Of a DNA stretch of 64,000 bases, positions 1-64,000 are shown in pieces (positions within the stretch are counted from its first letter, which is position 1; every line of letters begins with the position of its first letter). The DNA is from an uncultured virus (IMG/VR IMGVR_UViG_3300046468_001198). Taxonomy: Duplodnaviria; Heunggongvirae; Uroviricota; Caudoviricetes. Under the pieces are notes generated by a model that worked only from the letters and a program-made list of their open reading frames with translations, made no database searches and was not told the origin of the DNA. The stretch lies in IMG/VR virus record IMGVR_UViG_3300046468_001198. One strand, 5' to 3'. A program made the position numbers and the translations under genes.

Positions 1-1245
1 AGTACCGTCTTGATTTTGTGTAATTGCATCTGCTCGCACCTCTACAAGATTGCCAATAAGAGCATCACGATTATTCCAATAGTCGTCCCTATGAACATCA
101 GTGAAGCCACTACCGACATTAACGCTAATAGTCTTACCGTCGTCGACTCCGTTGCAGACAATCGCTCCAAGTCTGCCTTCATTACGGCCAGTACCTTCTT
201 CAACATCTACTACCTCCAATGTTACTTCTATAAATGGTTTTGCCTTTAGCCAAGCGTGTGTACGCTTACATTCGTATGGTGCATCAGTGTCCTTAATCAT
301 AACACCTTCATAACCACCGTCTACAGCCGCTTTATTTAACGCTACAAAGCGTTCTTGACCTTCGGGTGTGTCCAAGTCAACATCTTCCCAATCCAACGCT
401 TGTACGTGCGCTAAGGCGTCTTGATGATCACGTACCCAATGGTTAGTAATAAGGCTCCTAAAGCTCTGTGGCTTGTCCCAACTACCTGCTTTGAAACAAC
501 CTAATGGAATAGTATCAAACAAGTGTAGTACAGCATCAGTTGATTGCTTACCGTCTTTACGATGCACTTGCTTCATAAGGTCTTGGAAGTTAGCACTCAT
601 TACTTCTCCGTCTAGTACAAGCGGATAAGGCACAGGGTGTTCTTTAATTACTGCTTCAATCTCTGCAATGATGTGACCAAAGTTGTGAAACTGTTTACCG
701 TTACGACTAAACATCTCAACCTTATCACCTTGAATAACTGTAAGTACACGAACACCGTCTAGTTTAATTTCAATTTGCTTTTTACCAACCATCTTCTTTT
801 CGTGGTTAGCAGAGTCATGTGCTAGACTACAAGTAAACATAGGTACTGTACCTGGTGCAATCTTGTTTACAGTTTTTTCTGAAACGCCGCAACGCAAATC
901 CTTGATAAGAATCCTACGGTACCATCCGTTCCATTGTTCTTCAGTAGCAGTATCTTTACACAAAATAATTGCATCACGAGCGGCGTGACCAGTAAGGCTA
1001 CGGTCTTGTAACTTACGGCACAATTCTTTGAACACGGGCCATTCAAGACCTTGACCACTTAGTACATCTGAACGTTCAGGCACTTGCTTAACTCCAAATG
1101 TAACAAGTGGGTCAAGGGCCATTGTAAGACCTTCAAAGAACTCTGGAAGTCCTTCCTCGTGTGCTTCTTTTAGAATTGCTTCTTTTGCAAGTCGACTATT
1201 GTCTGCTTCTAAACGTGCAATAATGTCCTGTGGTTGTGTTCTCAT
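1..1245 (-). CDS. lig: ATP-dependent DNA ligase (3' end runs off the window)
   Basis: Absent from ORF track; manual translation from ATG at 1245: MRTQPQDIIARLEADNSRLAKEAIL...IEIKLDGVRV...FSRNGK...VLDGEVM...GGYEGVMIKD...WLKAKPFIEVTL, i.e. ligase motifs I, III, IV, V followed by OB domain. Confidence 0.92.
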   Translation of the reverse strand, partial: MRTQPQDIIARLEADNSRLAKEAILKEAHEEGLPEFFEGLTMALDPLVTFGVKQVPERSDVLSGQGLEWPVFKELCRKLQDRSLTGHAARDAIILCKDTATEEQWNGWYRRILIKDLRCGVSEKTVNKIAPGTVPMFTCSLAHDSANHEKKMVGKKQIEIKLDGVRVLTVIQGDKVEMFSRNGKQFHNFGHIIAEIEAVIKEHPVPYPLVLDGEVMSANFQDLMKQVHRKDGKQSTDAVLHLFDTIPLGCFKAGSWDKPQSFRSLITNHWVRDHQDALAHVQALDWEDVDLDTPEGQERFVALNKAAVDGGYEGVMIKDTDAPYECKRTHAWLKAKPFIEVTLEVVDVEEGTGRNEGRLGAIVCNGVDDGKTISVNVGSGFTDVHRDDYWNNRDALIGNLVEVRADAITQNQDGT

Positions 1246-1526
1246 ATCTGTTTGCCTTCTTTGCCTGTTATTGTGTACATTTTAGTTAGTATAGCATCAA
1301 CTTCTTCACTTGTCAAGAAGCCTTTTACTGTATCACCAGGCTGGGTAATACCAGGAAGTTCGGTTTGTTCACCATCTTTGAATACAGCAATTTCAAACAA
1401 GCCCTGTTTGTTGCCGTATGACGCTTCGTTGTTAACGATGCTAAGTTCATACTTACCAAAGTTAACAATAGCTTGTACACCTTTTGGTACATCAGTTTCC
1501 AATAATTGAAAGTCCTTCAGTTTCAT
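1242..1526 (-). CDS. hypothetical phage protein
   Basis: 94 aa ORF, ATGA overlap with ligase start. Confidence 0.75.
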   Translation of the reverse strand: MKLKDFQLLETDVPKGVQAIVNFGKYELSIVNNEASYGNKQGLFEIAVFKDGEQTELPGITQPGDTVKGFLTSEEVDAILTKMYTITGKEGKQI

Positions 1527-1686
1527 AATATTCTGGCTCCATATCTAAGTTCTTGTGGTAATCAAATACGTCCCATCCTTGTAAAGCATACCACGTTGCT
1601 TTTTTGGGTGTGGCAAGGACAATATGTCTTTCAACGATTTTACCGTTCTTCCACTTTTCTAATTCGTACATACGATGTTCAATCAT
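1492..1686 (-). CDS. hypothetical protein
   Basis: ORF in the minus-strand gene chain; start uncertain. Confidence 0.55.
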   Translation of the reverse strand: MIEHRMYELEKWKNGKIVERHIVLATPKKATWYALQGWDVFDYHKNLDMEPEYYETEGLSIIGN

Positions 1687-1831
1687 CCCAATCTATTCTG
1701 TTATACTTAGGTTTCTTCTTAACCTTGTTTTTAATTACCTTTGGACGAAAAGGTCCGTCTAAATCACGAACTTGTTTTGCTACCCAATTCCTAACCTTAG
1801 GTGCTTGAGGGCGCCTAACCTTCTTAGCCAT
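1679..1831 (-). CDS. small basic protein (50 aa)
   Basis: Manual: MAKKVRRPQAPKVRNWVAKQVRDLDGPFRPKVIKNKVKKKPKYNRIDWDD; TGATG coupling to upstream gene. Confidence 0.65.
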   Translation of the reverse strand: MAKKVRRPQAPKVRNWVAKQVRDLDGPFRPKVIKNKVKKKPKYNRIDWDD

Positions 1832-2349
1832 CACGCCCTCAAACTATCTATGTCTATCGGAGTAAAGTTGATCTGCTCAACACAAACACACTTGTAAGGT
1901 CCTTCGGGTGAAGGATTAGTGTGGATATGTCCGTGTACGTTCAACAAGTCGCCGTCACCAAACCTATGCTTCTCAGCAAGTGTGCTAGGGTGCAAAGGTG
2001 TGTGAGTAAAGATTAAACCTTTATCACTCATATCAATCCATAACTGGATATCTTTGAAGAACGGTGCAAGGTGCTTTACATTGTCGTGGTTACCAAGAAC
2101 AAGTCTTTTCTTACCAGGCAACTTTGCAAAGTTTGCTGTTAACCAATCAACTTTGTCCATACCAAAAAGAACGTCACCACAGTGAATAACAGTGTCGTTA
2201 GGACCAACTGTATCGTTCCAGTTGTCTAACATACACTGGTTCATTTGATCAACACTATCAAACTCTCTACACGGCTTACCAACGTAATCCTTAAAGTCAA
2301 GGATGTTTGCGTGGTTAAAGTGTGTGTCACTGATTACGAATATTGCCAT
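1831..2349 (-). CDS. calcineurin-like metallophosphoesterase
   Basis: Motifs SDTHF, CGD, GNHD, TH, HGHIH. Confidence 0.9.
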   Translation of the reverse strand: MAIFVISDTHFNHANILDFKDYVGKPCREFDSVDQMNQCMLDNWNDTVGPNDTVIHCGDVLFGMDKVDWLTANFAKLPGKKRLVLGNHDNVKHLAPFFKDIQLWIDMSDKGLIFTHTPLHPSTLAEKHRFGDGDLLNVHGHIHTNPSPEGPYKCVCVEQINFTPIDIDSLRA

Positions 2350-2383
2350 AGCCTTATGCCCTTGTGTGCCTAATTATACAACT

Positions 2384-2412
2384 ATTATACGACATATTTG
2401 ATACTATGTCAA
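2384..2412 (-). promoter_or_regulatory. sigma70-type early promoter
   Basis: TTGACA(2412-2407)-17 nt-TATAAT(2389-2384). Confidence 0.85.
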
Positions 2413-2419
2413 CCGAAAA

Positions 2420-2493
2420 TGGACACTAAGGCCGGAATCGAACCGGCGTACACGGAGTTGCAGTCCGTTGCATAGCCACTCTGCCACTTAGTG
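2420..2493 (-). tRNA. tRNA-Cys(GCA)
   Basis: Cloverleaf, anticodon loop CT-GCA-AC, GTTCGA T-loop, U discriminator, encoded CCA. Confidence 0.95.
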
Positions 2494-2494
2494 T

Positions 2495-2569
2495 TGGCTG
2501 GGGAAGTAGGATTCGAACCTACGATCTACTGTATCAAAAACAGTCGTCCTACCTCTAGACTATTCCCCA
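2495..2569 (-). tRNA. tRNA-Gln(TTG)
   Basis: Acceptor TGGGGAA/TTCCCCA, loop TT-TTG-AT, encoded CCA. Confidence 0.95.
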
Positions 2570-2574
2570 GTAAT

Positions 2575-2648
2575 TGGCATCGGTGGAGGGAGTCGAACCC
2601 CCGCTTGCGGTTTTGGAGACCGCCGTGCTACCATAACACTTCACCGAC
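2575..2648 (-). tRNA. tRNA-Trp(CCA)
   Basis: Loop CT-CCA-AA, GTTCGA, G discriminator, encoded CCA. Confidence 0.95.
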
Positions 2649-2683
2649 AAAAAAAGCCCCTAATGAATTAACACTAGGGGCTT
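2649..2683 (-). terminator. intrinsic terminator (attenuator) abutting the tRNA-Trp 5' end
   Basis: GCCCCTAGTG-TTAATT-CATTAGGGGC followed by T7. Confidence 0.9.
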
Positions 2684-2712
2684 GCTTAAAATAACTTTTT
2701 TATAAAGTCGCG

Positions 2713-2781
2713 TTAAGACATACCCCTTCCATGTATTGGGCACCAATTCTGTAATGACGATTGTTGTACAGTTCTTAACAC
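2713..2781 (-). CDS. putative attenuator leader peptide (22 aa, MLRTVQQSSLQNWCPIHGRGMS)
   Basis: GTG start 8 nt after AAGGA SD; stop codon lies inside a segment complementary to the terminator 5' arm. Confidence 0.75.
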   Translation of the reverse strand: MLRTVQQSSLQNWCPIHGRGMS

Positions 2782-2807
2782 GTTAGTATTCCTTATTTCT
2801 TATTATG

Positions 2808-2841
2808 TATTTATAATACACTCTTTATTCTGTTATGTCAA
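2808..2841 (-). promoter_or_regulatory. composite promoter: sigma70 TTGACA-17-TATTAT overlapping TATAAATA late-type box
   Basis: TTGACA 2841-2836, TATTAT 2818-2813, TATAAATA 2815-2808. Confidence 0.8.
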
Positions 2842-2998
2842 CATCTTTTTTATCTACTCTGCCTTTTTTCCCGCAGTGTGGACAATGAAATGTTGTTCGT
2901 TCAATGCAATACTTATCTTCCATTGTAGCATATGTAAACCAATTGCTACAACCCTTGCACGTTAAATGCCAAATTATTTCTTTGACTGCACTAAACAT
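2825..2998 (-). CDS. small zinc-ribbon protein (57 aa)
   Basis: Manual: MFSAVKEIIWHLTCKGCSNWF...FHCPHCGKKG; two CxxC. Confidence 0.75.
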   Translation of the reverse strand: MFSAVKEIIWHLTCKGCSNWFTYATMEDKYCIERTTFHCPHCGKKGRVDKKDVDITE

Positions 2999-3014
2999 TG
3001 TAAAAGTATTTAGC

Positions 3015-3173
3015 CTACTCCGGTGTTACCCAAGGATAACAAGGAATAATACTCTGCTTACAATATTTTGCATTGTCTACCATTAATAACGGAATGCCTA
3101 CAATAAAGAAAGCAATGATAAGGAATGCTGGTAACAATCCTTTTGTGGTACAATAATTAGTTTGTTCACTCAT
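3015..3173 (-). CDS. small membrane protein (52 aa)
   Basis: Manual: MSEQTNYCTTKGLLPAFLIIAFFIVGIPLLMVDNAKYCKQSIIPCYPWVTPE; ATGA overlap. Confidence 0.7.
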   Translation of the reverse strand: MSEQTNYCTTKGLLPAFLIIAFFIVGIPLLMVDNAKYCKQSIIPCYPWVTPE

Positions 3174-3475
3174 TCGTGTTCACCACCGTATCCACGTGAA
3201 TTAATACCGTTGTCTCTACGGAATGCTTTTGGATTGCGTTTAGCTGTTTCGAATGTTGCTACTGTGATTGCGATAGCACCTAGTAATAATGTATGTAGCA
3301 TCATACTAAACACTCCTGCCCACATACTACCTACAATAATAGCAAATACAATACACCACATCCATGCAAGGACTTGCATAATCATATGTCGTGTACTGAA
3401 GTCTGGAATGTTACTCAGCGGATTCATATTATGATCCATTACTACATTCCAACAATTGAATACCCATTCTCTCAT
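3170..3475 (-). CDS. hypothetical membrane protein
   Basis: Two hydrophobic segments, AAGGA SD. Confidence 0.8.
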   Translation of the reverse strand: MREWVFNCWNVVMDHNMNPLSNIPDFSTRHMIMQVLAWMWCIVFAIIVGSMWAGVFSMMLHTLLLGAIAITVATFETAKRNPKAFRRDNGINSRGYGGEHE

Positions 3476-3497
3476 CTTAGGGTCCTTTCTTTTTGTT

Positions 3498-3582
3498 TGG
3501 TGCGCCTGGAGGGACTTGAACCCCCACGCCGTAAAGCACTAGAACCTAAATCTAGCGTGTCTACCAATTTCACCACAGGCGC
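3498..3582 (-). tRNA. tRNA-Leu(TAG)
   Basis: Long variable arm, loop TT-TAG-GT, encoded CCA. Confidence 0.95.
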
Positions 3583-3589
3583 AATAATA

Positions 3590-3665
3590 TGGTGCCGGCA
3601 CCAAGATTCGAACTCGGGACCTACTGATTACAAATCAGTTGCTCTACCAACTGAGCTATGCCGGC
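3590..3665 (-). tRNA. tRNA-Thr(TGT)
   Basis: Canonical D arm, loop TT-TGT-AA, encoded CCA. Confidence 0.95.
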
Positions 3666-3832
3666 GTTTGACTTATTATAGTATCACGTATGATATCTTC
3701 GTACACACCATTTTCACACAATACTACTATTCGATCACTGTTCTCGTTTATTGGAATTATTTTACCAGTAACTTCTAATTCTTTACCAGTCTTCCAATGC
3801 CTATAAACAACTTTTACAACAGGATTATTCAT
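3656..3832 (-). CDS. hypothetical protein (58 aa); stop overlaps the tRNA-Thr 5' end
   Basis: Manual: MNNPVVKVVYRHWKTGKELEVTGKIIPINENSDRIVVLCENGVYEDIIRDTIISQTPA. Confidence 0.6.
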   Translation of the reverse strand: MNNPVVKVVYRHWKTGKELEVTGKIIPINENSDRIVVLCENGVYEDIIRDTIISQTPA

Positions 3833-3837
3833 ATTTT

Positions 3838-3987
3838 TTATCTGCGTTTATTCGCTTTCTTTTCAAGTGCGGCTCTACGTTTTAACGTATGTTCCATAGG
3901 TCCACTATTTAGTTTTTCAACGTTTGCTTTTATCTGAGCTACTGCACCTGCAATAATTGCTTCACGTTGTTCTTTTGTTTGTCGCAT
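3838..3987 (-). CDS. small basic hypothetical protein
   Basis: MRQTKEQ start with AGGAG SD; the longer track start lies inside tRNA-Gly. Confidence 0.65.
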   Translation of the reverse strand: MRQTKEQREAIIAGAVAQIKANVEKLNSGPMEHTLKRRAALEKKANKRR

Positions 3988-4005
3988 AATGCGACTCCTT
4001 TCTTT

Positions 4006-4079
4006 TGGAGCGGGTGAGGAGAATCGAACTCCTATCATTAGCTTGGAAGGCTAAGGTCTTACCATTACACAACACCCGC
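4006..4079 (-). tRNA. tRNA-Gly(TCC)
   Basis: GCGGGTG acceptor, loop CT-TCC-AA, U discriminator, CCA. Confidence 0.95.
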
Positions 4080-4083
4080 TTCT

Positions 4084-4173
4084 TGGCGGAAGATGTAGGA
4101 TTCGAACCCACGGTACGCTCTCACGTACAACGGATTAGTAATCCGCCGCTTTAAACCACTCAGCCAATCTTCC
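4084..4173 (-). tRNA. tRNA-Ser(ACT), rare A34 anticodon
   Basis: Long variable arm, G discriminator, stem GCGGA/TCCGT with loop TT-ACT-AA, CCA. Confidence 0.9.
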
Positions 4174-4191
4174 AGCTTATTACTTATACTA

Positions 4192-4521
4192 CTACGTTTT
4201 TGTATTATTGTCAACTGAAAAGTTATCTAACACTGTAACTTTTTTGACTCTATCATAACGGAAACTACGAAAACCTTTAGACTCGATAGCCCATACTGCA
4301 ACAACAGCATCAGATATCTCTCGAACTTTCTTTTGAGTAATTGCATCGTCTTTGCGAGCGGGCGGAAGGTACGATTCGACAAGCGTACAGGGCATTATAC
4401 GCTCATCGCCATTTAATTTGGTAAACGTAACTTCCACCACGTTTTCTTTTAACAACTTTAACAGTTCGTTTCTAGTAGGAATGCCTTTAAGGTCGGCAAC
4501 TTTATCTGCAACTTGGTTCAT
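4192..4521 (-). CDS. SH3/WYL_2-like (DUF2693-type) phage protein
   Basis: VEVTFTKLNGDERIMPCTL...VWAIESKGFRSFRYD motif; GAGGA SD before MNQVAD. Confidence 0.8.
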   Translation of the reverse strand: MNQVADKVADLKGIPTRNELLKLLKENVVEVTFTKLNGDERIMPCTLVESYLPPARKDDAITQKKVREISDAVVAVWAIESKGFRSFRYDRVKKVTVLDNFSVDNNTKT

Positions 4522-4709
4522 AGTTCCTCCACAATACCTAAAACTTCTGCGGCAATTAATAATCCGCCACTTGCCATAATCCATGTACCCCACTCTTCAA
4601 GGTACCAGCCGCCTATCATTAATGCAATACCTGCGGCTATACGTACTGCACTTTTTACAAGACTCACATAAAAGTGAAACTTGCCTGGATCTTTACTTGC
4701 TACTTCCAT
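4518..4709 (-). CDS. small membrane protein
   Basis: Two hydrophobic helices, ends AEVLGIVEEL. Confidence 0.75.
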   Translation of the reverse strand: MEVASKDPGKFHFYVSLVKSAVRIAAGIALMIGGWYLEEWGTWIMASGGLLIAAEVLGIVEEL

Positions 4710-5326
4710 TATCTTTTCTCTACTACTTTATCAGCAAGTCCATTTTCTACTGCTTCTTGCGCTGTCAAGAAAGTATCAAACTTCATTGTTTCAAACAGTT
4801 CTTCATAGGACTTACCTGCGGTATTGTGTTTGACATACAATTCTGTAAGACGCTTGTTAATTTTTTGTGACTCTTCATAATGTCGATTGATGTCTTCAAT
4901 TTGTAGTTCTTGAATATGTACACTACCACTTGTACCTGGTGTGCCTGAACTTACTCTATGAATCATTGTACGACTTTCGGGCAGTACAATACGCTTACCT
5001 GCTGTACCTGCTTGTGCTAGGAACGAACCCATTGAACATGCTTGACCCATTACAATAGTTTTAACATCACATTTGATGTATTGCATTGTATCATAGATCG
5101 CAAGTCCGGCTGTTACTTGCCCACCAGGTGAATTAATATATAAGTTAATATCCTTGTCAGGATTTTCACTCTCCAAATAAAGCATTTGTGCAACGACTAC
5201 ATTAGCCATTACATCTTCAACTGGACCATTAAGCATAATAATGCGGTCCTTCATTAGACGACTATAAATGTCCCAAGAGCGTTCGCCTCGACTCTCCTGT
5301 TCTACTACCATTGGAATTAAAGGCAT
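4709..5326 (-). CDS. clpP: ATP-dependent Clp protease proteolytic subunit
   Basis: [26 protein letters not shown] (catalytic Ser), MIH. Confidence 0.95.
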
Positions 5327-6045
5327 TATATTTCTCCTATTTTATTTTGTTGGATTAATTTTAATAATTTCTTATTGTACTTTTTTCTTAAGAAACTATC
5401 ATACATTTGTTTTAGAGGTTGTGTTTTTGCATTTTTAAAACTTACGCAACGAGCCATTATTGTGTTTATATCTGGTGTGTTTTCAAACTCATACATGTTT
5501 ACTTTTTCGTTAGTATGAAGTCTTAAATAACTGTACACATCACCTCGATTAAAATCAATAACAACTTCTTTATCTGTAGAGTTGATACGAAATGCAAGAT
5601 TTATTGGTCTAAACCATTTTCCTATATCAAATTGACCTTGTAATACGTTTGCGTTTTGTGTTAAGCTATTACTGTGTAGATAAGGATGTACTTGCTCTGC
5701 TACACACGACTTGTCTGCAAAAAATAATGTTCCTAAGTGTAACTGTAACACTCCGCTATTATCGTAAGGTGGAGTAAGATATGTTTTTACAAACTCAGGT
5801 CGATTTGATTCTATATTCCAAGTTTGTGTGTTTATCTTAAGTGTAAAATCAAAAGGAAATCTAAGTGCATATGTATTTCTAATAGTGCCAGTAAACGCTG
5901 GACATTGTACATAGTCACTTAGTTTCATCTTTTCTGGTATATGTTTACCTAACAACTCTGGCGGTAGATATGCCATAGACATATCTTGCTTGACATTGAC
6001 ACTGTCTTGCAATACTGCTTCATCGTTAGTGTAATATACCTTCAA
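5326..6045 (-). CDS. hypothetical protein
   Basis: 239 aa ORF, TTG start, coupled to clpP. Confidence 0.75.
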
Positions 6046-6047
6046 GA

Positions 6048-6278
6048 TTAAAAACCTCGTTGTTTGTTAATTACACGTTGAGTTGGTCCAGCCGTAGTAA
6101 ACTCCATGCCGTGTGCGTTGCCCACATATACTTTCCCGTTCCAACGCATATGAATCTTATTAGTTGCAATAAATGCATCTAGTGATTTGTGTTCTTGTAT
6201 ATTATCAACTTCAGCTTCAACTGCAACTTCACTACGTGTGTTAGTTAGCATTGCTGTTTTTTCATATATTATATTCAT
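6048..6278 (-). CDS. hypothetical protein
   Basis: ORF chain, ATGA overlap. Confidence 0.75.
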   Translation of the reverse strand: MNIIYEKTAMLTNTRSEVAVEAEVDNIQEHKSLDAFIATNKIHMRWNGKVYVGNAHGMEFTTAGPTQRVINKQRGF

Positions 6279-6517
6279 TTTTTTCCTAACAGTTTAAGGT
6301 TTAATACAAAGTTCTCTACTAATAGTTTAACAATAATTGCGCCATCTGTCAAGTGATTTCTTTCCATTTCTAAAACATGGGCTGCCATCATTACGTATGC
6401 TTGGTCTTCTGAGATGTTTAAATCGCCCCAATCAATAGGATCCATTGTTTCACCTTCTTTAGCAAGCATAACTAAATTTGCTATTGCTTCGTTTGTTATT
6501 TCAAACATATCGCTCAT
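6275..6517 (-). CDS. hypothetical protein
   Basis: ORF chain, ATGA overlap. Confidence 0.75.
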   Translation of the reverse strand: MSDMFEITNEAIANLVMLAKEGETMDPIDWGDLNISEDQAYVMMAAHVLEMERNHLTDGAIIVKLLVENFVLNLKLLGKK

Positions 6518-6765
6518 TTATTATCCTCGGGTAATTTAATTACCCTGTTTTCATTATTGGCAATCATTTCTTCTTTTATGTCGTATACAGTTTCTGTTTT
6601 TATCATACTAATAATTGTATTTGTAAGATCAACTTCTCTACGTAACCAACCAATCTTACGTTGTAGTTCTTCTAATTCTTTTAGATAGAAATCAAGTTCT
6701 TGTTCTTTACGTAACTTTTGTTCAATAAAGTCTGTAATAAGAATAAGTTTCGCTTCTTGTTCCAA
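6514..6765 (-). CDS. hypothetical coiled-coil protein
   Basis: ORF chain, heptad-like pattern. Confidence 0.75.
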   Translation of the reverse strand: MEQEAKLILITDFIEQKLRKEQELDFYLKELEELQRKIGWLRREVDLTNTIISMIKTETVYDIKEEMIANNENRVIKLPEDNK

Positions 6766-6766
6766 C

Positions 6767-6964
6767 TCACTTCAACTCCTCTTGTTGTGTTGCTATGCAT
6801 ATTCCTTGCATTCCGGGTAAAAAATATCCAGTTCGATCGGAACCTGTTTGTCTTGCAAGGTCTTCTCTTGCATAAAAGCAGTCATACATAGAATCAAACT
6901 CTCCAATATAATCTGAGTTTGATTCTCCGTTAGTAATGAAAATTAATACTAATACCCACTTCAT
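6767..6964 (-). CDS. small putative exported protein
   Basis: MKWVLVLIFI start, two Cys; ATGA overlap. Confidence 0.7.
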   Translation of the reverse strand: MKWVLVLIFITNGESNSDYIGEFDSMYDCFYAREDLARQTGSDRTGYFLPGMQGICIATQQEELK

Positions 6965-7197
6965 TGATTTATGTACTCCGGCCATTGACGAGAAAATGCA
7001 TCTGCGTCCTGTTTGTATTCAAAATGAAATGTGTCTTCATATACGTTAGTATATTCTGATATGTCCCATTGTTGAGGCATCATTTGCACTTTACAATATT
7101 CTTTACCTTGGCGTCTTAGGTCACTGTGTAGTCTTACACTGTGAGCACCTTTACGTTGCCAACGTTTTTTATATTCAAAAATTTCTATAGGTTGCAT
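6961..7197 (-). CDS. hypothetical protein
   Basis: ORF chain, TAATG coupling. Confidence 0.75.
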   Translation of the reverse strand: MQPIEIFEYKKRWQRKGAHSVRLHSDLRRQGKEYCKVQMMPQQWDISEYTNVYEDTFHFEYKQDADAFSRQWPEYINQ

Positions 7198-7409
7198 TAG
7201 TGATACACTCTAGGTCCTTCGTCTTCATCAAATTCTGACGGATCAATTCCAAACACTGCAACACAGAGATCAACAATACTTTCAGGCACATCATCTTCGT
7301 CTGCGCCGTCAGGTATAAACAATCCTTTTAGTTTACCGTTTGAGTCAATAATTAAACCCCAATCATCGTCGTCGAGGGTTTCTTCGAAAGTAACTTTTTT
7401 ATTTTTCAT
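7197..7409 (-). CDS. acidic hypothetical protein
   Basis: ORF chain. Confidence 0.7.
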   Translation of the reverse strand: MKNKKVTFEETLDDDDWGLIIDSNGKLKGLFIPDGADEDDVPESIVDLCVAVFGIDPSEFDEDEGPRVYH

Positions 7410-7836
7410 AATGTTCTATCATATCCTCCAACTCTTTGATATAAAATTTGCCGTCTTTGATACGCATTGCAACGGCACCACCACTACTTTTAATATATGC
7501 TCTTCCACCGTCAATCATTTTATCACCTACAACTTTATAATCATGGTGTGATTGACTATAATAATACTTACCTTCTACTTCGATCATACCGAACTCAAGT
7601 GACTCTACGATATCAGCGTTTGTAATCATCATGTGTCCGCGCACATGATCGTGGTATAAACCAAAGTAACGATTGCCAAACTGAGGATGAGGTGTAGCTC
7701 TATAGTAAACGTCTACAGGCACATCACTTGCATTCAAGTCTGTAGTGCAAACATAGTGTACAGGCTCACCGTCTTTTTCAGTGTAGTGAGCTGTCACCTT
7801 TTCAATGTCAAATAAATTCTCGTGTTGTATATTCAT
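7399..7836 (-). CDS. hypothetical phage protein
   Basis: YSQSHHDY...IDGGRAY motif. Confidence 0.75.
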   Translation of the reverse strand: MNIQHENLFDIEKVTAHYTEKDGEPVHYVCTTDLNASDVPVDVYYRATPHPQFGNRYFGLYHDHVRGHMMITNADIVESLEFGMIEVEGKYYYSQSHHDYKVVGDKMIDGGRAYIKSSGGAVAMRIKDGKFYIKELEDMIEHYEK

Positions 7837-7838
7837 TT

Positions 7839-8267
7839 CTAATCCCATAAGTTTTCATAATATTTGCCAAAAAGTAGGAACCCGTTCGAAATGCGGTCTT
7901 GTTCTTTTTGTATTTCTTCTCGATCTTCAAATCGCATAATCACATCATCTTTGTTTGCTTTACAGTCAAAAGCATAGATCATTTCGTCCAAGACCCAATC
8001 CCAACGTTTAAAGAACTTATCGTCAGTCTCGCCGCCTTCGTTGTACAACTTTTGCCATTCTTCTGTATTAGTAGGATGCAACTCTTCTGGAACATCCTCT
8101 AGGTCAACACAAGGAGCACCGTGCGTTTCTTTTTTAAGTTGAATCAGCATAGGCAAGATAATAGGAGCAAGGGTATGATCCATACTCCAAGTGTCCCAAG
8201 GATCAATATGCACTTCTACTTTTTGATCTTCACCGTTGTCTGTGTATTCTTCGATATTAACTTTCAT
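7839..8267 (-). CDS. conserved T4-like hypothetical protein
   Basis: DTWSMDHTLAPIILPML...WDWVLDEMI...FGKYYENLWD. Confidence 0.8.
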   Translation of the reverse strand: MKVNIEEYTDNGEDQKVEVHIDPWDTWSMDHTLAPIILPMLIQLKKETHGAPCVDLEDVPEELHPTNTEEWQKLYNEGGETDDKFFKRWDWVLDEMIYAFDCKANKDDVIMRFEDREEIQKEQDRISNGFLLFGKYYENLWD

Positions 8268-8463
8268 ATGACCATTCCTTGATAGGTTCAAAACTTTCCG
8301 CAGGATCCATCATGTCAAACTTGCGAGGATAGTGCCTGAGTAGGTTACGTGCTTGTTTGCGAACTTCACTGGGTACTCGCGGTGTCTTCCTTGGATTACT
8401 TAGATCCATTAGAAATTGTTCTACATTTAGAACTGCATTTGTTCTTTCAATTGGTAGTGTCAT
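8257..8463 (-). CDS. BPSL0761-like small protein
   Basis: MTLPIERTNAV...PRVPSEVRKQARNLLRHYP pattern. Confidence 0.75.
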   Translation of the reverse strand: MTLPIERTNAVLNVEQFLMDLSNPRKTPRVPSEVRKQARNLLRHYPRKFDMMDPAESFEPIKEWSYES

Positions 8464-8770
8464 CTTCTTCACCATTAACAATAGCATTGTGAATTGCCAT
8501 ATAACCGCAATCCATACCTTTCATGTACATACCAGGGTCGAATCCAAATACATCATATAATGCATAACGATAAGAGCCTTTATCTTTCAGTTCGGCTTGA
8601 TGAATACGCTTCACAACAGCATAGAACGCATCTTCACGTTCTTGTTCAGTTAAGCCGTTCCACCAAGTGTCATTATCGTGCTCGTAAATCTTGCGAGACT
8701 TTTCCATCTCTTGTGAGAGGTCAGCGAGACCGTCTAGTGCCTTGCTACGCTTTTTATCTTCTTCACTCAT
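8447..8770 (-). CDS. hypothetical protein
   Basis: GSYRYALYDVFGF...GMDCGYMAIHN. Confidence 0.75.
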   Translation of the reverse strand: MSEEDKKRSKALDGLADLSQEMEKSRKIYEHDNDTWWNGLTEQEREDAFYAVVKRIHQAELKDKGSYRYALYDVFGFDPGMYMKGMDCGYMAIHNAIVNGEEDDTTN

Positions 8771-9168
8771 TAAGATAGTCCTGTAATCATCTTATAGTTA
8801 TCCCACGCTTTCTGTTGTGCGGGATTATGTTCTTCTTCAGGCACAACACATTCCAACCAATAGTAGGGCATCCGCGGAGGATGAGCTCCAAACTGTCGCG
8901 GCTGATGAAACTTGCCGCCTTCGTACAATCGAATAGCTACGTTGCGATAAATTTCGCTTGCTTCTTCGTCTGTTGCATTAGGCTCCGCTTCTGCCCACTC
9001 GGCATTGCTCATTCCACCGTAGCGATATCCGTCCCAGATTGCTCCCCAATGTGCATCATCGTGCGGATCAAAGTCTGTGCGAGCAATAATTACTAGTACA
9101 TCATCGTAGTCTACCCGTGCTTCTACGATATCTCGCATACAGCGACTAAGGCTTAATCCAACTTTCAT
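8770..9168 (-). CDS. hypothetical protein
   Basis: ORF chain. Confidence 0.75.
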   Translation of the reverse strand: MKVGLSLSRCMRDIVEARVDYDDVLVIIARTDFDPHDDAHWGAIWDGYRYGGMSNAEWAEAEPNATDEEASEIYRNVAIRLYEGGKFHQPRQFGAHPPRMPYYWLECVVPEEEHNPAQQKAWDNYKMITGLS

Positions 9169-9751
9169 CTTTTACCTTCTTAGCAATAGTCTTATGAATC
9201 CCAGGATTTACCCTGAGTACGTTTGGCATCATCTCATGTCTAATATAGTTACGAGTATAACACGTATCAGCGTTGCTGTCATCCTCAATATATTCAACTC
9301 CGTGTAAATTTGCCCAAAGCTCTAATTCTCGTTTTTTGTTTAGACGGAACGGACGAATAACATTTTTATTAGCATAAGGAATAATTTTGCCGGTGCCGTG
9401 CATACTTGACCATACCCAAGTTTCGACACAATCGTCTAAATGATGTGCTGTTACAACAGGAGCATTAATACTGTGAAAGAACTTGTATCGTTCTGCCCGC
9501 CAAAATTCTTCTTGGCTTTCTCTATTATGCTTTTTACGATTTATTTTGCCGTATATGAATCCACAGTTGTATCTTTTTGTTTGTTTACTAACAAATTCTA
9601 ATGCTTCTCTACTATGACCAGTTTCATGATCAAAAAAGCAAACTGTAACATCGTGATTATTACTTAAGAAGTCAAGTGCGGCCATACTATCAATACCGCC
9701 TGAACATGCAAGATAAATTTCGCGAGGAAGTTTATTTTGAATTTTGATCAT
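9146..9751 (-). CDS. tilS: tRNA(Ile)-lysidine synthetase, short form
   Basis: SGGIDS PP-loop, TAHHLDD.VET, IRPF, DDSN...YTRNYIRH. Confidence 0.88.
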   Translation of the reverse strand: MIKIQNKLPREIYLACSGGIDSMAALDFLSNNHDVTVCFFDHETGHSREALEFVSKQTKRYNCGFIYGKINRKKHNRESQEEFWRAERYKFFHSINAPVVTAHHLDDCVETWVWSSMHGTGKIIPYANKNVIRPFRLNKKRELELWANLHGVEYIEDDSNADTCYTRNYIRHEMMPNVLRVNPGIHKTIAKKVKDESWIKP

Positions 9752-9950
9752 CGCACCATTCCGTGTGCTTTAGGATTTCAACATTCTGTCCAACCCCACG
9801 AGTTTTAAGATACTTTTGTTCAATTAAACTGTCGATAACTGATTCAGCAACATTATGTAACTGCCACCGGTATCCCATGTATAGTCCTGCTCCTGTTCCT
9901 ACAATATATGTAAATAACAACCAGCCTGTATTTGCTGTGAACAATTCCAT
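9732..9950 (-). CDS. small membrane protein
   Basis: N-terminal TM helix, AGGAG SD. Confidence 0.7.
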   Translation of the reverse strand: MELFTANTGWLLFTYIVGTGAGLYMGYRWQLHNVAESVIDSLIEQKYLKTRGVGQNVEILKHTEWCDDQNSK

Positions 9951-9951
9951 A

Positions 9952-10194
9952 TTACACTCCTTTATCAAGAATATTTTTTATAATTTGTTCTGCTTCTGGA
10001 TATTCAGTCATTTCTGATATGAATTCATCTTCAACATAGTCAAGCCATGCTAGTTCATTCTGAACGGCTTCATTACGTTCTTTGTCTGCCGCATTAAACA
10101 ATGCATTTGCAAAACTATTATTCCAATCTGGATATGAATATGTGAAACTAGCACTAATGCCATTAAAGGGTGTAGTATTCGGGGACTTGGCCAT
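9952..10194 (-). CDS. hypothetical protein
   Basis: GGAGG SD, ORF chain. Confidence 0.7.
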   Translation of the reverse strand: MAKSPNTTPFNGISASFTYSYPDWNNSFANALFNAADKERNEAVQNELAWLDYVEDEFISEMTEYPEAEQIIKNILDKGV

Positions 10195-10411
10195 GTACAG
10201 CCTCCTTGATTCGATTGTTTACGTTTAAGGTGTGTTTACATTTACCACGAAAGGTAAAGCCGGGACAGTCACAAGTAAAGCCTTTAGGCTCTAGTGTGAT
10301 GTCATATGTACCTGTGCCTTTTGAGTTAGGTTCTTTCCACGTTAGACCTTCAAATAGATCACGTGCAAAGTCAAAGTCAGGTTTGAAATATGATTGTTTG
10401 AACTTAGCCAT
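10163..10411 (-). CDS. SWIM zinc-finger protein
   Basis: FTCDCPGFTFRGKCKH. Confidence 0.85.
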   Translation of the reverse strand: MAKFKQSYFKPDFDFARDLFEGLTWKEPNSKGTGTYDITLEPKGFTCDCPGFTFRGKCKHTLNVNNRIKEAVHGQVPEYYTL

Positions 10412-10412
10412 G

Positions 10413-11153
10413 TTACACCTTATATAGTTTTACGTAGTTAAGACGTGTTTCGTTTGCACTAAACAGTTTATTCTTGCCTTGTGCTTTTACTTTTGCTTTG
10501 ATACGTTTCATAGTACCTACTTCGTGTTCGAACTTGTTCATAAACGACAAAAGGTTGCCGTCCATAACTGCTGTGTAGTTATAGCTCTCCCACTGTGTGC
10601 TGTAACGCTTGTCTAGTATCTTAATAACACCTTCAACAACATCTTTCTCTTTGCCTAGGTATTGACTGTCACGATACTCTACACGAATCTCTTTTGTAAG
10701 TCCTGTTTCATGCTGATCACGTTTTACAAACTCAGGTATAAACGCAACACGGCCTAGGTTGTTTACTGGCACAACATCTGCTGATACGCTGTTAATCATA
10801 TCACGTTTGAAGCCGTCTAAGTCAGCAAGTCCTAGCATTACATATCGACGCATCCACTTTTGTATTTCAGCAACTTGCTCATAGTCCTCTTCTGTTGGAA
10901 TAGGAGCCACATAGTCCATAGGCAAGTAATCAGGGTCACCGTGATATGCAAACTTTACAATGTCTTTGTTACTAAATTGTGTTTTATTATCGGGCTCTGA
11001 AAAGCGTCTGGTGTCCTTGATGTAGCCACCATTGATACGTTGTGCGGCGCAAGCCACTGCAAGTGCTTCTTGTGTAGATACTGTTTTCAAAGGAACTATA
11101 TCCTTGTTTACTCTATTTGCCCAACCAATTGGATTATAAATTGTTGTTGTCAT
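10413..11153 (-). CDS. hypothetical protein with probable C-terminal OB-like domain
   Basis: 246 aa ORF ending ETRLNYVK; own promoter. Confidence 0.75.
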   Translation of the reverse strand: MTTTIYNPIGWANRVNKDIVPLKTVSTQEALAVACAAQRINGGYIKDTRRFSEPDNKTQFSNKDIVKFAYHGDPDYLPMDYVAPIPTEEDYEQVAEIQKWMRRYVMLGLADLDGFKRDMINSVSADVVPVNNLGRVAFIPEFVKRDQHETGLTKEIRVEYRDSQYLGKEKDVVEGVIKILDKRYSTQWESYNYTAVMDGNLLSFMNKFEHEVGTMKRIKAKVKAQGKNKLFSANETRLNYVKLYKV

Positions 11154-11188
11154 ATTCTGTGCCTCTCATTTGCCTAATTATTATAACT

Positions 11189-11216
11189 ATTATAGCATCT
11201 ACTACTGATTTGTCAA
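11189..11216 (-). promoter_or_regulatory. sigma70-type early promoter
   Basis: TTGACA-16 nt-TATAAT. Confidence 0.75.
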
Positions 11217-11591
11217 CCATTCTTTAAATGCTTGTAAGTTATTGATGTTTAACGGTAAGAACTCATCTGGTACTTTAGTTACTTTAGAACGATATCCATC
11301 AATGATATCCTCAACTTTTTCAAGTACTTGCGCACTAGTATGATGCCCGATCCATTCCGAAAAGCCTCGTCCGTCTTGTTCAATATCCCAGTCAAAGTCT
11401 GTTTTGATTGCTTTTTCTAAGTTATCCACAGCTTTCTTTGAACCATAAAACGCATAGTCAAATTGTGCTAAATGACTGCGAGCAGAGTAACTGTTTTGAT
11501 AGACACCCAAACGTACATCTGGGTGACTTGTTTTACCTGCTTTGCTATCATCTGCGCCAAGCGGATCTTGGAAGATGTATAGTAAATGCAT
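11202..11591 (-). CDS. GIY-YIG/T5orf172-like protein
   Basis: LYIF...KAGKT..PDVRL..YQ...LEKAIK...SEW pattern. Confidence 0.55.
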   Translation of the reverse strand: MHLLYIFQDPLGADDSKAGKTSHPDVRLGVYQNSYSARSHLAQFDYAFYGSKKAVDNLEKAIKTDFDWDIEQDGRGFSEWIGHHTSAQVLEKVEDIIDGYRSKVTKVPDEFLPLNINNLQAFKEWLTNQ

Positions 11592-12754
11592 TATACTTTC
11601 CAAACATAGTCTGCCGGCGGAAGTGTAGCACGATTAACTTTTTGATTGTACAAGTTAACTAACCCGTCAACAACACGAGTCTTGTCGTGTTCTGCAGGAC
11701 GGCCTGTGCCTTTGCTATTGTAGTAGGCATCCCAGTAGCTTTCCTTGATAGTTTCTTGTACAGTTGTTGGATCGCCGTATGTATCAACTAACAATGATTC
11801 TAGCTCTTTATCAAAGTTAGCATCTAATGCAAGTCCTTGTGTTGCCGCTTTGTGATACAAGATACTTAACGGACGAAACACCTCCAACTCTAGCGGAGCC
11901 TTAGGCCATACTGTGCGATGGAAGTTTAATGCACGATCCCAATACTGTCCTTTGTTGCCATATGTGTCAGCAAGTTCAAAACACTCTTGCCCACTTTTAA
12001 TCTGTGTAAACGCACCTGCCATAGTTGCATGACGCTTAGGCGTACAGTTGCTTTTGCGTAAAATGTTCATCATAGCAACAGCGTCTGCATCACGAGTTTC
12101 TAGTTTGATCATAAACTCATCATACGGAGAAAGTTTACGCTTGTTCTTAGAGTTAATACGGATCATGTTGTGCCCTGCAAGCCAACAACCGTATTCAATT
12201 CGTTCTGTTTTAGGATCAAACCCTGCTTTTGCAATAGCATCGTCTTCAATAATATCTGTATCAATAAACCATACAGGAAACTTATTATATCCTTTTAAGC
12301 GGCATACTTGGATAGTATGGTGTCCGTCCCAGATACAATAATATTCTTTGCCTTTAATTGTAAATTTAATTGCACAAGGTACAATTACACATGTAGGATC
12401 AAAATCTGAATAAATTTTGCTAGTGTGATTTGGTGCTACATCACGTTGGAAGATAGGCCAAAGATATGCCTGGCTCCAATCAATGTATGTGAATTTTGGA
12501 TTTCGGGCTGTTCCGTTGCCCATTACAATTTCTACTCCGTCACTCGGATCGTAATCAAACGCCTGTGGTTCAAAGTTAGGACCTAGTACTGTTAGAATTG
12601 CTTGATGAATATCCTCTAACGGAATAATACCGTTGTCATAGTTATCAGCCATTGTCCGTAGATCAATAGCATCATCCTTCATATCAAATTGAGTTTTGAA
12701 TTTTGAAACAAATGCTCGAATGGCTTGTTTCTTGTTGACTTTCGTCTTTATCAT
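11591..12754 (-). CDS. ParB-like (DUF6551-type) domain protein
   Basis: FQRDV...CIWDGHHT resembles the ParB YQR...DGQHR motif. Confidence 0.6.
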   Translation of the reverse strand: MIKTKVNKKQAIRAFVSKFKTQFDMKDDAIDLRTMADNYDNGIIPLEDIHQAILTVLGPNFEPQAFDYDPSDGVEIVMGNGTARNPKFTYIDWSQAYLWPIFQRDVAPNHTSKIYSDFDPTCVIVPCAIKFTIKGKEYYCIWDGHHTIQVCRLKGYNKFPVWFIDTDIIEDDAIAKAGFDPKTERIEYGCWLAGHNMIRINSKNKRKLSPYDEFMIKLETRDADAVAMMNILRKSNCTPKRHATMAGAFTQIKSGQECFELADTYGNKGQYWDRALNFHRTVWPKAPLELEVFRPLSILYHKAATQGLALDANFDKELESLLVDTYGDPTTVQETIKESYWDAYYNSKGTGRPAEHDKTRVVDGLVNLYNQKVNRATLPPADYVWKV

Positions 12755-12844
12755 GTTGTACTCCGTTTACTTAATTTCAACATTAGCCTACTTCTATTTT
12801 CAGCTGTACTTTTAATATAACATCTTTAAGGTAGATGTCAACCT

Positions 12845-13048
12845 TTAATTTGTGATTCGTCTACTTTGTATGTGACTGCCAACTACCTCAGTACGAAATG
12901 GACCCATACATACAGTGTCTTGAATGTTTGTTTCCATAAAGTACTCTTCTGGTAGTACCTCAACGATTTTTTCTTCACTCTCGGGTGCTAAAAAAAGCAA
13001 ACCGATTACCGCGATAAAGAATCCTGTTGCGACTCCTTGACCAAACAT
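12845..13048 (-). CDS. small membrane protein
   Basis: N-terminal TM, TAATG coupling. Confidence 0.6.
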   Translation of the reverse strand: MFGQGVATGFFIAVIGLLFLAPESEEKIVEVLPEEYFMETNIQDTVCMGPFRTEVVGSHIQSRRITN

Positions 13049-13569
13049 TAGTTTACATCCAAAGAGTCAGCAATATTTTGGTCAGCGGAACTAAACTGGT
13101 TAGTTAGGCTTTGCTCAACATTAGACGATTCAAGTCTTACAAATGTAACAAACTCGTTACCTTTTTGAAACATATCTTTGTTAAGTTCTTTAGGTGTACC
13201 TACTCTAGCTGAACAAGATGTTTCAGACACAATCGCACCAGTAACTGATGTTAAACTACTACCACCTTTAGAGTTTTGTGTTGCAGTAGATCTAGTCTTA
13301 CTTTTTGCTTCTTGTGAAAGTTTACGACACAAGTCTACAATAGCATAGTGAGTTGCCATGTTGATACTTGCTTCTGGATCGGTAGCTCTACCAATGCCTA
13401 CACCAATATCATCGTCTTGTGGTTCAGTAATATACTTAGGTACTTTGAAGCCGTCTTCTGCTTCAATTTTATCAAGTTCTACCATTCTATTGGCAGACCA
13501 TGGGTTCATTGATGAACAACCACTAAGTGCGATTGCTCCGATTGTTGCTAGTATTAGTTGCCTTTTCAT
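13048..13569 (-). CDS. lipoprotein
   Basis: Lipobox LSGC after signal peptide. Confidence 0.8.
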   Translation of the reverse strand: MKRQLILATIGAIALSGCSSMNPWSANRMVELDKIEAEDGFKVPKYITEPQDDDIGVGIGRATDPEASINMATHYAIVDLCRKLSQEAKSKTRSTATQNSKGGSSLTSVTGAIVSETSCSARVGTPKELNKDMFQKGNEFVTFVRLESSNVEQSLTNQFSSADQNIADSLDVN

Positions 13570-13646
13570 AAGTGCCTCCTAAGCCTTAAGTTCATTATAG
13601 TTATACTATACACTACTTTAAGTTAAGTGTCAACCACTTTTTTAAA

Positions 13647-14120
13647 TTATTCGTCATGAGTCCATTTCAAGTGGCCAATTTTATTCTTTTCTGCCCACTG
13701 TACAAATAATCCTACTTCGCGACCTGCCGCTTCAATTTCCCACGGCTGATCCCAATAATCTAAATTATTACTTACCCACTTACCCTGCCAGCGATGTTTA
13801 GCTATGCGTGTACCTTGATACAACTCGCCACGAGCATATTGCTTTACATGTACCATTTCGTGTGCAACAGTTAGTAATAACTTACGTAACTTCATTTTGT
13901 TGTGGATTTCTAACTCAAATTCACGAGGACGATCTAGTCTCTCTGCGCCACCTTCGGGATCAGCATGACAATATCCGTATGCATTTTCTTTGATATTTTT
14001 TAATCGTATAATGATATCTAAGTCATTCATGCGAGGCATCATTTTTTTCACACAAAATTCTACGATACTTTTTGTGTATTTCTTTTGTGTTGCTGAACCG
14101 CCTTTAATAGTAATGTTCAT
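13647..14120 (-). CDS. zinc metallopeptidase-like protein
   Basis: AHEMVHVKQ (HExxH) and PWEIEA. Confidence 0.85.
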   Translation of the reverse strand: MNITIKGGSATQKKYTKSIVEFCVKKMMPRMNDLDIIIRLKNIKENAYGYCHADPEGGAERLDRPREFELEIHNKMKLRKLLLTVAHEMVHVKQYARGELYQGTRIAKHRWQGKWVSNNLDYWDQPWEIEAAGREVGLFVQWAEKNKIGHLKWTHDE

Positions 14121-14216
14121 ATTGTGCCTCTGCTTTTTTAGTGTATATGTATATAATACACTCAAAAGGCAAGATTGTCAAGAACTAAAAGATTAGCAAA
14201 ATCAATGACTTACAAA

Positions 14217-14435
14217 TTAAAGTCTATATGTTATACGTCCTTTTGTGAGATCATATGGTGTCATTTCTATTCGTACTTTGTCGCCTAATATTAGTCTAAT
14301 TCTAAACTGGCGCATTTTGCCACCTGTATAACAAGTTATGATATGTTCATTATGTATCTTTACTTTGAACATTTGATTAGGTAAAACGTCTACTATTATA
14401 CCTTCGACTTCTAGTAAGTCTGAATTCTTTGCCAA
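14217..14435 (-). CDS. infA: translation initiation factor IF-1
   Basis: LPNQMFKV...[32 protein letters not shown]. Confidence 0.95.
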
Positions 14436-14437
14436 TG

Positions 14438-14629
14438 TTACTCCTTTTCGTCTACTTTAGTTATAATGATAGTACCCTGGTCTCCGATCTCTACTTTAAT
14501 AGTATCGCCTGGTTTCCATCCTTGTGACTCCATTATTTCATCAGGTATTTTCATATTGATGTTTTTGTCATCACCGGGTATATCTGTGAAGATTTCTTCT
14601 GCTTTAAAAATTAGTGGTTTATCATCCAT
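14438..14629 (-). CDS. AbrB/MazE-like small protein
   Basis: [19 protein letters not shown]. Confidence 0.7.
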
Positions 14630-14636
14630 ATTGTAT

Positions 14637-15368
14637 TTACTCTACATTGCTCCAAACATGTCCATAGTATCCTTTACCGTTAGTATCACCGCCGTTGTTT
14701 TCTAATTCTTCGCCGTCGTAAGATATACTATCGATAATGTCTTCACCGTTTGGATATTCAGTAATATAAAACTTTAGTTTTTTAGGATCAAAGTCGCCTA
14801 CTGTTTCGATTACAGCATCAATAAAAGAACCTTTTTCACTCGAATACATTTGACATACATAGTCACCTTGTTTCTCATACCAGTCGTCTTCGGTACTATC
14901 TTGTAATTCAACTTCCCAGTCTGTTTCTTCACCAATTTCATCAATTAGCTCAGAAACATTTTTACTTTCGATAACGTCAGCAATATGTGCCGCTGAATAA
15001 TCGTCCGAAGCAACTTCGTCAACAGTCAACCAAGCACTTCCGTATTCAACACCGTACTGGTGACAAAACTCATCCTCTGCTTCAAACCACTGTTGTTTGT
15101 AGTCTTCGCCTTTTACTTTTAAGAAATCTGCTTCTGGCGGAACTTCGTCGAGATCTTCGTATTCAATATCATCAGGATCATCGTTTACTAGATACTGTAC
15201 AAAGTCTCCATCACCATTTTCATCAATATGGTTGTTCCAAAAGTCGTGTGCTTCTTTTGAAATATTAATGTATGCACCTTCGCCGCCGTACCCATTTACT
15301 GAAAGTCGATAAAAGCGAGGACCTTTGAGAGTTTCTACTAGTTCTGTTTTTTCTTCAGTTGTTGCCAT
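14637..15368 (-). CDS. acidic hypothetical protein
   Basis: 243 aa, very D/E-rich; GGAG SD. Confidence 0.8.
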   Translation of the reverse strand: MATTEEKTELVETLKGPRFYRLSVNGYGGEGAYINISKEAHDFWNNHIDENGDGDFVQYLVNDDPDDIEYEDLDEVPPEADFLKVKGEDYKQQWFEAEDEFCHQYGVEYGSAWLTVDEVASDDYSAAHIADVIESKNVSELIDEIGEETDWEVELQDSTEDDWYEKQGDYVCQMYSSEKGSFIDAVIETVGDFDPKKLKFYITEYPNGEDIIDSISYDGEELENNGGDTNGKGYYGHVWSNVE

Positions 15369-15369
15369 T

Positions 15370-15912
15370 TTAATACTCCATATCGGCTGCCACAATGAAC
15401 CGATCTTTTTCTGATTGTAAGATACCCGGGCGGTGCCATTCCTTACCCGGCCATATTATCCAGTGTCCTATCTTTGCAGGTGCAAAGTGAAAACTATCTG
15501 GATCATTTACACCGTTAGGTGCAAATTCTGTTCCTGCTGTATCCAAGTTAATGTTAGGTGGCATATACAAGTAGAATACACCACTTAACACTTGTGCATC
15601 AGGACGTATATGATTGTGCCAAAGTTTATCTCTATTTTCAGCACGTTGAAGTGATGTCATATATCCCCAGCTCTTAACAGCTCGTATTTGAACTTCTTTT
15701 TGCATATATGCAAAACAACTCCAAATAAAACTCATTTTTAAATTAGTCCAGTGCTGTCCTGGCAAAGTAAAAATGTTTATGTTAGTCTGATAGGGAGGAC
15801 TGTTATGCCAAAATCTACCTTGAGCAACAGTATCCTTAATGTCTCTAGCACAATGCTCTCTTGAGTCATTGTTAATGAGCGCACTCCAATCATAATACCG
15901 ATAACTAGTCAA
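15370..15912 (-). CDS. putative 2OG-Fe(II) oxygenase
   Basis: WHNH...LSGVFYL...GTEF...WHRP...RFIVA. Confidence 0.7.
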   Translation of the reverse strand: MTSYRYYDWSALINNDSREHCARDIKDTVAQGRFWHNSPPYQTNINIFTLPGQHWTNLKMSFIWSCFAYMQKEVQIRAVKSWGYMTSLQRAENRDKLWHNHIRPDAQVLSGVFYLYMPPNINLDTAGTEFAPNGVNDPDSFHFAPAKIGHWIIWPGKEWHRPGILQSEKDRFIVAADMEY

Positions 15913-16453
15913 TTGTTATTTCTTCGTTATCTAAATATGTAATACAGTTTTCAGGTGTTGATGCCACATACGGATCATCGTCAACCCCATCGTTGTTGAT
16001 GCCTGGCTCTTGCCACCATTTCTCTACAACACCATCGTTGATAATTGCCATGTATCGCCAACTGCGTAAACCAAAGCCTAAATGGTTTTTACCAATAAGC
16101 ATACCCATGAATCTTGTAAAGTTTCCTGAGCCATCTGGAATAACTTTCACACGTTCAATACACTGTGCTTTTGCCCATGCATTCATAACAAATGCATCAT
16201 TAACACTCATACAATAGATTTCGTCAACTCCAAAAGATTTAATCTTATTGTAGTTTTCTTCAAAACCTGGTAATTGATATGTTGAGCAGGTAGGTGTAAA
16301 TGCACCTGGTAAACTGAAAAGTACTACTCGTTTTCCTTTAAAATAATCATCAGTAGTTTTGTCTTCCCAACGGAAAGGGTTTGGGCCGTCAATACTATCA
16401 TCTCGGACCCGTGTTTTAAATGTTACCTGAGGTAACTTAAAACCTTCGATCAT
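15905..16453 (-). CDS. peroxiredoxin (Prx5/redoxin)
   Basis: LPGAFTPTCS, SVNDAFVM, RSWRY. Confidence 0.95.
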   Translation of the reverse strand: MIEGFKLPQVTFKTRVRDDSIDGPNPFRWEDKTTDDYFKGKRVVLFSLPGAFTPTCSTYQLPGFEENYNKIKSFGVDEIYCMSVNDAFVMNAWAKAQCIERVKVIPDGSGNFTRFMGMLIGKNHLGFGLRSWRYMAIINDGVVEKWWQEPGINNDGVDDDPYVASTPENCITYLDNEEITID

Positions 16454-16504
16454 ATATATTCTCCTTAGTCAATATGTATATACTAACACCTTTTTAGAGA
16501 TATG

Positions 16505-17083
16505 TCAACCATTAATTAATTTTACTGGGCGTCTAATACCTAAGGCTTTTGAAGATCTATATAATACTACACTAACTTTGTTACTTTGATTTCCACCTAG
16601 TATCCAATAGTATTCAACTCCGTTTACTTCTACTGTACGTAAATAAAATCCAACATGTCCCTTCCATACTTCATTACCTCTAGGAAATATAACTAGGTCG
16701 CCGGGCATTACATCTTCTTTAGATATAGAAATACCGTAGTGCAAAAAACTTCGTGCAGTCAAAGGATAAGGGTGTGGTAAATTTTCCTTGCAACTTTGAC
16801 AATGACTAGCACCGGGAGTGTTTAGACTTGCTAAGTTACTTTCTTCTAGTACGGCATTTACAAATGCCGCACACCATTGAGTATAAACAGGATCAACTCC
16901 TGTAAATTCTTCTATTTCAGCTCGGTGCGTATCTTCATGATAACCTAAATAGTCATTTGCTTGTATTAAAGGATTATTTTTATTAACTTCTATTGTTGCG
17001 GCTTCTGTAGTAGGATCGGAAAGTAGATATGTACTGCATCCAGTGAATAATATTGTGAAAAAAAATGTATAAGTGTGCTTCAT
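16505..17083 (-). CDS. NlpC/P60-CHAP (TIGR02594-like) peptidoglycan hydrolase, possible lipoprotein
   Basis: WCAAFVN, GHVGF, LGGNQ; FTGC lipobox-like. Confidence 0.85.
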   Translation of the reverse strand: MKHTYTFFFTILFTGCSTYLLSDPTTEAATIEVNKNNPLIQANDYLGYHEDTHRAEIEEFTGVDPVYTQWCAAFVNAVLEESNLASLNTPGASHCQSCKENLPHPYPLTARSFLHYGISISKEDVMPGDLVIFPRGNEVWKGHVGFYLRTVEVNGVEYYWILGGNQSNKVSVVLYRSSKALGIRRPVKLING

Positions 17084-17140
17084 AAAATATTTATCTAACA
17101 TAAATACTGTTATATAAGCAAAGCGTGAGGGCGTTTGAAT

Positions 17141-17419
17141 ATGGACTTTCTAACACTTGTTGGGGAAGTCGGTTTTCCTATAGCAGGAGCACTAGCCGCA
17201 GGTGGGTTTGTTTTTCTAACCCTAAAATTTATCCTAGCAGGTGTAACCGACTCAGTAACAACATTAAAAAACATTATAGGTCAACTCGACAACCGAGTAC
17301 AGACTATGAATAATGATTTAGTAAAAATTGATGCTCTCCTAAGCCATGCTTTAGACATTAAACCTAATGTAGATAGAATCGCTGCCAATGAAGGTAAAGA
17401 CGATGCTAGGAGAGACTAG
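17141..17419 (+). CDS. YvrJ/holin-like small membrane protein
   Basis: VGFPIA + TM + coiled coil. Confidence 0.75.
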   Translation: MDFLTLVGEVGFPIAGALAAGGFVFLTLKFILAGVTDSVTTLKNIIGQLDNRVQTMNNDLVKIDALLSHALDIKPNVDRIAANEGKDDARRD

Positions 17420-17785
17420 ATGGAAAATCCAACAGTAGTTATAGAACAAGGAACCACAATTGGTTCAATGGTAAGTGACTATGGATTTCCTATTATTGCC
17501 GCTATAGGCATGGGTTATTTTATCTACTTTATCTGGCAATGGGTAACAACTGTAATTGATCCTGTTATAGGAGAAACAATGGGTACATTAATCAAACTTG
17601 TTGATCGTGTGCGTATGTTAGACAATGACATGATAAGAATGAATACCAAGTTAAGTATGGTTTTAGAAAATGAAGCAAAACTTAACAAAGAGAAACGAAA
17701 AGAGTTAGAAGAAATAGTTCAAAAATACACTGATTTAGATAATGACACCTTCAACTCTACGGGGAATAAAAGTGGAAAAAAGTAA
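17420..17785 (+). CDS. YvrJ/holin-like membrane protein, paralog of upstream gene
   Basis: YGFPII + TM; LVDRVRMLDNDMIR aligns with LDNRVQTMNNDLVK. Confidence 0.75.
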   Translation: MENPTVVIEQGTTIGSMVSDYGFPIIAAIGMGYFIYFIWQWVTTVIDPVIGETMGTLIKLVDRVRMLDNDMIRMNTKLSMVLENEAKLNKEKRKELEEIVQKYTDLDNDTFNSTGNKSGKK

Positions 17786-17922
17786 TTTACAATTACCCAC
17801 ACCGGTCAACAGTGCCTTGGAAACTATTAGCGAAATGGTACGGGCCAATAGTGATTGGGTGTGTGGTATTGGTATTGGTGCGTTGATACTAAGTTTATTA
17901 GCAACCACTGTGTGTCTTGCTA

Positions 17923-19977
17923 CTACTTACTTGTAGCAATAAACACACCATTCCAATCAGACGGTAAATCTTGAGTTTTTTGGAACTCACAACGTTCAAT
18001 CCACATGTCATAATAGCCTTCCATCTTGCCATCAAAATGACGTTTTAATCTTTCGCAAATATATATTGCTTCATCAAACTTCTGTGATCTATATGCATCG
18101 TGCATACGCTCGTGCATTTCTTGACTTTTCTTTTGGGCGTGTGTTCCTTTAACATCAAGTACAGTGTATATACTTAATCCTACACTTTTACCTTTTACTT
18201 GCAAGTCATCTACCTTTAAGTAAAAGAAGTTGTCTTTAGTTTGTTGATAAGTTGCATCTCCAACTAAGAGTAGACATCCGTATTCTTTACATTTGCTTTC
18301 GATTCTTGCGGCGGTACTGACTGCGTCTCCAAGTACATCGTACGAATGTCTTGCGGTGCTACCCATTTCTCCAAGATAGCCCAGTCCTGTATTGATTCCC
18401 GCACCCATACCGACAGGTGGTCGTCCTTCTGCTGTAATTTTATCATTAAACTTCTCCACCGCTTTTAACATTAATAATCCTGTCTCCACTGCGGTTCGTG
18501 GATGATGAGGATCATCTATAGGTGCGTTGTGTATGTGCATACTAGCATCACCAATATACTTGATTATCATTCCGTCTGCGTCTAGCACCGGTTGTGTAAT
18601 CGCATCCATATAGCCATTCATTATTTTGGTAAGTCCTTTTACGTCATCACCAAATGATTCACCTAGTGGAGTAAAGCCACGCAAGTCTGAGAACAGTATG
18701 CTTACTTCTCGTTTCATACCGTCTTTAATAAGTGCCGGATTTTCCTGTAATAAGCGTACTACAGTAGGTGATGCGTATCCTGCGAACTGTTTCTTTATTG
18801 CTTGCTTTTCTAAGAATTCTCGTACAAATTTGATACCATATACTTGCAATGCAATTATTACAAATACTATAACAGGTGCTGTAACATCTAAAAGAAACTT
18901 TTCTGTTGTGTACGCATATATGCTGTAAGGTACAACTCCGCCTATCATTACAACTGTTGTAACAAGACCTAACCACATCCAACGGCTGAGTAGTATAAGC
19001 AATAACCCACCTATAGCTAGTGCTAACAGTTCTGCATCAGGTGCCCAATCAGGACGCTGTATATTTGTACCATTAAACATTGTACCTAGTACAGCCGCTT
19101 GTGTAGTTCCTGCATATTGTGCGCCTATTGCTGTTGGAACAGGGTTTGCTACACCTGTTGCTGTAACATCTACTATTACTATTGCACCTTGAAATGACAT
19201 TATACCATCTTCTTTATATAAGTCAGTTACGCTTATACGATTAGAACGTTGACTCCAGTCTATCCATACACGCCCTTCTGAGTCAGTAGGTATTGGACCA
19301 AAGTTTGGTATACGCATTTTTTCAATACCAAACTGATTAAGTTTAATTTGGAAATTAGGATCGCCTGCAATAACACGTAGAGTTTCTAATGCTAGGCTAG
19401 GATATAGTGTACCGTCTACGACAGCGACAGTTGGCATGCGTCTTACAACACCATCTATCTCCGGCTCAGTTGAAACGATTCCTGCCCCAACACTATTATT
19501 TTCAAGTTCTGGAATATTTGCAATAATACCGCCGTATGGTAATATGCGATCTAAAAACTGTGCTTGTAATATTGCGGCCCCAGGATTTATAGGTTCGTTC
19601 TTTGTTTTGTCGCTGGGACGACTTGCTAGTATAACTGGTAGCTGACTCATTGTTGTTGCAAGATCAGCGTCACCACCTAATCGGTCTGCTTCGGGCATCA
19701 TTATATTCCATACAACTAGCCCTGCTCCTTTGTCATATAAGTCAATAATAATGTTTGAGTATATGTGTCTTGGAAAAGGATATTGTCCAAACTTGTCTAT
19801 AGTAGCATCGTCAATTTCTGCTACAAAGATATTGTTTTGCGTTGGTTCTTGATTAATAATCAGTTGATCAAAGTAATTTAGTTTGATACTTTGCAAAAAA
19901 TTATTAGGATTTGCAAACGCATATACTAATACCCCTAGTGTTAATAATGCCCACCAAGGGCTTAGTAATCTTTTCAT
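17923..19977 (-). CDS. CHASE2-domain class III adenylate/guanylate cyclase
   Basis: N-terminal TM, CHASE2-like (GQYPFPR, DGVVRRMP), 3 TMs, FSDLRGFT, KYIGDA, LGDAVSTAARIES, VKGK. Confidence 0.93.
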   Translation of the reverse strand: MKRLLSPWWALLTLGVLVYAFANPNNFLQSIKLNYFDQLIINQEPTQNNIFVAEIDDATIDKFGQYPFPRHIYSNIIIDLYDKGAGLVVWNIMMPEADRLGGDADLATTMSQLPVILASRPSDKTKNEPINPGAAILQAQFLDRILPYGGIIANIPELENNSVGAGIVSTEPEIDGVVRRMPTVAVVDGTLYPSLALETLRVIAGDPNFQIKLNQFGIEKMRIPNFGPIPTDSEGRVWIDWSQRSNRISVTDLYKEDGIMSFQGAIVIVDVTATGVANPVPTAIGAQYAGTTQAAVLGTMFNGTNIQRPDWAPDAELLALAIGGLLLILLSRWMWLGLVTTVVMIGGVVPYSIYAYTTEKFLLDVTAPVIVFVIIALQVYGIKFVREFLEKQAIKKQFAGYASPTVVRLLQENPALIKDGMKREVSILFSDLRGFTPLGESFGDDVKGLTKIMNGYMDAITQPVLDADGMIIKYIGDASMHIHNAPIDDPHHPRTAVETGLLMLKAVEKFNDKITAEGRPPVGMGAGINTGLGYLGEMGSTARHSYDVLGDAVSTAARIESKCKEYGCLLLVGDATYQQTKDNFFYLKVDDLQVKGKSVGLSIYTVLDVKGTHAQKKSQEMHERMHDAYRSQKFDEAIYICERLKRHFDGKMEGYYDMWIERCEFQKTQDLPSDWNGVFIATSK

Positions 19978-20017
19978 TTTTAAATTCCTATTAACTTTTG
20001 TTTTATAACTCTATTTA

Positions 20018-20236
20018 TTAGTGATCGTATATGTATGGACCATCTTGAACCTTTACAGGCTTACAATATGCTGTAATTCTATGCTCTGCCGGTATTAGAT
20101 ACTTTGATCCGTAGTTACCATACTGTCTCGGTATACGTTTAGCATAATATTGACAAACATCAATACTTCTAAAATACATAGGGCTCGGTTGTATCTCACC
20201 ACCTAATAGTACTACTAGCATAAATGCGTGTATCAT
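20018..20236 (-). CDS. small exported hypothetical protein
   Basis: Hydrophobic N-terminus, two Cys. Confidence 0.7.
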   Translation of the reverse strand: MIHAFMLVVLLGGEIQPSPMYFRSIDVCQYYAKRIPRQYGNYGSKYLIPAEHRITAYCKPVKVQDGPYIYDH

Positions 20237-20454
20237 TTTTCTATGTTTCCTTGATGTTGTCTAAATTTTACTACTTCGCGCTGTTCAAGTTGAGCTTTGA
20301 ACATTTCTCTTACTTCTGAAGCATTGTTTGTAGCATTGAGAAACTCTATAATGCCGCTCCAAGCATTTCCTTTAAAAAGTAAATGATCTCCTTTGTAAAG
20401 TTTGCCGCGACCATAATCGTGTACGTATATGTAGTCTTGGTATTTGTATACCAT
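20233..20454 (-). CDS. hypothetical protein
   Basis: ORF chain. Confidence 0.7.
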   Translation of the reverse strand: MVYKYQDYIYVHDYGRGKLYKGDHLLFKGNAWSGIIEFLNATNNASEVREMFKAQLEQREVVKFRQHQGNIEK

Positions 20455-20457
20455 TAT

Positions 20458-20940
20458 CTATATCATGCCCCTCGCTTTTGCTACAAACCAAAATAACGCT
20501 AATACTCCTCCAACTAATATCAAAAGTCCTATAACAATGGCAGTTCCTTCAATAAATGCTCTTTGTCTTTCTTCTTGATCGTATATTGCTTTTTGTCTTT
20601 TCTTACGGATGTCTGCTTCTGTTTTTAGAAGTTCTTCCCAAGCACTTGGACCTCTAGTAAAACTAATAATCTGTTTCAGTTCTTCTCGCATATCTTGGGC
20701 TTTCTTTTTAGCCATAAAGATTTGCATTGCTTCTTCTTCAACACTACCTGCTTGGAAAAGTTTTTTGAATAGCGGAGGTTTTTTATTGAGTTCCTCTGCT
20801 TTTTTGATATCACTGACTGCTCCCATCCATCTTCCGAGATCGCCAGCCATTGATTCTATGTCACGTCCAACTGCAAAGCCTTGCTTTATTGTGTTGAACG
20901 CCGCGGTTGCTCCAGCAATCGCTGTAATTGGATCTATCAC
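20458..20940 (-). CDS. hypothetical protein with C-terminal TM
   Basis: MIDPITAIAGA...SVEEEAM...; C-terminal TM helix. Confidence 0.8.
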   Translation of the reverse strand: MIDPITAIAGATAAFNTIKQGFAVGRDIESMAGDLGRWMGAVSDIKKAEELNKKPPLFKKLFQAGSVEEEAMQIFMAKKKAQDMREELKQIISFTRGPSAWEELLKTEADIRKKRQKAIYDQEERQRAFIEGTAIVIGLLILVGGVLALFWFVAKARGMI

Positions 20941-20986
20941 TACGCCCTACTTTCTGACAGTATTGCCCTCTGTCAGTAGTATTTAT

Positions 20987-21703
20987 TTAGTTTTGCGTCA
21001 CAGTGACTGAACAACCATTGGCATTAGCGCATGTCTGTGAAATACCGTATGTGTTTAATCCTGTGTCTTGGTAACTACTACCAAGTTGATGAACAGTAAC
21101 AGTACTAGGGCCGCCTGCATTGGTTACGTCTATTGAAGCACTATTATTCATTGACCTTTGCCATAGTATTACACTGTTGTCATCACCAGTTACTTCAATC
21201 TCACTATATACTTCTCCATAACTATCGCTGTCAACCTTTACATAATTGTCATCGCCTGTAATCATAATATTAGTTTCTTTAGTACCGCCCCAATCTTGAT
21301 TACTATAATTGTGGCTTCCACTACTGTGGTTTGAAAAGAAGTTTTGTACTTTGTTGCGATCACCTATGATTCCAATGTTTGTTTCATTGATGTTATTATT
21401 GCCTGTTCCAGTAGCGTGTGCTACAACAACTTTATTATCGTTGCCAACTGTACCACTATTCACTATAGCATCGTCACTAGTAAATCCGTCTGCCCGACCG
21501 TGTGCGTTGCCGTTTACATCTTTACAATTTGAATCATTGCCGTTTGTACAATACTGGAAATAGTTGTTATCGCCATCTTGTATAACTTGCATTTCCAAGT
21601 TGTCACCTACTTGGTTGATATAAATGTCATTTGCCCTAGCGTTGTTTGATATTAATATTGTTGTTGCCAACGCCAAGCATATAATCGTATACTGCTTCAT
21701 CAC
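20987..21703 (-). CDS. curlin-like repeat protein
   Basis: Signal peptide, NDIYINQVGDNL, repeated GDDN/GNDN. Confidence 0.75.
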   Translation of the reverse strand: MMKQYTIICLALATTILISNNARANDIYINQVGDNLEMQVIQDGDNNYFQYCTNGNDSNCKDVNGNAHGRADGFTSDDAIVNSGTVGNDNKVVVAHATGTGNNNINETNIGIIGDRNKVQNFFSNHSSGSHNYSNQDWGGTKETNIMITGDDNYVKVDSDSYGEVYSEIEVTGDDNSVILWQRSMNNSASIDVTNAGGPSTVTVHQLGSSYQDTGLNTYGISQTCANANGCSVTVTQN

Positions 21704-22772
21704 CCTGCTCTATATTAAGTTTATATCCATACTCGTTGTGTAGATATATGTCTATTGTATTCTCTATACTAACATCCTGTCTGCGTATGTGCCACATCGG
21801 ATCTTCAAAATCTATAAACATGCCTGTATCTTCATCGTAGCCTAACGCTCTATCTTTAAAAAATTCTTCGTTTTGTTTTTGTAGCTCATCTTGAAAACTT
21901 TTTAATAAGGCCTTGTTTAACTCGTCAATCATATTTAGCAACTGTTCACGTAGATAATAGTCAGCACCTCTATCTAACTCTGTTACCCATATGTCTTTGA
22001 TGCTGTCTACAAGTTCATCTTGTTCTAATTCGTCAAACTTTAAAAAATCAAAACTTAATATGTCTGTTTTTCTTTGTTCTAGATATACTTTTTCTTGTGC
22101 TGTAGTAATAGGATCTTTGCGTCTTACTATAAGCATACCTGTAATCTGTGGTTCGGTAAGGTCAACAATAACAGGAGGACTAGGACGCTGGCTGTAACTA
22201 TTAACACGAGTCATTTGAAATGCTTGATTCATAATAACATAGCCGCCGTCATTTTCTACTTTAATTTCTCCGGTTACACATTCGAGCTCGTTGCCCATTC
22301 CGTCATATTCGCAACTAGGTAGTAATGTTACATAACTTTCGCCAATTTCATTTACAATCATAGCAAAGTCTGTGCCACGTACAGAAATAGTTGCTGTTGG
22401 AGTTCTTAATCTTACTTGCTGTCTTGAGTTTTTGGCAATCTGTCCACTAGCATATCGAACAGCACCAATGCTTGCTCTAATATCTAGTTTCCCTGTGCCT
22501 GTAGCAGGATCGTATATAAATTCGTCAATAACTACTCTGCTATGATCAACAACATCTAATCGTGTGTCATCAACAAAGTCAATACGCATCCTGCCCTTTT
22601 CTGTAATTGCTTCGTCCATTTGTTCAACAGACGTGCCTGTGTCGTTGCCTATTATATCCTTGTCACGTTTTATCTGTCCAACTCCGTTAAGTTCTGTTAC
22701 GGTGCCTATTTGGGCATTCGCCAACGTTGAACTAGCCAGAAAAACGGATAAAACGAGAATTAGTATTTTCAT
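21636..22772 (-). CDS. FecR-domain protein
   Basis: Signal peptide; RIDFVDDT...IDEFIYDP...TPTATISVRGTDF. Confidence 0.88.
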   Translation of the reverse strand: MKILILVLSVFLASSTLANAQIGTVTELNGVGQIKRDKDIIGNDTGTSVEQMDEAITEKGRMRIDFVDDTRLDVVDHSRVVIDEFIYDPATGTGKLDIRASIGAVRYASGQIAKNSRQQVRLRTPTATISVRGTDFAMIVNEIGESYVTLLPSCEYDGMGNELECVTGEIKVENDGGYVIMNQAFQMTRVNSYSQRPSPPVIVDLTEPQITGMLIVRRKDPITTAQEKVYLEQRKTDILSFDFLKFDELEQDELVDSIKDIWVTELDRGADYYLREQLLNMIDELNKALLKSFQDELQKQNEEFFKDRALGYDEDTGMFIDFEDPMWHIRRQDVSIENTIDIYLHNEYGYKLNIEQGDEAVYDYMLGVGNNNINIKQR

Positions 22773-22773
22773 A

Positions 22774-23526
22774 CTAATCGCTCTGCGTAATGTCTACTGT
22801 ACTACCTTCAGTTGTAAAAGTTGCATCAATTACGTTATCGCCTGTGCCGCTTTGTGTAATAGTGAATACATTACCTCCACCTGTGACTGTTAAGTCTATC
22901 AAGTGTCCGTTTGCATCACCAGCACCATCTACGTCTATATCAATAATGTTACCTGCATTAGTTGAACTTAAGGTATTGTCAGTTGCACTAGTAGCACCAC
23001 CAGAGTGTAAACTAGTACTGTTGTTTACTACAACGGTTACAGTTGAATCTATACCATCTATATCAGCATCAACTACGTTGTCGTCGCCAGTAACAGTAAA
23101 TGTTACATCAGCCCCTTCAGCGTCTGAGTTTTCGCCTATATAAAATTTAAAAGTATTGTCATCACCTGTAGTAGTAATATCAAGATCAACAGATTCACAG
23201 TTGCCTGCACCTGCGGTACCTAGACTGTCACATTTAAAATCTACTACGTTTGTGTTACCAGTAAATACCCATGTACCAGTATATGAATCACCATTAATAA
23301 CTGCCGCAATATCATTGCTGTCGCCCGTTTGTGTAATTGAGAACACCATGCCGTCACCTGCTAGTGAAACACCGGTAGTGCTATCACCAAACTGGTTATC
23401 AGACCCGTCTTGTGTAATGTCTAAATCTAAATTATCACCTACTTGTGTAATATAGATATCATTCGCCAGAGCCGGAGTCGTCATTAGCAGTGTCATCAAC
23501 GACAATGTTAACATCTTTAACTTCAT
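22774..23526 (-). CDS. curlin-like repeat protein (CsgA/B-like)
   Basis: Signal peptide, NDIYITQVGDNL, ITQ.G..N and TGDDN repeats. Confidence 0.78.
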   Translation of the reverse strand: MKLKMLTLSLMTLLMTTPALANDIYITQVGDNLDLDITQDGSDNQFGDSTTGVSLAGDGMVFSITQTGDSNDIAAVINGDSYTGTWVFTGNTNVVDFKCDSLGTAGAGNCESVDLDITTTGDDNTFKFYIGENSDAEGADVTFTVTGDDNVVDADIDGIDSTVTVVVNNSTSLHSGGATSATDNTLSSTNAGNIIDIDVDGAGDANGHLIDLTVTGGGNVFTITQSGTGDNVIDATFTTEGSTVDITQSD

Positions 23527-24466
23527 TATTATCCCTCATTTGGTTGTTATCTTTAGCCGTTGCCGGATAACACATATCAGTTGCATCACAATACAATCTT
23601 TGATCTGGCCATTTTTCTAATGCTTCGCTTAGTTTTAATGGTCTAGTTGCAGGTAATGTTCCTGTGTATGTTCTATCTTTAAACTTCCAAAGTCCCTTTT
23701 TTTCTCCTTCGTAAACTAACTCAACTACTGCCTGCTCGATGGCAGCCCTTGTAGCGTAGTTTACCGGTTCGTTAACTGAAAATCCTATCTCAGTTTCTAA
23801 CAATCTAGTCCCCATATCTAGGAACTTAAATATGTCCGCTCCGGACTGATGGCTTGCAATCGTTTTTTCAGTTGCTATGCTTAAAAGCACCTTCCCCGTA
23901 CTTACACTAACAATTCTTAATGCTATAGTAACGGTATCTATTCTGTATTGAGTTTGAGAACCAACGCCTAGCCATCTTGCGCCTGCACCTCCAACAGCAA
24001 CATTGCTGTCATACCCAATTATGCCTCCCTCTAAAATAAGCCCTGCGAATAACAACGGCTGTAAATTAGTAGCTTCTTTGCCTTCGTACTGCTCACGTGT
24101 TTGTCGAATAAGTTGTCTTTCTTTAATGAGATTATCCATCCCTACTCGTTCAACTACTTCGAACCACCCTTCGTTTCCTATATCTTGCAGAGCTTTGATT
24201 ACCCAAACTTCACCACCTTGTGTTACTGCTGAACTCAAATTTGATACAGCATCGCTTGGTTTTCGCTGTCCTGTTTTATCACTAAAACTATAAACAGCTA
24301 TTGTAATCTTGGGTCCATCAATTACAGGTACATCTTCTAATCGTTCTGCGATTGGTGATTCCTGTACTACAGGTGACGTCTCTGAATCTCTTAACGTTTG
24401 TAAACTAGGATTCATAGCACACCCGCCTAGCAATGCTAGTGATAATAGGGCAATGAGTACTTTCAT
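23459..24466 (-). CDS. csgG: curli secretion channel CsgG
   Basis: Lipobox LGGC; AVYSFSDKTGQRKP, SAVTQG, WFEVVER, LIKERQLIR, EGGIIGYDSN. Confidence 0.93.
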   Translation of the reverse strand: MKVLIALLSLALLGGCAMNPSLQTLRDSETSPVVQESPIAERLEDVPVIDGPKITIAVYSFSDKTGQRKPSDAVSNLSSAVTQGGEVWVIKALQDIGNEGWFEVVERVGMDNLIKERQLIRQTREQYEGKEATNLQPLLFAGLILEGGIIGYDSNVAVGGAGARWLGVGSQTQYRIDTVTIALRIVSVSTGKVLLSIATEKTIASHQSGADIFKFLDMGTRLLETEIGFSVNEPVNYATRAAIEQAVVELVYEGEKKGLWKFKDRTYTGTLPATRPLKLSEALEKWPDQRLYCDATDMCYPATAKDNNQMRDNNEVKDVNIVVDDTANDDSGSGE

Positions 24467-24467
24467 G

Positions 24468-24926
24468 TTAAAAGCTAAAATCTCCATCTGCCGGTATTGC
24501 TATCTCTGTTACTGTACCGTCTTCACCTACAATAGTCAAAGTTATCATCCCGTCTGCTTTTATCCAAGTTATTGTTGAACCTTCAATCTCTGCTGTGCCT
24601 GTGTTAGAACACGTATCTGTACAATCTGCAAACATTGCATCAACCATCTGTTTGGATATTTGTGCATATATTCTACTCTCTACGTTCTTTAAAAACTTAT
24701 TAAGAGTACTGTTTTCTAGTTCGCGTTCTATTCTTCTTGCCTCTGCTTCTGCCTCTTTTTCAATGTCTTGCTTGCGATTAAACTGTAGCTGTTCAGCACT
24801 TAATACGTGCGATGAATAGCCTTGTCCACTAAAACTAGGATTTTTGAAACCCCAATTTAGTTCGCTAGCCGCAATGTTGGGAGCAAAGGTAATAAATATA
24901 GCCGCTAATAATAATAATCTTTTCAT
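24468..24926 (-). CDS. csgF: curli assembly protein CsgF
   Basis: Signal peptide + ASELNWGFKNPSFSG. Confidence 0.88.
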   Translation of the reverse strand: MKRLLLLAAIFITFAPNIAASELNWGFKNPSFSGQGYSSHVLSAEQLQFNRKQDIEKEAEAEARRIERELENSTLNKFLKNVESRIYAQISKQMVDAMFADCTDTCSNTGTAEIEGSTITWIKADGMITLTIVGEDGTVTEIAIPADGDFSF

Positions 24927-25043
24927 AAGATCCTCCGTTTGTATTTATTATTCTGTGCCCTGCGTTTGTATTTAGCGTTAAGTGTAAATATTTTTACACC
25001 TACATAATAACTACACCAAAAATTATACAGTAATAAATACAAT

Positions 25044-25304
25044 ATGAATGATTTAGAAACTCAAAAATACCGAGAAGAACAAGAAGCACTTTGGAACATA
25101 TGCGGAGAACTTGCCGAATATCACGAGCAACTTAAATTTGAAACTGCATTACCTGATGAAGTTGAAATGCTTGAACGTGATAGAATTAGTGATGCACTTG
25201 CAAGATCTGAAGGCAATCAAACTAAGGCTGCCAAACTATTAAAGATAGGCAGAACCAATTTAATTGCTAAAATGAAAAAGTACGGATTTCCTAGCGTTAC
25301 TTGA
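25044..25304 (+). CDS. stand-alone Fis-type HTH protein
   Basis: ALARSEGNQTKAAKLLKIGRTNLIAKMKKY. Confidence 0.85.
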   Translation: MNDLETQKYREEQEALWNICGELAEYHEQLKFETALPDEVEMLERDRISDALARSEGNQTKAAKLLKIGRTNLIAKMKKYGFPSVT

Positions 25305-25383
25305 ACATATCATAGAACATCCAAAGCAATCCTACAAACGGGATAGTTAAACCAATTACTATAATCATTATTAATAGTTCCAT
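25297..25383 (-). CDS. 28-aa single-TM microprotein
   Basis: MELLIMIIVIGLTIPFVGLLWMFYDMFK with AAGGAG SD. Confidence 0.55.
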   Translation of the reverse strand: MELLIMIIVIGLTIPFVGLLWMFYDMFK

Positions 25384-25463
25384 AGAGTTTCTCCTTTGTA
25401 CTAATATAGCATTAGAGTCGTGAGAATACAACCTAGCAAAAGTATGGGTTTAGATATAAAAAG

Positions 25464-27116
25464 TTAGGAAGCTATATAACCTGGAGTAGGTGTTTGTTGA
25501 TCGTCATTCCAGTTAAATCCACCGCCAGTAATAATACTGTCGCTGTTCATTTGATCAACTAGTTCGTCTGCGTTTCTAAATATAGTGTACTCTAAGTTAT
25601 CAGTTCTTAGAAGCATAACAGTTGTAATACCATCTGCTAAGTGATAACTTGCATATGCAATTTTAGAATACGCAATATTCATTTTCTTCATATCAACTGT
25701 GCCGTCATCGTTGATAGCGGCTTCAATCAAGTCACCTGGATTAAATGGCTTGTGATGTGAATTACCTTGTTGTGGTTTACTTAGTTTGTCATAGTTCTGT
25801 ACAAGAGCTCGTATAGTAGATTCAAACAAGTCAAACGTTTGTCGTAAGTTTGAGTAAGGTTGTAATACTTCAATGTTTAGAGCTTTAAAGCCTGATGCAT
25901 TCCAATTGTACTTGCTACCTTCTTTGGCTTTGCCTTTGATTACATTGTGTCTGTTACCATTGTACTCACGTGCAGGAATAAGTTTTTCTGAACCATCTTT
26001 TTGTGTAACTGATATAGTTGCATCTTCTGGTGCTTGAGTCATTATGTCGTTAATCTTTTGAGCCCAAGTTTGCCAACCTGTAGTTGCTTTAGCAATAGCT
26101 TTACTGTTAAAGCGTCCACCTGTTTTTGCACTCGCTTTGATTTCAACTTCTTCGTCACCAATCTTCAAGTCGCCCTTCTTGCCTTTTTCAGCAGGGTTAC
26201 CCATCATTGACAGAGCCATTTCGCCTGGACCAATAGCACCTGATGTTGTGCCTGGCGCATAACTAAAGATGTTTTCTTCTACAAATACATCAAACACTTT
26301 TTGATATTTTGGATTAACATGATCTTTAATATTACCTTGGCTTGTGCCAATAACTTGTAGCATGTTAATTACATCGCCACGTACACATGCTTCTAAAAAT
26401 TCTTTTATTTCTTGTCCAGTAACATCACTGCCTTCTTGCATGTCAAGTATTTTACCAAACAGAGCTTGCTTTAGTGTTTTAGTAAACTTCTCTGCATTAA
26501 CAGCCATCTTTTTAAATGATGCTCTATCTTTGGCTGTCATTGATTCTGTATCAGTGTCTTCTTGGAAGCCTTGTACCTTGTTACCTAGTGTTACAAGTAC
26601 TCCTGTAACTTCTTTAACAAAGTTAATTGCTTCGTCACGTTCGCTACGTGCTGTATCACGTGAAGCAGTTATTCTTTCTGATGCTTGTGTAAGTTTATCT
26701 AGTGTTTCATTTAGACTTGCTAAGAAACTTGCTTTGATACTGTCATCAATGTTACTTGATTCAATTGCGGCAATGTCAGCTTTTAGTTTTGCAAGTGCCG
26801 CTTGTGCTTCTTGATCTTCACTGTTTACTTCTGCTACTGCTTCTTCTACTGTAGCATTTGGATCGTTAGGCTGTGCTTGTGGTTGTGCTTGTTGAGTAGG
26901 TTGAGTTTGCTTTATATTCTTAGCAACAAAATCTCCAACCTTTGAAGCAAGATTTTGTAAGTTAGATAAAATGCTTGCTTTCAACTGTGGATCCATTGCA
27001 GGTACAGCATCACTAATAGCTTCAATATCATGAATGGCATGTTGAGCTTCAAGCCCAGCATTAGCCGTTTCGTATAATTTTTTTGATTCTACTAGTTTAA
27101 AGTCATTGAAACGCAT
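25464..27116 (-). CDS. coiled-coil protein with C-terminal PD-(D/E)xK-like domain; possible internal virion protein
   Basis: GPGE...GDLKIGDEEVEIKA; N-terminus MRFNDFKLVE; TAAATA upstream. Confidence 0.6.
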   Translation of the reverse strand: MRFNDFKLVESKKLYETANAGLEAQHAIHDIEAISDAVPAMDPQLKASILSNLQNLASKVGDFVAKNIKQTQPTQQAQPQAQPNDPNATVEEAVAEVNSEDQEAQAALAKLKADIAAIESSNIDDSIKASFLASLNETLDKLTQASERITASRDTARSERDEAINFVKEVTGVLVTLGNKVQGFQEDTDTESMTAKDRASFKKMAVNAEKFTKTLKQALFGKILDMQEGSDVTGQEIKEFLEACVRGDVINMLQVIGTSQGNIKDHVNPKYQKVFDVFVEENIFSYAPGTTSGAIGPGEMALSMMGNPAEKGKKGDLKIGDEEVEIKASAKTGGRFNSKAIAKATTGWQTWAQKINDIMTQAPEDATISVTQKDGSEKLIPAREYNGNRHNVIKGKAKEGSKYNWNASGFKALNIEVLQPYSNLRQTFDLFESTIRALVQNYDKLSKPQQGNSHHKPFNPGDLIEAAINDDGTVDMKKMNIAYSKIAYASYHLADGITTVMLLRTDNLEYTIFRNADELVDQMNSDSIITGGGFNWNDDQQTPTPGYIAS

Positions 27117-27139
27117 TTTATCTACTCCCGTTAATGTAT

Positions 27140-27832
27140 TTATGCAAGTTTAGGAAACAACATGTCTGTGCAGAACTTGTCTACATCATCTTCGTTGAGA
27201 CCTAATGACTTCATTACATTAGGAGTATGCGGATTCTGTTGCTGGTTATGACAGTAATAGTCTTGACTTGCGGCAACTATTGCTCTATCGCCTTCGCCTT
27301 TTGATAATCCTACTTCATCAAAGTATGCTCGCAAGTTATCTAGTGCAATACGAATAATTTCTGTTGCTTCTTCGTCTGTGTTTACATTACTAGCGGCAAG
27401 CATTTTTTCTGTAAAAATATTTGTAGCCCATTCTGGTAGTTCACGTCTTTTCTTAGGAACAAAATGTTCTACACTTTCAAAGTAACCTTGTATCATAGGA
27501 TGATTAGGATCAGCACTTGCACTAAAGTCGTGGAAGGCTCCAGTCATTTTGTTCTTGCCGGCAATGACATCAAAGCCGTAAATAGGTGCTGGATTGTCTA
27601 GTGTTGGAAAGATGCATACATGCATCATCCACAAGCCTTTAGACTCACGTGCATCGACTACATCAATGTGAGCTCGTCTAACATTATCATTAGCCCAAAC
27701 GCGGTTAACCCAACCACCATCGGGGCGGTTAAAATAATCAAGTCCGGGTTCATTAATTTCTTTAGCTTGCTCGTCAAAGATTGAAATAATCTCATTTTGA
27801 CATTCAATTAGTTTGTTCCATATAAGGCTCAA
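27140..27832 (-). CDS. pcyX: ferredoxin-dependent bilin reductase (PcyX/PcyA-like)
   Basis: RRAHIDVVD, MHVCIFP, PIYGFDVIAG, AFHDFS, RELPEWATNIF, YCHNQQQNPHT. Confidence 0.85.
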   Translation of the reverse strand: MSLIWNKLIECQNEIISIFDEQAKEINEPGLDYFNRPDGGWVNRVWANDNVRRAHIDVVDARESKGLWMMHVCIFPTLDNPAPIYGFDVIAGKNKMTGAFHDFSASADPNHPMIQGYFESVEHFVPKKRRELPEWATNIFTEKMLAASNVNTDEEATEIIRIALDNLRAYFDEVGLSKGEGDRAIVAASQDYYCHNQQQNPHTPNVMKSLGLNEDDVDKFCTDMLFPKLA

Positions 27833-28370
27833 TATTTAACTCCATCAATTCTTGAAATAATTTTGTTGCAGAGTCAAACACATATTTTGCTTCTTCTGCC
27901 ATATCGTCATTGCACATTGCTCTAATGCTTTCTTTGATAGCTTTTGTATCGCCTTCAAAGTCATACATTTTACCTGCACCCGGTATACGTTTCTTAATCA
28001 TCTGGCCACCACTAAGGTCACCCATGTATAATACATACATATGAGCAGTTAGTTTGTCAGCATTGCCAATAAGGTCTCGCATATGCATTATATATTCGTG
28101 TGTACTTTGAGTAATAATAGGCTCTTCAGTATGTTTCCAAAGTTCTCTAAAATCTTCTTCAATTAAAAGTTTACGACGAATGTCACCTAGTGTTGAAAAC
28201 AATCCCATAGGTGCCGCAATAGCTTCAAGTAGATCGTATTTTTTATGTTGGTTCCACAAGTATGTAGCATACAAGTCTGGATTAATTTTACCAGACATCA
28301 TTAAACTAGCAAATTCTTGCCTTTCTGCATTCTTATGATGTTCCCAGGTTAGTTCTTTTAAATTACTCAT
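27804..28370 (-). CDS. hemO: heme oxygenase (biliverdin-producing)
   Basis: LKELTWEHHKNAE, AHMYVLYMGDLSGGQ. Confidence 0.92.
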   Translation of the reverse strand: MSNLKELTWEHHKNAERQEFASLMMSGKINPDLYATYLWNQHKKYDLLEAIAAPMGLFSTLGDIRRKLLIEEDFRELWKHTEEPIITQSTHEYIMHMRDLIGNADKLTAHMYVLYMGDLSGGQMIKKRIPGAGKMYDFEGDTKAIKESIRAMCNDDMAEEAKYVFDSATKLFQELMELNIEPYMEQTN

Positions 28371-28371
28371 G

Positions 28372-28686
28372 TTATTCTTGTTCAATCCTCACATTTAGCG
28401 GAAACCCTTTGTCTCTACTAGCATTTACAGTTTCAATAGCCTTGTGTTCAGCTATCTCGTAACTGTATATACCTGCAACACCGGAACCTTCTGCATGAAT
28501 CTGAAGTGTAATCTTTTCAGCAGTTTCTTGCGAGTGATTGAAAATGTTAGTTAATACATCAATTACCCATTCCATTGGAGTTTGATCATCATTCAAAAAT
28601 ACTACTTTGTGCTTTAAAGGCTCAGTAATCTTTTCTTCAATCTTTTCATCGATCTTAATAACTTCTTCTAGGTCTATGTCTGTCAT
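28372..28686 (-). CDS. clpS: Clp protease adaptor ClpS
   Basis: VVFLNDDQTPMEWV...IHAEGSGVAGIYSYEIAE...FPL. Confidence 0.92.
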   Translation of the reverse strand: MTDIDLEEVIKIDEKIEEKITEPLKHKVVFLNDDQTPMEWVIDVLTNIFNHSQETAEKITLQIHAEGSGVAGIYSYEIAEHKAIETVNASRDKGFPLNVRIEQE

Positions 28687-28701
28687 TTGTTTCTCCTAAG
28701 T

Positions 28702-28727
28702 AAATGGGGGGCGTTACCACCCCCCTA
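28702..28727 (-). terminator. GC-rich hairpin between hsp20 and clpS
   Basis: GGGGGGTG-GTAA-CGCCCCCC followed by short ATTT. Confidence 0.55.
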
Positions 28728-28733
28728 GACGCT

Positions 28734-29192
28734 TTACTTGCTTTCTCCCTCGATTGTAAGACCGTCATTGATCTTAATTTTCTTAGGTTGTAGCTCTTCT
28801 GGAAGCTCACGCTTTAGGTGTACATTTAGCATACCTAGTTCTAAGTTTGCAGTAACTACATCTACGTGATCTGCAAGTGTAAACTCTCTGCGGAAGTTGC
28901 GTCCGCCAATACCTTTGTGTAGGTAATTGACATCATCGTCTCCTTTAGGAGCAGTACCTTCAATCTTTAAAGTGTTTCCATCTTTTTCAATTGAAAGATT
29001 GTCCATACCAAAGCCGGCAACAGCCAATGAGATCATATACTCATCTTCGTCAATTTGTGCAATGTTGTATGGAGGATACCCGTTTCCGTTTGGGCTATTT
29101 GCAAAACCTCTTTCAAGTTCATTAAATAGTCTATCAAAGCCAATAGTAGCTCTGTTAAAGTTGGGTAGGTCTAGAGTTGTTAGTCTTGTCAT
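28734..29192 (-). CDS. ibpA: small heat-shock protein (IbpA-like)
   Basis: IGFDRLF, YPPYNI, LAVAGF, YLHKGI. Confidence 0.93.
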   Translation of the reverse strand: MTRLTTLDLPNFNRATIGFDRLFNELERGFANSPNGNGYPPYNIAQIDEDEYMISLAVAGFGMDNLSIEKDGNTLKIEGTAPKGDDDVNYLHKGIGGRNFRREFTLADHVDVVTANLELGMLNVHLKRELPEELQPKKIKINDGLTIEGESK

Positions 29193-29198
29193 ATTTTT

Positions 29199-29245
29199 TC
29201 TCCTTAATTAAGCAAGATTTAATTTGTAGCCCTTTCGGCACTACA
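29199..29245 (-). promoter_or_regulatory. ROSE-like RNA thermometer in hsp20 5' UTR
   Basis: UCUU-G(bulge)-CUU pairs with AAGGAGA (SD); upstream GAAA-loop hairpin. Confidence 0.7.
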
Positions 29246-29250
29246 ACATT

Positions 29251-29279
29251 ATAATAAACTCTTTTTACTATAATGTCAA
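29251..29279 (-). promoter_or_regulatory. sigma70-type promoter of hsp20
   Basis: TTGACA-17-TATTAT. Confidence 0.75.
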
Positions 29280-29290
29280 CTTTATTTATC

Positions 29291-30943
29291 TCAGAGAACA
29301 ACCGTCTTTTCGTTTTTTATTCTTCCGAGACGTTCATGTACAGGCATAATGTCAGTAAGACTGCACTCAGAAGTTATTAACAAGCCTGCTACACTAGATG
29401 CATTTAGTAATGCACTTCGTGTTACTTTAACAGGATCAATAATTCCTAAGTCGTACATGTTACCATAACTATCAGTTGCCGCATCATAGCCAAATGTATT
29501 TTCTGTTGATTTAAATATACTATCAACTACTACATCAGGCGCTCCGCCAGCATTGCTAGTTATTTGTCGAATAGGTGCTTCAACTGCTTTTAGTACAATT
29601 TTAGCACCTGCTTCTTGATCCAAGTTTACTAAGTTAAGATCACTTACTTGGATATCCTTTACTGCGTTAAGTAGTGCAACACCACCGCCAGGTACAATGC
29701 CCTGTTCTCTTGCCGCACTTGTCGCATGTAATGAATCTACATATCTATCTTTCTTTTCCATGGCTTCTATTTTTGATGAGCCGCCTGCTTTAATAATTGC
29801 AACTCCGCCATCCATTGATGATAGTCTTTCTTTTAATTTGTTTGCGTTATGATCATTTGATGCTGAAAATAAATGATTTTTAATAAGTGTTATACGTTCT
29901 TTTATTTTTTCTGGATCACCACGGCCACCGATAATTGTAGTAAACAGATTACCAATTTCAACTCGTTCTGCTTTACCTAAGTCAGTAACTTGTGCATCTT
30001 CTAAACTTCGATTAAGTTCATCTGAAATAACATTACCACCTGTAAGTGTTGCAATGTCTTCTAGTATCGGAAGTCTTCTATCAGCATATCCTGGAGCAAC
30101 AACTGCGGCTACCTTAAATGCACCACTCGTATGATTTTGTACTAAAACATTTAATGCATCAGGTTCAATATCTTCTGCAATGATTATCAATGCTAATCCT
30201 GTAGTTGCTACTTGTTCAAATAATTTAATTAAAGGATTAAGAGTAGTAATCTTTTTATCGTATAATAATATTAATGCATTTTCATGAACAATAGTCATAT
30301 CTTCTAAGTTGTTAGAAAAATAAGGACTCATATAGCCTCTGTCAAATCTACAACCTTTAACAATTTCAACATGGTCTTTTCTATCAGCGTGTATATCAAC
30401 TGATACTGCACCATTAGTTCCGACTTTCATTAAAGCATCAGCAATTTTTTCACCAATGGCTCTATCAGAGTTTGCAGATAAACTAGCGACATTTTCTAAA
30501 TCTTCTTTAGATGTGCAAGGTTGTGATTGCTTATCTAAGTTATCAGCAATAACTTCTACAGTTGCATCAATACCTCTTTTTAAATCCATAGGATTCATAC
30601 CAGCTGTTACAAGTTTTAATCCTTCAGTGATAATTGCTTGTGTTAAAACTGTAGCTGTAGTAGTGCCATCACCAGCATCAGTATTAGTTCTTCTTGCGGC
30701 TTCTAATACCATTTGTGCGCCCATGTTTTCTAATGGGTCGTCTAACATAACTTCTTGAGCTACTGTAACACCGTCTTTTGTAACTACTGGTTGTTTCAAC
30801 GGTACTTGAATAATTACATTACGACCTTTAGGACCTAGTGTAGTCCTAACAGCGTTTGAAAGTATGTTAACACCTTCTAATAAAGCAGTACGATTCTCTT
30901 CACCAAACCGTACCATTTTTGAAGTTAAGTCTGCTTCAGACAT
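29291..30943 (-). CDS. groL: chaperonin GroEL (divergent, no GGM tail)
   Basis: TTLGPKGRNV, TKDGVTVA, AGDGTTTATVL, FDRGY.SPYF, GIVPGGG, IIDP.KV. Confidence 0.95.
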   Translation of the reverse strand: MSEADLTSKMVRFGEENRTALLEGVNILSNAVRTTLGPKGRNVIIQVPLKQPVVTKDGVTVAQEVMLDDPLENMGAQMVLEAARRTNTDAGDGTTTATVLTQAIITEGLKLVTAGMNPMDLKRGIDATVEVIADNLDKQSQPCTSKEDLENVASLSANSDRAIGEKIADALMKVGTNGAVSVDIHADRKDHVEIVKGCRFDRGYMSPYFSNNLEDMTIVHENALILLYDKKITTLNPLIKLFEQVATTGLALIIIAEDIEPDALNVLVQNHTSGAFKVAAVVAPGYADRRLPILEDIATLTGGNVISDELNRSLEDAQVTDLGKAERVEIGNLFTTIIGGRGDPEKIKERITLIKNHLFSASNDHNANKLKERLSSMDGGVAIIKAGGSSKIEAMEKKDRYVDSLHATSAAREQGIVPGGGVALLNAVKDIQVSDLNLVNLDQEAGAKIVLKAVEAPIRQITSNAGGAPDVVVDSIFKSTENTFGYDAATDSYGNMYDLGIIDPVKVTRSALLNASSVAGLLITSECSLTDIMPVHERLGRIKNEKTVVL

Positions 30944-30981
30944 GTATCTCTATCTCCTTGTTTATAAAATTATTTACCATG

Positions 30982-31656
30982 CTATTCTTCTAAATCTATT
31001 GAATGTGAAAAGACACTAAACTTAGACATTTCGTCCATTTTTAGTCTAATCTCTAACCTTCTTTTAGGAATATATAAGTATGTTCGGCCATACTTAGGAT
31101 CTATCATTGGTACGCTTACACTGCGTTTTGCATCCATATACATTTCTTTCACAAAGTTTTTGTTAGGCTTTTCTACAACTTTTAACAAACAATAGTGTAC
31201 CTTGTGTGCTTTCTTTTCTCTTACTGCACAAAGTATGTGTAAATTAGTTGTTCCTTTTATTTTTTCAACAAACGGATCAACAAACATATCCTTTAAACTC
31301 TGAAAGTCTTTGTTTTCAAACAAAGTTGCAAAGTTATCGTTTTCTAATTTATTGTTTTGTAAAATACTTGCTTCTGTAGTAGTGCCAGCAATATGCCCGC
31401 AACTCAAACCTTTAACATCAATGTCAAGGTTAGGTGCTTTTACATCAATAATGTTTTTTCCTGCGCCAACCCACTCTCCGCTATCAATACTATCAGCAAC
31501 AGCATACTCCCAAGTTTCTTTTGCAAGTTGAATAGTCCTACCTTTTTTAATAAAAGGACGATAGTATTCATACATTTCTTCTGCGAATCTTTTGCTAAAA
31601 TTATCACCAATAAGATTACTGTGTTCTTCTATTGGAACAGGTTCATAATAAATCAT
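30982..31656 (-). CDS. hypothetical protein, possible restriction-endonuclease-like fold
   Basis: WEY...IIDV...IDVKGL resembles E...D...DxK. Confidence 0.55.
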   Translation of the reverse strand: MIYYEPVPIEEHSNLIGDNFSKRFAEEMYEYYRPFIKKGRTIQLAKETWEYAVADSIDSGEWVGAGKNIIDVKAPNLDIDVKGLSCGHIAGTTTEASILQNNKLENDNFATLFENKDFQSLKDMFVDPFVEKIKGTTNLHILCAVREKKAHKVHYCLLKVVEKPNKNFVKEMYMDAKRSVSVPMIDPKYGRTYLYIPKRRLEIRLKMDEMSKFSVFSHSIDLEE

Positions 31657-32807
31657 CAGTTACCTATTGTTGATTTTTCATAAACGCCATTGTGAGTTTG
31701 TGTACAACGTACAAATGTTGCACATCTCATTAGGTGTTTCAATCGCACTGCGCCAGCATAAGTACAAGTACTACGCACACCACCCAATATATTTTGAGTA
31801 GTGGTTTCCACTGAGCCTCTGTAAGGCACAAGAACCGTTCTTCCTTCACTGCTTCTATACTCCTTCAAGCCACCAAAGTGCTTGTCATTTGCGCTTTCAC
31901 TTGACATTCCGTAGAACTGTACAAACTTTTTTTCTTCTACTTTTTGTTTGCGATTATCTAAATGATTGCCAACTTCATATTCTATTTCATTTGTTACATA
32001 ATGTCTAGTGATTACTTCGCCACCGCCTTCATCGTGCCCAGCAAGCATGCCTCCTAGCATAACGAAATCAGCACCTCCAGCAAATGCTTTAGCCACATCA
32101 CCAGGACAAGTACAGCCACCATCAGCGATAACGTGACCGCCAAGGCCGTGAGCGGCGTCTGCACATTCGATAACAGCAGAAAGCTGAGGGTAACCAACGC
32201 CAGTTTGGATACGAGTAGTGCAAACACTCCCAGGGCCAATACCAACTTTAACAATATCTGCTCCACTTAGAATTAACTCCTCTGTCATTTCACCAGTAAC
32301 TACATTACCTGCAATAATAACGATGTTAGGATACTGGTTTCTAAATTCTTTTACAAACGTAGCAAATCTCTCGGAATAACCATTTGCTACATCAATACAA
32401 ACATACTTCAATTGATTGCCTGTTTGTTCGTATACATTTCTAAACTTTAGATGATCTGCATCTGTAATACCAATGCTCATTGCAACATATTCTGTACGCT
32501 CGTGCATCACACTATCGAAAAAATTAACTAACTCATTTACTGCATATGTCTTAACTAAACAAGTCATAATCTTTTGTTTAGCAAGTGTATCAGCCATTTC
32601 AAATGTGCCGACACCATCCATATTAGAAGCCATAATAGGAACACCACGATAGTGTCTGTATACTGCGTTATCTGGAAACTCTGGTTTGTAATTACGAAAT
32701 GTAAATCCACGTTCAAGATCTACTTCCTTACGACTACCTAGTGTGCTTCGCTTAGGACGAATAAGAACATCCTTGTAGTCAAGTTTCATATCTTCTTCAA
32801 TACGCAT
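31656..32807 (-). CDS. guaC: GMP reductase
   Basis: [47 protein letters not shown]. Confidence 0.95.
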
Positions 32808-32818
32808 TTTTTTTACCT

Positions 32819-33037
32819 TTATATCATTATATCTAAGTTTGAGCCTACTGGCTTTTGAGGTGCTTGTAGTTCACCTCTAACATTGTAAGTTGTATAACTT
32901 ATCGATTGTACTTTGACTGATCCGCCATCTTGCTGTGTGTGTTTAACATGTGTTACTGTTTCATGTGGACCTGTCGGTGTTACCCTAGTATATGCACTTA
33001 TAACATTGATTGGTGATATTGCCGCTACGTCACTCAT
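32819..33037 (-). CDS. hypothetical protein
   Basis: ORF chain, ATGA overlap. Confidence 0.65.
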
Positions 33038-33612
33038 TTAACACCTGTGTTAAACGATATACTAATTCTGTCTTTATCAGTACTGTTACCGTCTACACTG
33101 TGTTTTAACCATCCGGGAAAAACATACAATGCTCCGGTCTTTGCAGGATATGTTGTTTTGGAAGAATTAAAGTGATGAACTTGCTCAACTATATTATCTT
33201 GCAAATGATATTCAGCACCGTCATTTCTCATAAAATTGATATTGCCTTGAGACTCGTGTGCATCGATATAATAAACTCCACTTAAAACAGAATTCATATG
33301 ATTGTGTTCAACATTATAACTACCGGGTGGATTAATGTTTATCCATAAGTTATAAACAGTAATTGGTTTTAGTCCAACACCAGTTGCTATTTCATTTAGT
33401 TCAGCTTCTAAATATTCAACAAGTTTATCTAGTTCAGCACAATCACCGGGACGAACATCACTACTTTGCCAACCGCCGTAATTACTAATACTGCGGCCAA
33501 CATCAGTTTTTTTACGTTCGTATGCATAAGATTTTAAAACACTGTTATCAAGTCCTTGTGTGTTAGCGTTCCATATAACACTAGGAAACCAAGGTTCTGC
33601 ATTCATTGCCAT
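33034..33612 (-). CDS. putative 2OG-Fe(II) oxygenase (TIGR02466-like)
   Basis: WININ.PG..N..HNH..S.LSGVYY, FPGWLKHSV, RISISFN. Confidence 0.88.
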   Translation of the reverse strand: MAMNAEPWFPSVIWNANTQGLDNSVLKSYAYERKKTDVGRSISNYGGWQSSDVRPGDCAELDKLVEYLEAELNEIATGVGLKPITVYNLWININPPGSYNVEHNHMNSVLSGVYYIDAHESQGNINFMRNDGAEYHLQDNIVEQVHHFNSSKTTYPAKTGALYVFPGWLKHSVDGNSTDKDRISISFNTGVK

Positions 33613-33623
33613 GTTGCGTTACC

Positions 33624-33872
33624 TTACAGTTCGTTTAATTTGCGTTGTTTTTTAAGCCAACGGGCTCTGCCTGCGGCTTTTGCTTTCTTACGTTTAGCAC
33701 TAGGCTTTTCATAAAATTGTCTTTCACGTACTTCTTGGATGATGCCTGCTTCTTGTACTTTCTTTTTAAATCTACGCATTGCACCATTAAAATCACCATT
33801 ACGTACTTCAACAGTTAGACCGTCTGGTTGTGTACCTTTTTGGTAATTTTTTCTTTTATTGTTCTGTCTCAA
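33624..33872 (-). CDS. rpsU: 30S ribosomal protein S21
   Basis: AMRRFKKKV..AGI..EVRERQFYEKPS.KRK. Confidence 0.92.
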   Translation of the reverse strand: MRQNNKRKNYQKGTQPDGLTVEVRNGDFNGAMRRFKKKVQEAGIIQEVRERQFYEKPSAKRKKAKAAGRARWLKKQRKLNEL

Positions 33873-34254
33873 ATTTGCCTCCTAACAGCATTGGTAAAAA
33901 CTCTAATGAATAAACCCGGTTCTTACTTATTATATTATACAATAGGTTCTCTCCTTTTGTCAACCAGAAAGTTTTATCTCTTGACATAAAATAGCTTGCC
34001 ATATCTCTAATATTTGAAGGACAGTTATCAATATCTAATATTACATAATCAACTTGTTGAAAGACATCAATTAACCATTCGTATTGGTCATCGTCTTCCT
34101 TTTGATCATACAAGTATAAATGAATAGGAACATCAACATCTAGAAGCACTGTTTGTAATTCTTCTTTTACAAACTTACTTGGGTATATAGCAAGTACACT
34201 TGCTTCGTTCGTGTAGAGTCTATCAGGTGGTGTAATTAATTTGATATCAGTCAT
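33856..34254 (-). CDS. hypothetical protein
   Basis: 132 aa, LITPPD start. Confidence 0.75.
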   Translation of the reverse strand: MTDIKLITPPDRLYTNEASVLAIYPSKFVKEELQTVLLDVDVPIHLYLYDQKEDDDQYEWLIDVFQQVDYVILDIDNCPSNIRDMASYFMSRDKTFWLTKGENLLYNIISKNRVYSLEFLPMLLGGKFETEQ

Positions 34255-36418
34255 TGTCTTTAATCTTATTCCACAGTTTATCTGAATTTTGTTCTTCGTT
34301 CTGTATATATCCTGTTTCTTGTTTGATTAAAGGTTCTTCTGATTCCCAAGGCAATTTATCTATCTTGCCTTCAATATATAATGCTTTTTGTAATTTAATA
34401 GTTTCGTTAGGATGATCCTGTTTCCATTGTTCTTTGTTTATTTGGTAGGTTTCATCTTTTTCTTTTTCTGCATACTCAAGTTCTCTAACAGCTACCTCTT
34501 CAGATGCTGTAGCACTTCCTCTGGTGTCCTGCTCGGTAGTAGTTCTTTCTTGGGCTTCGCTACTGTTAGGAACTTGTTCTTCGTCAGATTCCACATCGCT
34601 CCGTCCTGATAGACTTTCCTCATCATTGGCTTCTCTATCTCGTTCATTAGATTCCACATTGTCATCTTGTATATTGCCATCTGTAGATTGATCCATTGCT
34701 CCATCTAACTGTACTCCTTTGTTTTCTCCGGCCAAAGCCACTCCCTCGGAAGCGTCTCCTCCGCTATCTCCGGTTCCAGCGGTAGGTGACACAATAGGGC
34801 CTTCAACCGTTCCTCCGGTTTCGATTCCGTTTCTGTCATCTATTTCTTCCTTTTGTTCCGCAGGTGGCGCAGAATCATCAATATCAAAGCCAGGGTTGTC
34901 AATTATGCGTTGTGCTCTTGCTCGTTCGTATTCTTCTCTCTCGAGCCGAAGACGTTCACCGCCGTCATCTTCAAGTTGTTTACGTCTAAACTCAAAGGTA
35001 TATTGGCTTGCTATCAATAGTAAGACTGCTAGTGGATCAAATACAAAGATAATGATAATAATTACCCAACGTACTGCTTCTTCAAGCATATTACTATCTG
35101 CGGCCTCACCGTAAACAAACTCTGCAATATATTTTACAGGGCCTACTTCTGCTTCTAATTTTCTGTACTCTGCTTCTAGCTCATACTTCTCATCAGTTAA
35201 TGTTTCAATTTCAAATGACGCTGTTCGAACACGTTCTAGTTGTTCGTCTATGGCCGTTTGAACTTCGTCTGCGTTATCTCTATTTGCTAATTGTTGTTGT
35301 AATCTTTCTATAAGAGCTTGTGACTGTGCAACTTGCGATTCTGCACTCTCACGTAGTCTTTGTATTTCGTCTCTTGCTGTTTGTATAACTGGAGATTCAG
35401 TTTGACGCACTTCATCAATCTTACCTAACATAGTAAGTTCGCGATCTTTCAGTGCAGGTATTTGCACTGTGCGAATATCTTTAACTACGTCTGCTAGTCT
35501 TACTCTTTCAGCATCTACTTGTGCTGTTGCATCTTTGCGTACTTGTGCGACTTCGCCTTGGATTTGTGTAATTCTGTCTCTTTGTCCTTGAACCCATTTA
35601 GCGAGAGCAGTTCTAGTGTTGCCACCAAACAGCCCATCACTTGTGACACCAATGATTGCTTGACCTGCTCTAATTTGTTGTTGTTCTTTTGAGTTGAGTT
35701 GATTTGTGACACGTATAATTTCCTCTTCTAGTTGTGCTATCTGTGCTAGTAGAGGTTCTACACCGCTTGAGTCTGTATCTAAATTTTCAATCTTAGTTTC
35801 GTATTCTTTTGCACTAGTTTCTAAACGTAAGATCTCTGCTGTAATACTTGCAAGTTGATCTTCATACGGTTTAGTACGATTGTTATCAGAAGCTCTTGCA
35901 TCTGTAATAATTTGATTCTGTTGTTGGATAGCAGGTTGAATACGTTCAAACGCTTTGTCAATACGTTCTTGTTCTTTGTCAATTTGTGATTGGATATTTG
36001 CATCTGCACCCATACCACTGTTTTCTAAATCACGTATCTTGTTTTCGGCTCTACCAATAACTGACATTAATCTTGCAGTCTCAGTATCAATAGATTCTAT
36101 TCTAGCAATACTTTCTTCGCTTGCACTAGTTTGTTCAATGTGTGCTTTTGATAGGAAGCCAAAAATGCCCATTGATGTAATAAGCATTAAAACAACAACA
36201 GCGATACTTAGATAGCTTCTAAGCCACCATGTTGCTTGTTTCCAATATTTGTGTAACCATACTGCGGTAACTAGTTTACCTACTTCAAGTACACCGCCCA
36301 TAATCATAATGGGTATTGCGGCAGCCGCAAAGATTGCAACCAATCCTGCGACCGAGTAATATATTGCCACAGCACTGATACACAATGCTGTGATGAGTGT
36401 TAAAATTGCTAAGAACAT
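34247..36418 (-). CDS. membrane-anchored coiled-coil protein with putative peptidoglycan-binding motif
   Basis: 3 N-terminal TMs, long coiled coil, QAIIGVTSDGLFGGNTRTAL, TM ending FDPLAVLLL, acidic tail. Confidence 0.8.
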   Translation of the reverse strand: MFLAILTLITALCISAVAIYYSVAGLVAIFAAAAIPIMIMGGVLEVGKLVTAVWLHKYWKQATWWLRSYLSIAVVVLMLITSMGIFGFLSKAHIEQTSASEESIARIESIDTETARLMSVIGRAENKIRDLENSGMGADANIQSQIDKEQERIDKAFERIQPAIQQQNQIITDARASDNNRTKPYEDQLASITAEILRLETSAKEYETKIENLDTDSSGVEPLLAQIAQLEEEIIRVTNQLNSKEQQQIRAGQAIIGVTSDGLFGGNTRTALAKWVQGQRDRITQIQGEVAQVRKDATAQVDAERVRLADVVKDIRTVQIPALKDRELTMLGKIDEVRQTESPVIQTARDEIQRLRESAESQVAQSQALIERLQQQLANRDNADEVQTAIDEQLERVRTASFEIETLTDEKYELEAEYRKLEAEVGPVKYIAEFVYGEAADSNMLEEAVRWVIIIIIFVFDPLAVLLLIASQYTFEFRRKQLEDDGGERLRLEREEYERARAQRIIDNPGFDIDDSAPPAEQKEEIDDRNGIETGGTVEGPIVSPTAGTGDSGGDASEGVALAGENKGVQLDGAMDQSTDGNIQDDNVESNERDREANDEESLSGRSDVESDEEQVPNSSEAQERTTTEQDTRGSATASEEVAVRELEYAEKEKDETYQINKEQWKQDHPNETIKLQKALYIEGKIDKLPWESEEPLIKQETGYIQNEEQNSDKLWNKIKDND

Positions 36419-36460
36419 CTAGTATTTAAGCCTTTTTCTATGGTAAATTAACTAAGCGGA

Positions 36461-36982
36461 TTACTCCCACCTATAAAATATATGAACACCTATGCGTCCG
36501 ACCAATTGCATCTCACGGGCCCATTCCGGTTTTACATAATCTGCATGATAATGTGTTGATCCTTCTGTTAAGCCTCGACCGTCATTCCATGTTATAATAT
36601 TATATGCAATCTGTTGTGAATCAACCCAAGAATCTAAATCCTTTGGATCATCTGCTTTGCCATCACAATACCATGAGAACTGACATGCATTACGCACCAT
36701 TACCATCACAGTAGGATCTTTCCAACTAGGCTTTTGTTTGCCTTGTTTTACTACTTCGCAGATTGTATTTGGATAACGTGTATCTTCTACACGATTAAGA
36801 ACTACATCTGCTACTGCTACTCTGTCTGCTCTATTACTGCCACGTGCTTCATAATAAATGTTCTGTGCCAAGCACCACATTTCAGCTCGTTCTTCCGAAG
36901 TGAACAATCCTTTTGCATCTAGAGATGACGTTGAAGAGATAGTCGCCACAAATAATGCGGCACAAATAATTAGTTTATGCAT
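36461..36982 (-). CDS. cell wall hydrolase (SleB/Hydrolase_2)
   Basis: CLAQNIYYEARG, VVLNRV, PNTICEVV, CQFSWYCDG, THYHADYV, IGVHIFY. Confidence 0.93.
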   Translation of the reverse strand: MHKLIICAALFVATISSTSSLDAKGLFTSEERAEMWCLAQNIYYEARGSNRADRVAVADVVLNRVEDTRYPNTICEVVKQGKQKPSWKDPTVMVMVRNACQFSWYCDGKADDPKDLDSWVDSQQIAYNIITWNDGRGLTEGSTHYHADYVKPEWAREMQLVGRIGVHIFYRWE

Positions 36983-37001
36983 TGATTTACCCTCGCTCTA
37001 T

Positions 37002-37436
37002 TTATCGACGCATACTAGCAATGTCTTTGGCCTGTGTTGTGCCTCGCATTACTGGTACTGCATTTGATTTATGCATAGTTGCGATACCTACAATAAGGTC
37101 GCCTGTATACTTTTGTGATTCTTTTCTAGGTGCATAGCTACCTACACCGTCACCCATGCTAGGAATATCTGGTGACTTTCTTACGTAAGGACCGTGTTTG
37201 TTTGGATCATACACGCCACGAGACTGTTGCTTTCTAGGCTTTGCAGTACCTTGTGTGTATGCTACATAGTCGTCAAAGTTATCATATTGAAGACTATGTA
37301 AATGCTTGCGCCGCATATCTTTATTATATTGACGCCATTGAATTCTAAGTTTGTCTAGTTTTGCCTGTGTTAGTTTTTTCTGTTTAGGCTTTTTTGTATT
37401 GATAGTTGATAGCCCACGGGCTAGTGACATAGTCAT
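37002..37436 (-). CDS. conserved T4-like hypothetical protein
   Basis: YTGDLIVGIATMHKSNAVPV motif. Confidence 0.85.
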   Translation of the reverse strand: MTMSLARGLSTINTKKPKQKKLTQAKLDKLRIQWRQYNKDMRRKHLHSLQYDNFDDYVAYTQGTAKPRKQQSRGVYDPNKHGPYVRKSPDIPSMGDGVGSYAPRKESQKYTGDLIVGIATMHKSNAVPVMRGTTQAKDIASMRR

Positions 37437-37500
37437 AAAAAAACTCCTGCTATTCTGTTAATAGTAAAACTATTATAGCAGGAGTTTAGTAGGTTGTCAA
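37437..37500 (-). promoter_or_regulatory. promoter embedded in an SD-sequestering terminator hairpin
   Basis: TTGACA-17-TATAAT; AAACTCCTGCTA pairs with TAGCAGGAGTTT; T7 directly before ATG. Confidence 0.75.
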
Positions 37501-37506
37501 CCAGTT

Positions 37507-37752
37507 TTATGCAAACATTTTTGCTCTTGAACCAGTAACGTCACGTGATGTAATTGAATAACGTGTTTTACCAGTAGTTGCAACTGATGTTTTTACATTC
37601 AAGCCAGCCGCTTTGAGTTCACTCATTCTTGCTGGTAGTTGCTGAATGCCAAATCTTGCTTTAGCGTCTGCCGAAGTCAATGATTTGCCGGTGCCTCTAA
37701 GATATGATTCTAAAAAGGTCTTTTGGTTTGTTTTAATTTTAGTAAATGCCAT
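37507..37752 (-). CDS. winged-helix DNA-binding protein
   Basis: LTSADAKARFGIQQLPARMSELK..G. Confidence 0.75.
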   Translation of the reverse strand: MAFTKIKTNQKTFLESYLRGTGKSLTSADAKARFGIQQLPARMSELKAAGLNVKTSVATTGKTRYSITSRDVTGSRAKMFA

Positions 37753-37835
37753 AATGTTTATGCCTCCAAATATAGGTTTAAAAAAACATACTAATTCCTT
37801 AGTATTTGTATATTATAGCACCTTTTAAGATCTTG

Positions 37836-38327
37836 TCAACCTTTTTCTTCCATTAATTTAACAGCCGCATCGTAATCTTCTTGTTTGATCACGCCTTCAC
37901 GTAGCAATTTCTGCCTATTTGCTTCGTGTTTTAGCTGTATTTCTTCTTTGCTTCCACCAAAATATGCTACTGCATGTCCTTCTTCTATTAGAATATCTGT
38001 TACAAGTTCTGGCTCACCGTTTTCAAAACGTTCTACTTTGAAGTCTCCTAAGATACGTCCGAACTTGCCTTTCATATCTTCTCCTTTACGGTTTTCAGTA
38101 GTAATAAGTTTACCACCGTCTTCCATAAGTTCCTTCAATCGTGCTTTAGCCGCTTCACCAAACAAGTCTTCTACTTTGTCTCTCGTGCGTGACTCAGGTG
38201 TATCAATGCCCATAATTCTTACACGTTCGTCTGTTAGTGTTACTCCAAATCCTAGATCGATATCTACATCTACTGTATCACCGTCTACTACTTTTATAAC
38301 TTTTACATCATATTCATTTTGTTGCAT
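37836..38327 (-). CDS. thermonuclease (SNase) family protein
   Basis: KVVDGDTVD, RVRIMGIDTPE, GKFGRILG. Confidence 0.9.
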   Translation of the reverse strand: MQQNEYDVKVIKVVDGDTVDVDIDLGFGVTLTDERVRIMGIDTPESRTRDKVEDLFGEAAKARLKELMEDGGKLITTENRKGEDMKGKFGRILGDFKVERFENGEPELVTDILIEEGHAVAYFGGSKEEIQLKHEANRQKLLREGVIKQEDYDAAVKLMEEKG

Positions 38328-38339
38328 TTTATTTCCCTC

Positions 38340-38681
38340 TTATTCATCTAAGTTTAATGCTTGATCGCCCCATTCTTCCATTATGAACTCTCCAAACGCT
38401 GTTCCAAAGAGCCACATTAATGTAAGAATTACTACTCCTACGCATACTATAAGTGTCCATACCCAAATTTGTAGTAATGGATGCTTGCCTTCTGTCCAAT
38501 GTGCTACTCGCTTAATTTTGTTCTTTACGCCGCCCAGTAAATAGTTTCCTATTACAAAACGTGCCAACCTCATTACAATTAGGATAGGCGAACTAAGCAC
38601 ATCAAACAATATTAAAAACAGGTCAACACTTGCGTCGATAACATTATCGACGTTAAACCATTTGCGTAATTTTTCTCGCAT
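38340..38681 (-). CDS. membrane protein
   Basis: Hydrophobic segments. Confidence 0.7.
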   Translation of the reverse strand: MREKLRKWFNVDNVIDASVDLFLILFDVLSSPILIVMRLARFVIGNYLLGGVKNKIKRVAHWTEGKHPLLQIWVWTLIVCVGVVILTLMWLFGTAFGEFIMEEWGDQALNLDE

Positions 38682-38718
38682 TTGCCCTGCCCTTTATATG
38701 CTAACATTATTTAGTCAT

Positions 38719-38756
38719 AAAAAAAGGGTTGCAATTCAAGAAAGCAACCCTTTTTT
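38719..38756. terminator. intrinsic terminator (bidirectional form)
   Basis: A7-GGGTTGC...GCAACCC-T6. Confidence 0.8.
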
Positions 38757-38774
38757 GTTTGTTATGTTTTTAAC

Positions 38775-39575
38775 TTAGAAGTTAAAACTTACACCGGCTG
38801 TTGGTGCAAATTCTTCTGCATCAGTATCATAGTTGACGCCAGCTGTCCATGTAGCTTCGGCAAATGTTCTTTCAACTTCAGCACCTACATGCTGTAGTTT
38901 ATTTGCATCGTCACCGTTGACATACGCTGTAATACCGTTAACATTTGCATTACCTTCGTAGCCAATTGATTCTGCATCAGTGTCATATGTCATTACGCCA
39001 CCAAGTGCAACCATACCTAAATCTAAACCTTCAACTTCTGCACCTAGTACAGTATTTTCTGAATCTAAATTATAGTCTAGCATAGCAGTAACATCTATCA
39101 TATTCATATTAAAACTATATGCACCTTGTACGTTGCTTAGATCAGACACATCTGCGGTCCAATCAGTTAGTCCGATTGCAACTGTTGCATCGCCTATAGA
39201 TAGTGCTAATGATTCAGTCATTGCCGGTGTTGCTAGTGTGCTATATGCTGACTTTTCAGCTTCTGGCATAACGCCATTGTCATCACCAAATGCAAGACCT
39301 AAACCATTAACTTCTGTACCTACTGTCCATGTGTCTAATGTTAGAGCATTGCCGTCTGTTGCTTTAAAACCTAAATCAACAGTTGCAATTTCTCCTGCAT
39401 TGATATCTAGTTCGACACCCATTGTGCCGCCATAGTTTTCGTTTGCCTTTTCAGCGAAGTCTAAAGAAACTTCACCACTTAGGATTGGCGCAGGTGCTTC
39501 ACTAACTATTAGTGTATCAGCCATTGCTGTTGTTGCGGCCATTGCGGCCACAAATGCTGTCGCGAGAATACGCAT
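38775..39575 (-). CDS. outer-membrane porin-like beta-barrel protein
   Basis: Signal peptide, alternating beta-strand pattern, C-terminal AGVSFNF. Confidence 0.75.
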   Translation of the reverse strand: MRILATAFVAAMAATTAMADTLIVSEAPAPILSGEVSLDFAEKANENYGGTMGVELDINAGEIATVDLGFKATDGNALTLDTWTVGTEVNGLGLAFGDDNGVMPEAEKSAYSTLATPAMTESLALSIGDATVAIGLTDWTADVSDLSNVQGAYSFNMNMIDVTAMLDYNLDSENTVLGAEVEGLDLGMVALGGVMTYDTDAESIGYEGNANVNGITAYVNGDDANKLQHVGAEVERTFAEATWTAGVNYDTDAEEFAPTAGVSFNF

Positions 39576-39693
39576 TGTTATTTCCTTTTTTTATTATTAT
39601 TAAATTTTTAGTGTGAACTTTGGGGTGGGAATTTGTTGTTCACACTATTAGTTATCATTATCGCACTCTTTTAGTGCAAAAACGAGCAGGTAT

Positions 39694-39727
39694 AAAAAAA
39701 GAGTGTTGCTAAAAAACAACACTCTTT
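39694..39727 (-). terminator. intrinsic terminator after tmRNA
   Basis: GAGTGTTG...CAACACTC followed by T7 on the minus strand. Confidence 0.8.
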
Positions 39728-40013
39728 AATGCTATGTTTGGTAACAAGGCCTAACTACCTCGTAACAGCCTAAGCCGCTAATGAATAATTTGCGTTTGCA
39801 ATTATTAAGTTTGTTCGCGTTAACCGAGCTTACATCCGGGCAACTCCACTCTCCTATTAACTACCAGTCGATCCTATTTCGACCCCATCAAAAATACATT
39901 CCCAGTTTATCAGCCTGTTGCTTCTGCTATACAGTAAGCAGAATGTATTTTTGGTGGAGTCGCCGGGTACCGCCCCCGGGTCCTGTATAGCGTTTGAATT
40001 GCTTCAACGTTAC
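39728..40013 (-). ncRNA. ssrA: two-piece (circularly permuted) tmRNA, tag ANANYSLAA
   Basis: Acceptor piece ends GACTCCACCA (39952); 65-nt hairpin intervening sequence; coding piece starts GGGGTCGAAATAGGATCGAC (39886); tag frame 39799-39770. Outer ends approximate. Confidence 0.92.
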
Positions 40014-40032
40014 GAGTATATTTATAACACTC

Positions 40033-40332
40033 TTATGCTAGAATGTCAAGTTCTTTTTGTAGTTTTTTGCTCTTTTTAGTAGTTGGTATTTTTCGCAACC
40101 AACTGTCAGCAATATATGCTTTAGGACTTGGTCCAAGTTGTATATCAATGTCGTCACCTTCAATCCACCAGTAATGATCGTGAACAGCACAATGACACTT
40201 CATACCAAATGCTTCGAACTGTTCGTTTTGCTCAAACTTGCCAATGTATTCTGATACGTTAACAATGCGTCCTATATTACTAGGATTAATTGAAAAAACA
40301 ATTATTGCTTTATCGCCCTTGTTTACGTTCAT
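40033..40332 (-). CDS. hypothetical protein
   Basis: ORF chain. Confidence 0.7.
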   Translation of the reverse strand: MNVNKGDKAIIVFSINPSNIGRIVNVSEYIGKFEQNEQFEAFGMKCHCAVHDHYWWIEGDDIDIQLGPSPKAYIADSWLRKIPTTKKSKKLQKELDILA

Positions 40333-40555
40333 TTTTATTACTTTCGTGTTTTAGCATTAAAGCACTTACTTCGTCTGTTTTAACTAACCAACCGTGTTCG
40401 TTAACAACAAAAACATCGCCTGGTTTATACAACCAATGGTCTCTAGGTGTGCCATCTCTACAAACACCCATTACTTCTCCTTCATAGTCTCCTTTGACTT
40501 TGAAGTTTTCACCTATTTGGTCAATATTGTAGTCGACCCACATCATAACTAACAT
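40310..40555 (-). CDS. hypothetical protein
   Basis: AGGAG SD. Confidence 0.7.
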   Translation of the reverse strand: MLVMMWVDYNIDQIGENFKVKGDYEGEVMGVCRDGTPRDHWLYKPGDVFVVNEHGWLVKTDEVSALMLKHESNKNERKQGR

Positions 40556-40593
40556 CTCCTTGTCTGTTACAAGTATTTAGTTAAATGCGTAGT

Positions 40594-40803
40594 TTACCAC
40601 CAACCCAAAGTTCTGCCGTTTCCTGTGATGATCATAGCACATGTTACAATGTGTAACGCGATCCAAAAGGTGCGAAAAGCCAGTGCCCTTCTTACATCTT
40701 CTTGTGATATAGGAAGGAATTCTGGCTTATCGTCGTCTGTAATACCTATGGGCATTCCAACTGTCCTAGCCCATAATTTGAGCCAGCGTCTCTGCCCACT
40801 CAT
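40594..40803 (-). CDS. small membrane protein
   Basis: C-terminal TM, TAATG coupling. Confidence 0.7.
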   Translation of the reverse strand: MSGQRRWLKLWARTVGMPIGITDDDKPEFLPISQEDVRRALAFRTFWIALHIVTCAMIITGNGRTLGWW

Positions 40804-40979
40804 TACATTGCGTTCTTTTTGTCTTGGATTTCTTTACGGCGATCTTTTGTAAGTTTGCCTAGGTCACCCAATGCTTTACGAGCTCTTGCGGCCGCTGCCT
40901 TGACACTTTTGTCTTCAAATGTTTCAGACTCTGCCAAGTAATTATTAAATGCTTGTACGATTTCGTCATGTAATGTCAT
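40803..40979 (-). CDS. Hc1-like (histone H1-like) small basic protein
   Basis: Manual: MTLHDEIVQAFNNYLAESETFEDKSVKAAAARARKALGDLGKLTKDRRKEIQDKKNAM. Confidence 0.75.
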   Translation of the reverse strand: MTLHDEIVQAFNNYLAESETFEDKSVKAAAARARKALGDLGKLTKDRRKEIQDKKNAM

Positions 40980-41569
40980 GCGTTTTCTCCTGTAATGTTT
41001 TCGTATATTTCTTTCCAGTTAGTTACTTTAGTCATACCTTCTGGAATATCATCGTTCATATTAAATCCATGCTCGATGAGTATTGATTTTAAACCTAAGT
41101 CTAAACCAAGTTGTGCATTAGATAGTTTGTCTTCAATCCAATACAAACCTGAATCTCTATATTGTTCAAGAGCTTCATCTTTGTCTGCACCTGTATCTAA
41201 ACAAACTAATTCTTCAAAAGCTGTTTTTCCAAACAGTTTCTCCAAATTCATCTTACGAAGTTTGTATGCATTTTTGTCTAAACTTAGACTTGTAATGCAA
41301 CGGAAAACATATCCGTGTTCTTCGTGTAATCTTTTTACATAATACATTGCGTCACGTAGTGCTGGAAGGAAACCAATTGCGGCACTTTCGTTAAAAATCT
41401 TAACTAATTGTTTGCCTTGTTCTTTGGTTATTCCAAAACGTTCGCCAATGTCATAAATGAAATTTGCATTTTCTACTTTCGTATGTCCATGTTGTTCCAT
41501 CCAACATGTAAATGCATATTCCCAGTTCAATAGTACGCCATCAGCGTCTGTGAGTATTACTTTATACAA
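40976..41569 (-). CDS. HAD-superfamily hydrolase (5'-nucleotidase-like)
   Basis: ILTDADGVLL, ITS, WIEDK; probable TTG start. Confidence 0.85.
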   Translation of the reverse strand: MYKVILTDADGVLLNWEYAFTCWMEQHGHTKVENANFIYDIGERFGITKEQGKQLVKIFNESAAIGFLPALRDAMYYVKRLHEEHGYVFRCITSLSLDKNAYKLRKMNLEKLFGKTAFEELVCLDTGADKDEALEQYRDSGLYWIEDKLSNAQLGLDLGLKSILIEHGFNMNDDIPEGMTKVTNWKEIYENITGENA

Positions 41570-41649
41570 TTTATTGCCTTTTCTTTTTGCCTTATTCATA
41601 CTAGTATTATACAATACTCGTGCGGGCTTGTCAACCGATATTTACAAAT

Positions 41650-41937
41650 TTAAGTAACAATACCGGTAGTTTGTTGTGTATATTGCTTGGAAATTTCGTC
41701 TTGTGTGACTGCTAAACAACTTACTGCACTTGCTTTCATTACAAATTTTCCGTCCGGAGACACTGAAAACATGAAAGGAGCAAGTCCTAAGCCTTCTGAT
41801 TGTGCTATAAGCACCATAGGCTTTTTAAGTGTATAGGTGTTAGAATCTTCTGCATCTAAACGTGCAATGATTTCTTCGCCTGAAGTTAGTTTTAGAGATA
41901 CGGTATCTCCAATTTTATATGGTGCTTCGATTAACAT
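41650..41937 (-). CDS. Sm-like fold phage protein
   Basis: VSLKLTSGEEIIARL...LKKPM. Confidence 0.7.
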   Translation of the reverse strand: MLIEAPYKIGDTVSLKLTSGEEIIARLDAEDSNTYTLKKPMVLIAQSEGLGLAPFMFSVSPDGKFVMKASAVSCLAVTQDEISKQYTQQTTGIVT

Positions 41938-42191
41938 TATAATGTATGTCCTGTGCCGTTGTAACCTGTGTTATCAACATATTCTAATAAACTTTCATAC
42001 CCACCAACTTTATTACCACCAACGATAATTTGTGGGAATGTCCTTGCTGTAGGAAATACTTCAAACACTTCTTCTCTGTCAAAGTCTTTACCTAGTTCTT
42101 TGTACACATAAGGAAGCGATCTGCTTTCGCAAAACTGTTTTGCCTTTGTGCATGATGGACAAGCTGGCTTGCCCCAAATTTCAATTGTCAT
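41937..42191 (-). CDS. glutaredoxin
   Basis: CPSC, RTFPQI, VGGY. Confidence 0.93.
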   Translation of the reverse strand: MTIEIWGKPACPSCTKAKQFCESRSLPYVYKELGKDFDREEVFEVFPTARTFPQIIVGGNKVGGYESLLEYVDNTGYNGTGHTL

Positions 42192-43315
42192 AAACTAAAT
42201 CCTTTAAATGTGTCAGCTGACACATCTTGTTTAGTGCCGCCTTGAACATAACTAGTTATCTCAGTCTCTTGTGGTGCCACCTGAACTTCGGCTCCTGAGA
42301 TCCATTTCTGTGTCCACGGCAATGGGTTTTGTTTTTGGTTGTATGGACTTTTAAGACCTACGTTTGTCATTCTACGTGTACAAATAAATTCAATGTACTG
42401 GCTTAACAATTCTGTGTTTAGTCCAATCATTGATCCGTCTTTGAACAAATAGTTAGCCCATTCTTTTTCTTGATCAACTGCTTCTACAAACATCTGAATA
42501 CATTCAGCTTCTGTTTCTTTTGCAATTTTTGCAAAGTCTTTGTCGTCAGTTTTTAACACTTTCAATAGTGCTTGTGTTGATGCAAGATGCAAGTTTTCAT
42601 CTCTAGCAATAAGTTTAATAATCTTAGCATTGCCTTCCATCTTTTTAAGTTCTGCAAATGCCCAACTACATGCAAAAGACACATAGAAGCGAACACCTTC
42701 AAGAATGTTTACACTCATTAACGCAAGCCAAAGTTTTTTCTTTAGCTCGTACATATCTACTTCTACTTTATTGCCATTAACTGTGTGTGTTCCTGCACCT
42801 AACAGGTTGTAATACATACTAGTTTCAATAAGATCGTCATAGTGTTTAGATATACTATCTGCACAATCAACAATTTCACCTACATCCATAAGTTCATCAA
42901 ATACTTTACTTGGATTTGAATATACATTACGAATAATATGTGTGTAACTACGTGAATGGATAGTTTCACTAAAGGTCCAAGTAATGATCCAATTTTCAAG
43001 TTCTGGTAAAGAAACAATAGAACCAAAACTTTCTGCAGGTGCACGACCTTGAACACTATCTAATAGAATTTGTCTCTTCAAATTAGAAGTAAAGATATGC
43101 TGTTCGTGTTCAGTAAGTGACTTGAAGTCAGCCGAATCCTTATAGATATCAACTTCTTCAGGTCTCCAAAAGAATCCTAACTGTTTGTCAGTTAACCCGT
43201 CAAACTGTTTATACTTTAGATTATCATATCGTTGTATAGTAGGACCGCCTGATGGATCTAAAAATGCTTTTACTTTAGTATGATCGACTCTGTTATCTAC
43301 GTCAAATACGCCCAT
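42188..43315 (-). CDS. nrdB: ribonucleotide reductase class Ia beta subunit
   Basis: FFWRPEEVD, ETIHSRSYTHI, LEGVRFYVSFAC, RDENLH. Confidence 0.97.
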   Translation of the reverse strand: MGVFDVDNRVDHTKVKAFLDPSGGPTIQRYDNLKYKQFDGLTDKQLGFFWRPEEVDIYKDSADFKSLTEHEQHIFTSNLKRQILLDSVQGRAPAESFGSIVSLPELENWIITWTFSETIHSRSYTHIIRNVYSNPSKVFDELMDVGEIVDCADSISKHYDDLIETSMYYNLLGAGTHTVNGNKVEVDMYELKKKLWLALMSVNILEGVRFYVSFACSWAFAELKKMEGNAKIIKLIARDENLHLASTQALLKVLKTDDKDFAKIAKETEAECIQMFVEAVDQEKEWANYLFKDGSMIGLNTELLSQYIEFICTRRMTNVGLKSPYNQKQNPLPWTQKWISGAEVQVAPQETEITSYVQGGTKQDVSADTFKGFSL

Positions 43316-43381
43316 TATATTTTACTTCCTTTATGTCTCTGCGTGTCTATGTATATTAACACGTTATTGCTCTGTTGTCAA

Positions 43382-45682
43382 CTATATTGTGCATGATTCA
43401 CAATATTCGTCGTCTTCAATTTCAGTTGGTGCTAGTTCTGTTTCAAACATTTTGTTGACATCTAATTCGCCCTGGCCATCATATGTATTGAAATAGTATA
43501 ATTGTTTGCCGCCTAGTTTATAAAACAACAATAAATGTTGTAGCATTGTACTTAGCGGAATTTTTTCATCGTCAAAATATGTTGGGTTGTAGCTTGTGTT
43601 TACGCTTACACCTTGATCAATGTATTTCTGTAGTACAGACACAATTTTAATATACCCTTCAGGTGAGCGGTGCTCCCATAGTAAATCATATTTGTTTTTA
43701 AGCCTTTTATATTCAGGCACAACTTGTTTAAGTACACCGTGCTTGCTTTGTTTAATAGATATAAGCGAACGTGGCGGCTCAATTCCGTTAGTTGCATTTG
43801 CAATTTGCGCACTTGTTTCACTTGGCATAAGTGCCATTAGTGTTGAATTACGAATGCCTGTTTCTTTAAGTTGTTCACGTAATTTATCCCAAGGCATACG
43901 TTCTTTGTGAGGAACAATCTCGTCAAGGGCTTTTGAATATGTTTGATTAGGTGTAATACCATGTCCGTATTTTGTTTCCATGTTGCCACTTGGTGCTCCT
44001 TGCTCTGCGGCTAGGTCAGCACTCGCTTTAATTAGATAGTAACTCCATGCTTCGGCCCATTCGTCAATTAGTTCTAGTCCTTCTGCATCAATATTCTGAT
44101 AGTCGAGTCCGTTCTTTGCCATCCAATATGCAAAATTAATAATGCCAACGCCTAAAGGTCTACGCTTTTCTGTAGATAACTGTGCGGCTAGTATTGGATA
44201 GTCTTGATAACTTAATAGTGCATCAAGTCCACGAACTGCAAGTCGACATACTCTTTCAAAATCACTAACTGATTTAATGTTGCCCCAATTGATTGCGCTA
44301 AGTGTACATAGGGAAATCTCACCTTCAGGGTCATTAAGATCTTTTAGTGGCTTTGTTGGTAAGTCAATCTCTGCACATAGGTTTGATTGACGAATAGGTG
44401 CAACCTCAGGAAGGAATGACCCATGCTCATTAGCATTGTCTACGTTCTGTAGATAAATGCGTCCTGTATTCTTACGCTCTTCCATAAATGTACTAAACAA
44501 TTGAATAGCTGGAATAGTTTTCTTACGCAACTTTGTATTGCGTTCTGCTGTTTCATATAATTCTTTAAACTTGTCTTGGTCTGCATAAAATGCTTCATAC
44601 AGTCCTGGTACATCACTAGGCGAGAAAAGAGTTATATCGGCGCCCGCAATAAGTCTTTCATACATTAGTTTATTAAACTGCACACCGTAGTCCATATGGC
44701 GTACACGATTATCTTCTGTACCTTTGTTGTTCTTTAGCACTAACATTTCTTCAACTTCTAAATGCCAGGCTGGGTAATATACTGTAGCGGCTCCGCCTCT
44801 AACTCCGCCCTGCGAGCACGATTTTACTGCACTTTGAAATAGTTTATAAAACGGGATAATACCTGTGTGATAAGCATCACCTTTACGTACTGGCGAACCA
44901 ATAGCACGAATCTTGCCGCCGCCAATTCCAATGCCTGCTTTTTGACTTACGTACTTAACAATACTTGATGCAGTAGCATTAATACTATCAAGACTGTCGT
45001 CACTTTCAATAAGGACGCAACTACTGAATTGTCGCTGTGGAGTTCTAACACCAGCCATAACAGGAGTAGGCAAACTAATATCGTGTAAACTAATAGCATC
45101 ATAATATTCTTTAATCCAGTGTAGTCGAGTTTCTGTTGGATAACTTTGGAATAATGTTGCCGCAATTAGTACATAGCACATTTGAGGTGTTTCAAAGATC
45201 TCTCCGTTTACTCTGTTTTGACATAGGTACTTGCCACGTAGCTGTTCCATTGCTACATAGGTTAAGTTTTCGTCGCGTTCGTGTTTAACAAAACTATTGA
45301 TTCGTTGCCACTCTTCGTCGTTATAATATGAAATGAGGTCAGGATCATAAAAGCCTAAATCTATATTCCTTTCAACAAGTTCTTTCACTGTGCAAGGTGT
45401 ATAGTTACCGTATACTTCTTTGCGTAATGCATAATTAATTAGCCTACCACCAACGAACTGATAGTTTGGTGTTTCTTCACTGATAAGATCAGCGGCAGCC
45501 TTAATTAAAGTTTCTTGAATTTCTTTAGTAGTCATACCGTTTGCAAAACTAATTTGACTTTTTATCTCTACCTCGCTTGGGCTAACTCCTGTTATATTTT
45601 CACATGCATGAAAAACTACTTTGTGTAATTTTTCTATATCTAGTGGCTCTTTACGCCCGTCTCGCTTGGTAACTTGAATCAT
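43382..45682 (-). CDS. nrdA: ribonucleotide reductase class Ia alpha subunit
   Basis: ATP cone VTKRDG, QFSSCVL, SQGGVRGG, SNLCAEI, C-terminal CESCTI. Confidence 0.97.
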   Translation of the reverse strand: MIQVTKRDGRKEPLDIEKLHKVVFHACENITGVSPSEVEIKSQISFANGMTTKEIQETLIKAAADLISEETPNYQFVGGRLINYALRKEVYGNYTPCTVKELVERNIDLGFYDPDLISYYNDEEWQRINSFVKHERDENLTYVAMEQLRGKYLCQNRVNGEIFETPQMCYVLIAATLFQSYPTETRLHWIKEYYDAISLHDISLPTPVMAGVRTPQRQFSSCVLIESDDSLDSINATASSIVKYVSQKAGIGIGGGKIRAIGSPVRKGDAYHTGIIPFYKLFQSAVKSCSQGGVRGGAATVYYPAWHLEVEEMLVLKNNKGTEDNRVRHMDYGVQFNKLMYERLIAGADITLFSPSDVPGLYEAFYADQDKFKELYETAERNTKLRKKTIPAIQLFSTFMEERKNTGRIYLQNVDNANEHGSFLPEVAPIRQSNLCAEIDLPTKPLKDLNDPEGEISLCTLSAINWGNIKSVSDFERVCRLAVRGLDALLSYQDYPILAAQLSTEKRRPLGVGIINFAYWMAKNGLDYQNIDAEGLELIDEWAEAWSYYLIKASADLAAEQGAPSGNMETKYGHGITPNQTYSKALDEIVPHKERMPWDKLREQLKETGIRNSTLMALMPSETSAQIANATNGIEPPRSLISIKQSKHGVLKQVVPEYKRLKNKYDLLWEHRSPEGYIKIVSVLQKYIDQGVSVNTSYNPTYFDDEKIPLSTMLQHLLLFYKLGGKQLYYFNTYDGQGELDVNKMFETELAPTEIEDDEYCESCTI

Positions 45683-45715
45683 CTTTTTTCCTCTTTCATT
45701 AATGAAATATTTATT

Positions 45716-46135
45716 TTAATTTTCCATACTGTATATAACTTGCGATTGTAAATCTGACTGGATATCAAGATATGACACTGGTGAAGTTTCATCATATCCT
45801 AGCACAATTTTACTGTCGATTATTAAGAGATATAAGTACGATTTCTCTCTGCTTGTAACGATATGTATCTCAAAATTGGCCCCTGAAAAGCGTTCGGTTA
45901 ACTGTAAAGAAAAGCAGTATCCTAGTACACGAGCGAACTCACAATACTGGTTCTCTTGAATTAACTCCCAAGGCGTAGGCCATTGTGCTTGATCAAATGG
46001 GTCAGTGTGAATTGAAACTAGAGGTGCTTGTTGATAAAAGTCAATTACATCTTGATAAGGGTTGTCTGTTGTTTCAAGTGTGTTTCTAAAATCACTCCAG
46101 GCGGCCAGCCGATCTTCATATTTTTTATTGAACAT
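45716..46135 (-). CDS. hypothetical protein
   Basis: WPTPWELI..N.YC motif. Confidence 0.75.
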   Translation of the reverse strand: MFNKKYEDRLAAWSDFRNTLETTDNPYQDVIDFYQQAPLVSIHTDPFDQAQWPTPWELIQENQYCEFARVLGYCFSLQLTERFSGANFEIHIVTSREKSYLYLLIIDSKIVLGYDETSPVSYLDIQSDLQSQVIYSMEN

Positions 46136-48019
46136 TTATATGCTTATCTGTTTTGTTTTCACTTTGAACTTTAACTTCGTTGTTGCATTTGCCGGAAGTG
46201 AACCACTAACATTACCTTTTACAAGGATTGTGTCAACAGTACTGTCTCCGTCTATATCACTTATTATAGCATCAAATGCAATGTTGTCAACATATATTTC
46301 GTCTCCAACAAAATCAAATTCATCTGAAACAGTAACGTTGGCTTGGTTATCCATCGTTATTCGCATATTTCCTGATCGCATACCTGTGTAACCTGTTGCT
46401 CCTTTTGCAACATAGTCAATATCAAAACTTTGATTAGCAAGTTTTGGAAGTCTAAATAGTGTTTGGTTTAGACCGTCTCTAATTGTTATTTCGTGTTCAA
46501 AACCCCAAACAAAGTGACATGGTCCGTCTACTTCAGGAATATAAGAAATACTTGTAATAATTGGTGATAGTACACTAAAATTAATTAAGCCGCTTGTCAA
46601 ATGTGGCAAGTTAACTGTAACTGTGTTAGTTGGTTGATCAACATCAGTAATGACTACAGTTGCCGCACCTAGTTCTCCAATACCGCTATCAACAGTAACA
46701 ATTTGTCCTGCTACTAAGTTTGAAGCATCTGTAACTGTAATAGTTGATTGTCCTGCTGTAATTGTAGAACTTGCTGTAATAATAGTACCTTGTGTATATG
46801 ATAACACTTTTGTTCTACTAAAGAAGTCTCCATCACTAGTATTACCTAGTCTTGTATATCTAATAATAGGATAAAGAGGTGACGCATCTGATGCACCGTC
46901 GTTACCACAAGTATTAAATTTATTGTTACGACTTACGTTATAAGTTCCTTCGTCAACAAGTATAGCTTCTCTATATACGTTTGTGAATACACAGTCTGAA
47001 ATAATATTGTTAGTTGGACCTACTGAAGTGCCATTTGCATTATTACCGTCAATTAGCATATCTTTACCAAATGTAAATCCATAACCTAAATTAGTAAAGT
47101 TTGATGTTGTCCATACGTTATCGTTTGTATCCCAATTAGATACAATGCCGTACATAAAGCCGTCAATGTGACAGTTAGTGAATTCGTTTCGAACAGTTTC
47201 AACTCCACCGTTCTTGCTGTTTATTCCTAGTCCAATACTAGTTGATGTAGAACTATCAAGGTCGATTCCGTCTGTACTTGTCCAACTGCCTGCAATCTGC
47301 ACATCTTGGAAGTAACTATCTCTACAACTTTGTAGTACAAGTCCGTTTGCTTTTACCGTACATTTTAGTGTCAATCCTTGCAAACGAATGTTTCTTGCTT
47401 GTGTGTTGTACTCTCCGTCTAGTACATAGTTACCAGGAGTACTTGAGTCGCTTACTGTAGTGAAAACACTTTTGCCAGCTGTTTCTTGTTGAATAACAGT
47501 TTTGCCAGATCCTGCACCAATAATTGTAGCGTGTGGCGGAACATAGATAGTGTCTGTAATTTTATATATACCAGCGGCAAGTTCTAATTTAACTCTATTG
47601 TTTACAGACGCTTCTACACCATTGTTTAGATATAATTGATCTATAGCTCTTTGTAAAAGTACAGTTGCGTCTTGAGTAATTTGTCCTGTAGTACCAAAAG
47701 ACCTAATATTAACATTGTCATCTAATCTTTCTTGTAAAGTTCTAACAATAGGATTAGTTGCGTCTGGACCTGTAACAATAGATCCGTCGCCTTCTCTGTA
47801 TGTGTAGTTTTTTGCAATCTCAAATAAGTCATCTTCTTCAGTTAGAATCTTTGTATTACCTACTGTAGGTGCGCCTTCTGCTACTGCACCATTACCTATA
47901 TAAAGTTCCTGTGAGTCAATTGCCCACCCAAGTTCACCTGAGGATAGTTGCGGTAGTCCACTACCGGTATTTTTCCTACCTCGTCTTATTTGTATTTTCG
48001 ATATTTGTACTACTGCCAC
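46136..48019 (-). CDS. probable virion structural protein (Mtd-N-like N-terminus + beta-helix)
   Basis: KIQIRRG...LPQL..GELGW..D..ELYIGNG; VNIRSFG...DAT..LQRAID...GIYKI...IIGAG. Confidence 0.75.
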   Translation of the reverse strand: MAVVQISKIQIRRGRKNTGSGLPQLSSGELGWAIDSQELYIGNGAVAEGAPTVGNTKILTEEDDLFEIAKNYTYREGDGSIVTGPDATNPIVRTLQERLDDNVNIRSFGTTGQITQDATVLLQRAIDQLYLNNGVEASVNNRVKLELAAGIYKITDTIYVPPHATIIGAGSGKTVIQQETAGKSVFTTVSDSSTPGNYVLDGEYNTQARNIRLQGLTLKCTVKANGLVLQSCRDSYFQDVQIAGSWTSTDGIDLDSSTSTSIGLGINSKNGGVETVRNEFTNCHIDGFMYGIVSNWDTNDNVWTTSNFTNLGYGFTFGKDMLIDGNNANGTSVGPTNNIISDCVFTNVYREAILVDEGTYNVSRNNKFNTCGNDGASDASPLYPIIRYTRLGNTSDGDFFSRTKVLSYTQGTIITASSTITAGQSTITVTDASNLVAGQIVTVDSGIGELGAATVVITDVDQPTNTVTVNLPHLTSGLINFSVLSPIITSISYIPEVDGPCHFVWGFEHEITIRDGLNQTLFRLPKLANQSFDIDYVAKGATGYTGMRSGNMRITMDNQANVTVSDEFDFVGDEIYVDNIAFDAIISDIDGDSTVDTILVKGNVSGSLPANATTKLKFKVKTKQISI

Positions 48020-48049
48020 GAGTGTCTCCTATACGCATTATTATTGTAT

Positions 48050-48730
48050 TTATGCGAACTTCTCGTAATATGTGTAGACTCTATCGTACCATTCATTGCG
48101 CCATTCGTCATATTCATCTGGCCAAATATCAAACTGTTGATACTCGCCTGCACGGCTACACATAAAGATGTGTCCTTCACGGATGTTAGTACCATAGATT
48201 TCGTTGTGTGCTTCAGCATATGCTGTTAACTGTAGGAAGTAATCTACTACCCATTCTAGTTTTTTGGGCTTGTTTGTTTGCTTGAAGTCCATAATTGCAG
48301 GCTGACCTTTATAAGTACCTACAAGGTCAGTAGTTCCTGCATACATATTGGGCATATACAAGTTAACTTCACTACCCCATATCTCATCAACATCATTCAT
48401 GGCTTTCTCTTTAATTTGAGTTGCCATCATATGAGCTTGCTGTGCATATGGGTTGGACCCTGGCTGTGGCCATTCACCAAACTCAACATAGTCTTCAAGA
48501 TACTTGTGCATCCTTGTGCCTACACTTGCGGCTTCTGTTACAATCTCTTGTGCCTTTTGTTCTCCAACACGCTTTCTCCAAGCAATAAGATGCGTTTTAT
48601 CTTTAGTAGCATCTAAAATAGTTGTAACACTCGCAACAGCATTGCCGTCCGGAGTTTGATATAATCGTTTTCCGTTTACTTGTTTTCGATTAATTGGTTT
48701 GTAGTCGTACTTGTCAATAATTAAAGTCAA
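48050..48730 (-). CDS. PD-(D/E)xK exonuclease (Cas4/RecB-like)
   Basis: SVTTIL, GTRMH, AGTTDLVG, IMDFKQ, QLTAY. Confidence 0.88.
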   Translation of the reverse strand: MTLIIDKYDYKPINRKQVNGKRLYQTPDGNAVASVTTILDATKDKTHLIAWRKRVGEQKAQEIVTEAASVGTRMHKYLEDYVEFGEWPQPGSNPYAQQAHMMATQIKEKAMNDVDEIWGSEVNLYMPNMYAGTTDLVGTYKGQPAIMDFKQTNKPKKLEWVVDYFLQLTAYAEAHNEIYGTNIREGHIFMCSRAGEYQQFDIWPDEYDEWRNEWYDRVYTYYEKFA

Positions 48731-48793
48731 TATAAATTCCTCATTCAACTTATAGTATATACTAAAGTTGTAATTTTGTCAAGTAGTTATTGA

Positions 48794-49141
48794 TTAAAGT
48801 TTGGCGCCTACGTCTGTAGCACGTTTAGCCATTGTACTAACTGGGTCAGCACCTGTATCTGGCTTACTTGGATCGCGGTGACTTTTATTCATAGCAGTCA
48901 TTGGTTCAATGCCATCTTGATTAAAGTCTTTGACCATTGTTTTAATTCTTGGATCGCTGTCGTATGCTGACTTAAATGTTTCGTAGTCAAATTGCTCTGC
49001 GCCTACATTTTGCATTAGTTTGTTTAGATCTAAGTTCTTCATACCAGATTTGGTATTTGTAGTTGGAGTATTGAAGTGTAAAAAGACAGATTGTTTAGTA
49101 GTATCCGCACTGCCTATTACTGTTCGCAAGACTTGTATCAA
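48794..49141 (-). CDS. hypothetical protein; may be expressed as a -1 frameshift extension of the upstream gene
   Basis: TTG without SD; frame is open through the A10 run at the end of the upstream gene. Confidence 0.7.
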   Translation of the reverse strand: MIQVLRTVIGSADTTKQSVFLHFNTPTTNTKSGMKNLDLNKLMQNVGAEQFDYETFKSAYDSDPRIKTMVKDFNQDGIEPMTAMNKSHRDPSKPDTGADPVSTMAKRATDVGAKL

Positions 49142-49164
49142 CTTCTGCGAGTCAATATTCTCAC

Positions 49165-50178
49165 TTATTTTTTTTTTGAAAGAATGGTACCTAATTTGCG
49201 ACTTCTCTCTACAATGGATTTTTTCTTATGTAGTTTTGATTCTCTCTTAGCACGACCTGCTTCATCTTCGCCACCTGCGGCTGGTGCCGCTGCCGCAAAC
49301 TCGTCATCGTTATCTAGAGCTAAGTCTAAGTCGCCGCCGACTGTGTCATCATCAGTAGTTGGCTCCATGTCCATTGCTGGTTCATCGCCCATCATCATAT
49401 CGCCTGCGCCTTCACCAGTTAGTATTTGTACGCCAGCAGTTAATGTGCCACGACATGCTTCCATTGCTTCATACATGCCTTCTAGCGACGGTTTAACTGA
49501 TTGCGAAAACTGATCTGCTTTTTCTTGACCATGTTCGTCACGAATAGCGTCTGCTAGTTCTAGCATGGATTCAGTTTGCATTTCTGCTGTGTCTTCCATC
49601 CAACCTGTAACACGGTCTACCATGTCTTTGGCTGCCATTACTAGTTCTGCTTCGTCTTCTTTGCCTTCTTTTACTTTTTTCTTTTTCTTGCCGTATGCGC
49701 CTTCGTCTGTTTTCTTATCTTTTTTGGCGTCTTTTACTGCTTTCTTCATAGGCTCTTTCTTGTCGCCATCTTTGTCAATATCGATGTAATCAGGCTTAGC
49801 TGATTCTTTTACTGAATTGCAATCGCAACTTTCACATGTTGGTTTACATGTGCAATCTTCTGCTTTTACGTCTGCACCACAGCAATCATCGGAACAATAT
49901 CCCGCTTTGGCTTCGTTTACGTTGCGCTCCTCACGCTCTGCTATTTCTGCATTCAATACGTCTAGGAAGAGTTTTGACTTTTGATATGCTTCATTTCGTA
50001 CACTGTCAAAACTTTCATTTGTTTCAACATTGAAAATCTTAGTACGCATTTTATTTCTTACGTCTTCTAATTGTTCTATCGTATATGCTTCTAAGTTTAG
50101 CTTCTGGCCAAACTTCTTCGCAAGGCTTTCGTTCAAGCTCTTTGCTGTAACTGGTTTTGAAATTTCTCTTATGTTCAT
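49165..50178 (-). CDS. probable head/scaffold-associated protein with Cys-rich and EF-hand-like inserts
   Basis: Charged helical protein; CSDDCC...CTC..CESCDC; DIDKDGDKKE. Confidence 0.65.
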   Translation of the reverse strand: MNIREISKPVTAKSLNESLAKKFGQKLNLEAYTIEQLEDVRNKMRTKIFNVETNESFDSVRNEAYQKSKLFLDVLNAEIAEREERNVNEAKAGYCSDDCCGADVKAEDCTCKPTCESCDCNSVKESAKPDYIDIDKDGDKKEPMKKAVKDAKKDKKTDEGAYGKKKKKVKEGKEDEAELVMAAKDMVDRVTGWMEDTAEMQTESMLELADAIRDEHGQEKADQFSQSVKPSLEGMYEAMEACRGTLTAGVQILTGEGAGDMMMGDEPAMDMEPTTDDDTVGGDLDLALDNDDEFAAAAPAAGGEDEAGRAKRESKLHKKKSIVERSRKLGTILSKKK

Positions 50179-50232
50179 TACATTCTTCCTAATGTATTAT
50201 GCTTTATAATTTATTTAGCCTTTTTAACTACT

Positions 50233-50667
50233 TTAGCTATAAATGTATTTATCTAATTGACTCCGGGCATGTTCCGTTTCTGTTTTAGCAATATCATATC
50301 TAGTATGTGCAACATCTGCTTTTATTGGATCATCTGTTTGTTGTATAGTATTGCGATAAAACATACAATCATTATACCATTTTTCAACCTTTCGATCTAT
50401 CCTAAGAATACATTCATGTGCTGATCTGTCTTCTTCGTGTTGCGATGTATACTTTGCTAGTGCTACTGCCGCAGTTTTTGAGAACGTTTCTGCTATCATA
50501 CAGTTTAGTTCACAGTCAAATACTTTATGTCCGTACTTTGTTGTTCGTATTGCGTACTTTCCTATTCTTATCGAGTTGCCTTTTTTATAAGGAAACATCG
50601 AAGGATCAATAGACGCATTAACGATTTTTTCTAAATCGCTAAGAAGATTCTTAGATTTTGTGATCAT
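50233..50667 (-). CDS. hypothetical protein
   Basis: ORF chain. Confidence 0.75.
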   Translation of the reverse strand: MITKSKNLLSDLEKIVNASIDPSMFPYKKGNSIRIGKYAIRTTKYGHKVFDCELNCMIAETFSKTAAVALAKYTSQHEEDRSAHECILRIDRKVEKWYNDCMFYRNTIQQTDDPIKADVAHTRYDIAKTETEHARSQLDKYIYS

Positions 50668-50860
50668 TTTTTACAACCAGTACCTGTCCGTTAGATATAA
50701 CTTTACTTACTAAACTCTTTCTTATTAGGTTCTGAATAATGAATTGTTCTCTCTCATTAAACTGAGCTAATGCCGATTTCTCGTTCATAGTTTCGTAAAT
50801 ACTTCGCTCTTCATTCGTAATAAAAATTTCAAACGAATTTATTAGTTCGTTGATCTTCAT
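50651..50860 (-). CDS. hypothetical protein
   Basis: MKINELI start. Confidence 0.75.
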   Translation of the reverse strand: MKINELINSFEIFITNEERSIYETMNEKSALAQFNEREQFIIQNLIRKSLVSKVISNGQVLVVKNDHKI

Positions 50861-50862
50861 TA

Positions 50863-51105
50863 CTAATCAGTTTCTATATCTATTTTCTCGCCTGGGCGAG
50901 GTGTTCGGGGTTGGTTGTTGTTACCTTGCTTCATTGAGCTGTTGCTTGGCTTGGTAACTTTAAGTTTTCCTTGTTGGTCACGCTGGATTGCTTGAGGATT
51001 TTTCTTAGTATCAATTACGGTCTTGGTTCCATCACCATGATCTAACTCAACTTCGTTGCCCTGTGCTCTGCTTACCTTTGCTTGTGTGACTTCGAAAACT
51101 TTCAT
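50863..51105 (-). CDS. hypothetical protein
   Basis: MKVFEV start. Confidence 0.7.
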   Translation of the reverse strand: MKVFEVTQAKVSRAQGNEVELDHGDGTKTVIDTKKNPQAIQRDQQGKLKVTKPSNSSMKQGNNNQPRTPRPGEKIDIETD

Positions 51106-51107
51106 TT

Positions 51108-51395
51108 TTATCTTCTTTTGTTCAATGCTTGTACTCTTTTACTAGCAGGATTAATTCGTTTTGTACGTTTAATCTTTTTAGCTAGTCTAGGTCCAAGTCT
51201 TGCTTTCATAACTTTTAGTACTTTGCTTTGTTTCATGTTTGGAGCGGCAAAGCACTGTGACATTTTTGCTACTACACGACCTTTTCTACGGCCACTAGTA
51301 CAACGATACTTGCGCACCACGTTCTTTCCTGAACGTGCCCACACTTGTTTCTCGTCTATTTGGGTTGGTTGTGTATAAAACTCTCTTAATAGCAT
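51108..51395 (-). CDS. basic hypothetical protein
   Basis: MLLREF start 5 nt after TAAATA; RCTSGRRKGRVV...C. Confidence 0.75.
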   Translation of the reverse strand: MLLREFYTQPTQIDEKQVWARSGKNVVRKYRCTSGRRKGRVVAKMSQCFAAPNMKQSKVLKVMKARLGPRLAKKIKRTKRINPASKRVQALNKRR

Positions 51396-51416
51396 GTTTC
51401 TATTTAGCTCCAAGTA

Positions 51417-51656
51417 TTACATCTGCATTACTATTACGATTACAGTAGATAAAAGTCCTGCAATAATAGTACCTGCTGTACCAATTAAGACTTTTGTCAT
51501 TGATGATTGACCGTTAATAATATCTTGATGGATGTGTTCCATCTTTTCTTCGACTGTGATAAGACGCTTATCCAACGCGGCATAACGCAAAGCGCATAAG
51601 TCTACGTGTGCTTCTAAACTTTGTCTTTCTAAATCTGTAGTTGGCAAATCCGCCAT
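51417..51656 (-). CDS. small coiled-coil + TM protein (holin-like)
   Basis: SLEAHVDLCALRY, C-terminal TM, GGAGG SD. Confidence 0.7.
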   Translation of the reverse strand: MADLPTTDLERQSLEAHVDLCALRYAALDKRLITVEEKMEHIHQDIINGQSSMTKVLIGTAGTIIAGLLSTVIVIVMQM

Positions 51657-51736
51657 AATACTCCTCCGTTAAAGTAAACTCCTACGTTGCCCTTCATATG
51701 CCTAAAGTTGTATTATATTAGTTGCCTTGTACACTG

Positions 51737-52129
51737 TTATTTATCCGTACGCTCAAATAATATATTAGTAAATTTATTATCTAATGTGACAAACATCTTA
51801 TTCTTTAATTTAATAGTTTCGTCTAAACCTGCAATAATCGGAACCATATGAAAATCTTCAATCATTAAATCAGTATTAGTTGAATCTATCTGTTCAACTT
51901 CAAAGTCAACGGTCCAAACCATTTGCTTGTTTTTGTACTCACTTCCGAATCCTAAATTTGCTACTGCAACTTTTTCATTAGTAACAGTAAATCTATCTGG
52001 ATTAGTTCTTAATCCAAGTGTATTGTATAAGGTATTAAAGTTTGCTTGTTGATTGACAAGTTTAGGATGCTCGTGTCTACGTACATCTGTCTTAGTAACG
52101 TCTATCAATGTTTGGATAGTAAATTTCAT
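51737..52129 (-). CDS. hypothetical (probable late) protein
   Basis: TLIDVT...QQANFNT; TAAATA 4 nt upstream. Confidence 0.75.
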   Translation of the reverse strand: MKFTIQTLIDVTKTDVRRHEHPKLVNQQANFNTLYNTLGLRTNPDRFTVTNEKVAVANLGFGSEYKNKQMVWTVDFEVEQIDSTNTDLMIEDFHMVPIIAGLDETIKLKNKMFVTLDNKFTNILFERTDK

Positions 52130-52146
52130 ACTGTATTTACAGTCAT

Positions 52147-52178
52147 AAAAAAAGGGTCCAGTAAAAACTGAACCCTTT
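52147..52178 (-). terminator. intrinsic terminator
   Basis: GGGTTCAG-TTTTTA-CTGGACCC followed by T7. Confidence 0.75.
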
Positions 52179-52199
52179 AGTCCTAAGGTATTAGGTTAA

Positions 52200-52451
52200 T
52201 TAAGCGGCAAATGTTGCTACTAGTGAAATTCCACTAACTGCTTCTGCGCCACCTGGCCCACCTTGTACTGCAACGTGGTTGCCGTCTGCTGTACCTTCAA
52301 CACCAGCGATTGTTCCGCCGTATGTTGTAGTGATTGAATCACATGCTGCCGCTACTGTAATTGTTCCAGTTGCTACTGCATAGATGTATGTTGTTGGGCC
52401 AATGCCACTCTTTGCAACTACTGCCGCATTTGGGTTTGATACTACTGCCAT
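52200..52451 (-). CDS. small Ala/Gly/Thr-rich probable virion protein
   Basis: Composition, AGGAG SD, own terminator. Confidence 0.65.
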   Translation of the reverse strand: MAVVSNPNAAVVAKSGIGPTTYIYAVATGTITVAAACDSITTTYGGTIAGVEGTADGNHVAVQGGPGGAEAVSGISLVATFAA

Positions 52452-52536
52452 TTTATTTCTCCTGTTTTCTCTAAATGGTCAACTCTACTCTCTGTAAAGT
52501 TATACATATGTATTTACCATTTAGACAAAAAATACC

Positions 52537-52890
52537 CTAATTAGATGCTCTTTTGGCTCGTTGATGTAGGCTTTTTAGTAGATTTATGTATCCAGGACCT
52601 GCTTTTACAATATCATGTATCATTTCAACAGCTGGTTTGTATCCATTTGCTATATTAGTTGGCACAGTTTGGCCTGCTTGTATCTTATCAACTGCAAGTT
52701 TAGCTTTTAATGCATTAGACTTGCCTACAAGGAAACCGTACAGAGCAATTTCACGCTGACTTACACGTTGTTCAATTCTATCTAACGCATCTTCGTCAAG
52801 GTTTTCTAAGTCTAAACTTTCAATCATTTGTTTGATGTCATCGTCTAGAAGTATTTCTGAACCGTTTTCTATAGCTTGGATAAACTCCAT
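52537..52890 (-). CDS. hypothetical protein
   Basis: ORF chain. Confidence 0.75.
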   Translation of the reverse strand: MEFIQAIENGSEILLDDDIKQMIESLDLENLDEDALDRIEQRVSQREIALYGFLVGKSNALKAKLAVDKIQAGQTVPTNIANGYKPAVEMIHDIVKAGPGYINLLKSLHQRAKRASN

Positions 52891-53324
52891 TACATTTTGT
52901 CTCTTGCCGCTTGATCTGCTGCCATTGCATCCATTTCGTCGTCAGCACCTGATGTAAAATCATCATCGCCTTCGTCATCTAGTCCGCCATCTTTATGATC
53001 TGCTTTGAAGTCGCCGGTAGTTTGTGCAATCTTCTCAGCAAATGCTAACATCTTTTTAATTACATTTGGTGTTGCTCCAGTTTTCTTTACTAGATCTTCC
53101 AAACTGCTTGCACCATAAGTTGTGCCATAGTTTGTAAGTTGATCACCAACTTTTGACATTAAGTTTGATAGTGCATCATCTTTTTGTGTCACTGCCTGGT
53201 CCATTAGTATTCTGCCGTACTTGGCTAATTTCTTTTCTAATGGCGAAGATTCAAAGCCTTCGTCAAGTACATCTTTAGTAATATCATTAAGATGTGCTTC
53301 ATATTCTTTCATGTAGTTTTTCAT
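52890..53324 (-). CDS. hypothetical protein
   Basis: ORF chain. Confidence 0.75.
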   Translation of the reverse strand: MKNYMKEYEAHLNDITKDVLDEGFESSPLEKKLAKYGRILMDQAVTQKDDALSNLMSKVGDQLTNYGTTYGASSLEDLVKKTGATPNVIKKMLAFAEKIAQTTGDFKADHKDGGLDDEGDDDFTSGADDEMDAMAADQAARDKM

Positions 53325-54557
53325 TTATCTCTCCACTGCTCTGTTGTGTTTTGTAAAAAATTCTCTAGGAACAAGTTTAATATCGCCCCCTGGATGTGCA
53401 AGTACATAGCCTTCGCCGCCCTTTTCACCTTTGATAGTAGCCGTAATATCAGCTTCTTGATCTTCTAGTTGATTAATAATGTTGTCTTTAACTTTCATTA
53501 TTCCATGTACTAGATCCCACATAGCATTAAACCCTTCAACATTGTTATTAATTATCTCAATAACCTTTTGTTGTTTAGGCTTACTGACTTTAGATGTTGC
53601 AAGCCAACCTGCAAAGTCTTGTGCTAAGTTTTTAATACCTGAATCAACTCTTGAATTCATATAGGTATAAAATATTTGTGACAAGTCTGATAGTCCTTGT
53701 CTCTTTTCAAGTATAGCATCAATTGAAGGACCGTGCTTTGTTACCATTGCTTGTAATGTTTTAAGTTGTGAGTCGTCAACACTTGGCGGTTCTTGTGCTA
53801 CTACCGGTGGCAACACTAATACTTCATTACCTTGAAATATGTTTGTATCTCTTAATGGTCCTTCAGCACCTGATATGTCTGCTTCTCTATGTATAACAAT
53901 TCCAGTCTTGCTCATTCCAATACGCTTGCCAATGTCACTGTCTTGTTTTACTGAATAAGTTACAATGTTTGGCGTAAACACATAATGCCCGTCTTGTATT
54001 TCAGGTGTGTTAAAATATAACAAGTCACCTTTAAAGAATCCTCTGTAGTCTTTAGGAACTGCTTTTTCATACTCGTCGTACACGTCTACCATGTTAGCAA
54101 TGAATGGGCCATACCCTTCTGGATTCTTTGCATAGCCTGGACGGTTCTTTAACATCTGTGCTAGTTCTTTTGCTGATTTGGCTTTGCCATCGTATCCTTT
54201 TGCACTGAAGCCTGACTTATCTGTAAAAACAAAGTTACCATCTGCGTCACGTCCAAATATTACAGCCGGTGAGCCGTCCCATTTAATTGTTACATCTTTA
54301 TGTGAACCTTGTTCTAAACTTTTTAAACTTTCAATAGCACGTACTGCACCTTGCGATCCTTCACGGAAAACTAAGTCTTCCATGTGTTGTATACGAGCTT
54401 CTGCTTCGTTGACTATTGCTTCGCCTACTAGTTTATCTTGTAGTGGATGCTTTTTACGTCCTGGTGTTGCTTTTGGCATTGGATCTTTGCCTTTGGCTTG
54501 TCCTGCACTGCCAGTTTTTTGCTTACGTTCTACAAGTTTAAAATCTGTGTATCTCAT
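53325..54557 (-). CDS. DUF6267-type protein with ATP-dependent RNA-ligase-like motifs
   Basis: TIKWDGSPA (KxDG), FKGDLLY, GEGYV, IKLV. Confidence 0.65.
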   Translation of the reverse strand: MRYTDFKLVERKQKTGSAGQAKGKDPMPKATPGRKKHPLQDKLVGEAIVNEAEARIQHMEDLVFREGSQGAVRAIESLKSLEQGSHKDVTIKWDGSPAVIFGRDADGNFVFTDKSGFSAKGYDGKAKSAKELAQMLKNRPGYAKNPEGYGPFIANMVDVYDEYEKAVPKDYRGFFKGDLLYFNTPEIQDGHYVFTPNIVTYSVKQDSDIGKRIGMSKTGIVIHREADISGAEGPLRDTNIFQGNEVLVLPPVVAQEPPSVDDSQLKTLQAMVTKHGPSIDAILEKRQGLSDLSQIFYTYMNSRVDSGIKNLAQDFAGWLATSKVSKPKQQKVIEIINNNVEGFNAMWDLVHGIMKVKDNIINQLEDQEADITATIKGEKGGEGYVLAHPGGDIKLVPREFFTKHNRAVER

Positions 54558-55462
54558 TAACAAATCATCCTTGTACTGTTTAACAAGGTACCACTTAGTT
54601 CTTTAATACGCTCAAGTTGTACATCAGCTAAACTTTCTTGTTTAACTAAATCATCTGGCACGCCAATGTCTTGCACTTGTTTATTATCTGCAAAACTATC
54701 TAAAATCTTTTCAACCATCTCCGGTGCATAATTTTTTTCAATTGCGGCTTTTAAACTTTCGTATGAGTTTAAATCTTCTGGTCCGTTAAGACCTAATGCT
54801 TTTGCAATTTCTGGTGCTGTTTGAATTGGATTCCCAATTACTGTGTTTAAATTTGCTTTTGTATACCCGTCGCCCTTTGCTTTAGGTTTTGGTACACGTT
54901 TAATTCTTACTAAGCCTTTGTCTGGTGCCCACATCCAACGCTCTACTTCTACAGGACGACCATCGTCAATCTTTTCTTCTGATGCATCACGTTGGTAAAT
55001 TGCACAAATAGTAGCAATCATAATGTTACGGAACACACCTTTGTATTTGCTTTCGTCGGCACTTGGTGAGTGGTAATAAGTTTTCATCCAACCTGGGTCG
55101 CCTGGCATAAAGTCTACCTGTACTGTGCCTGTTCGCTCGCCGTGTTTTGGATCATCACTTTGTTTGTTAGGATCAAACCCAATAATATCAACACTTGTCA
55201 TTATAATACTAGTTTTTTGAAGAGCTTTAATTAATGAACTAGCTTCTAACTTTTTAATTAGTTCTGGAATATCTTCTGGTGCAACTTGTATGGCAACATC
55301 AATGTCGCCGCTGAATTCTTTCTTTCCAACACTACCTAGAACATTGTTCTTTAGGTCAATACCTAAATCTTTTTCTAGTGCGTCAAGAGTAGGATTAATT
55401 TCATCTATATGAATTGGTCCTACATTAGGCATAGATCCGCCTTCTAGCAATTTATTGGTCAT
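54557..55462 (-). CDS. Pol-beta-superfamily nucleotidyltransferase-like protein
   Basis: LGSVGKKEFSGDIDVA...VQVDFM. Confidence 0.7.
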   Translation of the reverse strand: MTNKLLEGGSMPNVGPIHIDEINPTLDALEKDLGIDLKNNVLGSVGKKEFSGDIDVAIQVAPEDIPELIKKLEASSLIKALQKTSIIMTSVDIIGFDPNKQSDDPKHGERTGTVQVDFMPGDPGWMKTYYHSPSADESKYKGVFRNIMIATICAIYQRDASEEKIDDGRPVEVERWMWAPDKGLVRIKRVPKPKAKGDGYTKANLNTVIGNPIQTAPEIAKALGLNGPEDLNSYESLKAAIEKNYAPEMVEKILDSFADNKQVQDIGVPDDLVKQESLADVQLERIKELSGTLLNSTRMIC

Positions 55463-55715
55463 TGTGTTTGTTCTCAATTACTTTTGTAATACTACGTTTA
55501 AATTTACGTGGATCGCCTGTTCTAATACTATTTAGAAAACGTCTTTCTAATTCACTTGCTGTATCTGCATCATAAGTTTTTGAAATCTTATTTAAAAGAT
55601 TAATAGCACTTTCAATGATGTTGCTTCCACTTGCTTCTATCAAATGGTCTTGACTTCTACGAGAACGATCTAAATTGTTCAGTTCTTCAAGTATGCTTCT
55701 AGTACGTTTTCTCAT
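55452..55715 (-). CDS. hypothetical protein
   Basis: MRKRTRSILEEL, GGAG SD. Confidence 0.75.
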   Translation of the reverse strand: MRKRTRSILEELNNLDRSRRSQDHLIEASGSNIIESAINLLNKISKTYDADTASELERRFLNSIRTGDPRKFKRSITKVIENKHNDQ

Positions 55716-55801
55716 ATCTCTACTCTCCGTATTACTATTTAGCGTTCAAATTAATAAATATTGCAGTACATGAGTTAACTTGTACTATATGAGGGAGTAT
55801 T

Positions 55802-56563
55802 ATGTCAATTACAAACATGAATTTTAAACAGCGTTCCTTGTTGTTTGCCGAACTAAGTGCATTAGCTTATAATAATAACACATCTGATGTTAAAAAGCAA
55901 GCAAAAAAGTTAGGTTTTACAACAATTGAATTTTATAATAAGGAAGGTGCCCAGGCATATCGCTTTATGAACAAAGAAGATTTAGTCATAGCGTGTCGCG
56001 GAACCCAACCTGCAGAGTTTAATGATATTAAAGCAGACTTAAAAGCATTTCCTGTTATTGCCGAAACTGTAAGCAGAGTCCATAGAGGATTCAAAGACGA
56101 AGTAGATGATCTTTGGCCTATGATATGTGAAGACATCAATCGTAAAGTAAACTTAGGCAAGAAGTTATGGATGTGTGGTCATAGTTTAGGAGCGGCAATG
56201 GCGACTATTATGGCTAATCGTTGCGAGTGTGATAGTAATCTAAATGACCCAGAAGAGCTTTATACTTATGGTAGTCCAAGAGTAGGTTGGCCAACATATG
56301 TTAAGAGCTTTGGTACTGTGCATCATCGTTGGAAGAACAATAATGACATTGTCACTACTGTTCCTCTTACTGTTATGGGTTACAGACACTGCGGCAATGA
56401 ACACTATCTAAATGCCTATGGCAAGTATAGAAAGCCTACTGGTTGGCAACGCTTTAAGGACAAGTGGCGTGGTATATGGATGGGCCTAAAGCAAGGTAAG
56501 ATAGATAGCTTTGGTGATCATTCAATGACTGAGTACATTAAACATATTAAACAAATAGACTAG
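55802..56563 (+). CDS. class 3 lipase family protein
   Basis: ACRGT, VHRGF, GHSLGAA, TYGSPRVG, DIV. Confidence 0.92.
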   Translation: MSITNMNFKQRSLLFAELSALAYNNNTSDVKKQAKKLGFTTIEFYNKEGAQAYRFMNKEDLVIACRGTQPAEFNDIKADLKAFPVIAETVSRVHRGFKDEVDDLWPMICEDINRKVNLGKKLWMCGHSLGAAMATIMANRCECDSNLNDPEELYTYGSPRVGWPTYVKSFGTVHHRWKNNNDIVTTVPLTVMGYRHCGNEHYLNAYGKYRKPTGWQRFKDKWRGIWMGLKQGKIDSFGDHSMTEYIKHIKQID

Positions 56564-57506
56564 ACACAGACTCTTCGTTTGTAACTCGTCTAATTGCTTC
56601 ACCAAACAAAGGCGCGACACTAACCTGTCGTGTCTTTTTGCAATTCTTAGGACAGCGATCGGCAATTGAATCAGTTACTACTAATTCATCTAGAACACTC
56701 TTCTCAACTTTTTGACATGCTTCGCCTGACAGTACTCCGTGTGTAATATATGCACGAACTGAAAGAGCACCTGCTTTCATAATTGCTTCTGCGGCTTTAC
56801 ACAATGTACCTCCGCTATCAATAATGTCATCAACTAGAATGGCGTGTTTACCTTCAACATCGCCGATCAAGTTCATAACTTCGCTCTTGCCTGCTTCAGG
56901 ACGCATCTTGTCAACAATAGCAATGTCGCCATTAAACATATCAGCAAACTTTCTAGCACGAACTGCGCCACCTGCATCTGGTGATACAAACACTGTACCT
57001 TGTTGCTCAACATCTGGGTCATCAATAATCCCAATTGAACGTCTAATGTCTTTAGCAAACACTACACGGCTTGTTAAATCATCCACTGGGATGTCAAAGA
57101 AACCCTGTATCTGTCCTGCGTGTAGATCCATTGTAAGAATTCTATCTGCACCTGCTGTTACCAACAAATTAGCAACCAACTTTGCTGTAATAGGAGTACG
57201 ACTTGCACTCTTACGATCTTGTCTTGCGTAACCAAAGTAAGGAATAACTGCTGTGATACGACTTGCACTTGATCTACGTGCCGCATCAATCATAATCAAC
57301 AGTTCCATTAAACTGTCATTAACAGGAGTTGCTGTACTCTGCACAATAAACACATCTTCGCCACGTATGTTTTCATTAAACTCTACACTCGACTCGCCAT
57401 CAGCAAAAGTTGATACTGTTGCTGGAACTAGAGTTGCGAAGCAATGCTCGGCAATCTCTTGCGCTAATTGAGGATTAGCATTTCCTGTTATTATTTTCAT
57501 TTTCAA
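56547..57506 (-). CDS. prs: ribose-phosphate pyrophosphokinase
   Basis: FADGE, PYFGYARQDRK, DLHAGQIQGFFD, SPDAGG, VDDIIDSGGTL. Confidence 0.97.
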   Translation of the reverse strand: MKMKIITGNANPQLAQEIAEHCFATLVPATVSTFADGESSVEFNENIRGEDVFIVQSTATPVNDSLMELLIMIDAARRSSASRITAVIPYFGYARQDRKSASRTPITAKLVANLLVTAGADRILTMDLHAGQIQGFFDIPVDDLTSRVVFAKDIRRSIGIIDDPDVEQQGTVFVSPDAGGAVRARKFADMFNGDIAIVDKMRPEAGKSEVMNLIGDVEGKHAILVDDIIDSGGTLCKAAEAIMKAGALSVRAYITHGVLSGEACQKVEKSVLDELVVTDSIADRCPKNCKKTRQVSVAPLFGEAIRRVTNEESVSSLFV

Positions 57507-57613
57507 ACGGTGGTCCCTTCTAGGTTAAAAGTTATATTATTGTTAGAGTATATATGACTTTGATACTTTTGTCAAGAGAAAAGGTGAAGCCGTCGAACCT
57601 CACCTCCCTTATT

Positions 57614-58585
57614 TTATAATCCGTTTGGTAGGATTACATAGTGTATGGCAAGTACCAGTGCAACTGATGCACCTAACCCTACCATCATCTTACCAAAGTC
57701 TTTTGCCACAAGTGGAAAGATAGACTTTGTTTTTTGCTTACCAAAGTAAGTAGCCATTGCTAGTTCTCTACCTGCAAGTAAGCCTACGAACACCCACGTT
57801 GTTGACATAGGAATATCATTAAGCTCTTTAAAGAAGTACAAGCACATCCAATAGAACAAGTCAATCAATGTTGCTGACCGAACATATCGTGTGTTGTGTT
57901 TCTCTAAAACGATCTGCTGTATGCGACCGCCTTTTTCTCTAAACATAAAGAACAAGCCTGCAACAAATACTACACTGATCATTAACATTAGATCAACTGG
58001 AATAACTCTTGGAAGGAACACTGCTATGTTAGCCATATCGTGCGACAACCAAGTCCACCATAGTCCGCCTGTTGCTACCCATTGGGCGATGCGCCAGAAC
58101 CGTTTGTTGCCTTCGTCTACAGGTTTTGTTTCGTCATACCATTGTCCAAAGTACTTGTGTATTGCAAACCATATAAAGTATGCAAATGCGGCCGCAACAC
58201 CGTAGCCCATAATCGATTTCATAAGCATTTTCTCCAACACAAAAGTTGAAGCAAATACTGATAACACCAAGAACGATGTTGACACTGGTACACCTATTCG
58301 CGTTAGTGCAACTAGGATTGCTGGTGCGGCGGCGTGATACCATTGTACCTCTTGCCAGGGTATTTTGTTTAGTCTTCCGTAACTGATGTCTCCACCATTT
58401 ACTGTCCAACCATACCATAAGGTTGCAAGTAACACTGCACTTGCGGCTCCCCATAATACTTTGTAGTTGAATCGCTCATTGTTTGATGCCATCCAAGTAC
58501 CGAGCGTTTGTACTGAATCATTTGCAATAACCGCGTATGCGGCTAACAGGAACCCGACTAGGCTCCATAAGGTGAGTGCGTCCAT
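57614..58585 (-). CDS. multi-pass membrane protein, PiT/PHO4-like transporter
   Basis: About 9-10 TMs; IANDSVQTLGT / SHDMAN and PVSTS / PMSTT resemble the duplicated PiT signatures. Confidence 0.65.
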   Translation of the reverse strand: MDALTLWSLVGFLLAAYAVIANDSVQTLGTWMASNNERFNYKVLWGAASAVLLATLWYGWTVNGGDISYGRLNKIPWQEVQWYHAAAPAILVALTRIGVPVSTSFLVLSVFASTFVLEKMLMKSIMGYGVAAAFAYFIWFAIHKYFGQWYDETKPVDEGNKRFWRIAQWVATGGLWWTWLSHDMANIAVFLPRVIPVDLMLMISVVFVAGLFFMFREKGGRIQQIVLEKHNTRYVRSATLIDLFYWMCLYFFKELNDIPMSTTWVFVGLLAGRELAMATYFGKQKTKSIFPLVAKDFGKMMVGLGASVALVLAIHYVILPNGL

Positions 58586-58655
58586 TAGTTTCTCCTCTGC
58601 TTGACGGCTTTACCCCGTCGCTCACATAATAAGGTAGGCTCGACGTTGCCTACTG
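58586..58655 (-). promoter_or_regulatory. structured 5' leader, candidate riboswitch
   Basis: Hairpins GTAGGC/GCCTAC and GACGG/CCGTC; loop CGTCG complementary to CGACG. Confidence 0.5.
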
Positions 58656-58657
58656 AT

Positions 58658-58691
58658 TATTTATAATACAAAACTATTTGTAAAATGTCAA
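58658..58691 (-). promoter_or_regulatory. composite promoter TTGACA-17-TATTAT overlapping TATAAATA
   Basis: Direct sequence match. Confidence 0.75.
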
Positions 58692-58789
58692 CCGAAGATG
58701 GTATGCACAATATGCATAACGAGTATTTGAAAAATGCATTTGATTTATGCTCAAATAGACGTTATAATAAAGTTACTTTTAATAAATAA

Positions 58790-58960
58790 GAGTGAATAGG
58801 GCAGTAGTGCTGTACTATTCGACACACATAGACACATTGGATAGACAATGCGGATTATCCATCCGTTACAAGCGATTGACGGCTACCAAAGGTAGTTGCA
58901 CCGCCGGGGAAGTTCCGGGGTATTGCTTTCCTCAAGCATCCTAAAAACTTTATCAAGGAG
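58790..58960 (+). ncRNA. multi-hairpin structured RNA / long 5' leader
   Basis: At least 6 adjacent hairpins in a GC-enriched non-coding stretch after TAAATA. Confidence 0.45.
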
Positions 58961-58966
58961 AAAAAA

Positions 58967-59143
58967 ATGTTAAAAGCATTGAATGGCCTTGTGAGTTTAC
59001 TTGGAAACCCACTTCCGACTAGGAAGTTTGAAAAAGAGATGCTCACTTACGCCAAAACAGAGTACGGAAAAGATTGGCAGTATGCCTATTCTTATATGCT
59101 ATCGCACAACGGCCGCGGCCCAAGAGCGGGAGTATACAACTAA
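58967..59143 (+). CDS. small hypothetical protein (58 aa)
   Basis: Manual: MLKALNGLVSLLGNPLPTRKFEKEMLTYAKTEYGKDWQYAYSYMLSHNGRGPRAGVYN; AAGGAG SD. Confidence 0.75.
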   Translation: MLKALNGLVSLLGNPLPTRKFEKEMLTYAKTEYGKDWQYAYSYMLSHNGRGPRAGVYN

Positions 59144-59403
59144 TGACACAATATGTATTAACAGCATCAAGCTGGATTAGTGACGCCTATTGGGGTCTTG
59201 TAGATTTAGTTAAACAATGGAGACGCAACAGAGCCCGCAAGGCTATGATTGCAACAACTCGTAGAGAGTTATCCAACCTTACTGATCATGAACTACGTGA
59301 CCTAGGAATAGGTCGAAGCGATATAACAAGTATTGCAAACGGAACCTTTCATGATAACAGAATGAAAGCAAGAACTAATGCTAACTTAAAAGGATGGGTA
59401 TAA
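59143..59403 (+). CDS. DUF1127 protein
   Basis: TRRELSNLTDHELRDLGIGRSDI; TAATG coupling gives start 59143. Confidence 0.9.
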   Translation: MTQYVLTASSWISDAYWGLVDLVKQWRRNRARKAMIATTRRELSNLTDHELRDLGIGRSDITSIANGTFHDNRMKARTNANLKGWV

Positions 59404-59600
59404 TGACTGCGGCAACTATTAGAGACAACACTTGGAACTTTACTTGTAAGACTTGTGTAGTTTTACGAAACACATTAATTGCAATATGGGTCGGCTTTAT
59501 TGCATTTGGTGAATCAGCAGGCAGAGCGAGAGCGGCCTCTGAACTATCACGCATGGGTATGCACAAAGAAGCCAAAGCTCTTATGTTGGAGAAACGCTAA
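59403..59600 (+). CDS. small hypothetical protein
   Basis: GRARAASELSRMG; TAATG coupling. Confidence 0.75.
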   Translation: MTAATIRDNTWNFTCKTCVVLRNTLIAIWVGFIAFGESAGRARAASELSRMGMHKEAKALMLEKR

Positions 59601-59734
59601 TGTGGAAACGGTTTATTAAAGCAATGGAATACAGAAGTTACTGTATGGCGATAAGAGAACTAAGAAGCAGAGGCTATTATGAAAAAGCCAACGAGATATC
59701 TGAGTTTAAACATAAAGTATACGGAACATTTTAA
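59600..59734 (+). CDS. small protein (44 aa)
   Basis: Manual: MWKRFIKAMEYRSYCMAIRELRSRGYYEKANEISEFKHKVYGTF; TAATG coupling. Confidence 0.65.
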   Translation: MWKRFIKAMEYRSYCMAIRELRSRGYYEKANEISEFKHKVYGTF

Positions 59735-59787
59735 TGTGGCCTTATACTGAAGAAGAAAACGATTTCTTAAACAGAAAAATAATAGAT

Positions 59788-59815
59788 AAAAAGGGCGGCA
59801 AGTAGTCGCCCTTTT
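59788..59815. terminator. intrinsic terminator
   Basis: AAAAGGGCGGC-AAGTA-GTCGCCCTTTT. Confidence 0.8.
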
Positions 59816-59833
59816 ACCACACACAGAGGACTT

Positions 59834-59956
59834 ATGAAAAACTTACTTGAAAACTTAATAGCACGATGCGACGGCGAACTATGTGACAACATAGGCTTTA
59901 GTCTACTTGCTATTTTTTGTGTCAGTGTTATGTACATATCACTTAGTCAAATCTAA
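59834..59956 (+). CDS. small TM protein (40 aa)
   Basis: MKNLLENLIARCDGELCDNIGFSLLAIFCVSVMYISLSQI; GAGGA SD. Confidence 0.6.
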   Translation: MKNLLENLIARCDGELCDNIGFSLLAIFCVSVMYISLSQI

Positions 59957-60001
59957 GTGTTGTAATACTGCTACAAATTTACACAGTTTACGCTAACAGG
60001 G

Positions 60002-60056
60002 TTGACTATGCCTGTGTTCTCTGCTATATATAATACACGCTACAAATTCTTGTAGC
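60002..60056 (+). promoter_or_regulatory. promoter followed by a perfect palindrome
   Basis: TTGACT-17-TATATA; GCTACAA-ATTC-TTGTAGC at 60039-60056. Confidence 0.6.
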
Positions 60057-60090
60057 ATACTACACATATACACAAAGAAAGAAAACACAA

Positions 60091-60522
60091 ATGAAAAAAT
60101 TACTCACTACAGTTGCCCTCATGGGTCTACTATCAACCCCGGCATTTGCCGCAGACATTTCCGTCGACATGCTAAACAAGCGTGACGATGGCGCTAAAAT
60201 GGTTTACAGTGAAGACATCTCAGTTATCGAAGTAGGAGATTCAATCACATGGTTGCCAACATCAAAAGGTCACAATGTAGAATTCATTGCTGGGCCAGAT
60301 GGTTGGGACTCACCAAAGAAATCAAAACTATCAAAAGAATACACATATACATTTGACACACCAGGTGTGTACTTGTACCAATGTACACCACACAAGAGCA
60401 TGGGAATGATTGCTATTGTAGTTGTAGGTGAACTAACACAAGAAGGCGTTGATGCTATCAAAGACGCTAAGGTACGTGGCAAGTCAAAGAAGAAACTAAA
60501 GGCACTATTGGCTGACCTATGA
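60091..60522 (+). CDS. pseudoazurin (type I copper protein)
   Basis: Signal peptide; MLNK..DG.KMVY; GHNVE; YQCTPHKSMGM (His, Cys, His, Met ligands). Confidence 0.92.
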   Translation: MKKLLTTVALMGLLSTPAFAADISVDMLNKRDDGAKMVYSEDISVIEVGDSITWLPTSKGHNVEFIAGPDGWDSPKKSKLSKEYTYTFDTPGVYLYQCTPHKSMGMIAIVVVGELTQEGVDAIKDAKVRGKSKKKLKALLADL

Positions 60523-60716
60523 GTAAGGTAACTGAAGATGCACAAAAGCAAGCCGAAGTTGCATTTGACGGCTTCATCTTGTGGAGCAAACGCACTACCT
60601 ATGCTTCAATAGCATTTTTGTTTATTGTTGCAAGTTGTAACTTTGGTGTTGAAGATGATACCTATCCAGGATACAACGGAGAACAGTATAGCCCAACAGG
60701 ACTAAGTACAGACTAA
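60519..60716 (+). CDS. aa3-type cytochrome c oxidase subunit IV-like protein
   Basis: QAEVAFDGFILWSKRT followed by a TM helix. Confidence 0.6.
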   Translation: MSKVTEDAQKQAEVAFDGFILWSKRTTYASIAFLFIVASCNFGVEDDTYPGYNGEQYSPTGLSTD

Positions 60717-60819
60717 TGCACGGCGATAGGGGTAACATGAAAATAGTTTGGCTCATGTTAGCCCTATGCGTATTCCTACACATTGTAGTAATACCTATAT
60801 GGATGAGGAGTCTAGGACT

Positions 60820-61035
60820 ATGAAACCAAATAAAAACTTTGAATTAACTGTAAGAGACATTGAAGTTATCGAACAGGCACTAAGAGCAAAGGCTGGCCGT
60901 AGAGGATTGGCCATTGCACAAGGCGATGTATCGGAAAAGCTAAAAGAAGAAATGCACGAGATACAAGAACTGCTAGGACGTATACATCATCAAAAGGTAT
61001 GGTATACTCCAAAAGAATTTGTTCCAGGCGGTTGA
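60820..61035 (+). CDS. hypothetical protein
   Basis: MKPNKNFELTVRDIEVIE.AL...ELLGRIHHQK.WY.P. Confidence 0.75.
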   Translation: MKPNKNFELTVRDIEVIEQALRAKAGRRGLAIAQGDVSEKLKEEMHEIQELLGRIHHQKVWYTPKEFVPGG

Positions 61036-61096
61036 CAAATACTAAATACTCTGTTACATTAGTAACACTACACACATACACACAAAGGAGAATATA

Positions 61097-61426
61097 ATGA
61101 GCGTAGACACCAAATACGGCGAAGCCATCTTTAAACAAACACAGGAAGTTGCTGAAATGTTTAAAGCCGCAATGCCAAAAATCACAACAAATAAGAATGG
61201 ATATGAAATCCGCACAAAAGTTTTAGAGATGGCCCAGGGCAATGTCTGGAACGACTATCATGCTAAATTTGGCGGATGGGAACAAAGTGTAAAACGTGAT
61301 CCTGAAACTGGTGAGATTGTAAATTCTGTTACAATGCCAGAAGTACCAGGAACAGACGCTGTATTAGAAGCGGCTGAAAAGTTTTACGAATTTGTAAATG
61401 GTAAAACTAGTAAAACTAAAGAATAA
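61097..61426 (+). CDS. hypothetical protein
   Basis: KNGYEIRTKVLEMA...AEKFYEFV; AAGGAG SD. Confidence 0.8.
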   Translation: MSVDTKYGEAIFKQTQEVAEMFKAAMPKITTNKNGYEIRTKVLEMAQGNVWNDYHAKFGGWEQSVKRDPETGEIVNSVTMPEVPGTDAVLEAAEKFYEFVNGKTSKTKE

Positions 61427-61462
61427 AGGGACATAGTCCTTACATAAAGTATATATAACGGC

Positions 61463-61492
61463 AGCCCCTGCGTTAGAAATAGCGTAGGGGTT
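61463..61492. terminator. hairpin between convergent genes
   Basis: GCCCCTGCGTTA-GAAA-TAGCGTAGGGGT. Confidence 0.6.
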
Positions 61493-61500
61493 AATCACCT

Positions 61501-62274
61501 TTATGCGCCGTAAGAATCAGGATGATCTGGTTCGTCATCAACTAATAACATATCAAAACAGGCTGTGGTGCTACGGTTGTTGTCCCGTGGTAGAACTCTT
61601 ATGTCAATGTCGGACTTCTCTGGATAACGGACAGGAAAACTAAAGTTGTATACATATTGTCCGCCGCCAGTGACATCCCAAACATGCTGGGCTCTAAATA
61701 ATCCTGTGCCTCCTATACGGGCATAAACATAACCTGAAAAGTCTGCGTCTTTCTCACCTGTACTGGTTACTTGATAAAGATATCCTGTTTTGCCTGCTGG
61801 TATGGTATAGATAGCCATTAGTGTTTGATTCAGTTGAGGTCGGATACACAATACCACTACACCGCCTTTTGATACTGATAGTTTTCCAACATTATTGCCT
61901 GTGCTTCCTGCGGCACCTACATAAGCACGATATACTCTTTTGAAACTGACTGTGCCTGCTACTGGTGTGACACCATTAATCAAGATTGTTTCTGATACAA
62001 CATTATAATCGTTGTCCAGTCCTTCTATTACAATATTAAAAGCACCTGTTCCTGTGCTGTTTACATCATCAGTGCTATCGCTTACAACACTGAGTGTACC
62101 TGCTGTGTCAAAACTTGCCCACGGATAAACTGTATCGTCAACATCCCATACTGTGCCAAATTGATCGGAAGCGGCTTCGGCAATCTGTCCAAACTTGTGG
62201 ATGTAACTGTGATCATTACTATTGTAGCCTGAGGCTACCATTTGTCTTAGATTGTAATGTTTTCTATTAGCCAT
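61501..62274 (-). CDS. probable virion structural protein
   Basis: IHKFG...GTGA..I.IEGLD..Y...AIYTIPAGKTGYL; beta-rich. Confidence 0.7.
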   Translation of the reverse strand: MANRKHYNLRQMVASGYNSNDHSYIHKFGQIAEAASDQFGTVWDVDDTVYPWASFDTAGTLSVVSDSTDDVNSTGTGAFNIVIEGLDNDYNVVSETILINGVTPVAGTVSFKRVYRAYVGAAGSTGNNVGKLSVSKGGVVVLCIRPQLNQTLMAIYTIPAGKTGYLYQVTSTGEKDADFSGYVYARIGGTGLFRAQHVWDVTGGGQYVYNFSFPVRYPEKSDIDIRVLPRDNNRSTTACFDMLLVDDEPDHPDSYGA

Positions 62275-62489
62275 TAACTAGCCCAAGGTCTGCCTAGTTT
62301 AAGGCCGCCAGTGTTAGGATTGTCAACCACGTTGTTGGTATCGTTATCACCAACTGCATAACGTGTAGGTAGTTGAGTTGCGTCTGCTGTAACATCTGCA
62401 TAGCGTCCTGGTTGTATAACATTGCGAGCCGCTCTGTCTGCGTTAGCCTGTGTTAGTTTTGCATCTTGTCTTTCACGTTTAGTTGGCAT
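62274..62489 (-). CDS. hypothetical protein
   Basis: Ends GGLKLGRPW; TAATG coupling. Confidence 0.75.
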   Translation of the reverse strand: MPTKRERQDAKLTQANADRAARNVIQPGRYADVTADATQLPTRYAVGDNDTNNVVDNPNTGGLKLGRPWAS

Positions 62490-62770
62490 TATTCAAACCC
62501 CCTTGGATCTTTAACTCTTATATCAGCTGGATCTTTCGGACCGTTTACTCCGCCGCCTGCAAGTGTTGTAACTGCATCGACATCTGCAACTACTTCGTTT
62601 GGGCTGTTGCCTAATGGTCCTTTACTAGGATTACTTAACATTGCAAAGATCTGTTTAAAACGACTTGCCTCAGGCTCACCTTGTTCCGGTGCCGGCAATA
62701 CTTCAGCTTTAGGCTCTTCAGCTTTGTCAAGTACATCTAATACTGCTCTTATAATATCTGTTGTTCTCAT
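62489..62770 (-). CDS. hypothetical protein
   Basis: MRTTDIIR start after TATAAATA; AGGGVNGPKDPADIR. Confidence 0.75.
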   Translation of the reverse strand: MRTTDIIRAVLDVLDKAEEPKAEVLPAPEQGEPEASRFKQIFAMLSNPSKGPLGNSPNEVVADVDAVTTLAGGGVNGPKDPADIRVKDPRGFE

Positions 62771-62778
62771 AATAATAT

Positions 62779-63357
62779 TTATACAAAGTTTGGTCCGTGT
62801 ACCCAACCAACTAAACTTTTGCGCACTCCTTTTGTTACTGGCTTGACACAATGAGGCATAGAACTAGGAAAGAACACTGCTGAATTTGCTTGCGGCACAA
62901 AACTATCGGGTTGTCCTGGACTGCCTGGTATATTTAATTCGCCGCCTTCATAATTATCATTCAACAAAATACTAAAACTAAGTTTTCTATTGCTTCCCAT
63001 TGGATTATGTAATCCTGTGTCTGTGTGAACTTTATAATGTCCTCCAACACCGTACTCTCCGTACTGTACAGTCTCTAAATGTTGTAGATTCCAATGGTAG
63101 TGTTGATCATTTGCATACTTAACAAGATTGTTTAGTAACTCATATATAGAATGTGTTGCTTCGTCATTTATATCTAACCAAGCAATATCTGTTTTTCGTA
63201 CTTCATCATCGTCTGCAATGTTACTTTGTGTTTTAGCTGACTCTAGTTTATCAGCTGTAAAATAGTTTTTTAAAAATTCTAAATGCTCGTTTGGAAATAC
63301 ATTTTCAACTACGAAAATATATTGACCGTTTAAATCTGGATTAACTAATGGTATCAT
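62779..63357 (-). CDS. 2OG-Fe(II) oxygenase (prolyl-hydroxylase-like)
   Basis: HTD, RKLSFSILLND.YEGGEL, FPS..PHCV.PVTKG.RKSLVGW. Confidence 0.9.
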   Translation of the reverse strand: MIPLVNPDLNGQYIFVVENVFPNEHLEFLKNYFTADKLESAKTQSNIADDDEVRKTDIAWLDINDEATHSIYELLNNLVKYANDQHYHWNLQHLETVQYGEYGVGGHYKVHTDTGLHNPMGSNRKLSFSILLNDNYEGGELNIPGSPGQPDSFVPQANSAVFFPSSMPHCVKPVTKGVRKSLVGWVHGPNFV

Positions 63358-63397
63358 ACAAATATTTAACCAATTATATACGTAGATAAATAAGAAT

Positions 63398-64000
63398 ATG
63401 ATAACCAAAAAACCTTTTCAAGATAAAATTAACGATCTAAAACAGGAAGGCAAGTACCGTGTGTTCAATGATATTCTCAGAGAGCGCGGAAAGTTTCCTA
63501 AAGCGATTTGGTACGGTAAGTATGCAATCAAAGAGATTGTAAATTGGTGTAGCAATGATTACCTTGGAATGGGGGAAAACAAAGTTGTCATAGATGCAAT
63601 GCACACTGCACTAGATCAAACTGGTGCAGGCAGTGGTGGTACTCGTAATATTGGTGGTACTTCACACTATCACGTTGCATTAGAACACGAGCTGGCTAAG
63701 TTACATAACAAGGAGTCAGCTTTACTTTATACGTCTGCATATGTAGCAAATGAGTGGACGTTAGTTTCTCTTAAACAAATCGTTTCCGACATTGTGTTTT
63801 TAAGTGATAGCATGAATCACGCAAGCCTTATACAAGGTATACGTCACAGTGGTGCCGACAAATTAGTTTGGAAGCACAACGATATAGAGGATCTTGAAGA
63901 TAAGTTAAAACAGTGTTCAGGTACTCCATGCATAGTATTTGAATCCGTGTATAGCATGGATGGGGATGTAGGACTTATCAAAGACATTTGCGATTTAGCT
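63398..64000 (+). CDS. hemA: 5-aminolevulinate synthase (partial; runs off the window)
   Basis: Absent from track; manual: GKYRVFNDI...VNWCSNDYLGMG...GAGSGGTRNIGGT...SAYVANE...NHASLIQGI...FESVYSMDGD. Confidence 0.93.
   Translation, partial: MITKKPFQDKINDLKQEGKYRVFNDILRERGKFPKAIWYGKYAIKEIVNWCSNDYLGMGENKVVIDAMHTALDQTGAGSGGTRNIGGTSHYHVALEHELAKLHNKESALLYTSAYVANEWTLVSLKQIVSDIVFLSDSMNHASLIQGIRHSGADKLVWKHNDIEDLEDKLKQCSGTPCIVFESVYSMDGDVGLIKDICDLA

Follow-up and report, generated by a model that had tools for sequence, protein, structure and literature searches.

The window, by which we mean the whole stretch of 64,000 nucleotides analysed here, from an uncultured member of the Caudoviricetes (IMG/VR record IMGVR_UViG_3300046468_001198), carries on its minus strand a cluster of three tRNA genes preceded by a short leader. 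An earlier note on this DNA, made from the sequence alone, had described a promoter, a Shine-Dalgarno (SD) sequence, a 22-codon open reading frame (ORF), an intrinsic terminator and the three tRNAs, and all of these were recovered where it had placed them. The features, including the RNA segments needed below, are as follows.

2841-2813, minus strand: candidate promoter TTGACA-17-TATTAT, sigma-70-type, 11/12 matches
2794-2790, minus strand: SD sequence AAGGA, 8 nt 5' of the GTG start
2781-2713, minus strand: leader ORF MLRTVQQSSLQNWCPIHGRGMS, 22 codons, GTG to TAA
2782-2773, minus strand: 5' arm of helix P1, CGUGUUAAGA, with the start codon inside it; pairs with 2718-2709 in the MFE fold
2745-2737, minus strand: putative control codons TGG TGC CCA (Trp13, Cys14, Pro15), with TGG at 2745-2743
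2727-2713, minus strand: region 2, AGGGGUAUGUCUUAA, 5' strand of the predicted antiterminator, from folding and conserved pairing with region 3
2718-2709, minus strand: 3' arm of P1, UCUUAACGCG, with the stop codon TAA (2715-2713) inside it; overlaps region 2
2709-2693, minus strand: small hairpin GACUUU-AUAAA-AAAGUU inside the antiterminator, from folding; 97% paired in relatives
2689-2676, minus strand: region 3, UUAAGCAAGCCCCU, 3' strand of the predicted antiterminator; 2683-2676 is common to the terminator 5' arm
2683-2649, minus strand: predicted intrinsic terminator, stem-loop 2683-2654 with 12 pairs (6 GC) and a 6-nt loop
2648-2575, minus strand: tRNA-Trp (CCA)
2569-2495, minus strand: tRNA-Gln (UUG)
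2493-2420, minus strand: tRNA-Cys (GCA)
2412-2384, minus strand: next promoter, TTGACA-17-TATAAT, 12/12 matches, serving a phosphoesterase gene at 2349-1831

The predicted leader RNA is about 155 nt long. The -35 box of its promoter falls inside the final codons of an upstream 57-aa ORF, and the run of seven U residues that ends the terminator (2655-2649) closes on base -1 of tRNA-Trp, which starts at 2648, so that the U-tract does touch the first base of the tRNA as had been described. Promoter-like sites in the region are no more frequent than chance would give (7 observed, 7.4 expected), and a match alone is therefore at chance level; the leader promoter is credible because 67/73 relatives have TTGACN-17-TANNN[TA] at the same place. 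At the other end, the promoter at 2412-2384 marks the end of the leader-tRNA unit and bears out the claim that the next protein gene has a promoter of its own. No terminator was predicted between tRNA-Cys and this promoter, and the further claim that the output is limited to the three tRNAs goes beyond what is seen here. No other terminator was predicted on the minus strand of the window, where tRNA-Ser and tRNA-Gly come straight after a promoter. A second leader ahead of other tRNA clusters was not found in the window or in one relative (L001), in which a 220-nt gap 5' of tRNA-Gln is occupied by an ordinary small protein gene and no leader.

The leader is conserved as one unit with tRNA-Trp. 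A scan of viral contigs for the leader-core pattern, not conditioned on the presence of a tRNA, returned 77 loci, all on uncultured viral contigs, and at 76 of them the first downstream tRNA is tRNA-Trp(cca); at the 77th the contig ends after only 78 nt. The module is represented by 61 distinct sequences from many metagenomes and is abundant in marine viromes, and the genes upstream of it vary, being tRNAs at some loci and the 57-aa ORF at others. At half of the loci with a measurable gap (37/74), the U-run lies 0-13 nt from the tRNA; because this is too small for a promoter, expression of the tRNA there needs read-through of the terminator. A terminator ahead of genes that lack a promoter of their own is accordingly the usual arrangement, with one exception, the lineage of L124/L160, in which a promoter-like site lies between the leader and tRNA-Trp. 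This exception counts against attenuation, as do the other 37/74 loci, where terminator and tRNA lie 70-131 nt apart, with other structured RNA or a second mini-ORF between them, and the near-identical tRNA-Trp genes found elsewhere, which stand without a leader at 47 of the 71 evaluable loci and in phage Melnitz.

Searches beyond the uncultured contigs gave little. In 596 Gb of bacterial genomes the leader core had five matches, none with a terminator or a tRNA; these lie inside coding regions and were set aside as chance matches that give no clue to a host or a cellular homologue. Judged by a single protein, the closest cultured relative is Methylophilales phage Melnitz (53% identity), whose tRNA-Trp has no leader, terminator or promoter module. 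Searches of the cultured-phage database with the leader region (megablast and blastn) gave nothing beyond a match of about 50 nt to tRNA-Trp of Arthrobacter phages. Public RNA data comprised 24 runs, as contigs only, of which four were compared with positions 1800-4300; the pieces lie mostly over tRNA bodies, many are only 90-95% identical and probably come from other organisms, and none bridges the terminator.

An ORF of 18-24 codons with an ATG or GTG start and one Trp codon was present in every relative examined. Among 47 distinct leaders, 41 start with ATG and 6 with GTG, 40 stop at TGA, 6 at TAA and 1 at TAG, and an SD-like purine run is found in 44, so that a short ORF with initiation signals lies between the promoter and the tRNA genes. 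Loss of the leader ORF and of its Trp codon in relatives, which the earlier note had named as grounds for abandoning its proposal, was not observed: TGG is invariant in 42/42 distinct ORFs, and some relatives have two Trp codons. Across the 42 distinct peptides the context is usually C-W-P-P or W-C-P. The codons after TGG are CCN or TGC, with the third base varying synonymously (entropy at positions 1/2/3 of 0.86/0.86/1.62 and 0.37/0.53/1.13 for the two codons following Trp), and the rest of the peptide drifts with no excess at third positions (1.08/1.23/1.04). At five loci in two lineages (L102/L303 and L324/L334/L345), the C-terminal frame has shifted while the nucleotides were kept. This is the conservation pattern expected of a leader peptide and not of a functional protein. 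Counting stops in the other two frames cannot tell coding from non-coding here, with internal stops in 24/47 and 28/47 leaders. The bases of TGG TGC CCA are unpaired in both of the conserved folds described below, and region 2 begins 12-18 nt after the Trp codon across leaders (18 nt in the window). A control codon cognate to the first regulated tRNA is thus in place, though one Trp codon is atypically few. Classical attenuators carry tandem control codons, and a single one would make the sensitivity low unless the Pro/Cys context boosts the stall, which is a point against attenuation.

Folding predictions point to two alternative structures. The leader of the window folds better than all of 200 shuffled versions (z = -3.43). 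With the terminator 3' arm withheld, its predicted fold is the antiterminator that the earlier note had proposed, in which region 2 pairs with region 3 around the hairpin at 2709-2693; the computed energies are -18.8 kcal/mol for this structure and -20.1 kcal/mol for the terminator. With a ribosome placed on the stop codon of the window leader, no structure was predicted. With a ribosome at the Trp codon, the full-length MFE fold (-25.3 kcal/mol) includes the terminator, which therefore wins at equilibrium; this counts against attenuation and means that the model needs kinetic control, as in trpL. In an alignment-free test on 20 leaders, the ribosome was taken to cover the RNA as far as W+12, and the 3' arm of the terminator was left out as not yet transcribed. 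The antiterminator was predicted in 20/20 at -17.5 to -22.3 kcal/mol (z = -2.9 to -4.5), and the same leaders with the ribosome at the stop codon gave 0 to -3.6 kcal/mol. In the most diverged lineage (L035) the cognate duplex of regions 2 and 3 scored -16.1, compared with -9.6 and -9.2 for non-cognate combinations.

Pairing in relatives was examined on two alignments, one made with MAFFT from 52 distinct leaders and one made with a covariance model (86 rows, 61 distinct) that was fitted to the terminated state only; the controls were slid pairings and shuffles, the latter of which ignore phylogeny. The terminator is 93.0% paired on the MAFFT alignment, with a covariation score reached by 0/500 shuffles, and 93-95% paired over the alignments. 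A second helix, P1, joins the start codon to the stop codon; it is 88.7% paired on the MAFFT alignment, 5 of its 10 pairs have changed on both sides, and its covariation score too was reached by 0/500 shuffles. In the terminated state as a whole, compensatory changes occur in 17/27 pairs. The antiterminator is 92.4% paired on the covariance-model alignment, which was not fitted to it, compared with 29.5-69.3% for slid pairings, and has changed on both sides in 6 pairs and 30 cells, a score reached by 0/500 shuffles. On the MAFFT alignment, also unfitted, its covariation is not significant (60/500 shuffles reach the score), and this must be counted against it; sequence conservation is high in both strands, each of which must also satisfy the pairing of another helix. 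The predictions support both alternative folds, with a terminator and an antiterminator that are mutually exclusive and an antiterminator strand that overlaps the end of the ORF, the support for the antiterminator being weaker on the MAFFT alignment.

The helix that competes with the antiterminator is not the one that had been suggested. The earlier note had named a pairing of GUGCCC, over the Trp and Cys codons, with GGGUAU (a 1:2 helix); this helix is in the MFE fold of the window, but is weak and poorly conserved, with only 67.6% pairing in relatives compared with 21-56% for slid controls. The conserved competitor is P1, which the note had missed. P1 competes with the antiterminator because its 3' arm overlaps region 2, and it supplies the anti-antiterminator pairing. 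It could in principle also re-form behind a ribosome stalled at the Trp codon and compete there with the antiterminator.

Judging from sequence and predicted folding, we think it rather probable that this leader is a ribosome-mediated leader-peptide transcription attenuator, which places a phage tRNA operon headed by tRNA-Trp under feedback control. The parts of the trp/his-type architecture invoked by the earlier note are present and ordered. Transcription by the host RNA polymerase would begin at the sigma-70 promoter and yield the leader RNA, which could take either of two folds. In one, P1 and the intrinsic terminator would form and transcription would end ahead of tRNA-Trp; in the other, region 2 (GGGG...UCUUAA, the last five codons and the stop) would pair with region 3 (UUAAG...CCCC), block the terminator and let the polymerase enter tRNA-Trp and the tRNAs that follow. 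The choice would fall to the ribosome translating the leader, given that transcription and translation are coupled in the host, as the model assumes. Prompt decoding of UGG and the neighbouring Cys/Pro codons would bring the ribosome to region 2 or the stop codon, mask region 2 and leave the terminator to form. A ribosome stalled with UGG or the adjacent Cys codon in its A site would have its front edge 12-18 nt 5' of region 2, so that region 2 could pair with region 3 ahead of synthesis of the terminator 3' arm, allowing read-through. If no ribosome were present, P1 would hide the start codon and part of region 2, and termination would be the default. Because the product of read-through is tRNA-Trp, the circuit would amount to negative feedback on UGG decoding capacity, with tRNA synthesis turned on by a shortage of charged tRNA and turned off once there is enough; the flanking codons may partly extend the feedback to other tRNAs of the operon.

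The earlier note had remarked that the leader carries codons for all three downstream tRNAs, and had suggested testing whether leader codons co-vary with tRNA content in related phages. Among the relatives, the Trp codon is invariant, Cys codons track their tRNA, and Gln codons are no general feature of the leaders; most lineages have Cys and Pro codons around UGG, and some have Ser, Ile, His, Gln, Arg or Glu there. For the co-variation, 44 distinct leader/operon combinations were compared over the codons from W-2 to W+3. A cognate codon lies near the Trp codon for 46/63 non-Trp tRNAs, compared with 34.1 on shuffling, and 0/5000 shuffles were as high. Over the 44 combinations tRNA-Cys never occurs without a Cys codon near the Trp codon (21/0/15/8), and the corresponding counts for Ser(UGA) are 3/1/1/39. 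When independent pairs were taken on a tree, the change in codon agreed with that in tRNA in 8.7 and opposed it in 0.7, and 24.5 of the roughly 34 pairs in which a tRNA was gained or lost saw no change in leader codons. This last figure counts against co-variation, as do the Pro codons, which are found in the leader whether or not the operon has tRNA-Pro. The codons adjacent to Trp seem to track the operon tRNAs in part, an association with strong support from naive permutation and, on the tree, a weak signal that runs in one direction. It is conceivable, though we regard it as doubtful, that the leader is a programmable multi-tRNA sensor in which codons near UGG are selected to match the operon tRNAs and replacement tRNAs are supplied on demand; under such a reading the need could follow from the degradation of host tRNAs during takeover or from their cleavage by tRNA-targeting defence nucleases.

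Several other explanations have to be weighed against the attenuator. The most conserved nucleotides of the module are non-coding, namely GACUUUUUAAAAAGUUAUUUUA and the terminator, and an A/U-rich single strand beside a terminator hairpin with a long U-tail resembles sRNAs of the Hfq type; P1 and the terminator make a stable covarying fold, and the weak Rfam matches of 20-24 bits include Spot 42 and other sRNAs. These features would suit an independent or dual-function sRNA gene acting in trans, with the tRNAs made through constitutive leakage of the terminator and no translational regulation, and rnTrpL of Sinorhizobium offers a precedent for a trans-acting sRNA derived from an attenuator (PMC6614838). 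We consider this unlikely, since it does not account for the linkage to tRNA-Trp at 76/77 loci, for a UGG that is invariant, unpaired and set at a constant distance from region 2, for the conservation of the SD, the start codon and the pairing that excludes the terminator, or for the association of codons with tRNAs. A role as an sRNA in trans and an attenuator in cis are compatible with each other. An attenuator could also be signalled by nascent-peptide arrest at W-P-P or W-C-P in place of tRNA supply; such an arrest might require EF-P, or respond to free tryptophan in the manner of TnaC, and would report general translation status or tryptophan. Woolstenhulme reportedly described FxxYxIWPP as an arrest motif in 2013, and here Trp is followed by Pro within 1-3 residues in nearly all leaders (at W+1 in 33/42, at W+2 in 35/42). 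TnaC blocks Rho-dependent termination, and control of that type uses Rho and not an intrinsic terminator, which speaks against arrest as the signal here. Some leaders have no Pro beside the Trp codon (W-C-S in L122, W-L-L in L035). In addition, a ribosome pausing with its A site on the second Pro codon would lie over the first bases of region 2 and favour termination instead of read-through, so that the Pro codons are better understood as serving to hold the ribosome on region 2. We therefore hold signalling by arrest to be improbable, even though WPPP is a known strong arrest motif relieved by EF-P (PMC11669330, PMC4176338).

Direct sensing of tRNA-Trp, with UGG serving as a T-box-like specifier that pairs with the CCA anticodon and no translation involved, would account for a UGG that is invariant and unpaired in both folds and for the alternation of antiterminator and terminator. 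It is very improbable in view of the length of the leader, only about 155 nt, and of the conservation of the SD, the start codon, the frame up to the Trp codon and the stop codon; no second contact for the acceptor end of a tRNA was identified in the leader, and the T-box family (RF00230) is absent among the 23 Rfam matches listed for 2630-2850 at E up to 10, and among those listed at E up to 0.01 in eight relatives. Finally, there is hardly any likelihood that the ORF is a chance one between the upstream gene's terminator and the tRNA cluster, with no functional unit at all. A 22-codon ORF is not rare in AT-rich DNA, each of the other two frames is free of stops in roughly half of the leaders, and promoter-like sites are as frequent as chance predicts; set against this, the module is conserved over 61 distinct sequences, with covarying helices and an invariant Trp codon, whatever gene lies upstream, and a chance origin is already contradicted by these data.

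Leader-peptide attenuation is textbook regulation of amino-acid biosynthesis and transport and of a few aminoacyl-tRNA synthetase genes. Like trpL and the his, phe, thr, leu and ilv leaders, the phage element combines a short ORF near the promoter, equipped with its own SD, with three pairings that overlap (anti-antiterminator, antiterminator and terminator) and an intrinsic terminator that has a U-run, and the genes behind it lack a promoter of their own; with trpL it also shares a Trp control codon and a stop codon near region 2. It differs from trpL in that it would control tRNAs and not biosynthetic enzymes, in its single UGG in place of tandem control codons, and in its anti-antiterminator, which is a start:stop helix and not a helix over the control codons. 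It also lies outside the Rfam Trp_leader sequence family: neither the window nor any of eight relatives gave an Rfam match that exceeded the cut-off of its family, and membership of Trp_leader (RF00513) was rejected at 19.6 bits against a gathering cut-off of 41, the match being one of many terminator-driven matches of about 20 bits. T-boxes likewise sense a specific tRNA, as is proposed here, through an antiterminator/terminator switch ahead of translation-related genes; they bind the tRNA directly, are 200-300 nt long and contain no ORF, unlike the shorter phage leader with its conserved SD and ORF.

Among cellular synthetase genes, pheST of E. coli, with its leader pheM, is controlled by a leader-peptide attenuator. 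Others are reported at alaS, thrS and trpS of Streptomyces lividans (PMC8079986). Synthetase leaders resemble the phage element in placing a translation-apparatus gene behind an ORF with codons for its own amino acid, and in letting the decoding machinery respond to how much charged tRNA is available; they are cellular and control the charging enzyme, whereas the phage leader is viral and would control the tRNA itself. The W-P-P(-P) arrest peptides (PMC11669330, PMC4176338) share with most of the phage leaders the W-P-P core and, like TnaC, would share the control of downstream transcription by a short leader peptide; their action depends on the nascent chain inside the exit tunnel, and they are not sensors of tRNA supply. 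The phage module differs from them and from TnaC in its intrinsic terminator and RNA antiterminator and in the leaders that have no Pro-Pro.

The leader before tRNA-Trp looks like a trp-operon-style sensor that would release tRNAs only when decoding of UGG falters. We found no report of leader-peptide attenuation of tRNA genes, or in a phage, in the full text of open-access papers and bioRxiv, in line with the earlier note, which knew of none for tRNA genes. If the attenuator is real, decoding of the cognate codon would feed back directly on tRNA abundance, which would explain simply how a virus can adjust the dose of the tRNAs it encodes. Current work presents phage tRNAs as countermeasures to tRNA-cleaving immunity such as PARIS (PMC11464382, PMC12409363), and a tRNA operon triggered by stalling would then be an inducible counter-defence. 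Should the doubtful multi-tRNA reading also hold, this would be the first autoregulated tRNA operon under leader-peptide attenuation and a counter-defence circuit with built-in feedback. Being compact (about 155 nt) and modular, the element could serve as a codon-specific translation sensor. The phage leader has no sequence similarity to rnTrpL/peTrpL of Sinorhizobium meliloti; as with that RNA (PMC6614838, PMC7298713), termination in the leader would yield a plentiful structured RNA, here of about 155 nt, which, made from a strong promoter, could also act in trans.

A ribosome-mediated attenuator giving feedback control of the phage tRNA-Trp operon is probably the best explanation of the leader unit that precedes tRNA-Trp(CCA) in the window. 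An earlier note, made from the sequence alone, had listed a promoter, SD, leader ORF, terminator and Trp/Gln/Cys tRNAs in this order, and all are present on the minus strand:

2841-2813, minus strand: sigma-70-type promoter TTGACA-17-TATTAT, 11/12 matches
2794-2790, minus strand: SD AAGGA, 8 nt 5' of the GTG
2781-2713, minus strand: leader ORF of 22 codons with GTG start, MLRTVQQSSLQNWCPIHGRGMS
2683-2649, minus strand: terminator with 12-bp stem (6 G-C pairs), 6-nt loop and seven T
2648-2575, minus strand: tRNA-Trp(CCA), the base directly 5' being the last T of the terminator
2569-2495, minus strand: tRNA-Gln(UUG)
2493-2420, minus strand: tRNA-Cys(GCA)
2412-2384, minus strand: promoter of the phosphoesterase gene, 12/12 matches

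The last of these agrees with the proposal that the next protein gene has its own promoter. Promoter-like sites taken from a scan alone are at chance level in this region (7 found, 7.4 expected), and terminator-like sites are somewhat enriched (5 versus 2.1 expected). The −35 box of the leader promoter lies within the final codons of a 57-aa ORF with two CxxC pairs (zinc-ribbon-like; 2825-2998, minus strand), which has no PHROG match and whose 3' end is kept upstream of the leader in L003, L019, L023 and L046, all loci on uncultured viral contigs. Elsewhere in the window, tRNA-Ser (anticodon called ACU) and tRNA-Gly(UCC) (4173-4006) have a plain promoter directly 5' (TTGACA-17-TAGTAT, 4186-4214, minus strand), about 12 nt before the tRNA and, unlike the Trp unit, with no leader.

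Nothing similar to the leader was found in cultured-phage databases, where the match is limited to about 50 nt of tRNA-Trp. Uncultured viral contigs gave 12 loci in an exact terminator search, at least 116 loci with one tRNA-Trp pattern and 73 with another; a leader profile matches 35 of 191 loci (those orientable by a tRNA-Trp motif among the loci collected to that stage, plus the window), and the diverged lineage L124/L160 was added by visual inspection. The least biased sample comes from a scan with a pattern of the leader core only (GACTTT..AAGTTATTTTA..GCCC), which returned 77 loci from viral contigs; the first downstream tRNA is Trp(CCA) in 76, and the contig of the remaining locus ends 78 nt past the match. 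Among 185,579 bacterial and archaeal species, each represented by one genome, the same pattern has five matches, all within coding sequence and none with a terminator or tRNA beside it. Because the upstream neighbour differs by locus (tRNA genes in some, the CxxC ORF in others), as do the tRNAs after Trp (Pro, Cys, Ser, Gln, Glu, Arg, Ile, His, Met, Gly, Ala, Lys), the promoter, leader, terminator and tRNA-Trp behave as a single conserved unit. A chance arrangement is ruled out by this conservation. The unit is not required for tRNA-Trp expression generally. Among 71 evaluable loci with a nearly identical tRNA-Trp core, the leader is present in 24, another tRNA lies up to 60 nt upstream in 30 or 61-200 nt upstream in 2, and something else, including a plain promoter, is found in 15; the tRNA-Trp of Methylophilales phage Melnitz has no leader module of this type. 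Some tRNA-Trp(CCA) genes are 85 nt long (two copies in L003, 2900-2984 and 4426-4510, minus strand; also L308), with about 8-11 additional bases 3' of the anticodon stem, perhaps an intron, perhaps an unusual variable arm. ARAGORN also calls a ~100-nt 'tRNA-Asp(atc)' of odd anticodon and length 5' of the leader in L152 (1038-1138) and L135 (305-406), which could be a tRNA with an intron or a tRNA-like element called in error.

Across 47 distinct leaders the ORF is 18-22 codons long, starts with ATG (41) or GTG (6), stops with TGA (40), TAA (6) or TAG (1), and has an SD-like purine run in 44. Taken alone, the openness of the frame is weak evidence, because the other two frames contain internal stops in only 24/47 and 28/47 leaders. 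Conservation of the ORF and of its Trp codon (W), which the earlier note had expected in relatives, is borne out: start, stop and SD are kept, and TGG occurs at the homologous place in 42/42 distinct ORFs with zero entropy at its three bases. This invariance is not explained by structure, since UGG is unpaired in both conserved folds. The following two codons are mostly Pro, and their entropy by position (0.86/0.86/1.62 and 0.37/0.53/1.13), low at positions 1-2 and high at position 3, reads as a codon-level signature. Cys directly precedes W in 27/42 and comes after it in 7 more leaders, and this adjacency, kept in either order (TGT-TGG or TGG-TGC), would not be a product of RNA-pairing constraint. 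The peptide 5' of W drifts, with no third-position excess (1.08/1.23/1.04). In five loci of two lineages (L102/L303 and L324/L334/L345) the frame is shifted after W-P-P and the stop lies 5-13 nt further downstream with the nucleotides kept, so the C-terminal part is conserved as RNA, not protein. The pattern fits a leader peptide and speaks against a functional small protein. Upstream, TTGACN-17-TANNN[TA] is found in 67/73 loci, the spacer being 17 nt throughout. Four of the six loci lacking it (L306, L310, L318, L319) have in common CCTATCACTTTATAT(T/A)AA in the corresponding position, which could be a promoter of another, perhaps phage-specific, type, and L312/L335 have another upstream sequence.

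The leader RNA of the window folds at −42.2 kcal/mol, better than all 200 shuffles (z = −3.43). Among 52 distinct leaders aligned with MAFFT (A2), a helix absent from the earlier account, here P1, pairs the start-codon region (2782-2773) with the stop-codon region (2718-2709), hiding the start codon and competing with the antiterminator for UCUUAA. P1 is 88.7% paired versus 20-58% in slid controls, with 5/10 pairs changed on both sides and a covariation score reached by 0/500 shuffles (shuffle controls ignore phylogeny throughout, and their figures are not probabilities); the pair at the first base of the start codon alternates between A-U and G-C, so that the choice of ATG or GTG covaries with the base opposite. 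Pairing in the terminator reaches 93.0%, and 0/500 shuffles are as high. The 1:2 helix of the earlier note, at 67.6% versus up to 56% slid, was discounted. With a covariance model built from the terminated-state structure alone (86 rows, 61 distinct), the fitted state is 93.5% paired and 17/27 pairs are changed on both sides.

When the terminator 3' arm is withheld from folding, representing the moment before its transcription, region 2 (2727-2713) pairs with region 3 (2689-2676, sharing 2683-2676 with the terminator 5' arm) around a small hairpin (2709-2693). This is exactly the antiterminator drawn previously, at −18.8 kcal/mol (terminator, −20.1). If a ribosome occupies the stop codon, no fold in the window competes with the terminator. 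On A2 the antiterminator is 91.3% paired versus 22-63% slid, and its covariation is not significant (60/500 shuffles reach the score); on the covariance-model alignment, which was not fitted to it, it is 92.4% paired versus 29.5-69.3% slid, with 6 pairs and 30 cells changed on both sides and 0/500 shuffles reaching the score, phylogeny ignored. In an alignment-free test, masking by a ribosome to W+12 (counted from W) gives an antiterminator of −17.5 to −22.3 kcal/mol in 20/20 leaders (z = −2.9 to −4.5), the terminators of which score −13.3 to −23.2, and a ribosome at the stop codon gives 0 to −3.6. Cognate duplexes of regions 2 and 3 beat non-cognate ones by a mean of only 0.97 kcal/mol, and in the L306 lineage the cognate duplex is worse; in L035, the most diverged lineage, the computed energies (−16.1 cognate versus −9.6 and −9.2) point to clear co-evolution of the two regions.

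UGG lies 12-19 nt upstream of region 2, which is the geometry of a classical attenuator, and the unit would work like trpL; it falls outside the Rfam family Trp_leader, scoring 19.6 bits where the cut-off is 41. If a ribosome stalls while UGG or its neighbouring Cys codon occupies the A site, region 2 would stay exposed and could capture region 3 ahead of synthesis of the terminator 3' arm. Once the ribosome has moved on, to the Pro codons, into region 2 or up to the stop codon, it would mask region 2 and let the terminator form; with no ribosome, P1 would form and then the terminator. Control would need to be kinetic, because the terminator still wins at equilibrium with a ribosome parked at W. 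Of 74 loci in which the gap could be measured, the window among them, 37 have a U-run that ends 0-13 nt short of the tRNA, too little for a promoter, so that tRNA expression requires read-through, and as the first product is tRNA-Trp the outcome would be a negative feedback loop on the decoding of UGG. Sequence analysis establishes the anatomy, how far it is conserved and both alternative folds, and the interpretation of the earlier note is supported in part, with the 1:2 helix removed; we infer that the leader is translated, that the folds compete kinetically and that they respond to tRNA supply.

A separate sRNA or dual-function gene whose terminator leaks seems to us unlikely: it accounts for the highly conserved non-coding stretch and the sRNA-like 3' end, but not for the linkage to tRNA-Trp, the pairing that excludes the terminator, the SD and start codon, or a UGG that is invariant though unpaired. 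An arrest peptide acting through W-P-P is plausible as a modifier, WPPP being described as a strong EF-P-dependent arrest motif (PMC11669330, PMC4176338), although a ribosome pausing at the Pro codons would sit over region 2, which favours termination. Direct sensing of tRNA in the manner of a T-box finds no support, the T-box family not being among the Rfam matches listed for the leader region. For the attenuator, the nearest printed precedents found are leader-peptide attenuators on the aminoacyl-tRNA synthetase genes alaS, thrS and trpS of Streptomyces lividans (PMC8079986); open-access papers and preprints, a scope outside which older subscription literature on phage tRNA regions falls, yielded none on tRNA genes or in any phage, the one candidate for a tRNA operon turning out to be unrelated.

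The earlier note had also pointed to leader codons for all three downstream tRNAs, and a match of this kind holds in part across relatives. Over 44 distinct leader/operon combinations, a cognate codon lies between W-2 and W+3 for 46/63 non-Trp tRNAs, versus 34.1 on shuffling operons among leaders (0/5000 as high). tRNA-Cys never occurs without a Cys codon near W (21/0/15/8), and the corresponding counts are 3/1/1/39 for Ser(UGA) and 3/0/3/38 for Ile(UAU); Pro codons are present in all combinations whether or not the operon has tRNA-Pro (15/0/29/0), and Glu, Arg(GCG), His (near W), Met, Ala and Gly have no association. On a short tree ('quick' mode) from flanks and tRNA with control codons excluded, pooled independent pairs differing in tRNA presence show a concordant change of the cognate codon in 8.7, a change in the other direction in 0.7 and none in 24.5 (approximate sign test 0.004 near W, 0.02 for the whole ORF), and no single tRNA reaches significance. 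The signal is real but partial, and a multi-tRNA sensor is the bold case, not our main claim.

The window encodes a head protease, and its long ORFs, nearly all on the minus strand, include:

29291-30943, minus strand: GroEL-like chaperonin
42188-45682, minus strand: class I ribonucleotide reductase subunits
17923-19977, minus strand: 684-aa protein

The 684-aa protein shares 53% identity with an 'adenylate/guanylate cyclase domain' protein from Melnitz, a T4-like marine phage and, judged by one protein, the closest relative in culture; its identity to such a protein from Pelagibacter phage HTVC008M is 33%. This gene content and the similarity to Melnitz and pelagimyophages place the window among large marine phages of AT-rich streamlined bacteria, a group for which cis-acting RNA control has been described in a glutamine riboswitch on phage tmRNA (PMC9004378).

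In some relatives, additional elements separate tRNA-Trp from the leader terminator. One, absent from the window and present in three lineages (L162/L314/L353, L035/L134, L124/L160), is a further conserved mini-ORF that has an SD of its own and a W-[R/K]-W core. Its versions (MTDSEYWRWMKSQVE, MTASEYWRWMKDNIQ, MQYDDPSDYWKWMKNNFQ) differ by synonymous or conservative changes, no terminator follows it, and it could be another translated element rich in Trp codons ahead of this tRNA. In L124/L160 a promoter-like TTGACA-17-TATTAA lies between this mini-ORF and tRNA-Trp, which may not depend on read-through there. Elsewhere a structured insert of 83-94 nt (18 distinct sequences, alignment A3; e.g., L301:1663-1747, L290:1006-1097, L354:1479-1569), recognised by neither Rfam nor ARAGORN, takes a cloverleaf-like shape in which a 10-bp outer helix surrounds three hairpins, with compensatory changes in 9/25 pairs; U4-5 and A6 come next. 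The insert could represent a decayed tRNA-like element, a second terminator or a processing signal, and L281, L283, L285, L317 and L323 have shorter versions (76-79 nt).
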